IMG/VR virus record: IMGVR_UViG_3300037761_000203
Coordinates: 1-46,280 of that record
From: a virus
Lineage: Duplodnaviria; Caudoviricetes
Direction: 5' to 3' (one strand)
Length of the DNA stretch: 46,280 nt
Part shown: positions 1 to 46,280 of the stretch, piece after piece
Layout of the letters: each line of letters starts with the position of its first letter
Position numbering within the stretch: the stretch's first letter is position 1
The notes under the pieces: model-generated
What the model was told of the DNA's origin: nothing
What the model saw: the letters and a program-made list of their open reading frames with translations, nothing else
Databases searched by the model: none
Translations under genes and position numbers: made by a program

Positions 1-1
1 G

Positions 2-451
2 CAGCACGGTAGTCCGAAGAAGAAGCCACAGGTCAACTGTTCGCGGTGTGGGCAGATCAGGACCGGCAAGCATCTGTCCTACTGCGCGACATGCTGGCGC
101 GGCGTCATAAGGCAGGAGCGACGCGCTAGGCCGTGCGTCACTTGCGGACAACTGCGTGAGTCGGGCGACAAGATCAGCGATAGCTACTGTGGTCCGTGTT
201 TCCCGGATCGTCGGCTGCGCCGCGAGCATGGGATTACCGCCGAACAGTACGAGGCGATGCTCGTGACGCAAGGGAACCAGTGCGCCATCTGCCAAGCAGA
301 CGCCAACGGCAGGCCGTGGCACGTCGACCACGATCACGGAACCGGGCGTGTGCGCGGAATCTTATGCGACAACTGCAATCGCGGCATGGGCCAACTCGGA
401 GACGATCCAGCACGGCTGCGCAGGGCGGCTGCATACATAGAGGAGAACTGA
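2..451 (+). CDS. Endonuclease VII-family (HNH-like) endonuclease with N-terminal CxxC zinc-finger motifs, 5'-partial
   Basis: The frame is open from the window edge (CSRC, CATC, CVTC, CGPC). It ends in the EndoVII signature CAIC...HVDHDH.TG.VRGILC..CN.G.G...DD...L..A..Y. Confidence 0.85.
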   Translation, partial: QHGSPKKKPQVNCSRCGQIRTGKHLSYCATCWRGVIRQERRARPCVTCGQLRESGDKISDSYCGPCFPDRRLRREHGITAEQYEAMLVTQGNQCAICQADANGRPWHVDHDHGTGRVRGILCDNCNRGMGQLGDDPARLRRAAAYIEEN

Positions 452-454
452 ACC

Positions 455-781
455 ATGCCAGATCAGCGAGCCATCACCCTGGGGAAGGTCGTCAGGGCGG
501 CCACCACAACCTCCCCGGCGTATCCGGCGCCAACAGCCGCGCCGGCTCTATCACCGACCTCCGGCGCCGCCGCTGGCGGGACGGCGGTGACCGTCACCGG
601 CACCAACCTGTCGGGTGTCGTGGCGGTGCTGTTCGACGACGTCGCGGGCACCGGGCTGAGCGTCACGAGTGACACCTCGGTCGTGGTGACAACCCCAGCT
701 CATGGTGCCGGGGCGGTGACGGTCACGATTGTCACCCCGGGTGGCGTCGTGAAGAAGACCACTGCGTTCACGTTCAGCTAG
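455..781 (+). CDS. IPT/TIG (Ig-like) domain protein, probable virion decoration
   Basis: SPTSG.AAGGT.VTVTGTNL...V.F...SDT.V.VTTPAH.AG.VTVT..TPGG pattern; GGAGAA RBS upstream. Confidence 0.8.
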   Translation: MPDQRAITLGKVVRAATTTSPAYPAPTAAPALSPTSGAAAGGTAVTVTGTNLSGVVAVLFDDVAGTGLSVTSDTSVVVTTPAHGAGAVTVTIVTPGGVVKKTTAFTFS

Positions 782-786
782 GAGTC

Positions 787-1038
787 GTGATGAGCAAGGA
801 ACCGACGCACGTCGTGCAGGCCCGTAACGAGCTGGCCAACGCGAAGGCGTACGGCCAGCTTGACCGGGTGCGGGCGGCGGAGAAGGTGTTGGCCGCGGCC
901 GGTGTCGCCCGGCGTGCGGCTGTCGAGGTGGAGGAGCCGGAGCCGGAGAAGGCGCGCCGTACCCCACCGCGGGGTCGGACCGCACCGGCGGCCCAGAAGT
1001 CGGTGACCACCGGCGGGGGTGTTCGCAGTGGCCGATGA
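787..1038 (+). CDS. Small head-module hypothetical protein
   Basis: AGGAG RBS; tightly packed with its neighbours in the operon. Confidence 0.6.
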   Translation: MMSKEPTHVVQARNELANAKAYGQLDRVRAAEKVLAAAGVARRAAVEVEEPEPEKARRTPPRGRTAPAAQKSVTTGGGVRSGR

Positions 1039-1156
1039 GCCGGTATCCCCGGAACCGGAGCCACCGGCTCAGGTGACCGCTCAGATCGACCTGTCGGTGG
1101 CCACCGGGCAGCCCATCCCGCAGCCGGACCCCGAGCCGGACCCCGAGGAGGAGTAG
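1028..1156 (+). CDS. 42-aa acidic Pro-rich peptide (MADEPVSPEPEPPAQVTAQIDLSVATG...)
   Basis: GTG..TAG ORF read by hand; it fills the gap between two operon genes. Confidence 0.5.
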   Translation: MADEPVSPEPEPPAQVTAQIDLSVATGQPIPQPDPEPDPEEE

Positions 1157-1161
1157 CCGAG

Positions 1162-1683
1162 ATGAAGACGCGTATCGCAGGGCTGGCCGCGCTGGCTCTC
1201 GCTCTGCTGCTGGTGGGTGGTGTCGCAGTCGCGTCCATCCCAGCCCCTGACGGCACCATCAACGGTTGCCGGCAGGACAGCACCGGCAACCTGAGGGCGA
1301 TCGACTCTGAAGAGACCTGCCCGTCTGGCTGGTCACCGCTCAACTGGCCATCTCAGGACCGTTACGCCCACTGGACTGACGGTTGGCGTGGCCGGCAGGC
1401 TGGGATAAACAGCATACCGGCCAACAGCACGGCAACGGTGACGGTCGATTGTTTCAGCGGTCCATTTGGTGATCCGAATGACGTGATGATCTACGCCGAG
1501 TACACGCTGTCAGATGACCCCGACCTGAAGATAACCAGGTGGTGGCCCAACCACAGCAGCGGCTTGGGACTGCTTTCCAACCAGTGGTCACTCAGCGTGA
1601 AGAACAACTCTGATGCGATCGTGACGGGGAGCACTCTGGCCCGCCTGGTCGGTTACTGCGTCGACGGCGACCCATTCCCCTAA
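1162..1683 (+). CDS. Exported or virion-surface protein with N-terminal signal peptide
   Basis: MKTR + hydrophobic stretch + AVA cleavage site, then a Cys-paired SIP..DG.I.GC...G.LR.ID...C motif; codon usage less GC-skewed than neighbours. Confidence 0.65.
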   Translation: MKTRIAGLAALALALLLVGGVAVASIPAPDGTINGCRQDSTGNLRAIDSEETCPSGWSPLNWPSQDRYAHWTDGWRGRQAGINSIPANSTATVTVDCFSGPFGDPNDVMIYAEYTLSDDPDLKITRWWPNHSSGLGLLSNQWSLSVKNNSDAIVTGSTLARLVGYCVDGDPFP

Positions 1684-1693
1684 GGAGTAAACC

Positions 1694-2029
1694 ATGTCCG
1701 ACCCGACACTGCGTAACGTGGCCGCCGACGCGGCCGCCGCCGACCTGGCAACCAATGCCTGGTACGCCATCGGAGATGGCCCACTGGCCGGTGACCAGGT
1801 GTCCAACGAGCGGCTGCAGCCTGCGTACAACACCGCGGCCGCCGGTGTGGCCGCGTTGACCGCCACGCTGAGTTTCACCGGCACCGGCTCGGCCGCGGTG
1901 AACAACCTGCTCGTGTTCGACGCACAGGCCGCCGGCAACTTGCGGTTCGCCATAGCAACGGCCGGTGACGGCACCTTCAATGCCGCAGGCGACTTGGATC
2001 TCACCGCCGCGCCGATCACCGTCACCTGA
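1694..2029 (+). CDS. Small beta-rich virion fibre/structural subunit
   Basis: AAGGAG RBS; R....Y..A..G.......F......V.....FDA..AGN pattern typical of small phage fibre proteins. Confidence 0.6.
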   Translation: MSDPTLRNVAADAAAADLATNAWYAIGDGPLAGDQVSNERLQPAYNTAAAGVAALTATLSFTGTGSAAVNNLLVFDAQAAGNLRFAIATAGDGTFNAAGDLDLTAAPITVT

Positions 2030-2039
2030 GGAGGATGAC

Positions 2040-2336
2040 ATGGCCGCTGGGTATGCAGCTCTGACGACGAAGGACCAGGTCAACCAGACCATCGGCCGGA
2101 TCGCGGTACAGCTTCGGGAGCTGTTCGACGACGTCGAGCAGTTCAACGCGTTCTTCCAGGCGCGGGGAGCGTCCGGGCTGGAGACGGAGTTTGGGTTCGC
2201 GACCGCCGATGCGAACCTGATCGGCACGGTGAACAACGACTTCGAGCAGCTACGGCAGATCTACCTGGGTGCCCAGGCGCTCGCGTCGGCGAAGGACTTC
2301 CGCGCATTCTCCGACGACGTCGAGGGTCTTCGGTAG
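2040..2336 (+). CDS. Helical virion-module hypothetical protein
   Basis: GAGGAGG RBS before ATG 2040. Confidence 0.65.
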   Translation: MAAGYAALTTKDQVNQTIGRIAVQLRELFDDVEQFNAFFQARGASGLETEFGFATADANLIGTVNNDFEQLRQIYLGAQALASAKDFRAFSDDVEGLR

Positions 2337-2346
2337 GGCCTGACCC

Positions 2347-5067
2347 GTGCCGACCGTCCGCCGGCTGGACGCCGACGACGACGTAGTCTTCGCCGCCGGG
2401 TTGGGCGGGCTCGACAGCTTCGCCTTCGGCACCATCGCGTTCTTTTTCCGGCCGCTGGCCGCCTACGACTCGACCAACCGGACGCTGCTGGCCGCCTACG
2501 ACTCGACCGGCGTCGCGGTCGGGAAGATCGGCCCCGGCACGAACAACAAGGTCTTGTGGTGGTCCGGCGGCTCGGGGGGCAGCGGGCCGACCTTCACCGC
2601 TGGTGACTGGCACCTGCTGGTAATCCGCAAGCCGGCCGGCACCGAGAAGGTCCGGTTCAGCATGCTCAACCTGGTCGGATGGACCCACGTTGTCACCGAT
2701 CTTGCGATCGGCGACTGGACGGCACCGACCGGCGGCACCTGGCACACGCTCGACCCGGTGTTCGGCTGGGGTCCAGGTTCCGACATCGCGGCCATGGCCG
2801 TCTGGGCCAACGAGCTGCCGTGGGCCGCCGACACGTTCGGCGACGCCGAGATCGAGGCCGCCGGGCTAGAAGACCACCTCGACAACTGGCGGGACGCGGC
2901 CCCGACCGCCGGGTGGGCGTTCTTCCAACCGCTGGCGATCCACAGCATCGAGGACTTCACGCTCGACCGGGCCGACGAGATCAGCACGGCCGTAGGTGTC
3001 CCGACCGACGCCACCGACCTCGATTTTCAATACGAGGACGCCGGCCCGCTCGCATTGAGCCGGAACTTCCTACGCACCACCCAGGATGAGCCCGGCGCCG
3101 GCGGTATCGTCCGGGACCTGTCCGAGACCCAGGGCACCCCGACCACCCTCGGCTCGGGCAGTACCAGCAGCGGCGGCTTCACGAAGATGCTCGAATGGGT
3201 GCGGACCGTGGGTGCCACGGTCGGCTCGGCCACGATCTCCACCCAGCTTCAGGTCACCGACGTGTCCGCGGCCACGCTCAGCTACAAGTGGCAGGTCCAC
3301 CGCTACAACTCCGCCGGGGTGCTTCAGGCCGACTCCGACTTCTCCGGCGAGCACAACACCACCGGCATCAAGGTCGCGACACTGACCCTGGGCACGACCT
3401 GGTCGGCCGGTGACTGGCTGGGGTACTCGCTGTGGCTGCGGAAGGCCGGCGGCGGGGGTTCCCGCAGCATCACCGTCGCCGTCAACGATGCCGACTCGTG
3501 GGCCGAGTTCGAGGTGGCCGAGGTCTCGCCGGCCATCGTCACCGCCTCGATCCCGCTGGCGCTGGCGGTGGCGCCGGCCGTGGCCGCCGACCACGCCGCC
3601 ACCGCCGACATACCGCTGACCGTGGCGGTTGACCCGACCGTGACGGCGCCGAGCGCGACCGGGCTGGTCTCCGGCGAGGTGTCGATCAACCCGGCCACCC
3701 TGTCATGCGGGGTCGGGGAGCGGCTGGTCTGCATCGCCTGGTCCCGCGGTGGTGGCACCAGCTTCGGGGTGACACCTAACGCGGGCGGGGCCAGCTGGAC
3801 CAACCGGGTGGTTGAGGCGACGCTGCCGACCAACGACCTGGCCCGCCGGTCGGTGGGCGTGGCCGAGCTGGTGCCCGCGTCCGAGGTGACCGCCGGCGTG
3901 TTCACCGCCGCCTGGTCGGGCGATGCCACCGACGCAATCTGGCTGCGCGTCCAGGAAGGCGGCGCGTTCGGCTTCGCCGCCGCGGCGGTGGCCGACTCCG
4001 ACACCGCGTTCGTCACCAGCCTGGCCACCGGTGACACCGCCTCGATCCCGGCCGGGGACCTGCTGCTGGTCGCCGCCGCGGTGATCCGAGACGGCGGCGC
4101 GGCCGGCACCACCTGGGCCAACACGGACATCAACCCGGGCCTGGTCGGCGGCGGGAACCTGTCACTCGACGCCTACGCCGGGAAGGGCGCCGGCGGCAAC
4201 GGCGGCGTCGCCGGCTACCGGATCCTCGACAGCCAGGGCGCCGGGGGCCGCGCGGACACGCTGACCCTGCCCGGTGGTGACGCGGCCAAGCAGATCAGCG
4301 TGGCGCTGGTGGTGTGGTCCACCGGCGTGACCACCACCCCCCAGGTCACCGCCTCAATCCCCCTGACGGTGACGGTTGCCGGCACCACCACGGCCGAGCA
4401 CCAGGTGACCGCCGAGCTCGAGCTCGGGGTGGCGCTGGCCGGGACCGTTGCCGCGGAGCATCAGGCAACCGCCGGGGTGGACCTGACGGTCACACTGGCC
4501 GGCACCGCCGACACCGGCCACACCGTCACCGCCGCGGTGCCGCTGGCGCTCAGCGTGGCGCCGGTGGTCGACGCCCCGGAGGTGGGCGCCCCGGCCGAGG
4601 TGACCGCCAACATCCCCCTCACGGTGACCGTGGCCGGCACAGCCCAGGCCACCCACCAGGCCATCACCGCTGTGCCGCTGGCCGTGGCCATCGCCGGCAC
4701 CGTTCAGGCCGAGCACCAGGCCACCACCACGGTCCCGCTGGCCCTGACCATCGCCCCGGTGGTCGACGCGCCCGTGCCCGGCGCACCCAACCAGGTGACC
4801 ACGAGCATCCCCCTCGGGCTGGCCCTGACCGGCACCACCGCCACTGGCTACCAGGCCACCGCCGGCATCCCGCTCACGCTGACGATCACCCCGACCGGGC
4901 ACAACGACCGCGCCGTCACCGCCGGGATAGCACTTGGCCTGGCGCTGTCGGGTGTGGTCGCCGCGTTCGACCCGAACCGGCCCGGCCACTCGTCACCGGT
5001 CCCGCCGCGGCGGGCGACCGCCACCCTGATCTGGCCACGGGTCCCGACCTCAGGAGGTGTCACATGA
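2347..5067 (+). CDS. 906-aa multidomain virion fibre/adhesin-like protein (LamG/ConA-like N-terminus, C-terminal beta repeats)
   Basis: Long ORF with high GC3; GDWHLLVI...I..MAVW LamG-like features; repeated VTAxIPLxxxVAGT units. Confidence 0.7.
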   Translation: MPTVRRLDADDDVVFAAGLGGLDSFAFGTIAFFFRPLAAYDSTNRTLLAAYDSTGVAVGKIGPGTNNKVLWWSGGSGGSGPTFTAGDWHLLVIRKPAGTEKVRFSMLNLVGWTHVVTDLAIGDWTAPTGGTWHTLDPVFGWGPGSDIAAMAVWANELPWAADTFGDAEIEAAGLEDHLDNWRDAAPTAGWAFFQPLAIHSIEDFTLDRADEISTAVGVPTDATDLDFQYEDAGPLALSRNFLRTTQDEPGAGGIVRDLSETQGTPTTLGSGSTSSGGFTKMLEWVRTVGATVGSATISTQLQVTDVSAATLSYKWQVHRYNSAGVLQADSDFSGEHNTTGIKVATLTLGTTWSAGDWLGYSLWLRKAGGGGSRSITVAVNDADSWAEFEVAEVSPAIVTASIPLALAVAPAVAADHAATADIPLTVAVDPTVTAPSATGLVSGEVSINPATLSCGVGERLVCIAWSRGGGTSFGVTPNAGGASWTNRVVEATLPTNDLARRSVGVAELVPASEVTAGVFTAAWSGDATDAIWLRVQEGGAFGFAAAAVADSDTAFVTSLATGDTASIPAGDLLLVAAAVIRDGGAAGTTWANTDINPGLVGGGNLSLDAYAGKGAGGNGGVAGYRILDSQGAGGRADTLTLPGGDAAKQISVALVVWSTGVTTTPQVTASIPLTVTVAGTTTAEHQVTAELELGVALAGTVAAEHQATAGVDLTVTLAGTADTGHTVTAAVPLALSVAPVVDAPEVGAPAEVTANIPLTVTVAGTAQATHQAITAVPLAVAIAGTVQAEHQATTTVPLALTIAPVVDAPVPGAPNQVTTSIPLGLALTGTTATGYQATAGIPLTLTITPTGHNDRAVTAGIALGLALSGVVAAFDPNRPGHSSPVPPRRATATLIWPRVPTSGGVT
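4340..4965 (+). repeat. About ten degenerate ~20-aa coding repeats (VTASIPLTVTVAGTxxAxHQ)
   Basis: Visible in the translation; two further units lie near 3535-3650. Confidence 0.85.
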
Positions 5068-5909
5068 TTGACCTCGGTGACGTCTTCCAGGTGGCCCTCG
5101 CGATTCGAGATGATGACGGTGAGCTGACCGACCCGGCCACCGCCACGCTGACCATCACCCTGCCGGACGGCACCAGCGCCACCCCAGCGGTGCCGGCACC
5201 GGCTGAGACCGGCATCCTGCGGGTGGACTACCCGACTGTGCAGGCCGGGCTTCACCGCTGGCGGCTGGTCACCACCGGCCCGGTCACCGCCCACGCGGAC
5301 GTGTTCGACGTCCGCGACGCGACCCCGCCGCTGCTGTTCTCTCTCCAGGATGCCAAGGAGCATTTGAACATCGCCGCCACGATCACCACCCACGATGAGG
5401 AGGTGCGCCGCTTCCTGGAGGCGGTGACCGAGGTGGTCGAGCACAACCCGGAGTGGGGGGTGGGTCCGGTGGCGGTGCGCAGCTACACCGACCGGGTGCA
5501 CGACTACGCCACCCGGTCGCTGGTGCTGCGGCACCGGCCGGTGCTGGCCATCACCTCGGTGACCGCGGTCCTGGACGGCGGCACCGACTACGACCCGCTG
5601 GAGCTGGACGTGGACGAGCAGGCCGGGGTGGTCATCCGCAAGGGCGCCGCCGGATTGTGGTTCACCGGCGGCCCGTGGGATGTGGTCTACTCCGCCGGCC
5701 GGCGGCAGGTCTCGGCGGCGATCACCCACGCGGGCCGGATCATCCTGCAGCACCTGTGGGCCACCCAGCGGGGCCGGGAGTCCCGCCGGCCACCGTCGGC
5801 CAGCTCCGGCGACGGGGTCGATGTCCGGGCGGCGGGGTTGACGTTCTCGGTGCCGCGGCGGGCGATCGAGCTGCTGGGCGGCGAGGCACAGGCCGGCGGG
5901 TTCGCGTGA
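5064..5909 (+). CDS. Head-to-tail adaptor (gp6-like) with N-terminal Ig-like extension
   Basis: AGGAGG RBS and ATGA overlap; SL.DAK.HLNI...HD.E...FL.A.T..VE and LWATQRG motifs. Confidence 0.8.
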   Translation: MIDLGDVFQVALAIRDDDGELTDPATATLTITLPDGTSATPAVPAPAETGILRVDYPTVQAGLHRWRLVTTGPVTAHADVFDVRDATPPLLFSLQDAKEHLNIAATITTHDEEVRRFLEAVTEVVEHNPEWGVGPVAVRSYTDRVHDYATRSLVLRHRPVLAITSVTAVLDGGTDYDPLELDVDEQAGVVIRKGAAGLWFTGGPWDVVYSAGRRQVSAAITHAGRIILQHLWATQRGRESRRPPSASSGDGVDVRAAGLTFSVPRRAIELLGGEAQAGGFA

Positions 5910-6352
5910 GCACCATCCCGGCCGCGCTGGATGCGATGCTGGTCGCGTTCCGGGCGGCGCTACCCGGTGTGCAGGTGCTGGACGGGCCGGATGTGGCCGA
6001 CTGGGAGGACGAGCTGATCATCGTCGGCTGGTCCGAGCAGCTCCCGTCGGTGGCGGTGGACCTGGCCCGGCAGTCGGCGGGGGTGGATGACCGGGAGACC
6101 TACGACGTGGCCTGCCACATTTCGGTGGTCTCCGGTGACACCGTGCTGCGGCCGCCCCGGCTCCGCGCGTTCGAGCTGTTCGACCTGTTGGTGGCCGAGC
6201 TGCGGCGCGATCAGACCCTGGGTGGGGTGGTGATGCGCGCCCGGCCGAGCGTGGTGGACCTGGATCAGGTCCAGCTGGACGGCGAGGAGTCAGCCGGGGG
6301 TGCCTCGGTCGCCTTGACCTTCGTGGTCAACTGCGACGCGTTTGACCGGTGA
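5906..6352 (+). CDS. Tail terminator-like protein
   Basis: GTGA overlap; V.DGP...I.VGW and L..D.TLGG.V motifs; position in the module. Confidence 0.65.
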   Translation: MSTIPAALDAMLVAFRAALPGVQVLDGPDVADWEDELIIVGWSEQLPSVAVDLARQSAGVDDRETYDVACHISVVSGDTVLRPPRLRAFELFDLLVAELRRDQTLGGVVMRARPSVVDLDQVQLDGEESAGGASVALTFVVNCDAFDR

Positions 6353-6620
6353 ACGGGTCCAACGGGTAATCCGGTGTCCGCGCCGGATCCCGTACGTGAC
6401 CTTGCTCTTCCAGCCCGCGGATGCACTCGCGCAGCTTCGCCGGGTCGTCAAACTCGAACTGCGCGGACGAGAAGCGGCGTTTCCGGGTCATGTAGAGGTA
6501 GACCCGCCACAGGTCGCCGTGGCGCAGGATCTCCACCCGGTTGCCGGGCCGGGTGTGGACCCAGACGCCGGTGAGCTGGTCGCTGTCAGGAGCCGCGTGC
6601 GCGGCTTGGTTGGTCTCCAT
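6327..6620 (-). CDS. Reverse-oriented hypothetical protein inside the tail operon
   Basis: 97-aa ORF of globular composition filling a gap in the + strand operon; TAGCGT -10-like hexamer 7 nt before the ATG. Confidence 0.55.
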   Translation of the reverse strand: METNQAAHAAPDSDQLTGVWVHTRPGNRVEILRHGDLWRVYLYMTRKRRFSSAQFEFDDPAKLRECIRGLEEQGHVRDPARTPDYPLDPFTGQTRRS

Positions 6621-6672
6621 GCCGCGCACGCTACAACACGCCAGCAACCCGTACCAGGGGGTGAACGGCCCT

Positions 6673-7101
6673 ATGCCCGTGCGAGGCCGTGATGCGGTGC
6701 GGAAGCTGGTCCAGGATCTGGGGGCACTGCCGGAGACGTTGCGCAAGGAGCTGGCACCCGAGCTGCTCCGGGCCGGTCAGCCGGTGCTCGCGGACGCGCG
6801 CCGCCGCGCCGACTGGTCTAGCCGGATCCCGGGTGCGATGTGGCTGCGGATGTCCCGCTCCCGGAAGAACCCGGGTGTTCGGCTGGGGGTCTCCACCCGG
6901 ACGGCGCCGCATGCGCGGCTGTACGAGTTCGGCCAGGACCGGCGCGGCTTCCGGCATCCGGTCTTCGGCAACCGGGAGCTGTGGGTTCAGGAGCAGGTGC
7001 GGCCGTACCTGATCCCGGCGGTGAAGGCCGGCCGGGACGGGTTCCTGCAGGCTGCCGACCGGGCGGCTGCGACCGCGGCACGTCGCCGCGGCTGGCGATA
7101 G
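6673..7101 (+). CDS. HK97 gp10-like tail completion/neck protein
   Basis: APHA.LYEFG...FRHPVFGN...WV.....PYL.PA motif. Confidence 0.75.
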   Translation: MPVRGRDAVRKLVQDLGALPETLRKELAPELLRAGQPVLADARRRADWSSRIPGAMWLRMSRSRKNPGVRLGVSTRTAPHARLYEFGQDRRGFRHPVFGNRELWVQEQVRPYLIPAVKAGRDGFLQAADRAAATAARRRGWR

Positions 7102-7113
7102 AGAGGGCATGAC

Positions 7114-7434
7114 ATGGCGACTGTGGCAACCGAGCCGGTGCCGACCACCGGCCTGGACGCGACCGCGAACGCGGCGACCCCCACCACCGGGGACAAGGTG
7201 CGGCCGGACTCGATCATCCGGGCCATCAACGGCTCGGGCGGCGCGGTGACCATGACCATGGTCACCCCTCAGACGGTCGACGGCGACCTGGCGGTGGCCG
7301 ACCGGGATGTGGCCATACCCGCCGGCGAGCACCGGTTCATCCGGGCGACCGCCACCTACCGGAACCCGGCTGACGGGCTGGTGACCATCACCTGGTCGGC
7401 GACCGCATCGGTGACCTTCGAGGTGATCAGCTGA
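7114..7434 (+). CDS. Small virion structural protein
   Basis: RBS, beta-rich composition, position in the tail module. Confidence 0.65.
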   Translation: MATVATEPVPTTGLDATANAATPTTGDKVRPDSIIRAINGSGGAVTMTMVTPQTVDGDLAVADRDVAIPAGEHRFIRATATYRNPADGLVTITWSATASVTFEVIS

Positions 7435-7637
7435 TGGCGTGGATCTACCATCCGAAGCTGGACCGGACCGTCGAGGTGCCGGACAGCTCGGTGGTGGTGT
7501 GGGTGCATTCGGGCTGGCAGCCCACCGACCCGCCACCCCCGCCGCCGGTCCCAGAGCCGGAGCCCGAGCAGGTTGACCAGGCGCCGCGGCGCCGCAAGAG
7601 CAGGCCGGCCGCTGCCGGCGCCGACACGGAGGAGTGA
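7434..7637 (+). CDS. Small Pro-rich hypothetical protein
   Basis: TGATG translational coupling to the previous gene. Confidence 0.6.
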   Translation: MAWIYHPKLDRTVEVPDSSVVVWVHSGWQPTDPPPPPPVPEPEPEQVDQAPRRRKSRPAAAGADTEE

Positions 7638-7639
7638 GC

Positions 7640-8140
7640 ATGCCAGCAACCCAGATCGCCCAGGCGGTCCGCTACATCCACCCTGGGGTGACCGACTTCT
7701 ACTTTTTGACCGCCATCGCCAACGCGAACCTGCAGGCGACCCGGACCGAGCTGGACGCCGGCACGAACCTGCGGCGGGAGACGTTCGCCACCACCGGGTG
7801 GAACGTGCGCAGCAACATCGTGGACGCCCCGGACGCGGGCTCCGGGTTCACCGGAAAGGTCATTGGCCGGACGGCGGCCGAAGACTCGACCGCCACGTTC
7901 TACATGAACAAGACCGGTGCCGATCCGATCCGCGCTCTCCTGCCCCGGGGCACGGTCGGGTTCGTGGTGATCTGCTGGGGTGGTGACGTCGCCGCCAACC
8001 TGGCGGACACGTTCCCGGTCACGGTCGCTGGGGTGCCCAAGGAGGTTTCGCTGGCCGAGGAGAACCCGGCCCGGTTCATGGTCCAGTTCGCCATCACCCG
8101 CGAGCCGGCCATCGACTGGGTGCTCCCGGCGTTCGCCTGA
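7640..8140 (+). CDS. Major tail (tube) protein
   Basis: GGAGGAG RBS; T..EL.AG..L...TGW......D.PD.GS.F...I.GR actinophage tail-tube pattern; lies upstream of the chaperone and TMP. Confidence 0.8.
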   Translation: MPATQIAQAVRYIHPGVTDFYFLTAIANANLQATRTELDAGTNLRRETFATTGWNVRSNIVDAPDAGSGFTGKVIGRTAAEDSTATFYMNKTGADPIRALLPRGTVGFVVICWGGDVAANLADTFPVTVAGVPKEVSLAEENPARFMVQFAITREPAIDWVLPAFA

Positions 8141-8718
8141 TGACGGCCAAGCGGAAAGCGGCCGGGGCTGGTCGCAGCCAGCGGGAACGGCTGCTCGGCC
8201 GGCCCCGGCCGTCGCTGCCGTATCCGATCCTGGTGGCCGACATGGACGGGCCGCGGCAGGAGCTTGACAAGGTGCTGCGTACCGCTCGGCAGGCGATGAT
8301 CCGAGCGGACGAGGGCACCCCCGAGCACGCGGCGGCGGTGGCCAGCATTGAGGCAGCCCAGGCCGCGGTGGACGCCTGCTACGAGACCGTCACCCTGCGG
8401 GCGCTGCCGCCGGCCGGGTACGAGCAGCTGAAGGCGGACCATCCGCCGACCGCGGGGCAGGTTGCCGAGGCGGAGAAGCTGGGCATCCCGCCACCGGACG
8501 CCAACGTGGACACGCTCGTGCCGGAAGCGCTCGCCGCCGGTTGCGACAACGGCATGACCGTAGAGGACTGGGCCACCTTCCTGGCCGAGCACTGCGGCCA
8601 CGGGGAGCGCCAGGAGCTTCGGACGGTAGTGCTCGGGCTGAACGAGGCGACCAGGTTCGCGGAGTCGACGGTGCTCCCAAAAGGATCGACCGGGATCCGC
8701 AGCTCGCGCTGGAGCTGA
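8140..8718 (+). CDS. Tail assembly chaperone (G)
   Basis: Sits between tail tube and TMP; slippery site near its 3' end. Confidence 0.8.
   Translation: MTAKRKAAGAGRSQRERLLGRPRPSLPYPILVADMDGPRQELDKVLRTARQAMIRADEGTPEHAAAVASIEAAQAAVDACYETVTLRALPPAGYEQLKADHPPTAGQVAEAEKLGIPPPDANVDTLVPEALAAGCDNGMTVEDWATFLAEHCGHGERQELRTVVLGLNEATRFAESTVLPKGSTGIRSSRWS
8676..8682 (+). other. Programmed -1 ribosomal frameshift site C CCA AAA giving a G-T fusion (8140..9035)
   Basis: X XXY YYZ heptamer in the correct phase; the -1 frame reads PKRIDRDPQLALEL...PHSQFLGW...C.GCG to a stop at 9035. Confidence 0.85.
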
Positions 8719-9012
8719 GAGTCTGTCGGGCCTACCAGATCCCCCACAGCCAGTTCCTCGGCTGGTCCCACGATGACCGGTCCAAGGCGATCTGGGAGCT
8801 GGTGCGCTCGGCTCAGGCCTGCTCCGGCTGTGGCACCCGGCCGGAGGAGTGGGACCCGGCCCGGGGTGGGCATCCGCAGGCCCACCGGGCGGTGATCGAA
8901 CGCTGCCTGGGGTGTGAGCAGTTGGAATCGGTGCGTGCCACCGTCGCGTCGGCGCCGGAATCCGAGCGGCGGGGGCTGCACGTGAAGCTGATCCGCAACG
9001 AGGAGGTGCGCC

Positions 9013-11859
9013 GTGCCCGGCTCGATGCGGCGTGACCTCGTCCTGGACATCCGAGCTGAGGACAAGGATTTCGAGCGGCCGGTCAAGTCTGCGGCCGCCT
9101 CCGCCAGCGTCTTCGAGCGCGAGCTGGCCAAGCTGGAGGCGCGGCAGGCCCGGGTGGACCGGGCGATGACCCAGATGGGCCGCGGCATGCTGGTGGTCGG
9201 TGCGGCGATCGCCGCCGGGCTGGCCCTGTCGGTGCGGGCCGCGATCGACTGGGAGTCCAGCTGGGCCGGGGTGCTGAAGACCGTCGAGGGCACCGATGCC
9301 CAGATGGCCGCGCTGGAGCAGGACATCCGCGACCTGACCGGGGTACTGCCGGCCAGCCACAAGGAGATCGCGGCGGTGGCTGAGGCCGCCGGCCAGCTTG
9401 GCATCCAGCGGGGCAACATCGCCGCCTTCACCCGCACCATGATCGACATGGGGGAGGCGACCAACCTCACCTCGGATGAGGCCGCGACCAGCCTGGCGCG
9501 GCTGATGAACATCATGCAGACCGCCCCGGAGAACGTGTCCCGGTTGGCGTCGGCGATCGTCGACCTAGGCAACAAGGGCGCCACCACCGAGAGCGAGATC
9601 ACCGAGATGGCGCTGCGGATCGCCGGCGCCGGCAACACCATCGGCCTGTCCGAGTCCCAGGTGGTCGGGTTCGCCGCGGCCCTGTCGAACGTGGGCATCA
9701 ACGCCGAGGCCGGCGGTACCGCCATCTCCCGGGTGTTCCTGGAGATCGACTCGTCGGTGCGCCAGGGCGGTGACCGGCTGGAGATCTTCGCGGAGACCGC
9801 CGGGGTGACCGCCGCCGAGTTCCAGCAGGCCTACCAGGTCGACGCCGGTGGGGCGATCGCGTCGTTCGTCGCCGGGCTCGGCCGGGTCCAGACCTCCGGC
9901 GGGGACGTCAACGCGGTGCTCGACCAGCTCGGGCTGACCCAGATTCGCGTGTCGGATGCGTTGCGGCGGCTGTCAGGCAGCGGGGACAACCTGACCCGCT
10001 CCTTGCGGACCGGTTCGCAGGCGTGGGACGAGAACACCGCCCTGGCCGAGGAGGCCGAGCGGCGCTACGGCACCACCGCCGCCCAGTTGCGGATCGCCCG
10101 CAACCAGGTGAATGACTTCGCGATCGACATGGGTCAAACCTTCCTGCCGGTGATCGGCGAGGCCGCGGGCAAGGCGGGCGCGCTGGCCTCCGCTATCGGT
10201 GACCTGCCGGCCCCGGTGAAGACCGCGCTGGCGGTGATCGCCACTCTGACCGCCGGGATCTTCCTGGCCGGCGGCGCGGCGCTGGTTGCGGTGCCGAAGG
10301 TCTTGGCGTTCAAGGCTGCGTTGGACACCGTCCAGAACTCGGGCGGCCGGGCGGCTACCGCGGTTGGGCTGTTCCGCCGGGTCAGCTCGGCCGTCCCGCT
10401 CGGGCCGCTGGCCGCCGCCCTGGGTGTGGCCACCGTGGCGCTGGGGATCTTCGCCGCCAAGCAGGCCGAGAGTAAGCAGCGCACGGAGGAGCTGTCCCAG
10501 ACGCTCGACCAGCAGACCGGGGCGATCACCGAGAACACCCGCCGGTGGGTTGCTCACGAGCTGGAGCAGCGCGGGGTGCTGGAGGCGGCCGAGCGGCTGG
10601 GCCTGGACCTGGCGACCATGACCGATGCGATCCTGGGCGAGCGGGACGCGCTGGTCGAGGTGGACCGGGCGATCGCCGACAACACGGTCTCCCGCGGATT
10701 CCAGGCGGCCCAGATCGCCGACCTGGTGCGGCTGCAGGATGAGTTCCGGTTGGCGCTGATTGAGCAGGGCGTGTCCGAGCAGGATGCCACCCGCCGCTCG
10801 GTCGAGTACATCGAGCAGCTGGCCGCGCAGCACGCCGCGGCCGCGGATGTGCAGGGCACCACCAAGGGGCTGACCGGTGATCTTCAGGATGCGGCCGATG
10901 CGACCCGCCGTCAGGCTGAGGCCTCGGGTGAGGCGGCGACCGAGCTGGAGGCGCTCGACCCTCAGACCCGGCATCTGGCCGAGTCGTTCGACGTCACCGC
11001 CGAGGAGGCGAAAGAACTTGCCGGCGAGATCGGCGACCTTGACAAGGCGCTGAAGGGCCTGTTTGGTCTGCTGTTCTCGGTCGAGGAGGCCCAGGATGCG
11101 GCGGCGACCGCGATGCGCCGGCTCACCGAGGAGGCCGCCGACAACAACGCCGGGCTGGACGGCAACTCCGAGGCGGCGATCAAGAACCGGGACAACGTCC
11201 GCTCGCTGATCTCGGCCGACATGGATCTGATCGCCACGATGGCCGAAGGTGAAGCATCGGCCGAGGAGTTGACCGCCGAGACGGAGAAGCTCCGGCTGAA
11301 GTTCATCGACCAGATGCGCCAGTTGGGTTTCAGCGAGGAGGCCATCGAGCGGTACGCGGCGGCCTACGACCTGATCCCGTCCGAGGTGTCCACGCACATC
11401 ACCACCCCGGGGCTGACCGCCGCCGAGCGGGCGGTGAGGAACCTGAAGGCGTCCATCGACAGCCTGCCCACCCGGGTAGACATCGACATACACCAGAGCA
11501 TCTTCGCGCCGGTTGGGTCCCGGGTGGTGGGCCACCAGCACGGTGGCGAGATCCAGGGTCCACCGGGTATCGACCGGACGCTGATCGCGGCCACGGCCGG
11601 CGAGATCATGATCCGGCAGCCGGTGGCCCAGGCGAACCGGGCGGATCTGCTGGCGCTGAACGCCACCGGCCGCTGGCCGGTGGGCGGCGGCGGTGGCGCC
11701 GGGGCCGCCAACCCGGTGGTGTACCGGCCGGAGGTGAGGGTTTTCGTGGGCGACCGGGAGCTGACCGACATTGTGCGGGTGGAGGTGTCGGGGGGGATCT
11801 CCGCGCATGACCGGGATCTGCGGCGCCGGGTTGAGGCCGGGGTGGGGGTGGTCCGGTGA
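9013..11859 (+). CDS. Tape measure protein (TP901-type)
   Basis: 948 aa, Ala-rich and helical; AIDWES.WAGV.KTV.GT, AE.AGQLGI and EAGGTAISR motifs. Confidence 0.95.
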   Translation: MPGSMRRDLVLDIRAEDKDFERPVKSAAASASVFERELAKLEARQARVDRAMTQMGRGMLVVGAAIAAGLALSVRAAIDWESSWAGVLKTVEGTDAQMAALEQDIRDLTGVLPASHKEIAAVAEAAGQLGIQRGNIAAFTRTMIDMGEATNLTSDEAATSLARLMNIMQTAPENVSRLASAIVDLGNKGATTESEITEMALRIAGAGNTIGLSESQVVGFAAALSNVGINAEAGGTAISRVFLEIDSSVRQGGDRLEIFAETAGVTAAEFQQAYQVDAGGAIASFVAGLGRVQTSGGDVNAVLDQLGLTQIRVSDALRRLSGSGDNLTRSLRTGSQAWDENTALAEEAERRYGTTAAQLRIARNQVNDFAIDMGQTFLPVIGEAAGKAGALASAIGDLPAPVKTALAVIATLTAGIFLAGGAALVAVPKVLAFKAALDTVQNSGGRAATAVGLFRRVSSAVPLGPLAAALGVATVALGIFAAKQAESKQRTEELSQTLDQQTGAITENTRRWVAHELEQRGVLEAAERLGLDLATMTDAILGERDALVEVDRAIADNTVSRGFQAAQIADLVRLQDEFRLALIEQGVSEQDATRRSVEYIEQLAAQHAAAADVQGTTKGLTGDLQDAADATRRQAEASGEAATELEALDPQTRHLAESFDVTAEEAKELAGEIGDLDKALKGLFGLLFSVEEAQDAAATAMRRLTEEAADNNAGLDGNSEAAIKNRDNVRSLISADMDLIATMAEGEASAEELTAETEKLRLKFIDQMRQLGFSEEAIERYAAAYDLIPSEVSTHITTPGLTAAERAVRNLKASIDSLPTRVDIDIHQSIFAPVGSRVVGHQHGGEIQGPPGIDRTLIAATAGEIMIRQPVAQANRADLLALNATGRWPVGGGGGAGAANPVVYRPEVRVFVGDRELTDIVRVEVSGGISAHDRDLRRRVEAGVGVVR

Positions 11860-13304
11860 CGCTCGCGATGACCCATCACGTGGACCGGTGGCGGGTGGCC
11901 CTGGCCGTCTCCGATCGGCCGGATGGCACCGTGCTGGTGGAACGGTCCGCCCAGGCCGCCTTCAACCTGGCCGACACCGTGCGGGGTGCGGTGGCGCTGC
12001 CGGTCTCCGGCGGGGTGGCCACCCTGGATGACCATGAGTACCACGAGGGTGTGGCCACCCATTACCGGGTGACGCCGGTGGACCCGCCGGCGGGGCTGCT
12101 GCTGACGGGTGTGTCCGGCGACTACGCCTCCACCCCGGATGCGGCCGTCCTGGACATCACCGGTGACCTGGACCTGCGGGGTGAGCTGACCCGGCCCACC
12201 TGGGACGGGCCGTTCGTGCGGGTCGTCGGGAAATGGGCCGAGTCCACCAACCAGCGGTCGTACAGTCTGGCCATCAACCAGACCGGGTTCCTGCGGCTGA
12301 ACTGGTCGGTCGACGGCTCGGCCACCATCACCCGACTGTCGACCGTGGACCTGCTGTCGACCGTGGCCCCCGGCGGCAGGCTGGCGATCCGGGCCACGCT
12401 GGACGTGAACAACGGCGCCAGCGGCCACACGGTGATCTTCTACACTGCGGCGTCGCTGGCCGGTCCCTGGGCTCAGCTCGGCACCACGGTGGTGACCGCG
12501 GGCACCACCAGCGTCTTCTCCGGCTCGGCCCTGCTGGAGGTGGGCTCCCGCGACGGTGGGACCGCGGACCTGCTGACCGGCACCGTCCACGCGGTTCAGG
12601 TGCGCTCCGGCATCGACGGCACGATGGTTGCCAACCCCGATTTCACCGTTCAGGACCACCGCGACACGTCGTTCGCCGACGCCGCCGGTCGGACGTGGGC
12701 GGTCAACGGCGACGCCGAGATCAACACCGCGGAGACCGGCAGCATCATCGCCAGCAACAACGGGCTGGTGATCCTCAAGTCGGTCAGGTACCCAGCCCAG
12801 AACATCGTGGTGACGGTGGCCGACTACGGGGACGTGGAACACGACGACCGCTCCGCCGCGTTCCCGATCGCCGGGCGGGCGCTGCCGACCGGGGTGGGTG
12901 AGCTGCACGGCGGCCGGGACCACCTGCTGGTGCTGTCCACCGACGTGCAGGCCGCCCAGGACCACCTCGACCTGATGTACCGTACCGGGCACGTGTTCTA
13001 CCTGCAGGTGCCCACGGTCGCCGCGCCGCGCATGCCCGGCAACGTGCAGCTACCCGGGTCGATGTATGTGCAAATCGGCCGGCCACGCAAGACCCGGCTC
13101 AGCGGGGTGGAGACCATCTACCACCACACGGCCCTGCCGCTGCGGGAGGTCACCCCACCGGGGCCGGACGTGGTCGGCACCACCCTGACCATCGCCGGGC
13201 TGGTAGAGCTGCACGGGACGATCACCTCGGTGTGGGCCGCCTACCCGTCCATCCGCGACCTGTGGGACGAGATCGGCTCCCTCGACTCACTGGTCCCGAT
13301 CTAA
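11856..13304 (+). CDS. Distal tail (Dit)-like protein with inserted LamG/ConA-like domain
   Basis: Follows the TMP; DHEY..GV...YRV N-terminus; YASTPD.A.LDITGD.DLR...GKW...QRSY insert. Confidence 0.7.
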   Translation: MTLAMTHHVDRWRVALAVSDRPDGTVLVERSAQAAFNLADTVRGAVALPVSGGVATLDDHEYHEGVATHYRVTPVDPPAGLLLTGVSGDYASTPDAAVLDITGDLDLRGELTRPTWDGPFVRVVGKWAESTNQRSYSLAINQTGFLRLNWSVDGSATITRLSTVDLLSTVAPGGRLAIRATLDVNNGASGHTVIFYTAASLAGPWAQLGTTVVTAGTTSVFSGSALLEVGSRDGGTADLLTGTVHAVQVRSGIDGTMVANPDFTVQDHRDTSFADAAGRTWAVNGDAEINTAETGSIIASNNGLVILKSVRYPAQNIVVTVADYGDVEHDDRSAAFPIAGRALPTGVGELHGGRDHLLVLSTDVQAAQDHLDLMYRTGHVFYLQVPTVAAPRMPGNVQLPGSMYVQIGRPRKTRLSGVETIYHHTALPLREVTPPGPDVVGTTLTIAGLVELHGTITSVWAAYPSIRDLWDEIGSLDSLVPI

Positions 13305-13317
13305 TGGGGGTGACCTG

Positions 13318-14004
13318 ATGCCTGGCTTCACGACTCCCGACTCACTCATCCACGAGGTGGAGGGCGACCAGCCGCTCATATCCCTGACCGGCGGGAGCTC
13401 GGGCACCTTCCCGATCCTGGCCGAGCAGGTCCAGGCCCTCTTCTCCGCCTTCCGGGCCGATCTCACCGACGTCACCGACCGGCTGACCGCGGTGGAGTCG
13501 ATCGCCGCTGCCACCCGGTGGCGGCACATCGACACCGGCACCGTCACCGGCGGGTCGTTCCTGGTCACCGTCCCGGCCGGCTTCCAGCGGCTGCGGTTCG
13601 TGATGGCCTACGACCAGGCCGCCGCGGGGACCATGTTCTTGCGCATCAACGACGACGCCACATCGGGCAACCACATCTGGGGCTTCCTGGCCCTGGACTC
13701 GGCCACCGGCGCGGTAGACCACGCCGACCACAGCAGCACCACTGGCACGAACTGGAAAATCGGCGACGCGAGCAGTGTGGAGAGCAACAATCTGACGGTG
13801 GAGATCTGGCCGACCGACGGCTCACACAACCCGAGCTTTGTGACCCAGGGCCACCGCAACTCGACCAGCGCCAGCTCTCACCAGATGCAGCTCGCCGCAG
13901 GCAAGTACCTGGGGGACGTGGTGGTGTCCAGCTTCCGTATTCAGCCGGTGACCGAGCTGTTCGCGTCGGCCCGGTGGTGGCTGGAGGGCTACGTAGCCCC
14001 GTGA
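13318..14004 (+). CDS. Minor tail protein
   Basis: Position; short coiled segment followed by a beta-rich domain. Confidence 0.65.
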   Translation: MPGFTTPDSLIHEVEGDQPLISLTGGSSGTFPILAEQVQALFSAFRADLTDVTDRLTAVESIAAATRWRHIDTGTVTGGSFLVTVPAGFQRLRFVMAYDQAAAGTMFLRINDDATSGNHIWGFLALDSATGAVDHADHSSTTGTNWKIGDASSVESNNLTVEIWPTDGSHNPSFVTQGHRNSTSASSHQMQLAAGKYLGDVVVSSFRIQPVTELFASARWWLEGYVAP

Positions 14005-16385
14005 GCGTCGTGTGGATGACGGTCGGCGCGACCACCGATGGCGGGGCGACGTTCGCGGCCAAGGTCGACGGCGGCGGTCCGGTGCGGGTGGCGGTGGCTG
14101 CCGACGCCGGCATGACCTCCCCGGTGTTCACCGGCAGCCAGGCGGTGGACGCTCAGGGCGTGGCTAAGGTGAGCATTACCGGCCTGTCCGCGTTCACCCG
14201 CCACTTTTGGCAGGTCGAGGACGACGGGGACATCGACGACACGGTCACCGGCCAGTTCCTCACCCACCCCGCCCTCGGCCTGCCCGCTAGCTTCACCGTC
14301 GGCATCCTGGCCGATGCCGGGCTGGAGCCGGTCACTCCCGGGGTCGGGTCGGTGCTGGCCGCCAACCGGCTGTCCAACGCCCCGGTGCTGGACACGATCC
14401 GGGGGCGGGCGCTGGCCGAGGAATGGCTGATGTGCCACTGGCTCGGCGACGACCTGTACTACGACCTGGGCTCCGGGTTCCACGGCATCGCCGGCGGAGC
14501 GAGCGTGGCGAACTACCGGCGGGCCAGGGACGACCGGCTGCTGCAGCCCCGGCACCACCAGCTCGACCGTGAGGTCGCCAACGCCCGGTTGAAAGACGAC
14601 CACGACGGCGCCCAGAACAACCACGACAGCACGGACGCCGGCACGCACGTCTACAACCAGGTGTACCGCGAGGTCGAGCCTCACTACCCGCTGCCGGACA
14701 CCGACACCGACGGGGGCATCTACTGGTCGGCGCCGGTCGCCCGGGTCCTGTTCATCGGCGCGGACACGCGAACGTTCAAGAACGAGACCGCCGGGGCAAT
14801 GTTGGGCGCGTCCCAGCTGGCGTGGATGGACACCCTGCTCAGTGCCACCACCGCTCAGCTGGTGGTGTGGCTGATGCCCGGGCAGTGGATGGGCTCGGAC
14901 GCGGACACGTGGGCCTCGCACGCGGCCGAGCAGGCCGCGGTGGTGGAGATGTTCGGCGACTACGGGTTCGCCGGCCGGGTGGCGATCGTCGGCGCGGACG
15001 CGCACATCGTCGCCCTGGACACCGGCGCCAACAGCCCCGGCGGCATCCCGGTGCTGCAGGCCGCGGCGATCGACGCCACCCCCGGCTTCGGCAACCCGGC
15101 CGCCTACGACCTGGGTGGGCAGGCCGGCAGGAACCAGTACGGCAGCGTGCAGATCACCGACGTGGGCTCGGCCATCTCGGTCCGGCTGGCCGGCTGGCAG
15201 GGCACCACCGAGCTGGTCACCCACCAGTTCGGGGTGACGGTCGAGGCCGCGCCGGTCGCATCCGGGGCGCTGCTGCGTACCCTGGCCGGCTCGCACGTCC
15301 CGCGGATCGAGGCCCGGGTGGTCACCGGCCACCCGACCGGCGAGGACCCTGACGGTGTGCCGGTGGAGGTGGTAGACGGCGAGGTCGTCTTCGACGGTAC
15401 GGCCGAGGTTCACGGCCGGCTGCGGCTGGACGTCCTCGGCATCGACAGCAACACCGGGCGCTCGACCTTCCCGCGGATGACCTCCGACCTGCTCGCGCCG
15501 CTCGGCGCGGAGATCTTTGTCCGCTACGGGCTCGACCTCGGCAGCGACACACTGTGGACGCCGCTGGGCTACTTCCGGATCGTCGAGCCGGACCAGGCCG
15601 ACGCCCCCTACGGGGTGATCTCCATCGACGGCGAGGACCGGATGGCCGGCATCATCGAGGCCGAGCCGCTGACCCCGCGCACCTTCGCGGCCACCGCCAC
15701 CATCGGCAGCGTGGTGCAGACCCTGGTCGAGGCCGTGTACCCGGACGTGGTGATCGCCTGGGACGACGAGGCAGACCAGACCCCGCTGGGCCGGGTGCTG
15801 GTGGTAGACCGGTCCCGGTACGGGCCGCTGCGGGACATCTTCGACTCGGTCGGCAAGGTCGCCGCCTTCGACGGTGAGGGCGTGCTGCGGATCGAGACCG
15901 CGCCGGAGGATGAGGACCCGGTGTGGGAGATCCGCTCCGGCCGGGACGGGGTGCTGGTCGCCGCCGGCCGTCGGGTCACCCGCCGCGGGATCCGCAACGG
16001 GGTGCGGGTGCGCGGCGCCGGCGCCGACGACCAGGCGGCGGTGGTCGGCATCGCCGTGGACAACAACCCGGGTAGCCCCACGTACTGGTTCGGCGACTTT
16101 GGGCAGGTGCCGGAGACGGTGGAGCTGCCCGGGGTGAGCACCCAGGCGGCGGCCGAGGCGGCAGCGGTCGCCCGGCTGCGCCGGTCCCTCGGCGCCCCGT
16201 ACACGGTGCGGATCGCGGCGGTGTGCAACCCGACACTCCGGCCGTGGCAGCCGGTGCGGATCACCTACCGCGACGGGAACCGGGAGGTGCATGTGATGCA
16301 GCAGGTGACGATTCCGTTGCGGCCCCGTCCGATGGGCGGCACCAGCCGGCACCGGGTCCTGGCCGCAATCGGGAGCCTCACGTGA
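14001..16385 (+). CDS. PhoD-like metallophosphoesterase fused to a baseplate hub/Tal (DUF5047-like) protein
   Basis: GTGA overlap. N-terminal half: LGDDLYYD, DDHD...NN, DTR, MLG.SQL.W, D.W, ADAH. C-terminal half: L.GSH, LAP.G.E....G, PLGYFRI, DRMA.I, N.V.V.G, SPTY..G.FG.VP, NP.L.P. Confidence 0.85.
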   Translation: MSVVWMTVGATTDGGATFAAKVDGGGPVRVAVAADAGMTSPVFTGSQAVDAQGVAKVSITGLSAFTRHFWQVEDDGDIDDTVTGQFLTHPALGLPASFTVGILADAGLEPVTPGVGSVLAANRLSNAPVLDTIRGRALAEEWLMCHWLGDDLYYDLGSGFHGIAGGASVANYRRARDDRLLQPRHHQLDREVANARLKDDHDGAQNNHDSTDAGTHVYNQVYREVEPHYPLPDTDTDGGIYWSAPVARVLFIGADTRTFKNETAGAMLGASQLAWMDTLLSATTAQLVVWLMPGQWMGSDADTWASHAAEQAAVVEMFGDYGFAGRVAIVGADAHIVALDTGANSPGGIPVLQAAAIDATPGFGNPAAYDLGGQAGRNQYGSVQITDVGSAISVRLAGWQGTTELVTHQFGVTVEAAPVASGALLRTLAGSHVPRIEARVVTGHPTGEDPDGVPVEVVDGEVVFDGTAEVHGRLRLDVLGIDSNTGRSTFPRMTSDLLAPLGAEIFVRYGLDLGSDTLWTPLGYFRIVEPDQADAPYGVISIDGEDRMAGIIEAEPLTPRTFAATATIGSVVQTLVEAVYPDVVIAWDDEADQTPLGRVLVVDRSRYGPLRDIFDSVGKVAAFDGEGVLRIETAPEDEDPVWEIRSGRDGVLVAAGRRVTRRGIRNGVRVRGAGADDQAAVVGIAVDNNPGSPTYWFGDFGQVPETVELPGVSTQAAAEAAAVARLRRSLGAPYTVRIAAVCNPTLRPWQPVRITYRDGNREVHVMQQVTIPLRPRPMGGTSRHRVLAAIGSLT

Positions 16386-17161
16386 GCGCCGAGCGGGCGA
16401 GCGACGACCTGGCCGGGCTGATCGGGACTGCGCGTACCGGCGTGCCCGGGCTGGGTCTGGGCCTGGCCTCGGCCACCCTGCTCACCTGGGACCCGGAGAG
16501 CCTCCGCGGCACTGTGGACTACGACGGGGCGACGTTGGTGGACCTGCCGGTGCTGGCCGCGCTGGACGCGTTCTCCTGGGTGCCCGGTGATGAGCTGACC
16601 CTGTTGACCTGGCATCCTCCGGACGGGCACAGCCGGCCCGGGTTCGGCAGCTACGTGATCCTGGGTCGGGTGTTCCGGCCGGGCGCCGAGAACAGCGCCA
16701 AGGTGCTGCAGGCGCTGCAAACCAGCTTCGCCAGTCAGATCAGCGCGGAGGTGTTCGCCGCCCGGATACGCACCGCTGAGGTTGGAGACTACAAGGAGAT
16801 CTCCTCAACCGACTGGATCGACCTGCCGGACTCGCCCGGGCCGACGTTGCCGGACATCGAGGTCAGCTCCACGGGCGTCATGCTGGTGGAGGTGGGCTGT
16901 TTCGTGTCCGCGGACGACAACGCGGGGTACATGAGCGTGGAGGTCAGTGGCGCCACGTCGCGGGCTCCGACGCTGCGTCACATCGTGTCCGTGCTGGCGG
17001 CCGCCGGTGACGGGCCAAACGCGATAGCGGCGGGCCGGCAGTTCCCGGTAACCGGGCTGAACCCGGGGATGCACACGGTGACCGCCAAGTACCGGACGGA
17101 CTCGACCAGCTCTCCTGGCGCGCTGTTCGGTGACCGTACGCTAGATGTGATCTCGTTCTGA
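16382..17161 (+). CDS. Minor tail protein
   Basis: GTGA overlap; follows the hub gene; TGLNPG.HTVTAKYR C-terminal beta domain. Confidence 0.7.
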   Translation: MSAERASDDLAGLIGTARTGVPGLGLGLASATLLTWDPESLRGTVDYDGATLVDLPVLAALDAFSWVPGDELTLLTWHPPDGHSRPGFGSYVILGRVFRPGAENSAKVLQALQTSFASQISAEVFAARIRTAEVGDYKEISSTDWIDLPDSPGPTLPDIEVSSTGVMLVEVGCFVSADDNAGYMSVEVSGATSRAPTLRHIVSVLAAAGDGPNAIAAGRQFPVTGLNPGMHTVTAKYRTDSTSSPGALFGDRTLDVISF

Positions 17162-17181
17162 CCACATGAGGGGGTGAGCTG

Positions 17182-18087
17182 GTGCCGACCTACGCCGAAC
17201 TGCAGGCAGAATCCTGGTGGGGCAGGGAGATCGTCCCCGACCCGCTGCGGGGGCTGGGTGAGCGGCTGTGCCGGGCCTACGGCCGGCCGCTGAACGCCGC
17301 CGGCACCAAGGGCGACAACGTGCACCTCAGCGGTGCCCACCGCTCACAGGAGTGGATCTTGAACAGCCGCCTCTGCAGCCGCCGCACCTACACCGTCCAG
17401 AGTGGGCTCACCGCCGCCGAGTTGCGGTACATCGCCGGTCTGGACTTCAACCCGGGCTCGACCGCGCGGATGATCGAGATCTGCTCCCGGCTTGACCGGC
17501 CGGTCCGCGCCGGCACCCTGGAGGTGGTCCGCGAGTGGTACGGCAACATCGACGGCGATCAGCGGGTGGACGGCTACAACAACATCCTCAACCGCATCGC
17601 CACCAGCGACGCGAGCCACCTGTGGCACCTCCATCTGACGCTGGACCGCCGGCAGGTGGCCAGCACCGGGGCGATGCGGCTGGTGGGGGACGTGCTACTA
17701 GGGCAGACGACAGGAGGGGACATGCTCCCAGAGCTGGGCGACCAGGGACCCGTGGTGGAGTACTGGCAGCGGATGCTTAAGCTGGCCGGCTACGACCCGG
17801 GGCCGGTCGACGGGGACTACGGCCCGGCGACGAAGGCGGCCGCCGACGGGTTCCGTGCCGACCACGACCTCGGCGGGTCCAACTCCATCACGCCGTGGAT
17901 GGCCACCGCGATCCAGTCCGAGGTGTTCGCCGGCAAGGCCGGCCCGGCGGGTCCGCCCGGTCCGGCGGGTGCCGCCGGCAAGCCGGGGGTCAAGGGTGAC
18001 CGGGGTGAGCCCGGCCCGCCCGGGCCGCCCGGTCCGACCCCGACCGAGGTGACGTTCGCCGGCATCGTGACCAAGACGACGGCATGA
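17182..18087 (+). CDS. Endolysin: His-rich Zn-peptidase-like domain + PG_binding_1 + collagen-like tail
   Basis: GD..H...H...A.LD...SHLWHLHL; LGD.G..V..WQ..L...GYDPG.VDG.YGP.T..A...F; Gly-X-Y repeats; first gene after the tail module. Confidence 0.8.
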   Translation: MPTYAELQAESWWGREIVPDPLRGLGERLCRAYGRPLNAAGTKGDNVHLSGAHRSQEWILNSRLCSRRTYTVQSGLTAAELRYIAGLDFNPGSTARMIEICSRLDRPVRAGTLEVVREWYGNIDGDQRVDGYNNILNRIATSDASHLWHLHLTLDRRQVASTGAMRLVGDVLLGQTTGGDMLPELGDQGPVVEYWQRMLKLAGYDPGPVDGDYGPATKAAADGFRADHDLGGSNSITPWMATAIQSEVFAGKAGPAGPPGPAGAAGKPGVKGDRGEPGPPGPPGPTPTEVTFAGIVTKTTA

Positions 18088-18094
18088 CCCGGAG

Positions 18095-18313
18095 ATGAGC
18101 CCAGATGTCGACGGCTCACGCCAGGATCAGGGCCGCTGGGTGAGCCGGCCGGTCCGGGACACCGCCGTGGTGAGCGTGGCGCTGGCGCTGGCCATGTGGG
18201 AGGTCACGCTCGGCGGCGCACGCGCCGCGGTGCTGAGCTTCCTCGGGGCGCTTCTCCTCTCACCCGTGGTCATGCGCGTCGATGAGGCGAGGAGGCGGCG
18301 CAATGGCGCTTAG
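18095..18313 (+). CDS. Small two-TM membrane protein (lysis cassette)
   Basis: Two hydrophobic segments and a basic C-terminus. Confidence 0.6.
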   Translation: MSPDVDGSRQDQGRWVSRPVRDTAVVSVALALAMWEVTLGGARAAVLSFLGALLLSPVVMRVDEARRRRNGA

Positions 18314-18386
18314 GCAGTACCCGATCACGGCCATCTACCTGACCGCGGCGGTTGTGGTGTCGTTCATGCTGTGGCTGGCGGGCTGA
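18303..18386 (+). CDS. 27-aa single-TM peptide (MALRQYPITAIYLTAAVVVSFMLWLAG)
   Basis: GAGGAGG RBS; fills the gap between lysis genes. Confidence 0.5.
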   Translation: MALRQYPITAIYLTAAVVVSFMLWLAG

Positions 18387-18390
18387 TGCC

Positions 18391-18747
18391 GTGATCCGCC
18401 GGATTGTCCGCTGGCTGAGCGGCCGCCCGTTCGTGGTCATGCTGATCATGGTCGCGGTGGTCACCGTACCCGGGTTCCTGCGGGTCCAAGGCATCGCCCG
18501 GGAGCAGGAGCGGATCATCGAATGCACGCAGGCGTGGGGGGACGCCAGCGTGGAGCGCACCACCCTGCTAGGCGGGTTGGCCGGGGACCGCACGGACGCG
18601 CTGGACCGGCTGGTGCGCGCGGTCGCCTCCCAGGACGAGGAGCAGTTCGCGATGGCGCTGGCCGCCTACCTGGCCGCCAGCGACGCGTACCGGGACGCGC
18701 TGGTGGCCAACCCGGTGCCGGAGCCGCCGAGCCTACGATGCGGCTGA
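18391..18747 (+). CDS. Membrane-anchored lysis-cassette protein
   Basis: N-terminal TM, helical ectodomain with two Cys. Confidence 0.6.
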   Translation: MIRRIVRWLSGRPFVVMLIMVAVVTVPGFLRVQGIAREQERIIECTQAWGDASVERTTLLGGLAGDRTDALDRLVRAVASQDEEQFAMALAAYLAASDAYRDALVANPVPEPPSLRCG

Positions 18748-18763
18748 GCGAGAGGACGAGGGC

Positions 18764-19012
18764 ATGAGACGGGTACGCAAGCTGGTCGCGGCGATCCTCG
18801 GTGGCCTGACCGCCACCGCGGTGGTGGCGGTCGCGCGGGTGGCCGGGGTGGAGCTGGAGCCGGAACTGGCCGGGCTGGTCGTGCTGGTCGCGGCGTCACT
18901 GTCGACCTACCTGGCACCAGCCAACGAGGCTCCGCTGCCGACGCTCACCGCGGCCGAGCTGCGGGGCATGGCGGACCGGGCGGCCAGGCAGGAACGGGAG
19001 GCGCCGCGGTGA
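18764..19012 (+). CDS. Holin-like two-TM protein
   Basis: RK..AA..G start, two TM segments, Y..P.N motif. Confidence 0.65.
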   Translation: MRRVRKLVAAILGGLTATAVVAVARVAGVELEPELAGLVVLVAASLSTYLAPANEAPLPTLTAAELRGMADRAARQEREAPR

Positions 19013-19266
19013 GCGCGACAGAGCGCTTCGAGCAGTGGCACAAGCTGGACCGTCGTCGCCAGACCGCGATCAGCGAAGGGCTGTGCACGTGCTGCGCGTT
19101 CATCAGCCGGACTGGTGACCCCGGGCCGCGACCCGTCCGGGCAGTGTGCGAGTGGATCTGCCCGAGCGGCAACCGCGAGCTGCTATGCACTTCGTGCCTG
19201 CGGTACTGGCAGGCGAATGCTGTCGATGACGTGTCGCTACAGCCGGCAGTGCTGGTGATGTTGTGA
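19009..19266 (+). CDS. Cys-rich hypothetical protein
   Basis: Coupled ORF; two CxxC motifs. Confidence 0.55.
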   Translation: MSATERFEQWHKLDRRRQTAISEGLCTCCAFISRTGDPGPRPVRAVCEWICPSGNRELLCTSCLRYWQANAVDDVSLQPAVLVML

Positions 19267-19517
19267 GCTGGTACACGTGGGCGTGGATCGGCTTCGCCGG
19301 CTACTTCGCCGCGGTGGAGAGCATCGCCATCTACCGGTCGCTGCGCTACCGCCGCCGGGGCGACTTCAGCGGCACACTCAGCGCACACCTGTGGCTCATC
19401 TTCGGCACGGCCAAGGGGACGAAGGCCACGGCCGGCGCGTGGGCGCGCCGCGGGGTACTGGTGCTCGCGCTGGCATGGCTGAGCCTCCATCTCCTGTTCG
19501 GCGGGACCATCATCTAG
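19263..19517 (+). CDS. Small membrane protein
   Basis: W..W...F...E..A......TLS.H.W pattern; two TM segments. Confidence 0.65.
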   Translation: MSWYTWAWIGFAGYFAAVESIAIYRSLRYRRRGDFSGTLSAHLWLIFGTAKGTKATAGAWARRGVLVLALAWLSLHLLFGGTII

Positions 19518-19548
19518 AATGGACTCAACCCAGAGAAAGAGGACAATC

Positions 19549-19764
19549 ATGCGTAAGTTGATCATCCTGGTGGCGCTGGTCGCCGCCGGTGTCGGCGCCG
19601 CGGCCAGCCCGGCGCACGCCGACCCGATCGAATGCCCACCCGGCCAGGAAGCCACGGCCAACCCCAGCGAGGGCGGCTGGATGTGCGTCAACGCCGGGGG
19701 CCACGGTAACGAGTCGGAGGACCCGAAGCCGCCGAACGCCGGCAAGGGCGACTTCCGGCCCTGA
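19549..19764 (+). CDS. Small secreted two-Cys peptide
   Basis: GAGGA RBS; signal peptide ending PAHA; mature part about 47 aa with two Cys. Confidence 0.65.
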   Translation: MRKLIILVALVAAGVGAAASPAHADPIECPPGQEATANPSEGGWMCVNAGGHGNESEDPKPPNAGKGDFRP

Positions 19765-19778
19765 CCGAAGAATGGCAT

Positions 19779-19817
19779 AAGGGAGCCCTCCCGGGTGACA
19801 GCCCGAGAGGGCTCCTT
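19779..19817. terminator. Hairpin terminator between convergent operons
   Basis: GGAGCCCTC.CGGG / CCCG.GAGGGCTCC inverted repeat at the convergence point. Confidence 0.8.
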
Positions 19818-19831
19818 CGCCGTGTCCGGGG

Positions 19832-20404
19832 TCAGTCCTGGACGTCCCCGAACGTGTCCACGATCTCCCCGGATACCCGGCACTCATAGCCGCCGTCCTG
19901 ATGCCGGGCCACCGCCGCGTGGTCGATCCGCTCGGCCAGGTGCACGGTCTCAGTCGCGCCCACCTCCACCCGCACTTCATCGGTGATCGTGTAGTCATCC
20001 TGGCCGAGCTGGTCGAAGGCTGCGGTCACCTCGACCACAATGCCGACGTTGCCCACGTTGGCCACGTCGATCGACGCCGCGAACTCGGACTGGTCCCCTT
20101 CGACGAACAGGAGCAGGTCGCAAGCGCCCTCGACGGTGCCGTCGGGGTTGGGGCCGGCCGGTGCTGGCGTGCCCTGCTCGGTGGGCTGGGTGACCGGGCT
20201 GGCGTCGTTCAGCGGGTCGCCGTCCGTGTCGGTGCCGGCGATGCCGACCACGGCGAGGATCCCGCCGCCGATGCAGCACAGGGCAACCAGGGTGATGCTG
20301 ATCGCGATCAGCCAGGTGGGGGCGGTGAGCTTGTGCTTGGGTGCCTTGACCGGCGCCGGCGGCTGGCTGTGGGCCGGCTGCGGGTCGGGCTGCTGGTAGG
20401 TCAT
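19832..20404 (-). CDS. Membrane-anchored acidic exported protein (possible superinfection-exclusion type)
   Basis: Pro/Gln-rich N-terminus, TM with LCC.GG, Ig-like ectodomain with a Cys pair. Confidence 0.7.
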   Translation of the reverse strand: MTYQQPDPQPAHSQPPAPVKAPKHKLTAPTWLIAISITLVALCCIGGGILAVVGIAGTDTDGDPLNDASPVTQPTEQGTPAPAGPNPDGTVEGACDLLLFVEGDQSEFAASIDVANVGNVGIVVEVTAAFDQLGQDDYTITDEVRVEVGATETVHLAERIDHAAVARHQDGGYECRVSGEIVDTFGDVQD

Positions 20405-20439
20405 GAGATCCTGCTCTCTGGTCGGGTGGCGGGTCTGTT

Positions 20440-20493
20440 CCGCCACTCGGCCCCCGCCGCGTGATGAGGCGGTTGGGGCCGGGCAGCGTCAGG
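20440..20493 (-). repeat. Intergenic hairpin repeat, copy 1
   Basis: Arms CCGCCACTCGGCCCCCGCC and GGGCCGGGCAGCGTCAGG are identical to copy 2; the loop differs. Confidence 0.9.
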
Positions 20494-20815
20494 CGGTACG
20501 GCGCCGCCACTGGACCAGCCGGCCGAGCCCCGGCGCGCGTAGCCCTCGGAAGCTCTCACTCCAGTGGATGGCCAGCTCCGGGACACAGTGACGGAGTCCC
20601 GGCCCGGCCTCGACGACCAGGTACAGCCGGCGGGGGCCGGGACGTACGGGGTGCCCGCCCGCGTCGACGAGGTCGGCACGGCCGCGTCGCCGGGGTAGCC
20701 GGATGTCGACGACCAGCCGGCGCGAGTTCCAGAACAGCGTCTGTATGCCCTCCCGCCAGATGAGGACGCTCGACCATCCGGCGTAACGTCCGGTCGCGGG
20801 TCGTAGTCGCTTCAT
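20489..20815 (-). CDS. Arg-rich hypothetical protein
   Basis: AAGGAG RBS; bracketed by the two repeats. Confidence 0.65.
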   Translation of the reverse strand: MKRLRPATGRYAGWSSVLIWREGIQTLFWNSRRLVVDIRLPRRRGRADLVDAGGHPVRPGPRRLYLVVEAGPGLRHCVPELAIHWSESFRGLRAPGLGRLVQWRRRTA

Positions 20816-20843
20816 GTCATCTCCTTCGGTTGGGCGGTCTGCC

Positions 20844-20895
20844 CCGCCACTCGGCCCCCGCCCGCCGGAGCGGGTGAGGGCCGGGCAGCGTCAGG
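20844..20895 (-). repeat. Intergenic hairpin repeat, copy 2
   Basis: Same 19-nt and 18-nt arms as copy 1. Confidence 0.9.
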
Positions 20896-21148
20896 GCCAT
20901 AGGACGGGTTCCTCCTGCTGTTCCTGGCGACGCCCCTCCCGGAGCATCTCCCGTACACCCTCCCAGTACGCGGCCAGCTCCCAGGCGGCGTAGTCCGGGA
21001 CGCTCCAGCCTGCCCGGACCGCCTCGGCCAGCTCGTCCTGCCACAGGTGCCAGTCGGCGCAGACACCTGTGTGCATGCTCGGCGGGTGGCGGATCGGCCG
21101 GCCCAGGTTGTCCAGGGCGCCGGACCCGCAGCGGCGTAGCCGGTTCAC
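20891..21148 (-). CDS. Hypothetical protein
   Basis: GTGA overlap with the upstream small gene. Confidence 0.6.
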   Translation of the reverse strand: MNRLRRCGSGALDNLGRPIRHPPSMHTGVCADWHLWQDELAEAVRAGWSVPDYAAWELAAYWEGVREMLREGRRQEQQEEPVLWP

Positions 21149-21306
21149 TCCGACCCGCCCGCCACGAACACGGAGCGGCCGTCGAGCTCGAAGACGCCGG
21201 CCTCGCCGGCGGCCAGTGACTGGGCGTGCTCGGCGGCGGTGGCCGGGCGGATCGGCTCGCCGGTGCGGTAGTCGGTCAGGGTGCCGTAGTCGGTGGTCTC
21301 GCTCAT
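21145..21306 (-). CDS. 53-aa hypothetical protein (MSETTDYGTLTDYRTGEPIRPAT...)
   Basis: AAGGAG RBS; ORF read by hand. Confidence 0.7.
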   Translation of the reverse strand: MSETTDYGTLTDYRTGEPIRPATAAEHAQSLAAGEAGVFELDGRSVFVAGGSE

Positions 21307-21388
21307 GGTGGTCTCCTTCGGTGGTGGTGTCTGCCAGTCTGGCAGGCCAGTGGTGGGTCAGCGGTTCCGTTCGGGTGCTGGTGTGTGG

Positions 21389-21522
21389 ACCTGCACCCAC
21401 ATGGCCGGCCCGCCGGAGGGCTCTCCTCGCCAGTGGCTTCGGCATGCGCCCCACCCGCCTGAGCCTGGAGGGGCAGCCACCACCGGTTCACGGGACGGCG
21501 AGCCGGCCATGTGGATGCAAGT
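21389..21522 (-). ncRNA. Structured RNA domain C (24-27 bp closing stem, multibranch head)
   Basis: 21392-21415 pairs with 21496-21519; the two mismatches are G-U pairs on the minus strand. Confidence 0.6.
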
Positions 21523-21529
21523 TCTGCGT

Positions 21530-21678
21530 GTACCTGATGCCACGGGGGGAGCCGCCGGGGAAGCCTCTCTGGGGCGGTCCCGAGCCGTGGCTGCGGGTGC
21601 CGGTCGAGAGCCCGACCGCCTGGGCGGCCAGTGATCGTCGCAACCGGTCCGGTCGGCTCCCCTCGTGGCATCAGGTGC
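21530..21678 (-). ncRNA. Structured RNA domain B (23-bp closing stem, multibranch head)
   Basis: 21532-21554 pairs with 21654-21676 with one mismatch; several internal hairpins. Confidence 0.6.
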
Positions 21679-21757
21679 CTTCTTGTCCCTGGCGGTTCTA
21701 ACCGCGGTGGCCGCTGTTCTCGTTTGGCCTGGGACCCTCTCTTGTCTTATGTGTATA

Positions 21758-21786
21758 ACTGTACACCCAGAATGGGGGGGTGTCAA
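21758..21786 (-). promoter_or_regulatory. Near-consensus sigma70/HrdB promoter TTGACA-N17-TACAGT
   Basis: Read directly from the minus strand; points into the structured region and the leftward operon. Confidence 0.85.
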
Positions 21787-21857
21787 GCCCTCCGCTCAAC
21801 CTTTCGGGTAGTTCTGTCTACCCAAAAGGTGCAGCCTTGTGGGTGTACACTAGAAGC

Positions 21858-22037
21858 ATGGCGGAGAGCGCGAAATCTCGTGGTCGTCCATCTGTTGGAC
21901 CGAAGCGGTATCTGCGGATGGGTGATCTCTGGGATGAAGCTGTGGAACTTGCCAGACAACGCCGCGAGAGCATGAGCGAACTGGTGCGCCGGGCCATCGA
22001 GCGCGAGGTTCGCCGGCTGCGACGGGGTGCGAAATGA
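21858..22037 (+). CDS. Ribbon-helix-helix (CopG/Arc-like) regulator
   Basis: RGRP...R.LRM..LW..A...A......MSELVRRAI; TACACT -10 six nt before the ATG, so probably leaderless. Confidence 0.8.
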   Translation: MAESAKSRGRPSVGPKRYLRMGDLWDEAVELARQRRESMSELVRRAIEREVRRLRRGAK

Positions 22038-22591
22038 CCGTGGAGATACCACTCACCCGCGGCTTCGTCGCGCTAGTGGACGACGGGGATGCTGCGCGGG
22101 TCATGCCGTACCGCTGGATTGCGCTGAAAGGTCCTCGGACCTGGTATGCCTGGGCTCAGATACCTAGTCGTGGTCGATCTGGGGCGATCCTGATGCACTC
22201 GCTTCTGACCGGCTGGCCACGGGTCGATCATGCCAACGGTGACGGTCTGGACAACCGACGCCAGAATCTACGCCAAGCAACGCAACAGCAAAACATGCGT
22301 AACAGTCGCAAGTACAGGGGAGGCAGTTCCCGGTACAAGGGAGTTTGCTGGAAGATACGCAATCAGCGTTGGCTGGCCCAGATCTACGTGTCCGAACAAG
22401 ATGCTAGCGGGGTGCCGACTAAGCGCAAGCTTCACCTGGGTACCTTCACTGACCAGGAGACCGCCGCCCGGGCGTACGACGCTGCGGCGCGGGAGCACTT
22501 CGGCGAGTTTGCCTGTCTGAACTTCCCGCTGCCGGGCGAGCGTGGAGCGTTGGGGCCGGGGAAGGGCGCCAACTGGCGGAAGGGGGACTGA
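22034..22591 (+). CDS. HNH-AP2 homing endonuclease
   Basis: IPLT.G..ALVDD.D, VDH.NGDGLDNRR.NLR.AT..QN, S.YKGV, HLG.F.....AARAYD.AA...FGEFA.LNFP. Confidence 0.95.
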   Translation: MTVEIPLTRGFVALVDDGDAARVMPYRWIALKGPRTWYAWAQIPSRGRSGAILMHSLLTGWPRVDHANGDGLDNRRQNLRQATQQQNMRNSRKYRGGSSRYKGVCWKIRNQRWLAQIYVSEQDASGVPTKRKLHLGTFTDQETAARAYDAAAREHFGEFACLNFPLPGERGALGPGKGANWRKGD

Positions 22592-22593
22592 CG

Positions 22594-22827
22594 ATGGACT
22601 GGCTGATCATCGCTTTGCTGCTGCTCACGGGCCTAGGTCTTGGCGCCGAGCTGAGCGCCGGCACAACCGGGTGGTGGCGTGCCGGCGTGTTCGGGTCGGG
22701 TATCGTGCTGGTCTTCGCCGTGTTCGTGATGGGCGCCAGCGTCGCGTTCCTGTACGACGATGCCCATCCGGAGCCGGAGCCGGGGGTATGCCAGGAAGAG
22801 GCGCCGGAGAAGGAGGCCAGGCGGTGA
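22594..22827 (+). CDS. Two-TM membrane protein
   Basis: Two hydrophobic segments and an acidic tail. Confidence 0.6.
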   Translation: MDWLIIALLLLTGLGLGAELSAGTTGWWRAGVFGSGIVLVFAVFVMGASVAFLYDDAHPEPEPGVCQEEAPEKEARR

Positions 22828-23150
22828 CGCTGGTGGAGTTCCTGCGCGCCCGGCTCGACGAAGACGAGCGGGCAGCTCAGGCCGGGCTGCATAGCGACGT
22901 AGTTGCCATGGTGGCGAGGCAGTCCGGCAAAAATAGTGCGCTGAACTTCTGGCGTCGCCACGACCCGGCGCGGGTGCTGCGCCGGGTGGCTGCCGAGCGG
23001 CGGATCGTGGACGAGTTCGTGGCGTCCAGCGACCCCGACCTTCCCTCGGCGTACGCGGGAGGGTTGGAGACGGCGGTCCGCCTGCTCGCGCTGGTCCACG
23101 CCGACCATCCGGATTGCCGGGCGGAGTGGGCGGCGCCGGCCCCCGGGTGA
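22824..23150 (+). CDS. DUF6221-like actinophage protein
   Basis: L.EFLRARL.EDE...HDPARVLR.V.A.RRI...LLA...ADHPD...W. Confidence 0.8.
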   Translation: MTLVEFLRARLDEDERAAQAGLHSDVVAMVARQSGKNSALNFWRRHDPARVLRRVAAERRIVDEFVASSDPDLPSAYAGGLETAVRLLALVHADHPDCRAEWAAPAPG

Positions 23151-23233
23151 CCGGCGCCCACCCCCCACCCCTCGCAGCCCCCCGCGCGACGGTAACCCCC
23201 GGCTGCTGGCCGCCACCACCGGCCGGACAGGCG

Positions 23234-23249
23234 ACCCCGACCGGGTGAG
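23234..23249 (+). repeat. 16-bp direct repeat ACCCCGACCGGGTGAG, left copy
   Basis: Exact match to 25623-25638. Confidence 0.9.
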
Positions 23250-23254
23250 CATGC

Positions 23255-24526
23255 TCAGCCGTCCGGGCCGGCGTCGATCAGCAGCTGCTCGGCCCGGTCC
23301 AGGTGGGTCCGGATCTCGTTGATCCGGGTGACCAGTTGGTCGTCGGACACCTCGCCGCCCCTGCCCTTGTGCCCGGCTTCGATGCTGTCACAAGCGCTCT
23401 GCACTTTCTCCAGCGCGCGGCCGAGCAGGCGGTAAGCCGTCTCGGTTCGGACCGCCGGCGGGTGCTCCGGTTCGGTCCTGTCCCGCCCGGTCTCCTTCAG
23501 TGCTTCCCGCCGGGCCTGCTGGCCGCTCTTGATCTCGCCGCTGCGGATGCGTTCCCGGGTCTTGGGTGCGTCGCGGACCGGTGCCATGCGTTGCAGGGTG
23601 CGTACGGTGGCCAAGCCCTGCGACGCCTGGGCGGCTTCCTCCAGCGCCCTGGTCGACTCGGATAGCTTAGCGCCAACTGGCGCTAAGCTATTGACCTGGG
23701 GTTTTGCGCCCCGGCCGTACTCTTCGCCGGCTGCCCGCCGCCTCTCGTCTGCCTTAGCTTCAGCCTCCGGCAGGAACAGCTCGATCACGATCAGCCCTCG
23801 CTGTGCGATGGTCAGGTGCCTCCGCTTCACGTTCAGCGAGATCACGTGATCCCGTGCCTGCCCCTCGGTGCCCGTGAACTGATCCACCCGCAATGGAATC
23901 TTGAACGCCGCCGCTACCGCGAGCCGGTGCCGACCGTCCAGAACCTGCCCATCGAAAGTCACGATCGGGAGCTTCACGCCATGCTGCTTTATGTCGGCTG
24001 CCAGATCCAGGAACTCCCCCTCCGGGATCTGCGGGATGGTCTTCGCCAGTGGGTGCAACCGGTACTGACGCTCCTGTAGCCCGCCGCGAGCCCCGGCGAC
24101 GTCGACGTAGAACGAACGGTCTTCGCGCATGTCGTTGTACACCGCCCTCAGCGCCCGCTCCTCATCACTCGCGTCGGCCTTCACCAGCCGGACCAGCTTC
24201 TCGCCCTCGTACTCCAGCTCGCCGAACGGCACAGCCAGCCGGTACCCGCCGTTCTCGTCCGAGTCGACCTGGATCTTCGACCGGGCGGACTTGCCCCGGT
24301 ACTTCAGCACCGCCAGCGCCCGCTCGATCAGGAACTCGACCGCCTCGGCGTCCGTGGTCCGACCCTCGTGCATCTTGACCCGGGTCAGGTCTGCCGGGAT
24401 CGGGTGGGTGTAGGTCGCCGCCAACTCCGCGACGGACAGGGCGGCCGGAGCCGCCCCGTCCAACGCGGTGGCGACGTGCCGCACCGGGGTAACGATGTCC
24501 AGTGCGTACCCGTCGCCGGTGCTCAT
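23255..24526 (-). CDS. ParB/Srx-fold protein with N-terminal extra domain and C-terminal helical region
   Basis: HPLA..IP....EF..L..DIK.HG...PIV...G.VLDGRHR..A and SLNV.RRHLT..QR; ATGA overlap with the upstream gene. Confidence 0.85.
   Translation of the reverse strand: MSTGDGYALDIVTPVRHVATALDGAAPAALSVAELAATYTHPIPADLTRVKMHEGRTTDAEAVEFLIERALAVLKYRGKSARSKIQVDSDENGGYRLAVPFGELEYEGEKLVRLVKADASDEERALRAVYNDMREDRSFYVDVAGARGGLQERQYRLHPLAKTIPQIPEGEFLDLAADIKQHGVKLPIVTFDGQVLDGRHRLAVAAAFKIPLRVDQFTGTEGQARDHVISLNVKRRHLTIAQRGLIVIELFLPEAEAKADERRRAAGEEYGRGAKPQVNSLAPVGAKLSESTRALEEAAQASQGLATVRTLQRMAPVRDAPKTRERIRSGEIKSGQQARREALKETGRDRTEPEHPPAVRTETAYRLLGRALEKVQSACDSIEAGHKGRGGEVSDDQLVTRINEIRTHLDRAEQLLIDAGPDG
23662..23691. 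repeat. Perfect palindrome ATAGCTTAGCGCCA-AC-TGGCGCTAAGCTAT inside the ParB-like gene
   Basis: 14-bp perfect arms; AT-rich for this genome. Confidence 0.9.
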
Positions 24527-25521
24527 TTCGACCGCTGCATTTCCAGCAGGGCGGCCAGGATCTTGATCGCCTTCTCCACCACGGCGTAGTGCTGGTCCAC
24601 CACGTTCGGGTCGGTCTCGATCAGCTCCGGCTCCCGGCCCTCGTAGTTCAGGACGAAACCCAGGTGCTGCCGGAGCTGGCGACCCTTCGGCGGCTTGGCG
24701 CTGCCGGTCAGCTTGTGCTCCCGGATACGGTCGCCAAGCTCGGTCCGCAGCGCGGCCAGCCTGTCCACCTGCCCAGTGTCGGAACCAACAGTCTTCAGCT
24801 CCTTGGCCGCGGACGTGATCTCGCCCATGTTCAGCCCGGCGTCTGCCGACAGCTTGGCCAGCTCCTTGAACGGCACATCGTTGAGGGCCAGCGCATCCCT
24901 GGACCCCAGCGCCCGCAGCGACGCACCCCTCAGCGACCCGTTCGGGTCCATACCGACGTGCTGAAGCTTCACCGCCGCGTCGACCTCCTTCTTCACCGCG
25001 GTCACCGAGGTCGGCTTCACGCCGATCGCCCGGGCGATCTGCTCCGCCTTCCAACCCAGCTCGATGAACGCTTTGGCCTGGATGCGGATCTCCTTGGCGG
25101 TCAGCGGCGTGCCGTTCATCGAGTTGAGCGTCGCGGCCAGGGCGTGCAGCTCGTTGGCCTGCTTCTCGCTGCCGCCCCGGTAGGGCACGTCGAGTACGAA
25201 CGCGGGGAAGAACTTGTTGTCCCGCAGCAGGGTGGCTTCGATCCGGGTGTTCCCGTCGACGATGTAGTCATCCGCGGTGACGACGATCGGTGGGAACTCC
25301 GAGTGGGCCATCTGGACGGCGTACCGCTCGATCGACTCCCGCGGGGCGTAGTGCGCACTCTCCCGCACCTGGACCCGCCGGGCGGCCCGCGCCTTCTTGT
25401 CGGCACCCAGCCGCGTCACGTCGAACTGGGCGACTTCCGTGTACTTGAAACCAAGCCGCTCGATCTCAACGACCGTCTTGGATCCTTCTGGGGAAGTGGT
25501 TGCCGTCGGCATCCGCTTCAT
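24523..25521 (-). CDS. ParB/Srx-fold protein with HTH
   Basis: QVR...Y..QM....FPPIVV...IVDGNTR..A; N..NG..L; GW..EQIARAIGVKPTSV HTH; GGGAGAGG RBS (start at 25521 or 25512). Confidence 0.8.
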   Translation of the reverse strand: MKRMPTATTSPEGSKTVVEIERLGFKYTEVAQFDVTRLGADKKARAARRVQVRESAHYAPRESIERYAVQMAHSEFPPIVVTADDYIVDGNTRIEATLLRDNKFFPAFVLDVPYRGGSEKQANELHALAATLNSMNGTPLTAKEIRIQAKAFIELGWKAEQIARAIGVKPTSVTAVKKEVDAAVKLQHVGMDPNGSLRGASLRALGSRDALALNDVPFKELAKLSADAGLNMGEITSAAKELKTVGSDTGQVDRLAALRTELGDRIREHKLTGSAKPPKGRQLRQHLGFVLNYEGREPELIETDPNVVDQHYAVVEKAIKILAALLEMQRSK

Positions 25522-25566
25522 CCTCTCCCTGTCGGGGCGGAGCCCCTGTGGCCCTGCCGCGTAGGT

Positions 25567-25594
25567 AGCGTACTGCATGACGACACGTTGTCAA
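25567..25594 (-). promoter_or_regulatory. Promoter TTGACA-N16-TACGCT for the ParB-like pair
   Basis: Read directly; lies inside the right direct repeat. Confidence 0.6.
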
Positions 25595-25622
25595 GCATGC
25601 GGGAGTTGGTTGGTTGACTACC

Positions 25623-25638
25623 ACCCCGACCGGGTGAG
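25623..25638 (+). repeat. 16-bp direct repeat, right copy
   Basis: Exact match to 23234-23249. Confidence 0.9.
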
Positions 25639-25706
25639 AGGTATCACAGCGACGCGAACCGGTCTCACCTCGTTGCACCGGACGGCGGGAGTGCGGAGGC
25701 TCCCCG

Positions 25707-25970
25707 GTGCGCGCCGTCATCTACGCCCCCGCCGGCGTCGACCAGACCCGCTGGCAGCAGGAGTGTGCGGGGCTGTGCCGGGTGCGCGGCTGGCAGGTGG
25801 CGGCGGTGACCGGGGATGCGGACACGGCCCGGCGGCTGGTGTTGGCTGGTGCGGCGGATGTGGTGGTGGTGGCCCGGCCTCGTCATCTGCCGGCGGTGGC
25901 TTTGGCGGTGGTGGTGGTCAGTGATCCGCCGGGCCGGGACCGTCGGGGCCGGCCCCGGCGGCTGAGCTGA
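25707..25970 (+). CDS. Miniature serine-recombinase-fold protein lacking the catalytic motif
   Basis: RAVIY...C...C..RGW.V......G.ADVVVV resembles a resolvase N-terminus, but the YxRxS motif is absent. Confidence 0.55.
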   Translation: MRAVIYAPAGVDQTRWQQECAGLCRVRGWQVAAVTGDADTARRLVLAGAADVVVVARPRHLPAVALAVVVVSDPPGRDRRGRPRRLS

Positions 25971-26052
25971 GCCGGGCGCGCCTCGGGCCTGGTAGCTGAC
26001 CTGCGAAAACACCGTCGCGTGTCCCGCTATGTCCGATTGTCGGGCCCCGTGG

Positions 26053-26856
26053 TCAGATGCTTGCCAGCGCCGGCAGCCGGCCGACCGCCGCCGCCAGCCG
26101 GGGCGACGCGACCCGCACATACCCGAGCGTGGTCGAGATCGACGCGTGGCCCATCAGCTCCCGCACCTCCTCCAACCCGGCGCCGGAGGCCACCAAGCTG
26201 GTGCCGTACCAGTGCCGGAGTTGGTGCGCGGTCACGTCCACGCCCAGGGCGAGGTAGGCGCGGCGGAGCTCGGCCGAGACTTGGTCACGCCACGGGTCCC
26301 GCCCCGGCGCCACCGGCCCCGGTGGCAGGCCCTCGACCGCAGCCCAGATCAGCGGGTGGGTGGGCACCCGGCGGATTTTGTCGCCCTTGCCGTGTAGCTC
26401 GAGCCGCTCGAGCGTGACGTGCTCGAGCTGGAGCCGGGTGATCTCGATACACCGCGCGCCGGCGTACGCGGCCAGCAGCGACCACAGCCGGTACGGCTCG
26501 GCCGCTCGAGCGAGGATCGTGGCGAGCTCGGCGTCCGAGCACGGGTTGGGCAGGCCGGGGCGGACCCGGGGCCGGGGGACCAGCGCACCTTCGTCCCGGC
26601 TGATGTGCCCCACCGCCACCGACCACGAGGTGAGCCCGCGGATGGCCGCGTGGTAGGTGCGGCGGGTGGCCGCGCTGGCGTACCGGCCGAGCCAGGCGGT
26701 GATCTCGGCGGCGGTGGCGGTGGGCACCCCGGCGGGCAGCTCCCGGTGCGCGGCGCGCAACGCAGTCCCGTAGGTGCGGATCGTCTTCGGGGAACGGCCG
26801 ATGGTGGCGAGGTGTTCGAGGTAGTCCTCGAGGATGTCAAGGTCGGGGGTGCTCAT
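26053..26856 (-). CDS. int: Tyrosine integrase/recombinase (short, no arm-binding domain)
   Basis: AGAR..EI..L, HGKG.K.R.VP, HQLRH.YGT, LMGHASI.TT..Y; 267 aa. Confidence 0.95.
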   Translation of the reverse strand: MSTPDLDILEDYLEHLATIGRSPKTIRTYGTALRAAHRELPAGVPTATAAEITAWLGRYASAATRRTYHAAIRGLTSWSVAVGHISRDEGALVPRPRVRPGLPNPCSDAELATILARAAEPYRLWSLLAAYAGARCIEITRLQLEHVTLERLELHGKGDKIRRVPTHPLIWAAVEGLPPGPVAPGRDPWRDQVSAELRRAYLALGVDVTAHQLRHWYGTSLVASGAGLEEVRELMGHASISTTLGYVRVASPRLAAAVGRLPALASI

Positions 26857-26862
26857 GTCCGG

Positions 26863-27327
26863 TTATCGGGTGGTGGCACCGTGTGGTGCCGGGGCTGGCG
26901 GGTGGGAGAGTCGGGCCGGGCGGCTGATGCCGGCGGCCGGTTGCGCGGGTACGCGGCTCATGCTTCTGGGGGAGCCGGCGGCCCGCCCGGTTGGGCGGAT
27001 ATGGTGGCCGTTCGGCTGGTCGGGGGTGGCCTGCCCGGCAGCAATGGGATAGCTTGCCGGTAACCTGCGGCGGCGCGTCAGGACCCGCTCGGCCGTCTGG
27101 TCAGCCGATGGCAGCAGTTCGGCCACCTCGACGTCTAGCACCTCCGCGATCCGTTGGACCTCGTCCAGCGTGAGCGGCGTGAGCCCGCGCTTCTTCCTGC
27201 TGACCCACATCTCCGAGACGCCTAGCAGCTCAGCGAGCGCGGCGTTGCTGACCTGTTGTCGGCCCATCTCGGCGCGGATCTCGGCCGCCACCTGCTCGGC
27301 GAACGTCTGAGTTCTCCCGGTACTCAT
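26863..27327 (-). CDS. Immunity repressor (XRE HTH) with long low-complexity C-terminal tail
   Basis: HTH in the first ~75 aa; upstream of int and divergent from the Cro-like gene. Confidence 0.85.
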   Translation of the reverse strand: MSTGRTQTFAEQVAAEIRAEMGRQQVSNAALAELLGVSEMWVSRKKRGLTPLTLDEVQRIAEVLDVEVAELLPSADQTAERVLTRRRRLPASYPIAAGQATPDQPNGHHIRPTGRAAGSPRSMSRVPAQPAAGISRPARLSHPPAPAPHGATTR

Positions 27328-27455
27328 AGACAGAGTTTGTAACGCGCAGCGTTAACTCGTCAACTGTACGAACGGCACATGTAACATCAGCCGTTCGGTC
27401 ACTTCTCGGCGTGCCGCCTTGCGCATCCAACCTCTCGTGTTACATGCTCACACTC
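27328..27455. promoter_or_regulatory. Genetic switch: divergent leaderless promoters and three AAC-N7-GTT operators
   Basis: Operators at 27340-27354, 27382-27396 and 27428-27442; TTGACG-N18-CAAACT (minus) and TTGCGC-N18-CATGCT (plus), each 6-7 nt before an ATG. Confidence 0.7.
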
Positions 27456-27710
27456 ATGAGGCAGGATGCAACCTCCGATGTTGGCGCCGAGGTGGCCGCC
27501 AGCGTCCGAGCTGAGATGGCCCGTCAGGGCGTCCGCAACGCCAACCTCGCGGCCCGACTCGGGGTCTCCGAGATGTGGGTCAGCCGCCGCGTTCGGATGA
27601 ACCCGCCCGCCTCCATGACCATTGCCGAGCTGGAGCAGATCGCCGCCGCGCTTGACGTGCCGGTGACCCGGTTCCTGCCCGCGGCCGAGCAGGCGGGAGG
27701 TGGACGGTGA
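27456..27710 (+). CDS. Cro-like HTH regulator
   Basis: HTH paralogous to the repressor; first gene of the rightward early operon. Confidence 0.85.
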   Translation: MRQDATSDVGAEVAASVRAEMARQGVRNANLAARLGVSEMWVSRRVRMNPPASMTIAELEQIAAALDVPVTRFLPAAEQAGGGR

Positions 27711-27976
27711 TGGCTCACCCACCGGCGGAGGTCCGCCGCGCCTTCGAGCAGGAGGTCCGGTCCGAGCGGGACAACACCGTCCGGGCCATCCAGGAGGCCG
27801 CCGCACAGCTGGCCCAGATTCAGACGCGGCTGGCCAACGGCGGCCTGCCGCCGACCTCGGACCTGCGATATCTGGTCACGCAGGCCGTCGAGGCATACCG
27901 GCACGGTGCCGCCTGGGGGGCGCTGCGGCAAGTCGAGCCCATGCTGCCCGCCGAGCAGGCGGGCGGTGCGCGATGA
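27707..27976 (+). CDS. Hypothetical early protein
   Basis: Translationally coupled ORF. Confidence 0.6.
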   Translation: MMAHPPAEVRRAFEQEVRSERDNTVRAIQEAAAQLAQIQTRLANGGLPPTSDLRYLVTQAVEAYRHGAAWGALRQVEPMLPAEQAGGAR

Positions 27977-28293
27977 CGATGACAGCCCGTTGCATCTCCT
28001 GCAAGCAGCTCTGGGTCATGACCCCCGAGCAGATCCGCGACGCCCAGCAGTTTGGCGTCCCATGGTCTCCCTGCTGCAACACCATCGCGGTTGTCGATCG
28101 CGTGGAGGCCCGGTTCCCGACCACCACCGAGCCTGACCCCCAGCCGCTGACTGGCGCCACCGTCGCATGCCCCGAGTGCCGCGAGGACCTGGACAACCAC
28201 TACCCGTGCGGTGAGCCCGGCTGCGGCTGCTGGTGCGGGGACCCGGACACACCCGAGCACATGCTGCAGCCACCACGGGTGGTGGGGTCATGA
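27973..28293 (+). CDS. Cys-rich hypothetical protein
   Basis: ATGA coupling; several CxxC motifs. Confidence 0.6.
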   Translation: MTMTARCISCKQLWVMTPEQIRDAQQFGVPWSPCCNTIAVVDRVEARFPTTTEPDPQPLTGATVACPECREDLDNHYPCGEPGCGCWCGDPDTPEHMLQPPRVVGS

Positions 28294-31200
28294 TCCGTCA
28301 GGCGACCGCGCTCGCCGACATCACCTGGGACCTGATCATCTGGGGACACCGGGGCGGCCCCGCCACCGGACGCCACCCCACCTACGCCTGGCTGGTCAGC
28401 ATCCCCGCCGGCCGGCTGGCGCTGCTGTCCGTCCGCTTCGGCATCGAGTGCGTGTGCGCGGGGAACCTGGCGCTGCTGGCGATCCGGCTGCGCCGCGGTG
28501 AGTACGCGGCGGTGACCTCGTGAGCGCCCGTGACGCTGCCGTGGCCCTGATCGCCCGGAAGCTCGGCGACCCCACCGGCCGCTGCCCGGCATGCGGCCGG
28601 CTGCTCAGGCTGGTCCGCGGCGGGACGATGCTCCCCCGCCACCTGGCGCCGGCGCGGCGGAGCTGCCCACGGTCGGAAACCCCGGCGGTGACCCGGTGAG
28701 CCCTCACCGGGTGGACCCCAGCCGCGGCGGCAAGGACGACGACTACCGCCGGGGCTACCGACAGGGCCGCGCCGACACCCGCGCCCAGAAGGCCGCCGTC
28801 AGCCGCGCCGGCAAAAGGCGCCGCTCCGGCTGCGCGCTCGCACTGCTCATGCTGCCGTGGCTACTGCTGCGCCACCGCGCGCACGACCAGCCCGACCGGC
28901 ACGACCAGCACCCCGACCGGCTGGGCGGCCACGAACCCACCGGGTTCTCCGACCACCTGACACCGGCGGCCGAACTGCTGGCCCGGCTCAACCACCCCAC
29001 CGACACCACCACTGAGGAGAGTTGACATGGCCAAGTTTGAGATCGGCGACAAGGTGCGGATGCCCGGCGTCCCCATCGTCGTCGAGGTGCTGGAAATCGG
29101 CACCTGCGAGCAAGGCGACGCGTGCGAGTTCGGACCAGAGACGTTTCGGTTCGCGGACCCGGTAACCGGCGAGGACGACTGGATGCACACCTCCGAGTTT
29201 GAGGCAGTCCGGTGAGCGACCCGGTCGCCATCCCCTACGCCGCCCTCACCGCAGCGCTCACCGACTGGCAGGTCGACCCCGGCGACGTGCTCGACCTGTC
29301 CCTCCGCGCCACCCCCGCCGGCGGCTGGCTGGAGGTTGTCCGCCGACGCCGCGACGCCGACGGGCATCCGCTCACCGCCGGCGGCGGGGTCGCCACCGTC
29401 ACCACCGTCATCGGCATCGACCCGGCCACCACCGGAGAGGAACCGGCGCCATGAGCACCGTCGCTGAGCGGGTCAACGCTGGCATCGCCTGGTTGGACGA
29501 GCACGAACCCGGCTGGCGGCAGCGGGTCGACCGCGACCGGCTCGACCAAGAAGACTGCACCCGGTGCGTCGGCGGCCAACTGGCCGGGTGGTACCACTAC
29601 TTCCTGCAGCGGCACGGCCTGAGCGACTACGCTGCGATCCGGCTGGGGTTCGACCTGGTGTACCCTCACGGGGATTTTGACCAGCTGACTGCCGCGTGGC
29701 GGGAGCTGATCGACACCCGCCGCGCCACCCCGGGCGGTGCGTCGTGAGCCGCCGGGACCCGACCCTGGGCCGGCACCTGCGCGGCCTGGCCCAACTCACC
29801 GTGTTGCTGGCCGTGGTCGCGGCGCTGGCACTGGTGCTGCTGCACGCGGCTGGGTGGTGAGCATGGCCATCACCGTCTCGGCCGCGCTCCAGCTGGGCGC
29901 CGTCGACGGCTGCCTATTCCTGGGCATCATGTCCCTGAAGCCAGACTCACCCACGACGGGCCAGTACGCGCCGCTCCCCCACGCCTGGGGGCCGATGTGC
30001 GACCGGTGCTGGCTGGAGCGGGGGGGCCTGGTCCCGGAGTCGTCAGGCCGCTGCCCCCACGGTGGTGCGTCGTGATCCGCCACCACCTGGCTGTCGCTGT
30101 CACCCACCCGGCCACCGCCCACACCGCCGCCGCCGTGGCAGTCGTCGCCGGTGCCGCCGCCGGGCTGTGGCTGGTCGTGGCCGCCGGGCCGCTGCCGCTG
30201 CTCGCCGCCCTGTGGGCGGTGGCCACCCTGCTCCCGAGACGCCACCCGCCAGCCGCGTTAGAGGCGGCTCGGGTGGTCCCCCAGGCTCCCGCGTTAGGTG
30301 GCGCGGTGGCAGCCGGGGTTGTGGCGCCCGCCCCTGGTAGGGGTGCGGGGGCGGGCGCCGCCCGGCCGGTGGTGGACTCCCACTTCCCCCGGGGGTCCGC
30401 CACCGGCCGGCACCGCACCGGCGGCACCCAGCTACCCGCCCGCCGCGGCCACGTGGTCTACGCGCCCGGCCGGGCGGCCGTGCGAGGTGCGGCATGAGCC
30501 GGGTCGCCGATCGGATCGGACGCTGGCTCGCCGCTGCCGGTTCTGTGTTTGACCTGTGGCCTGAGCCGCCATGCTGGCCGGTTCGACGGGATGGGTTCAA
30601 AGCAGACGCCGAAGCGATGACAGAGGACTGGCGGGCCATCGGGGGCGACCTACGCCGGGCTATCGACCATCTGACTCCCGCCCGGGTCACAGCCCAGCCC
30701 GGGCGGGTCGGTTCTCTGGTGGCGGCCGCTGCCGTAGCCGCTGACGGCCGCCACCAGACACACACCAGCCCCGCCCGGTTGGGGGCGGGGCCAGCGGACC
30801 ACCACCGAAAGGAGCTGCCATGAACAGCCAGCCCGAGCCTAGCAGCGAGCCGGTGGGCGGCCGCCACGGCGACCCCCGGCACGACAACGGCCAGTGGACA
30901 CCGGCCGACCTGCTCGCCCACCACCAGGAGTTCGCCGACGCCGTCGACGCCGCCCTCACCGCCCCCGACCTGAGCGACCTGGCGCGGCTGGTGCGCATCA
31001 CCACCGCCCACTCCCGGCTGGGCAGGGCCGTCCGATGAGCGGCCCCTTGCCACCGTCGACCGCGGAGTACTGGTCAACCCTCACCTGGCTTATAGACGAG
31101 CACCCGCCGGAGACAGCCAGCGTCACCCTCCACTTCCCGTCCGGCCGGCCCGAGCAGGTCGACGCCGCCGCCCGCGCCGCCGGCATCCCCGCCGGGCGCC

Positions 31201-32199
31201 GGACCGCCGGCCACGGGGTAGACGTCCATGCCGCCAAAGGCATGCTCGCCGGTGGGACGGTCGAGCTGACCCTCATGTGCGCCATGCCCGCCGAGACGCT
31301 GGGCCAGCGGATCGACCGGGCCACGGCCGAGCTGGCCGAGCTCACCCGGCAGGTCGCCGCCGCCAACGGAACGGAGGCCCACCATGGCTGAGCTGTACGT
31401 CAAGGTAGACGGCCAGATGGTCCCGCTGGTCGACTGCGACTGGGTGTTCTCCCGCACATGCGGCCACCCGTTCGGCCTGCTCGTAGCCCAGCTGCGCGGA
31501 TCCTCGCGCGACTCGTACGCCACCCAGGAGCAGGCGTGGCGGGAACTCTACCCGCGCTCACGCGACCGCCAGGCGGCCCAGCGGCGCGGGGTGACCGCCC
31601 GGCTGGCCGTCCACACCACGCTCGACGACGAGTTCTGGCAGCACATGAAGGAAGGCTGCCAGTGCGCGACCCGAGCCGACTCCAAGGAGACCGGCCATGG
31701 CTGAGTTTCTGGGCGCGACCGCCCGGGCCATCCGGACCGTGGCCCGCCGGGTGTTCATGAACGCGGGCCGGGCCGTGATCATCGACAGCCGTGGCGGGCT
31801 GACCCTACGCATCGTGCGACTCCCCGGCTGGTACTGGCGCCGGTGGCTGTGGATCGTCCGGCGCCCCGGCGGCTGGGAGATCGAGGGCCGGTCGTGGACC
31901 CGCCGGACCGCCACCATCCACGGCTCCACCTGCCGGGCGCTGATGCTCGCCGCCCGCAGCCCGGTCGCCACCCGACGCAGCCAGGACGACCTCGAAGGGT
32001 GGCGGTGATGGCTGAGCCGATCTACGCCAAGGCCGATGAGCAGCGCTGCGGCGAACCACACCCAGATGGTGGGACGCCGTGCCAGCGTCGCTCCTACCAC
32101 ACAGCACCTCACGCCCGGCGGGCGTGGGGCGGGTCCGACGTCTGGGCGCCGGAACCTCCAGACCTACGCCCAGGTCGCCCGCCAGATCGGGGGCAGTGA
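28290..32199 (+). other. Run of short coupled early hypothetical genes (28290-28523, 28520-28699, 28696-29025, 29027-29215, 29212-29454, 29451-29747, 29744-29860, 29857-30075, 30072-30497, 30494-30823, 30820-31038, 31035-31391, 31384-31704, 31697-32008, 32008-32199)
   Basis: Continuous chain of ATGA/GTGA overlaps and RBSs; no families recognised. Confidence 0.55.
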
Positions 32200-32612
32200 T
32201 GCGCCCGGCTGACCGGCACCCGCCCCACACCCTCGCCCCCGGCCCCGGCTGGGCAGACGAGGCCGCCTGCCGGGACGAGGACCCGGAGATCTTCTTCCCG
32301 GTCGCCCTTGACACCGGCGCCACCAGCAGCCACCCCGACGTGCTACCCGCCGTGTGGATCTGCCAGAAGTGCCCGGTCACCGCCGCCTGCCTCAAATGGG
32401 CGATGGACCACGGCGAACGGCACGGCGTCTGGGGTGCCCGCACCCCGTCCGAACGTGACGGCCGGCGGCTATCCATCTGCCACCAGTGCTCCGGCTGGTA
32501 CACCGCCAGAGATGTGAGAAGCCGATTCTGCTCGGTGGTCTGCCATCAGAGCGCCCGGCTGGCCGAAGCGCGGCGGCACAGGTTGGCCGCCGCAGAGAGG
32601 ACACCGTCATGA
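32199..32612 (+). CDS. whiB: WhiB-family transcription factor with extra C-terminal zinc finger
   Basis: W...AAC...DPE.FFP, C..CPV...CL..A, GVWG..T..ER; then CHQC...FCS..C. Confidence 0.92.
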   Translation: MRPADRHPPHTLAPGPGWADEAACRDEDPEIFFPVALDTGATSSHPDVLPAVWICQKCPVTAACLKWAMDHGERHGVWGARTPSERDGRRLSICHQCSGWYTARDVRSRFCSVVCHQSARLAEARRHRLAAAERTPS

Positions 32613-32845
32613 CGCGGGAGGAGTTCACGGAGCGGCTGACATCATTCGGCCTGATCTCGTGGGCCGGCGGCTTGGCGGTGGCCATACTGCTGTTGATCTT
32701 CGATGATCTGCTGCCCCCTTTCGCTGCCGGCATCGCCCTAGCAATCACGGCGGTGTACGCGAACCGCTGGCACGCAAGACGGCTGGTCCGACGGCTGGAC
32801 GCGCAACGGCCGGGCTGGCACCAACCAGAGAGGACACCGTCATGA
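32609..32845 (+). CDS. Two-TM membrane protein flanked by 20-bp direct repeats
   Basis: CAGAGAGGACACCGTCATGA at 32593 and 32826. Confidence 0.7.
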   Translation: MTREEFTERLTSFGLISWAGGLAVAILLLIFDDLLPPFAAGIALAITAVYANRWHARRLVRRLDAQRPGWHQPERTPS

Positions 32846-33225
32846 TCCGTAGCCTGTTCTTGGTTGTTATCGTCGCCGTCCTCGGCTGGCTGTGGTGGTG
32901 GTCCGGTGTGGTCGGCCGCCGCCGGCTCGACCTCGAGGACGCCGCGCTGCTCGCCCGCACCCAGGCCATGCCCGCTGCCGGCCGGGAAGGGCGCTGCCCA
33001 CGATGCAGCGCCTCACACTGCCGGCCGTGGCGGGAGACCGGCGCCGACTGCGGCGGGCAGCGTGCCCCCGCGCTCGGCTACACCATGTGGAGCCCGGCCC
33101 GTGGCGTGCACGAGCCGGTAGCGGTGCTGCGGCGCATCGTCCCCGGCGGGTGGCGCCCACCCCGGCCGCTGTGGTCCACCCTGGCCGAGCGGGTCGGCGG
33201 CTTCCCCGTGGGGGTTTTGCCGTGA
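32842..33225 (+). CDS. Membrane-anchored hypothetical protein
   Basis: N-terminal TM; CxxC motif. Confidence 0.5.
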   Translation: MIRSLFLVVIVAVLGWLWWWSGVVGRRRLDLEDAALLARTQAMPAAGREGRCPRCSASHCRPWRETGADCGGQRAPALGYTMWSPARGVHEPVAVLRRIVPGGWRPPRPLWSTLAERVGGFPVGVLP

Positions 33226-33662
33226 TGCGCGCTATACGGGTCATGGCCGCCGGGCTGGCCGCGGATGAGAAGTGGGCACGGCTGACCCCCGACGAGCGGC
33301 GCGCTGCCACCGAACCCGCCCGGAAGGCGGCCGAAGACCGATACCTGCTCCGCGCCCGGGAGCTGCACCCCGACGCCGACCCGGCCTTCCTCGCCAAAGT
33401 AGCCACCAGCCTGCGGAGCGCACACTACCGCCGGATGGCGCTCAACTCGGCCAAGTCACGCCAGAAGGCCACCAGGCGAACGTGGACGTGGGACCCGGCG
33501 GTCCCGTATCAAGCTCTACCGCCGGACCTGAGTCGGGGCCGCACTCCGTCGTGGCGGTTGTGCATGCACAAGTACGGCAGTCACAGCTGCAGCCGCCCGC
33601 TCTACCACACCGGCCGGCACGCCGCCGGCACCGGCGATCGCATCGTGGCGGTGTGGGCATGA
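33225..33662 (+). CDS. Hypothetical protein with C-terminal Cys/His finger
   Basis: WA...DR.AAT.PAR.A...HY.RMAL.SAKSR pattern; C...C.R..YH.G.H. Confidence 0.6.
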   Translation: MRAIRVMAAGLAADEKWARLTPDERRAATEPARKAAEDRYLLRARELHPDADPAFLAKVATSLRSAHYRRMALNSAKSRQKATRRTWTWDPAVPYQALPPDLSRGRTPSWRLCMHKYGSHSCSRPLYHTGRHAAGTGDRIVAVWA

Positions 33663-34456
33663 TCCGCCGAGTCGACAAGGGCCGAACCCACTGGTACGAG
33701 GAAACCGACACCGGGCAACGCATCCCCGGCGTCACCAAAGCCACCGACAACGGCATCCCCAAACCAGCGCTGATCAACTGGGCAGCCAGCGCCACCGCCG
33801 AATTCGCGGTCGACAACTGGGAACGGCTCTCTCAGCTGGCACCATCCGCCCGGCTGAAGGAGCTACAGGGCGCCCGGTGGGCGGTCAAAGACGCCGCCGC
33901 CAACAAGGGCACCATGGTGCACAAGCTCGCCGAGAAGCTGGTCATGGGCGAGCAGGTCGCCATCCCCGACGGGCTGGCCGGACACGTCAACTCGTACGTG
34001 CGGTTCCTCGACGAGTGGGACGTGCAGCCCGTGCTGGTCGAGGTCACCGTCTACAGCCCCACCCACGGCTACTGCGGCACCCTGGACCTGATCGCCGACC
34101 TGATCGACGCCGACGACCCCGGCCACCGGCTGCGATGGCTGCTCGACGTGAAGACCAACCGTGGTGGCATCTTCGGTGAGACCGCACTCCAGGAAGCCGG
34201 CTACCGCCACGCCGAGGTGTACGTCGACGACGACGGCAACGAGCACGACCTGCCCGAGGTCGACATGGTCGGCGCGGTGCACGTCCGGCCGGACGGGTAC
34301 AGCCTGGTCCCGCTGGAGGCCGGCCCGACCCAACACCGCCAGTTCCTCTACGCCATGCAGATCGCCCAGTTCGTGGAGCACTCCCGCGACCTGGTGGGCG
34401 AGCCGCTGGTGCCGCCGCACACCTCCACCTACCGGCTGATCCGGGAGGAGACATGA
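33659..34456 (+). CDS. PD-(D/E)XK exonuclease (RecE/Cas4-like)
   Basis: PGVT, KPAL..WA, GT.VH..AE, YCGTLDLI, D.KT, LQ..GY. Confidence 0.9.
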   Translation: MIRRVDKGRTHWYEETDTGQRIPGVTKATDNGIPKPALINWAASATAEFAVDNWERLSQLAPSARLKELQGARWAVKDAAANKGTMVHKLAEKLVMGEQVAIPDGLAGHVNSYVRFLDEWDVQPVLVEVTVYSPTHGYCGTLDLIADLIDADDPGHRLRWLLDVKTNRGGIFGETALQEAGYRHAEVYVDDDGNEHDLPEVDMVGAVHVRPDGYSLVPLEAGPTQHRQFLYAMQIAQFVEHSRDLVGEPLVPPHTSTYRLIREET

Positions 34457-35217
34457 GCACCGCCAACGTCGCCGTCGCACTGGCCAAGGTCCAGGCTGAA
34501 CTGCCCAAGCTGGAGCGGGACCGGACCGTCGAGGTCATCAAGAAAGACGGCGGCACCTATTCCTACAGCTACGTGACGCTGGCCAACCTCAGTGACGCCA
34601 TCCTGCCGCTGCTGGCGAAGCACGGCCTTGCGTTCACCGCCCTGCCCGGCGCCGGCACCGACGGCAAGATGTGCCTGCGCTACCACCTGCTCCACGAATC
34701 CGGCGAGACCCTGTCCGGCGAGTTCCCCATCTCCGGCGAAGGTGGAATCCAGATGATCGGAGGCCGGATCACCTACGCCCGCCGCTACTGCCTGGCCGCG
34801 CTGGTCGGCGTCGCCGCGGACGAGGACGACGAGTCCCGGCTAGACGAGCCCGGCCGCGCAACCGCCCAGCGGGCCGGTGCGCCACGCGCCACCACGCAGC
34901 GGCCCACCAAGGCGACCGGGCGGACCGCCCAGCGGGCCGCGCCGCCGCCACTGCCAAGCGACGGACCCACACCGATCACCGCCCCCCAGCGGGCAAAGCT
35001 GATGGCCGGGTTCGGGCAGATCGGCATCAGCGACCGGGCCGAGCGGCTGGACATTGCCACCAGGATCGTCGGCCGGTCCATCGGCTCGGCCAACGAGCTG
35101 ACCCTGGATGAGGCCCGGCGGGTGATCGACGCCCTGGAGAAGTCCATCGCGGAAGACAACCCGGCGTTGGCGCTGGCCGAGATCACCGCCGACGGGCCGG
35201 AGGTGACCGATGCCTGA
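34453..35217 (+). CDS. erf: ERF-family single-strand annealing protein
   Basis: AL.K.Q.E.P...Y.Y..L......P.L.KHGL, L.HESGE, G..ITYARRY.L.A..G.A.DEDD. Confidence 0.92.
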   Translation: MSTANVAVALAKVQAELPKLERDRTVEVIKKDGGTYSYSYVTLANLSDAILPLLAKHGLAFTALPGAGTDGKMCLRYHLLHESGETLSGEFPISGEGGIQMIGGRITYARRYCLAALVGVAADEDDESRLDEPGRATAQRAGAPRATTQRPTKATGRTAQRAAPPPLPSDGPTPITAPQRAKLMAGFGQIGISDRAERLDIATRIVGRSIGSANELTLDEARRVIDALEKSIAEDNPALALAEITADGPEVTDA

Positions 35218-35749
35218 CCTGCTCACCCGGACCGACCTGCTGCTCGACTTCGAGGTCCGCGGCACCCCCGCCCCCCAGGGCTCCAAGCACGCCCGGCCGA
35301 TCTACCGCGGCAAGGCCGACGCCCGCGAGTTCACCGGCAAGGTCGCGGTCGTCGAGTCCTCGAAGTCCCGGGTCAAGGAGTGGCGGCAAGACGTGGTCAC
35401 CGCCGCGGTCGCGGCCATGGCTTTCGACCGGGCACCTGGCACCTTCCCCGCCACGGGGCCGCTGGAGGTGGGCATGGTGTTCGTCGTGGCCCGCCCGGTG
35501 GGCCACTTCCGCACCGGCCGCCACACGTCCGGCACGGTCCGCGACAGCGCGCCCGCTTGGCCGGCCGTGGCTCCGGACCTGTCGAAGCTGGTCCGGGCCA
35601 CCGAGGACGCGCTCACCACCGCCGGAGTGTGGGGCGACGACAAGCAGGTGGTCGAGTACAGCCGGCTGCTCAAGTGTTACCCCGAGGCGGGCGCGCTCTA
35701 CGGGCTGACCGCGCCCGGCGCCCGGATCACCATCTGGAGGGCGCTATGA
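35210..35749 (+). CDS. rusA: RusA-family Holliday junction resolvase
   Basis: V.G.PAPQGSK, PDLSKL.RA.EDALT.AGVW.DD.QVV. Confidence 0.92.
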   Translation: MPDLLTRTDLLLDFEVRGTPAPQGSKHARPIYRGKADAREFTGKVAVVESSKSRVKEWRQDVVTAAVAAMAFDRAPGTFPATGPLEVGMVFVVARPVGHFRTGRHTSGTVRDSAPAWPAVAPDLSKLVRATEDALTTAGVWGDDKQVVEYSRLLKCYPEAGALYGLTAPGARITIWRAL

Positions 35750-35788
35750 CCACCGAGGGCGCGATCCAGTCCGTGAGAGAGGACGCCG

Positions 35789-36055
35789 ATGGCTGAGTAC
35801 GTCGAGGACTACGGGTCGGGCAAGCCGCTTTGCGTCGACTGCGCCACCGGAGCGTGCGCCGGGGACATCGCCTGGGAATGCGACGCCGAGCACTGCCAAT
35901 GCCCATGCCGCGACGACGACCGGGCGCGGGAGCTCGACGCCCGGCCGGCGGACAAGCTGGCCGCGGTCGCCGCCGAACTCGCGGCCGAACGCGACGGTGA
36001 CCCGCGGGACCTGACCGCCGAGCGGTTCGGCCCACCCCGGCCGGGTGCGGCATGA
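35789..36055 (+). CDS. Cys-rich hypothetical protein
   Basis: RBS; coupled ORF. Confidence 0.55.
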   Translation: MAEYVEDYGSGKPLCVDCATGACAGDIAWECDAEHCQCPCRDDDRARELDARPADKLAAVAAELAAERDGDPRDLTAERFGPPRPGAA

Positions 36056-36291
36056 GCGGGGTGTGGCTGGGCGCCAGCCGCGCGCTCGGCCGGCCCGTGC
36101 CCACCACCGAGCCCTACCCGCACATCTGCGGCAGCATCATCACCGGCTACGCCACCGGCCGGGCGGTCACCCTGTGGCGCAACGCCTGCGCGGCGTGCGC
36201 GTGGGAGCGGGGCGAGAAGCGGCAGCGGGTGGAGGTCACCTCGGAGATGTTGGAGTTGGAGCGGCGCAGGGTGGGGGAACGGGATGAGTGA
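36052..36291 (+). CDS. Hypothetical protein
   Basis: ATGA coupling. Confidence 0.55.
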   Translation: MSGVWLGASRALGRPVPTTEPYPHICGSIITGYATGRAVTLWRNACAACAWERGEKRQRVEVTSEMLELERRRVGERDE

Positions 36292-37624
36292 GACGCCAAA
36301 CATCGTCTACGGCCGACTGCTGGAGTCGGCCCACATTAGCGGCTACGGCTTCGAGCGCATGACGCGGGAGCTTGAGTTGTTGCTGGCTGGCGAAGACTGG
36401 AAGGTGGTCGGTCCCGGCTTCAGCGATGTCAACGCCTTCCTCAAGTCCATCGACCTGTCCGCCTTCAACATCAAGGACAGGTCTAAGCTGCACAACAGGA
36501 TCAAGGAGCTACAGCCCAAGGCGAGCACCCGGGCAATCGGCCAGATGACCGGCACGCCACAACGGACTGTGGCGGATCACCTAACTGGCAAGGTTAATGA
36601 GCGGAACCGCTCAAACCGTGGCTCAGACGATACCTATGACCAGCAGCAGAATACAACTCCTGAGCGGAATCGCTCAGCACAGCCACCTTCAGCGTTGCAG
36701 CGTTCGGCGGGAGAAGTCGCCAAGCATGCGGACACGGCCGCCCGCAAGGACAAAGCTGCCGCGCAGACGAAGGCCAAGCGTGAAGCGTCCCGGACAGCCG
36801 GGCCACTCCCGGACGGCATGGACCTTCGCCACGGCGACGCCCGTGAAGTCCTGGCCGACATCGAGCCCGAGTCTGTCGCCTTGGTGCTGACCGACCCCCC
36901 GTACGGTGACGAAGCCGAGCCGCTGTATCAGTGGTTAGCCGAGTGGGCAGCCAAGGCGTTGATCCCCGGCGGGTCACTGATCTGCTACACCGGCCAGTCC
37001 CGGCTGAACCGTGATATGCGGATCCTCGACAGCCACCTCCGCTACTGGTGGACGCTGGCTATGATGCACGACCAGTCCCAGCGGCTGGCCGGGAAGTTCG
37101 TCATCGCCGGGTACAAGCCGGTGCTGTGGTACGTCAAGGAAAACCGTCGTGGTCGCACGCTGGTGCCGGACGTGCTGAAGCCCCCGGCCCGGGACAAGGA
37201 CCTCCACAACTGGGCTCAGGGTGAGGGTGGAGTCTCCGCCCTGATCGAGCACCTGGCCGAGCCCGGCGAGCTGGTAGCCGATCCGTTCGCAGGCACCGGC
37301 ACGTGGGGGAAGTGCGGCGAAGAGACCATACACCGGGACCACCGACGTGGTTACGAGAGCGCGTCCGCCCTTGGCCAGATCGTCTGGCGTGAAGGCCCAA
37401 AGAAGATGTCGGCTGCCGACATCGATTTGGCCACGCTCAAGCTGCTCAGCAACGGTCAGCGCCTGCTACGGCTGAACGAGCAGAAGCAGCCAGACCACAG
37501 CCTCGGATGGTCGCAAGGCCAAATCTGCGGTAACCCCGACCCGGATGCGCCAGTAAAGCACGACGGCCGCGTGGATGGCTGGGTTCACCATGCCTGCGCC
37601 ACCAACGAGGAGGCCGATGCATGA
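36284..37624 (+). CDS. HTH + N4/N6 DNA methyltransferase (beta class), apparently truncated and fused at the C-terminus
   Basis: STRAIGQMTG.PQRTVADHL HTH; LVLTDPPY; V.DPFAGTGT followed by unrelated sequence. Confidence 0.8.
   Translation: MSETPNIVYGRLLESAHISGYGFERMTRELELLLAGEDWKVVGPGFSDVNAFLKSIDLSAFNIKDRSKLHNRIKELQPKASTRAIGQMTGTPQRTVADHLTGKVNERNRSNRGSDDTYDQQQNTTPERNRSAQPPSALQRSAGEVAKHADTAARKDKAAAQTKAKREASRTAGPLPDGMDLRHGDAREVLADIEPESVALVLTDPPYGDEAEPLYQWLAEWAAKALIPGGSLICYTGQSRLNRDMRILDSHLRYWWTLAMMHDQSQRLAGKFVIAGYKPVLWYVKENRRGRTLVPDVLKPPARDKDLHNWAQGEGGVSALIEHLAEPGELVADPFAGTGTWGKCGEETIHRDHRRGYESASALGQIVWREGPKKMSAADIDLATLKLLSNGQRLLRLNEQKQPDHSLGWSQGQICGNPDPDAPVKHDGRVDGWVHHACATNEEADA
36598..36677. 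repeat. Two palindromes TGAGCGG-AA-(C/T)CGCTCA within the MTase gene
   Basis: 36598-36613 and 36661-36676, 63 bp apart. Confidence 0.85.
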
Positions 37625-37887
37625 TCAGCGAGCACATCGACGAGTACGGCTCATCACACATCTCGTGCCCAATGTGCGCATGGCAGCCCTGTAGGCACAG
37701 CCAACACGCAACATGCCGGCGGTGCCAGCGCAGCATCCTACGAGGCGCGCGCTGGCGGGACGGCTACCACTGGTGGCACATCGCCGAAGATCACAGCCTA
37801 AGACGAGGGTGCCGCGCCGCCAGCTTCACGACCGAAAACGGCTGGGACGACTCGATCGACCGCAAATGGATGGCACGACCAGCATGA
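37621..37887 (+). CDS. Cys/His-rich hypothetical protein
   Basis: Coupled ORF. Confidence 0.55.
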   Translation: MISEHIDEYGSSHISCPMCAWQPCRHSQHATCRRCQRSILRGARWRDGYHWWHIAEDHSLRRGCRAASFTTENGWDDSIDRKWMARPA

Positions 37888-37897
37888 GAGGGGCCAG

Positions 37898-38602
37898 GTG
37901 GATTGGGTGAAGCTCGCCACCGACTACTACACCGACGAACGCGTGGAGAAACTGGAGGAAGCGGCCGAACTGATCTTCGTCCGCGGCCTCGCGCGCGCCG
38001 GTGAGCTAGAGCGGGGCGGGTTCATCCCCGAGTCGAGCGTGCCGAGACTTGCTCGGAGACGCCGGTACGCAACGCTCGTCAGAGCGCTAGTCTCGTCCGG
38101 CCTGTGGACCAAGGTAGACGGCGGATACCAGATCGCCGGCTGGTCTGATTGGCAAGGCGAGCTAGACGCCCTGGCGGCGCGGCGTACGACGGATCGCGAG
38201 AGGGCTCGTCAGTATCGGCGTCGGAAGCGGGTAGCCGCCGAATCCACACCGTCACGTGATAATGGACATCCGTCACGTGATGTCACACGGGGAGAGTTAG
38301 ACGTAGAAGTAGAAGGGGTTAAGGGAGGGAACCTAGCTAGCGGTATGCCGTCCACAGGCCGCGCCCCCCCTGTGGACAACCAACCCAGGGAACCCCCACT
38401 ACGGGGCTGCCCGCGCCACCCGAACGGCACCACCGGCAACTGCGGGACCTGCAAAGACGCCCGGCTAGCCCTAGCAGCGTGGGAGGCCGAACGCCGGGAA
38501 CGGTGGCGCACCGCCGCCCGCTGCCCGACCCACCCCGACCAGCTCGCCGGCCACTGCCCGACCTGCCGCTCCGAGCGGCTCGCACGAAAGGACCCACCAT
38601 GA
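37898..38602 (+). CDS. Phage replication initiator (lambda O/RepA-like wHTH)
   Basis: W.KL..DY..D..V...A..LF..GL...G.IP...LV..GLW.....GY.I..W..WQ; SRD/VTR linker repeats; C-terminal C..H/C..C. Confidence 0.75.
   Translation: MDWVKLATDYYTDERVEKLEEAAELIFVRGLARAGELERGGFIPESSVPRLARRRRYATLVRALVSSGLWTKVDGGYQIAGWSDWQGELDALAARRTTDRERARQYRRRKRVAAESTPSRDNGHPSRDVTRGELDVEVEGVKGGNLASGMPSTGRAPPVDNQPREPPLRGCPRHPNGTTGNCGTCKDARLALAAWEAERRERWRTAARCPTHPDQLAGHCPTCRSERLARKDPP
38249..38289 (+). repeat. Putative origin iterons CCGTCACGTGAT x2 plus GTCACACG
   Basis: Direct repeats 21 bp apart inside the initiator gene, followed by a purine/A-rich tract. Confidence 0.65.
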
Positions 38603-39205
38603 CCACAGCCCGCTGCCCACACTGTGGCAAGCCTGACGCCCCGGTCGAAGATGGCGCGATCAGCCGCCACCGTCGGGCCGACTGGGACCCGAACGACCCC
38701 ACTACGGACAAGCTTCACGACATCCAGCTGTGCGCCGGCGGCGGCCTGTGGCTGCCAGTCGGCGAACGCTGCCACCACCTGGTGGCCAATCCCGACTGCC
38801 TCGACGCACAGGAGGCCACCCAATGACCACCCAGCTCGAACACGACGACACCGCCACCGACATGACCCGCGCCCAGCAGATCCGCGCCGAGGCGGTCGTC
38901 ACCGCCGCCTACATGATCGGCGGCGACATCGCCGGCACCGCCGCCGGCGTGGCCGCGCACCTGATCGAGCTGGCCGAGCCGATCGCCGACTGGATCCGCG
39001 ACGGGAGCCGGCCATGACCGCCCTGTTCTGGACCGGCGCCGCCCTCGTGGTCACACCCCTAATCGCACTTCTCGGGTTCGCGAACCTGCTGCTCTACCGG
39101 CAGGAAGGCTGGCGCGGGCCGGCCTGGTTCTGGGCCATCCTGGGCGCCATCCTCGGCCCGATCCTGGTCGGCGCCGTCCTGCTCAACGTCGGGAGCCCGT
39201 CGTGA
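38599..39205 (+). other. Three small coupled genes (38599-38826, 38823-39017, 39014-39205)
   Basis: ATGA overlaps; the last gene has two TM segments. Confidence 0.55.
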
Positions 39206-41055
39206 CCAGCCACCAGCCACCGCCGCCGAGCGTGCCGCCGCCGAGCGTGCCGCTCGACCAGCCCAAGCCGATGCCGGCCACGGCCGGCTTCCCGCACGTC
39301 GCCGGCCGCTGCCCGGCCTGCCGGGGTAGCTTGCTGTTCCTGGCCGAGGCCGGGCATGTCACCTGCTCGCGGCTGGACTGCCCGGCCCCGTGGGCGGCCG
39401 ACAACCTGTTGCACGGCATCACCGAGGCCGACCCGGACGCGTCCCGCCGCCGGGGGTGGACCGCTGCGCTGCGGTGGGAGGCCCAGCAGATCCACCCGGG
39501 CAAGCTGGAGGGTGAGGGAGACCGCGGGTACTACGCGGCTTGCCTAGAGATCGACGCGCAGCGGATCGAGTCCGGCGCACTCAGCCCGTGGGCCTACCAG
39601 CCGGAGCCTAACGAGCCGGTCGCCGACGTGCTGGCCGCCTTCGCCCGTGGCCCGCACGGGGTGACCGCCCCGCCGCCACCCCGGGTGGAGGCGTCCGGGG
39701 TGAGGTTGGACGAGCCACCCGGGCAGCGCACCGCCACCGCTCAGGCGGTAGCGGCAACCGACGAACCGCCGGTCTGCGGCAGGGAGATGGGACCGATGCT
39801 GGTCGGCGGTCGCATCCACCACTGCGAACTTCCACACGGACACCCGCTGCCGCACCGCGAGGGCGGGACCGTCTGGCAGCCCGTTGACCGCAGCAACCCG
39901 ACACCGGAGGAAGTCGCCGCGTGGGACGCTGAGGCTGACGAGCAGGAGCGGATGTTCGCCCAGGTCGCGGCCGACACTCCGGAACCGTCCGCCGCGCCCG
40001 ACCAGCCGGCCCAGGACGCCCTGGCAGCCGCCGCCCCCACCCCGGGAACCCAAGCGGACTTGGCGTCAGGGGGTGACGCGCAAAGCCAGCCGGCCGTTCC
40101 GTTGGCATCAACGCCCACCGGCCCGGCCATCCTGGGCCGGGCGCTGCTCCACCTGACATCCGGCGGGCAGCCAAACGCATGGGTGGAGCGGGACGGGTGG
40201 TGGCACAGCCACATCGCGTCGGTCCCCTTGGTCAGAGACGAGGTGAACCGCTGGGGCGACTACCGGGACATCCGGGAGGTGCTGCTGGTGGACCCGGCCG
40301 TCGCCCGGGTGCTGGAGGCGGTCAGCCGCTGGCGGCACATCTGTACCGCGATCAGCCCGGACATCGGCCAGTCGGACGTGGACGATGCCGAATCGGACGT
40401 GTGGGCCGCCGTGGACGCGCTCGGGGACACCACCGAGGCCGAGCCCACTCCGGAGCCGGCCGGGCGTGACCACCACTGGATTGAGCCCGAGGAGGTGGTG
40501 GGCTCGACGCCGCCGTGGCGGGTGGAGGCCGGGCCGCCGCCGACGGTCGGCACACCACCAGCCGACCCACCCCCGGCCGGCGGACCCGGCTGGGACCGGG
40601 ACACCGTTGCGTTGGCGCGAGCCGAACTCCACCGGTTCCCGTCGATGCAGGCAGCGCTGGATGCCCTGCTTGCCGACTGGGATATAGCTGTCCGTCAACG
40701 TGACAGCCTCGCCCGCCGGTGCGCCGTGCGGTTCGAGGAGACCCAGGCCGGCCGCGCTGAGCTGGCCGAAGCGCGCCGGATCGTGGCAGAGACGGTGGAG
40801 GCGAACTACCGGTGGGCTGCTGACCATGCCGCGCTGGCCGCCGAGCACGAGCGCGAACTGGCCGCCGCCCGCCGGGACGCCGCAGCCGACGCGCTGGAAT
40901 GGGCGCGCGAGCAGCTCGACCCGGCTCAGGTCGGCACCACCCGGATGCCGCCCGCGGTGCTGCGCCGGATCGCCGCCGAGATCCGCGCCGGAACCCGTCA
41001 GGTCCCCGGCAGCCCGGAGCCGGACGGAGGTGGCGACGGTGCCGACCATGGCTAA
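39202..41055 (+). CDS. 617-aa mosaic protein (N-terminal zinc ribbon, Pro-rich linkers, C-terminal coiled coil)
   Basis: V.GRCPAC...LFL...GH.TCS..DCP.P (DUF6085-like) start; low-complexity spacers. Confidence 0.6.
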   Translation: MTSHQPPPPSVPPPSVPLDQPKPMPATAGFPHVAGRCPACRGSLLFLAEAGHVTCSRLDCPAPWAADNLLHGITEADPDASRRRGWTAALRWEAQQIHPGKLEGEGDRGYYAACLEIDAQRIESGALSPWAYQPEPNEPVADVLAAFARGPHGVTAPPPPRVEASGVRLDEPPGQRTATAQAVAATDEPPVCGREMGPMLVGGRIHHCELPHGHPLPHREGGTVWQPVDRSNPTPEEVAAWDAEADEQERMFAQVAADTPEPSAAPDQPAQDALAAAAPTPGTQADLASGGDAQSQPAVPLASTPTGPAILGRALLHLTSGGQPNAWVERDGWWHSHIASVPLVRDEVNRWGDYRDIREVLLVDPAVARVLEAVSRWRHICTAISPDIGQSDVDDAESDVWAAVDALGDTTEAEPTPEPAGRDHHWIEPEEVVGSTPPWRVEAGPPPTVGTPPADPPPAGGPGWDRDTVALARAELHRFPSMQAALDALLADWDIAVRQRDSLARRCAVRFEETQAGRAELAEARRIVAETVEANYRWAADHAALAAEHERELAAARRDAAADALEWAREQLDPAQVGTTRMPPAVLRRIAAEIRAGTRQVPGSPEPDGGGDGADHG

Positions 41056-41262
41056 CCAGCCCGGGCCTTTCGCGGCCGCCGAGCGGATCCTGGACGGGCT
41101 GGAAGCGGCCTACGCCCGTAGTGCACCGCAGACCGAGGTTGATGCCCTGTGGGCATCAACCTCGAGAAAGAGCGCGCCATGCTGTGGCTGCTGGACGGGC
41201 TGCTGCCGATGTACCGCACCCTCGACCGGCTCGCCGCCAGGAAGGGAGCCGACCATGGCTGA
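41048..41262 (+). pseudogene. Frameshifted small gene
   Basis: MANQPGPF...EVDAL continues naturally in another frame (GINLEKERAMLWLLDGLL...ADHG*) from about 41152. Confidence 0.5.
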
Positions 41263-42555
41263 CCGCGCCCAGCACCTGATCTACGAGCAGTTGTACCGGC
41301 CGCGCCTACCGAACGACCCGCTGCCCGACCCGGACATCTCCGCCACCACCCGCCGGCTCTGGGCCACCGCCGGGCGGATCGTGGATGCACTGGCTGCGGC
41401 CGGGCTGCTGGCGCAACGGGAGCCGGCCCCAGCCGGCGGGGAGGAGCCCGAGCAGTGAGGCGATACGAGCTGATCTCCCGCGAGCACTACAGGTGGGACG
41501 ACCAGGGGCGGCGCCGACGCTGGCGGCACTGGCCCGCCTGCCACTCATGTCTCGGCACGGGCGTGCTGCGGAACAGCGAAACCGCGTGCTCGTGCGGGGA
41601 ATGGGCCAGCGAGCCGGTGCGTAACCTCCGGCGAGGGGAGGCCGACGATGCGTAGACGGAACGTACTGCTGCTCGCGGTCGCTGCGGTCATCGTGGCCGG
41701 CTGCGCGGAGGCCAGCTCCGAGGTCAACACCCCGGACGCGTGGGACAGCGTGCAGGCAGACCCGGCGCTGATCGACGGCGCCGAGCAGGCGCTGGCCGCC
41801 GCGCCACCGCCGATCGAAGGCTGGCAGGTCGGCGTGGTGCTCGCCGAGCAGCCCGACGAGTGGGCTATCACCGCGCTGACCGCGGATGGCGTGGTCTACC
41901 TGGACAGCCACGCCGGCGGTGACTGCGACTGGGAGCCGCCTGACCGGTTCGCCATCCTGGTCGACCCGGGTGACCTGATCGTCTGGTCGCTGCTCGGCGA
42001 CGACAGCCACCTGTGCATCGATGAGCTGGAGGTGCTCGTGAAGGCGGCCGCTCGACGCGGGCATGTAGGCGAGGGAGGTGGCGATGCGTAACCCGCTGAG
42101 CAACCCGGTTCCGAAGCCCACCACCCTGCCGCCGGGCCACCCCGACTTCTGGGCTGACAGCGTCCGGTTCTGGCGGGAGATGGAGGTCTTCTGGCGCCGC
42201 CAGGAGCGCGTATTGCTGATCACCATGTGGCTGTGGGGTGTCGTAGCGGTTCTGCTGGTTCTCTCGGCGGTGCTGGGGTCGGACGGTGGTTGAGTACCCG
42301 GTCACCACAGAGAGGCGTGCCATGAACGTCCTGCACCTGGACCCGTGCATCTATGTCCCTCAGGGCGCTACCGCGCAGGACCGGGCTCATGACCGGGCGC
42401 GCATCATCGCCGACCTGCAGGCCCACGCTGACGAGCTCAACCGGCGTGGTGGCCCATGGTGCTACGTCGTCGGCGTGCCGCCGTGGATGGAGCCCACCCC
42501 GCCGTGGCTGGAGAGCATCCGGGCCGAGGCCCGCCGACTCGGCCTGGACGACTGA
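41255..42555 (+). other. Small genes 41255-41458, 41455-41655, 41648-42091 (lipoprotein, VAGC lipobox), 42078-42293, 42286-42555
   Basis: Coupled ORFs; signal peptide with lipobox in 41648-42091. Confidence 0.6.
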
Positions 42556-43412
42556 TGGCCGACTGCGCCGTCTGCGGCCGTCCCCAGCCTGACACCGGCT
42601 GGGTGGACGCCCCGTGCGAGCGCGACCTGGCCGCCCAGCTCAAGGATGGCGCCGACCTGTGGCCGGAGCTGCGGGTGACCATCGCCCGGCTGGCGCGGAT
42701 GGCCGAACCGGGACCACGAGCCCGGGGTCGGGCGCCAGCGCAGCCGATCCGTCCCGACGGGCAGGCCGGCCACTACGCCGACCAGGACATCGGCGCTGTG
42801 ACCGGGCTGCCGTTCTCCTGGCTGGCCTCCGAGGTGGCGTGGGCGGTGCGCAACACGGTCACCACCTGGTGCCGGGTGGTGCTGGAGGAGCGTCACGGCA
42901 TCCAGGCCGGTCCCAGCAGCCTGCCTGAGGACACCCCGGGCCTGATGCGGTGGTTGGCTGGTCAGCTCAAATGGCTCCGGTACCAGCCGTTCGCCGGCGA
43001 GGCGTGGGATGAGCTGGCCTACGCCTGCGGCCTGATCGGGCCGGCTGTGGACCGGCCACCGCCGCGGCGGCTGGATGCCGGCCCGTGTCTGGCCCCCACC
43101 GCGGCCGGACCGTGCCGGCAGCGCCTGTCAGCCTCACCCAGGGCGGCGTTCGTCCACTGCCCGGTGTGCGGGACCACCCACAGCGCCACCGACCGCTCAG
43201 CGACCATCCTGGCCGCCGCGGTGGACATCCGGCTGACCGCGGAGGAGTGCGCCCACCTGCTCAGCTTGCACGGCTGGCCGACCCCGGCCGGTACGGTCCG
43301 CTCGTGGGCCAGCCGGCGCCGGCTGGCCGTGGCCGGCCGGATCCGGTTCGGCCAGGTGTACAAGCTGCGAGTGGCCATGAGAGAGAGGATCAACGCATGC
43401 CTGAGTTCCTGA
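42555..43412 (+). CDS. Zn-finger/HTH protein typical of the end of actinophage early regions (possible late regulator)
   Basis: C..CGR N-terminus, GPC...C...C..CG, C-terminal T..E.A..L.....GTVRSWA.R HTH. Confidence 0.7.
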   Translation: MADCAVCGRPQPDTGWVDAPCERDLAAQLKDGADLWPELRVTIARLARMAEPGPRARGRAPAQPIRPDGQAGHYADQDIGAVTGLPFSWLASEVAWAVRNTVTTWCRVVLEERHGIQAGPSSLPEDTPGLMRWLAGQLKWLRYQPFAGEAWDELAYACGLIGPAVDRPPPRRLDAGPCLAPTAAGPCRQRLSASPRAAFVHCPVCGTTHSATDRSATILAAAVDIRLTAEECAHLLSLHGWPTPAGTVRSWASRRRLAVAGRIRFGQVYKLRVAMRERINACLSS

Positions 43413-44344
43413 CCGAGGAAGAGCGCGACACTGTGGCGCTGGCCGGTGAGTTGTGGAATCAACTCTGCCGAATAGTCCCGGGCGGACCTACCCGAGCTGC
43501 CGACCTCAGTGAGCTGTGCGTCCACATCCACGCGATCCAACACGCCATCATGGCCAACGCGGCCGCCCGGGCATACCCGGGCAGATATCGGCTGCTCGGT
43601 TACAGTGCAGCGCCGGGGGCCAGCGCATGAGCATCGAGCAGCGGCGCGGAGAGCGGTGCGCCGACCCCGGGTGCCCGGACCGGTGCGAGGGCTACCAGCA
43701 CGCGCACATGCGCCTGCCCAGCCGCGCCCCAGACATCAGGCTGACCGTTGACCGCGTTGAGGGCCGGTTCGTCTACGAGGCCAACTACTGGAGCGTCGAG
43801 TACGAGCGGCTGGCAGCGTGGCTGAGGGCCAACGGGGTGGAGCCGCGCTACACGCCGACCGAGGCCACCGCCACCATCCACGACGGCAGCCTGACCATCG
43901 AGCAGTTCGCGCGAAAGGACGGCAAGCTGTACTTGGCCCCGTCCGGAGACGAGGCGGCGCGGACCACGATCACCGTGCCGCTCAAAGCTCAGCCGCCCGA
44001 CTTCTGGTCGCATGTGAGCAGGTCACCGGCATGATCTGTTATCGTGCAACGCAACACCGCCAGTGGACGAGGTGTGCCCGATGAGCGGTGTGCCCACCCA
44101 CCCGGAGGTCGTGCAGTACCTGCTCTCCCGCCACGCCCCCACCCGGTGGGCCGGGTTCCTCGACGGACTGCCCTGGCGTTACCTGCGCCCGGTGGTCACC
44201 ATCGCCATCAACTCCAAGACCCACCCGGCTCTCGCGCTCAGCACCGCCATCACCCACTCGGCCGACGCCGAGTTCAGGGCGACCGGGACCGCGCACCTCA
44301 AGCGCAAGGCGCCCACCCCGGAGCCCGGTGGCCAGGACGCATGA
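43397..44344 (+). other. Three hypothetical genes (43397-43630, 43627-44034, 44081-44344)
   Basis: RBSs and overlaps. Confidence 0.55.
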
Positions 44345-44624
44345 CCGGGGCTACGGCCGGCCGCACCAGCTGGAGCGTGAACGGTGGCGTCCACTGGTAG
44401 AGGCTGGGCAGGTCGCATGCTGGCGGTGTGGCGAGGACATCTGGCCGGGCCAGGCGTGGGACCTCGGCCATGATGACGACGACCGAACGCGGTACGCCGG
44501 GCCTGAGCATGCGAGCTGCAACCGCGGCGCGGGTGCGGTGCGTGGTGGGTACGCCCGTCACCACCGGTCACGGTGCTGGTGCGGGGACAGATGCAGACTG
44601 CACGTCCCAATCAACCAGCTCTGA
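44328..44624 (+). CDS. Terminase-associated HNH-like protein
   Basis: RGYG..HQ..R..W...V..G...CWRCG..I.PG..WDLGH.D......GPEH..CNR.AG; immediately upstream of TerS. Confidence 0.8.
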   Translation: MARTHDRGYGRPHQLERERWRPLVEAGQVACWRCGEDIWPGQAWDLGHDDDDRTRYAGPEHASCNRGAGAVRGGYARHHRSRCWCGDRCRLHVPINQL

Positions 44625-44760
44625 TGGGACAGATAGCAAGATTCTTTTCAAATCGGACATATCATGACCCTGCCAGCCATGCGGCCAAGTCCCCCTCCGT
44701 GACCCCCCGTGTCCCCTCCGTAGTGGACGCACCCCCCGTGCGATACGTCAGGATGACGAC

Positions 44761-45186
44761 ATGCCACCGAAGCGCCAACTGAAAGCGGTCCCTGACCAGC
44801 CAACCCGCGAGCCCGCCCCCGACCTTCGTGACGCGGTCCGCACCGCCGTGGAGGCGATGGACTGGCTCAAGGCCACCGACGCGGCCATGAAGGCGCTGGC
44901 GCTGCGGCAGGCCGAGGAGATTGAGAAGTCGGTGGACCGGGCGGCGGAGCTGGCGGAGCTGCGGCGAGAGCTGGCCGCCGATGACTCGGCCCTCAAGCGG
45001 CTACGGCTGCTGGAGGCGCAATGCGACCTGACCAAGACCGTCGGGTGGCTGGGTCCGCAGCTGCAGGGGGTGCTGCGTGACCTCGGGGGCACGCCGGCGG
45101 CGCGCAGGGCAATGAGACCGGACAAGCCGATCGGGGGCCGCCTTGCCGAGCTTCGCGCCGCCGCTGAGGGGGAAGACGACTCCTAG
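44761..45186 (+). CDS. terS: Terminase small subunit
   Basis: L...D.A...LA...A..I...LGP.L...L..LG.TPAAR; lies upstream of TerL. Confidence 0.85.
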   Translation: MPPKRQLKAVPDQPTREPAPDLRDAVRTAVEAMDWLKATDAAMKALALRQAEEIEKSVDRAAELAELRRELAADDSALKRLRLLEAQCDLTKTVGWLGPQLQGVLRDLGGTPAARRAMRPDKPIGGRLAELRAAAEGEDDS

Positions 45187-46280
45187 GGTCTGGACCCGGC
45201 CGCTGGTCACGGGACTGCCGGGGCCGTGTGGCTGTGGTTGCGCTCTGACGCCGGAGACTTCGCTTGGATTCTCGGCGGTCGAGTTCACGCGGGACATCCT
45301 GCGGATTGACCTACTGCCGTGGCAGCGGTGGCTGTTGATCCACGGCTTGGAGTTGCTGCCGGATGGCCGGTACCGGTTCCGTGTGATCGTGGTCCTGGTC
45401 GCCAGGCAGAATGGCAAGACCTTGACCCTGGTCGCGAAGAACCTGTGGAAGATGTACGTCCGCCAGGTGCGACTGGTGATCGCCACCGCGCAGGATCTCG
45501 ACACTGCGGAGGAGGCGTGGGACACCGCGGTCGAGATGGTGGAGTCCAACCCGGAGTTGGACTCCGAGAAGGCGCACGTCGACCGGACCAACGGCAAGAA
45601 GGCGTTGCGGCTCACGAACGGCTCTCGCTGGAAGGTTGTCACGACCTCGCGCCGGGGTGGCCGCGGCAAGGCTGGCGACGATGTGAACCTGGATGAGCTG
45701 CGCGAGCATCTGGACTGGCTGGCGTGGGGCGCGTTGACCAAGACGACGATGGCCAAGCCGAACGCCCAGGTCTGGACGTTCTCCAACGCCGGCGATGACC
45801 GCTCGGTGGTGTTGAATGACTTGCAGGCCAAAGGCCGGAAGGCAGCCGAGGTGCCGGAAGCAGATCCGCAGTTGGGGCTGTTTGAATGGTCGGCCGCGGA
45901 TGACATTCGGTGTACGTGTGTGCGCAGGTCGCCGGATGCGCCTCACGCCGCTGATTGCCGGCTGCGGGATCCGCAGGCTCGGGCGCAGGCGAACCCGGCG
46001 CTGGGGTACACGATCACCGATGGTGCTGTCGAGTCGTCGCTGAGCACTGACCCGGAGGCTGTGCACCGTACTGAGGTGCTCTGCCAGCGGGTGCCGGATC
46101 TGACCGAGGGGATCATCACCGCCGTGCAGTGGGCGCGCTTGCACGACCCGGCGTCCAAGCGCGCCGGGGATGTGGCGCTGGGCGCGGACATCTCCCCGCT
46201 GCGGGACTACGCGGCGGTGGCGGTGTACGGGCTGCGCGAGGACGAGCTGGGCCACGGGCAGCTGATCGACTACCGGCCGG
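45143..46280 (+). CDS. terL: Terminase large subunit, 3'-partial
   Basis: Frame read by hand from TTG 45143: LLPWQ.W, VARQNGKT (Walker A), LDELREH (Walker B), SNAGD, ANP.LG, TEVLCQ; no stop in the window. Confidence 0.92.
   Translation, partial: MPSFAPPLRGKTTPRVWTRPLVTGLPGPCGCGCALTPETSLGFSAVEFTRDILRIDLLPWQRWLLIHGLELLPDGRYRFRVIVVLVARQNGKTLTLVAKNLWKMYVRQVRLVIATAQDLDTAEEAWDTAVEMVESNPELDSEKAHVDRTNGKKALRLTNGSRWKVVTTSRRGGRGKAGDDVNLDELREHLDWLAWGALTKTTMAKPNAQVWTFSNAGDDRSVVLNDLQAKGRKAAEVPEADPQLGLFEWSAADDIRCTCVRRSPDAPHAADCRLRDPQARAQANPALGYTITDGAVESSLSTDPEAVHRTEVLCQRVPDLTEGIITAVQWARLHDPASKRAGDVALGADISPLRDYAAVAVYGLREDELGHGQLIDYRP

Follow-up and report, generated by a model that had tools for sequence, protein, structure and literature searches.

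An uncatalogued, modular cassette of structured non-coding RNA in a temperate tailed phage and its relatives

The locus, its promoter and its operon

The window, meaning the whole stretch of 46,280 nucleotides analyzed, is an entire 46-kb virus record that is estimated to be 92% complete as a genome and has a G+C content of 70%. The record encodes tail, tape-measure, endolysin-like, integrase, and repressor genes, and its source is a temperate tailed phage. The host is likely a member of the Micromonosporaceae, judging from the endolysin-like protein, whose named relatives are mostly from Plantactinospora, Micromonospora, Polymorphospora, and Phytohabitans; the relatives of the integrase are only 27–51% identical, too distant to name a host.

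The RNA region studied here heads a small leftward operon, with the lysis module on one side and the integration module on the other. The first gene of this operon (21145–21306, minus strand) has a ribosome-binding site and encodes a 53-aa protein of unassigned function, which has relatives in six viral contigs, none in GTDB genomes, and no family above cut-off in Pfam or PHROGs. The remaining genes (19832–21148, minus strand) encode proteins of 85, 108, and 190 aa, the last membrane-anchored, again with no assigned function. Among relatives, the gene content of the operon varies and consists mostly of small genes without an assigned function; comparison of 57 downstream proteins with Pfam and of 55 with PHROGs gave no match to any known anti-defence family. 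A G+C-rich hairpin element immediately precedes two gene starts of this operon, at 20826–20862 (minus strand) and at 20422–20458; the two copies are 86% identical (z −3.3 and −3.5), and the core motif is found in many related loci, where it may be a processing site or a stabilizer. Elsewhere in the window, a 23-bp inverted repeat around about 75 nt (32117–32237, z −2.7) coincides with the beginning of a gene judged WhiB-like on inspection by eye.

Transcription of the region would be driven by a sigma-70-type promoter, TTGACA-N17-TACAGT (21758–21786, minus strand), with a predicted start near 21750. A sequence-only reading of this DNA had picked out this site as the best-consensus promoter; it is indeed present, and it is the sole promoter-like site within 15–28 kb, the range scanned. 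The match by itself is not significant, because shuffles give 0.8. Candidates of the form TTG-N16-18-TAnnnT occupy the equivalent position in 18 of 21 loci. A conserved motif (21796–21808, minus strand) immediately precedes the −35 box, and a related one is found in 16 of 23 loci; it is short, partly palindromic in some relatives, and occurs whatever the repressor type.

An operator-like 10-mer is present in two copies that are inverted relative to each other: the first (21840–21849) lies just before the start of a small divergent gene, and the second (21760–21769) overlaps the promoter spacer and the −10 box. The divergent gene (21858–22037, plus strand) encodes a ribbon-helix-helix (RHH), Arc-like protein (PHROG 6506, E 7e-4; Pfam RHH_1, E 0.012, below cut-off), which aligns with six RHH-like proteins encoded at the same place in relatives. 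From these sequence features, the RHH protein is likely the repressor of the cassette promoter, and the 10-mers may be the sites that it binds. Among loci, the divergent small DNA-binding gene varies together with the operator repeat. Of 21 loci, 12 have a repeat of their own that overlaps the promoter; the divergent gene encodes an RHH-like protein in 7 of the 21 and belongs to phrog_597 in two (L018 and L026), and five loci have no evident small DNA-binding gene immediately next to the promoter. Repression of the promoter would follow an early burst of activity, as acr/aca operons suggest by analogy. Directly after the RHH gene lies a gene for an HNH + AP2 endonuclease (22034–22591), and only some relatives have one there.

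Structure of the leader and the two domains

On the minus strand, the region from 21350 to 21790 is predicted to fold at −235.9 kcal/mol (z −7.3), a value reached by none of 100 shuffles. Three structured parts follow one another: a three-way junction in the leader (21685–21735, minus strand), which is the constant module of the cassette, and two clamped domains. The first domain, domain B or cartridge 1 (21532–21676, minus strand; family II), has a closing helix of 26 pairs and a nested multi-helix head (z −7.4); the second, domain C or cartridge 2 (21389–21522, minus strand; family I), has a closing helix of 27 pairs and a bulged hairpin (z −7.2). For each domain, none of 200 shuffles folded as well, and the two are the top short-range inverted repeats of 19.5–23.5 kb. 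The small junction and the two domains with long closing stems, all first noticed by eye, thus exist. Most domains fold slightly better when read from the opposite strand, so that it is the promoter, and not folding, that sets the strand.

The leader junction covaries: among 11 sequences, all three of its helices contain pairs in which both partners change, and the count would be higher but for three variants that are misaligned by one column. The leader model R2 recovered held-out variants (L250, E 2e-21; L252, E 4e-17). This leader, type 1, is found in 19 of 23 loci, and a second, unrelated leader, type 2, in the other four.

In domain C, predicted pairings link the apical loop to each of the two strands that flank it. 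One of these pseudoknots (21419–21465, minus strand) joins GGCUC (21465–21461) to GAGCC (21423–21419), a pairing within the domain that the earlier reading had proposed; it forms 5–6 bp in all 10 family I members and is invariant, and so shows no covariation. The other (21454–21494, minus strand) joins CCCGU (21494–21490) to GCGGG (21458–21454); as CCCGU/RCGGG it also forms 5–6 bp in 10 of 10 members, with one U-A/U-G change. No compensatory changes were found in either pairing among these 10 sequences. Together, the pairings suggest that domain C is a double pseudoknot, a structure that is predicted only, because both are nearly invariant.

Domain B is organized differently. The sequence-only reading had seen the two heads as tandem homologues built on one plan, with kissing loops both within and between domains; the tandem homology and the kissing between domains were rejected, and of the proposed pairings only that within C stands. 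The alignment of the two heads has a z of 1.0, and 91 of 500 shuffles did as well; scored with a model of domain C's family, B reaches 15 bits and C 120. In B, the UGGC of the supposed UGGC…AGCCAC stem pairs instead with GUCG in a separate hairpin (p about 1.0), and reads UGAC in L023. The CUCU/AGAG segments of B form an ordinary nested helix in the minimum-energy fold instead of kissing loops, and this part of the fold is soft, with a pair probability of only 0.39. The cross-domain complement amounts to 8 bp, a length reached by 53 of 200 shuffles, and pairs of domains that do not co-occur reach 8–10. Finally, the domains are different folds, and C's family lacks a B-type partner in 8 of 11 loci.

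The proposal of an undescribed non-coding RNA family thus survives as regards a non-coding RNA, which is supported by covariation, by conservation far above that of the flanks, and by the absence of any match in Rfam, and fails as regards a single family of tandem homologues. The same reading had not recognized the RNA, and it matches no catalogued one: profile searches with Rfam 15 at the gathering threshold gave no match in the window (best E 4.2 on 21250–21900) and none on the cassettes of five relatives (best in-cassette match E 5.2), and ARAGORN found no tRNA-like RNA. Likenesses to the motifs of HDV-like, twister, pistol, cobalamin, and T-box RNAs were considered by eye and dropped. Among the papers listed, the literature searches gave no description of this cassette family. 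Overall, the region is very probably a functional non-coding RNA.

Cartridge types and their exchange among relatives

Relatives were found by searches with the downstream gene and the endolysin and with sequence patterns, two for the leader and one for a head. The cassette is present in 22 other contigs of uncultured phages, 20 viral and 2 metagenomic, whose dataset numbers cluster, so that they may represent few habitats. A search through 48 loci added one new member, and further scans for relatives returned known contigs or chance matches only. Among the matches listed, contigs of two other DNA runs hold pieces of the element with a few changes. No cassette was detected by BLAST in 401 host-family genomes, which gave only GC-rich matches of up to about 75 nt, or by model R1 in sets of 5 and 150 genomes, a search that scored only 150 or 21 candidates per genome and therefore carries little weight. 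The leader pattern had four matches in GTDB genomes, judged by inspection to be chance and lacking clamped domains, and two of its four matches in metagenomes were that same chance sequence. In GenBank phages and plasmids, blastn gave nothing except one 49-nt match (E 0.4), and a complete, more distant phage (G406) did not match the window's cassette.

Every cassette consists of the promoter region, the leader, and then one or two clamped domains. Seven cartridge types, with at least four folds, are distinguished; their labels, A–G, are separate from the domain labels B and C, types A and B being the window's two domains. The 23 loci comprise three with A and B (the window, L023, and L226), eight with C and D, one with D and a half-deleted C, five with E and F, three with E alone, and three with G alone. 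In the half-deleted case (L058:14870–14940), a deletion has removed the leader together with the first half of type C, and the type D cartridge is intact. The closing helices have 21–29 pairs, nearly all Watson–Crick, in 35 of 35 cases measured, and most start with CCUG and end with CAGG, whatever the head.

The cartridges fall into four families. In family I (domain C and type E), the heads are homologous (z 5.4, 0 of 500 shuffles) and carry a conserved internal CGAAG element. Changes on both sides affect 10 of 36 pairs, four of them in head helices; only 0–1 of 500 column shuffles match this, and slid controls are about 40% paired. This covariation comes mostly from one split between two sub-groups, of two and eight sequences. 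In family II (domain B and the type C cartridges), the closing helix is common to all, with compensatory changes, and the homology of the heads is visible by eye only (z 0–2.2). In family III (types F and G; z 6.5), a loop pairs with a strand over 7 bp, and this pairing shows two compensatory changes. Family IV (type D) is multi-armed, and its loop complementarity is lost in three of eight copies: in L018, L058, and L059, a 6-nt hairpin loop is inverted relative to the five other copies, so that the complementarity to the second loop is gone. DNA-level repair between inverted arms can yield near-perfect helices and compensatory changes, and for this reason covariation in the closing helices weighs less than that in the heads.

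In the A and B loci, the domains are 94–99% identical to those of the window (95–99% for domain B in L023 and L226), whereas the promoter and spacers are 29–83% identical. The first downstream gene differs among loci that have the same cartridge. Sequence comparison shows that cartridges are exchanged independently of the neighboring genes and repressors. The cartridges are also dispensable for the layout of promoter and operator, because three related loci that have no clamped domains (L069, L074, and L090) retain a similar promoter together with operator-like repeats. In one of these (L074:13500–13700, minus strand), about 200 apparently non-coding bases lie behind the promoter and may hold another RNA. 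Two further observations concern the surroundings of cartridges: in L035 and L037, some 350 nt beyond the cartridge, another conserved non-coding stretch, of about 90 nt, separates small genes, and in a provirus (L068:17572–17709) an unrelated-looking domain with a 22-bp closing helix and a 95-nt head, not matched by model R1, lies beside a terminator-like hairpin.

Possible functions and comparison with known systems

The cassette is a real, uncatalogued, modular phage non-coding RNA, for which a decoy function in trans is proposed. It is hypothesized that the repressor-flanked promoter would give an early burst of a transcript made of the leader junction and two unrelated folded modules, that host RNase III would cut the modules out at the 26–27-bp closing helices, and that the released cartridges would act in trans as stable decoys tying up host proteins, such as defence or gene-expression factors. 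RNase III is encoded in five of five host-family genomes. A helix of about 22 bp suffices for this enzyme, so that the predicted closing helices, with 21–29 pairs, would be ample as substrate. Decoys acting in trans are preferred because unrelated heads share one kind of clamp, because heads are freely exchanged, and because the cassette sits among variable accessory genes. Against this model, none of the downstream proteins scanned matched an anti-defence family that would point to a target, and both domains failed the test for repeat mimicry described below. As a whole chain, in which transcription, timing, cleavage, action in trans, and targets are all conjectural, it is plausible but falls somewhat short of being probable. 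The broader proposal, that the cassette is a locus for RNA effectors of at least four unrelated new folds, each released by RNase III and neutralizing a different host defence or regulatory protein, is more tentative still, and we consider it rather doubtful.

An alternative, unlikely but still to be taken seriously, is that the cassette acts in cis, as a leader that stabilizes the operon mRNA, shields it from termination or 5′ exonuclease, or sets expression via RNase III. The early leaders of T7 and lambda use RNase III sites in this way. The cassette is in every case placed behind the promoter and ahead of the first gene, its leader junction is nearly constant, and additional hairpins precede other genes of the operon, all of which would fit such a role. 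However, a hairpin would suffice for it, whereas the heads are 60–130 nt long, take four folds, are 94–99% conserved, and have predicted pseudoknots; in addition, the number of cartridges, one or two, is unrelated to the downstream gene. A gene-specific switch is further argued against by the closing helix, which seals each head off from the ribosome-binding site, and by the variability of the first downstream gene.

Compact pseudoknotted folds are typical of ribozymes and riboswitch aptamers, and the modules might therefore be clamped self-cleaving ribozymes or small-molecule aptamers, for instance sponges for immune signals. The predicted double pseudoknot of family I, with its internal CGAAG, and the covarying loop-to-strand pairing of family III are the features that point this way. 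This explanation is improbable: no Rfam ribozyme or riboswitch appeared even at E 4 on the region, or on the cassettes of the five relatives, the strand order judged by eye is unlike the HDV-like or twister topologies, and there is no expression platform.

Slightly less probable again is an RNA anti-CRISPR array, in which the modules would be elaborated mimics of host repeats that sequester Cas6 or Cas7. The comparison used real repeats read from the CRISPR arrays of host-family genomes, 31 of 121 of which have Cas6e. The heads of type E match both arms of type I-E repeats with 14.1 bits (0–2 of 150 shuffles, in four of four tested), and one host repeat, taken from an RT-Cas1 locus, agrees with the leader of the window in 20 of the first 25 letters (0 of 400 shuffles). 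However, the window's own domains behave like shuffles on the profile of 13 I-E repeats (77 and 141 of 150 as good), although C is homologous to E, and against 27 distinct repeats 58 and 5 of 100 shuffles were as good; furthermore, 6 of 616 ordinary window tiles also reach 14.1 bits. Of 14 type-1 leaders, two reach 0 of 400, three lie at 2–4%, and nine are at chance, and the leader variants retain the fold and drop the likeness to the repeat. In the host arrays, the leader profile and model detected nothing, with best E-values of 6.7 and 0.66 near arrays. When 809 host-family spacers were compared with the phage loci, the one match was partial, with 26 of 28 letters agreeing in a spacer of 37 nt. 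Tested in these ways, the likeness to CRISPR repeats is weak, a lead rather than support. In the host loci L177–L180 (genomes G138, G184, G201, and G202), CRISPR arrays flank genes for a reverse transcriptase, cas1, and a cas2-like protein and adjoin E1 (ThiF) and E2 genes, with a SAVED-domain match in three loci, no Cas effector was present among the 13 proteins scanned, and the repeat recurs in 5 of 401 genomes.

Multimerization by loop pairing between molecules, as in the prohead RNA of phi29, had also been suggested, and nothing was found in its support. The prohead RNA has a long terminal helix and a head with complementary segments, features that the cartridges share, and pairing inside a single molecule would require the loop of domain C to fold back across some 15 bp. 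Nevertheless, such a scaffold is very improbable, given the chance-level cross-domain complement, the lack of a match to the prohead RNA in Rfam, the interchange of unrelated heads in closely related phages, the loss of complementarity in three of eight type D copies, and a site in an accessory region far from the packaging genes. For the same reasons the cassette was not assigned to the phi29 RNA; it also differs in belonging to a temperate tailed phage with a tape-measure gene.

Equally improbable is that the region encodes a 122-aa protein, or acts as DNA through its inverted repeats, the RNA fold being incidental. A frame of 122 codons (21671–21303, minus strand) does cross the region, which qualifies the earlier statement that it held no credible open reading frame; it is open in all three A and B loci (124 and 112 codons in the two closest relatives), indels between the domains have lengths divisible by three, and the stop of the window's frame overlaps the start of the next gene. 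That statement holds in that the frame bears no sign of coding selection and is probably non-coding: its GC3 is 0.67, against 0.96 for the next gene, 9 of 14 and 4 of 6 substitutions are non-synonymous and spread across codon positions, its product has no match in Pfam or PHROGs, homologues of type E meet a stop within 4–42 codons in all three frames, and the short head helices covary.

Among known systems, the adenovirus VA RNAs and the EBV EBERs are tandem, terminally paired viral decoy RNAs of about 160 nt. They serve as an analogy only, with no homology implied: they come from eukaryotic viruses and are separate transcripts. A retron or another RNA associated with a reverse transcriptase was set aside, since the record has no RVT_1 gene.

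Bacterial Y RNAs of the YrlA type are likewise 110–150 nt long, have a terminal helix, are often found in pairs, and occur in actinophages (PMC4201824). Domain C contains one match to the YrlA motif GNCGAAN0-1G, which is absent from B and short enough to be due to chance; it is internal, whereas the motif of YrlA lies near the 5′ end (PMC4201824). YrlA was set aside, as there is no T-arm or D-arm motif, no tRNA-like call, and no Rfam match. In addition, no Ro60 (TROVE) gene, needed within 4 kb for YrlA, was found in the 92%-complete record, in a search for which 2 of 14 controls were positive.

RNA anti-CRISPRs, namely Racr (PMC10651486), Cracr arrays (10.1101/2024.10.29.618823), and viral sgRNAs (10.64898/2026.06.01.729453), are phage non-coding RNAs that lie behind a promoter, are sometimes multiplexed, and act as decoys; the cassette shares the first two features and perhaps the third. 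Phage RNA decoys of Cas proteins often sit near anti-CRISPR genes (PMC10651486). A promoter within 250 bp upstream, used to define Racr (PMC10651486), is present here as well; no cas or acr gene was recognized near the cassette. In contrast to the window's domains, RNA anti-CRISPRs mimic CRISPR repeats or guides, as did all the phage RNA decoys found in the literature searched. If the proposed function is correct, the cassette would be an RNA counterpart of a variable anti-defence gene island that goes beyond CRISPR mimicry, and the swapping of whole folds, like that of accessory genes, would make structured RNA a general and modular phage weapon. The cassettes would also add four folds that are new, among them two for which pseudoknots are predicted.

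The nearest known system is the Pleft leader RNA of the Cluster A mycobacteriophages L5, D29, and StarStuff (PMC5712189). The repressed early promoter Pleft of L5 is reported to yield a 500-nt RNA that is very abundant and is processed to 100–400 nt, and the Pleft region is toxic to the host (PMC5712189). Like the cassette, Pleft RNA belongs to a temperate actinophage, spans about 450–500 nt without a credible gene, and lies between a leftward promoter controlled by a repressor, putatively so here, and small unassigned genes (PMC5712189). The differences are also clear. The L5 leader has no sequence match to four cassette profiles, and its longest long-range helix has 14 pairs, compared with 21–29 in the cassettes. 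Control in L5 is by an immunity repressor with stoperators, whereas the cassette has a dedicated divergent small gene, and the exchange of whole modules seen in cassettes is not mentioned for Pleft in the sections available (PMC5712189). With cartridges of only 110–180 nt and clear boundaries, each step of the proposed mechanism is directly testable. For the abundant early RNAs of actinophages that lack an explanation, the Pleft transcript of L5 among them, the cassette can serve as a model that is structured and can be deleted.
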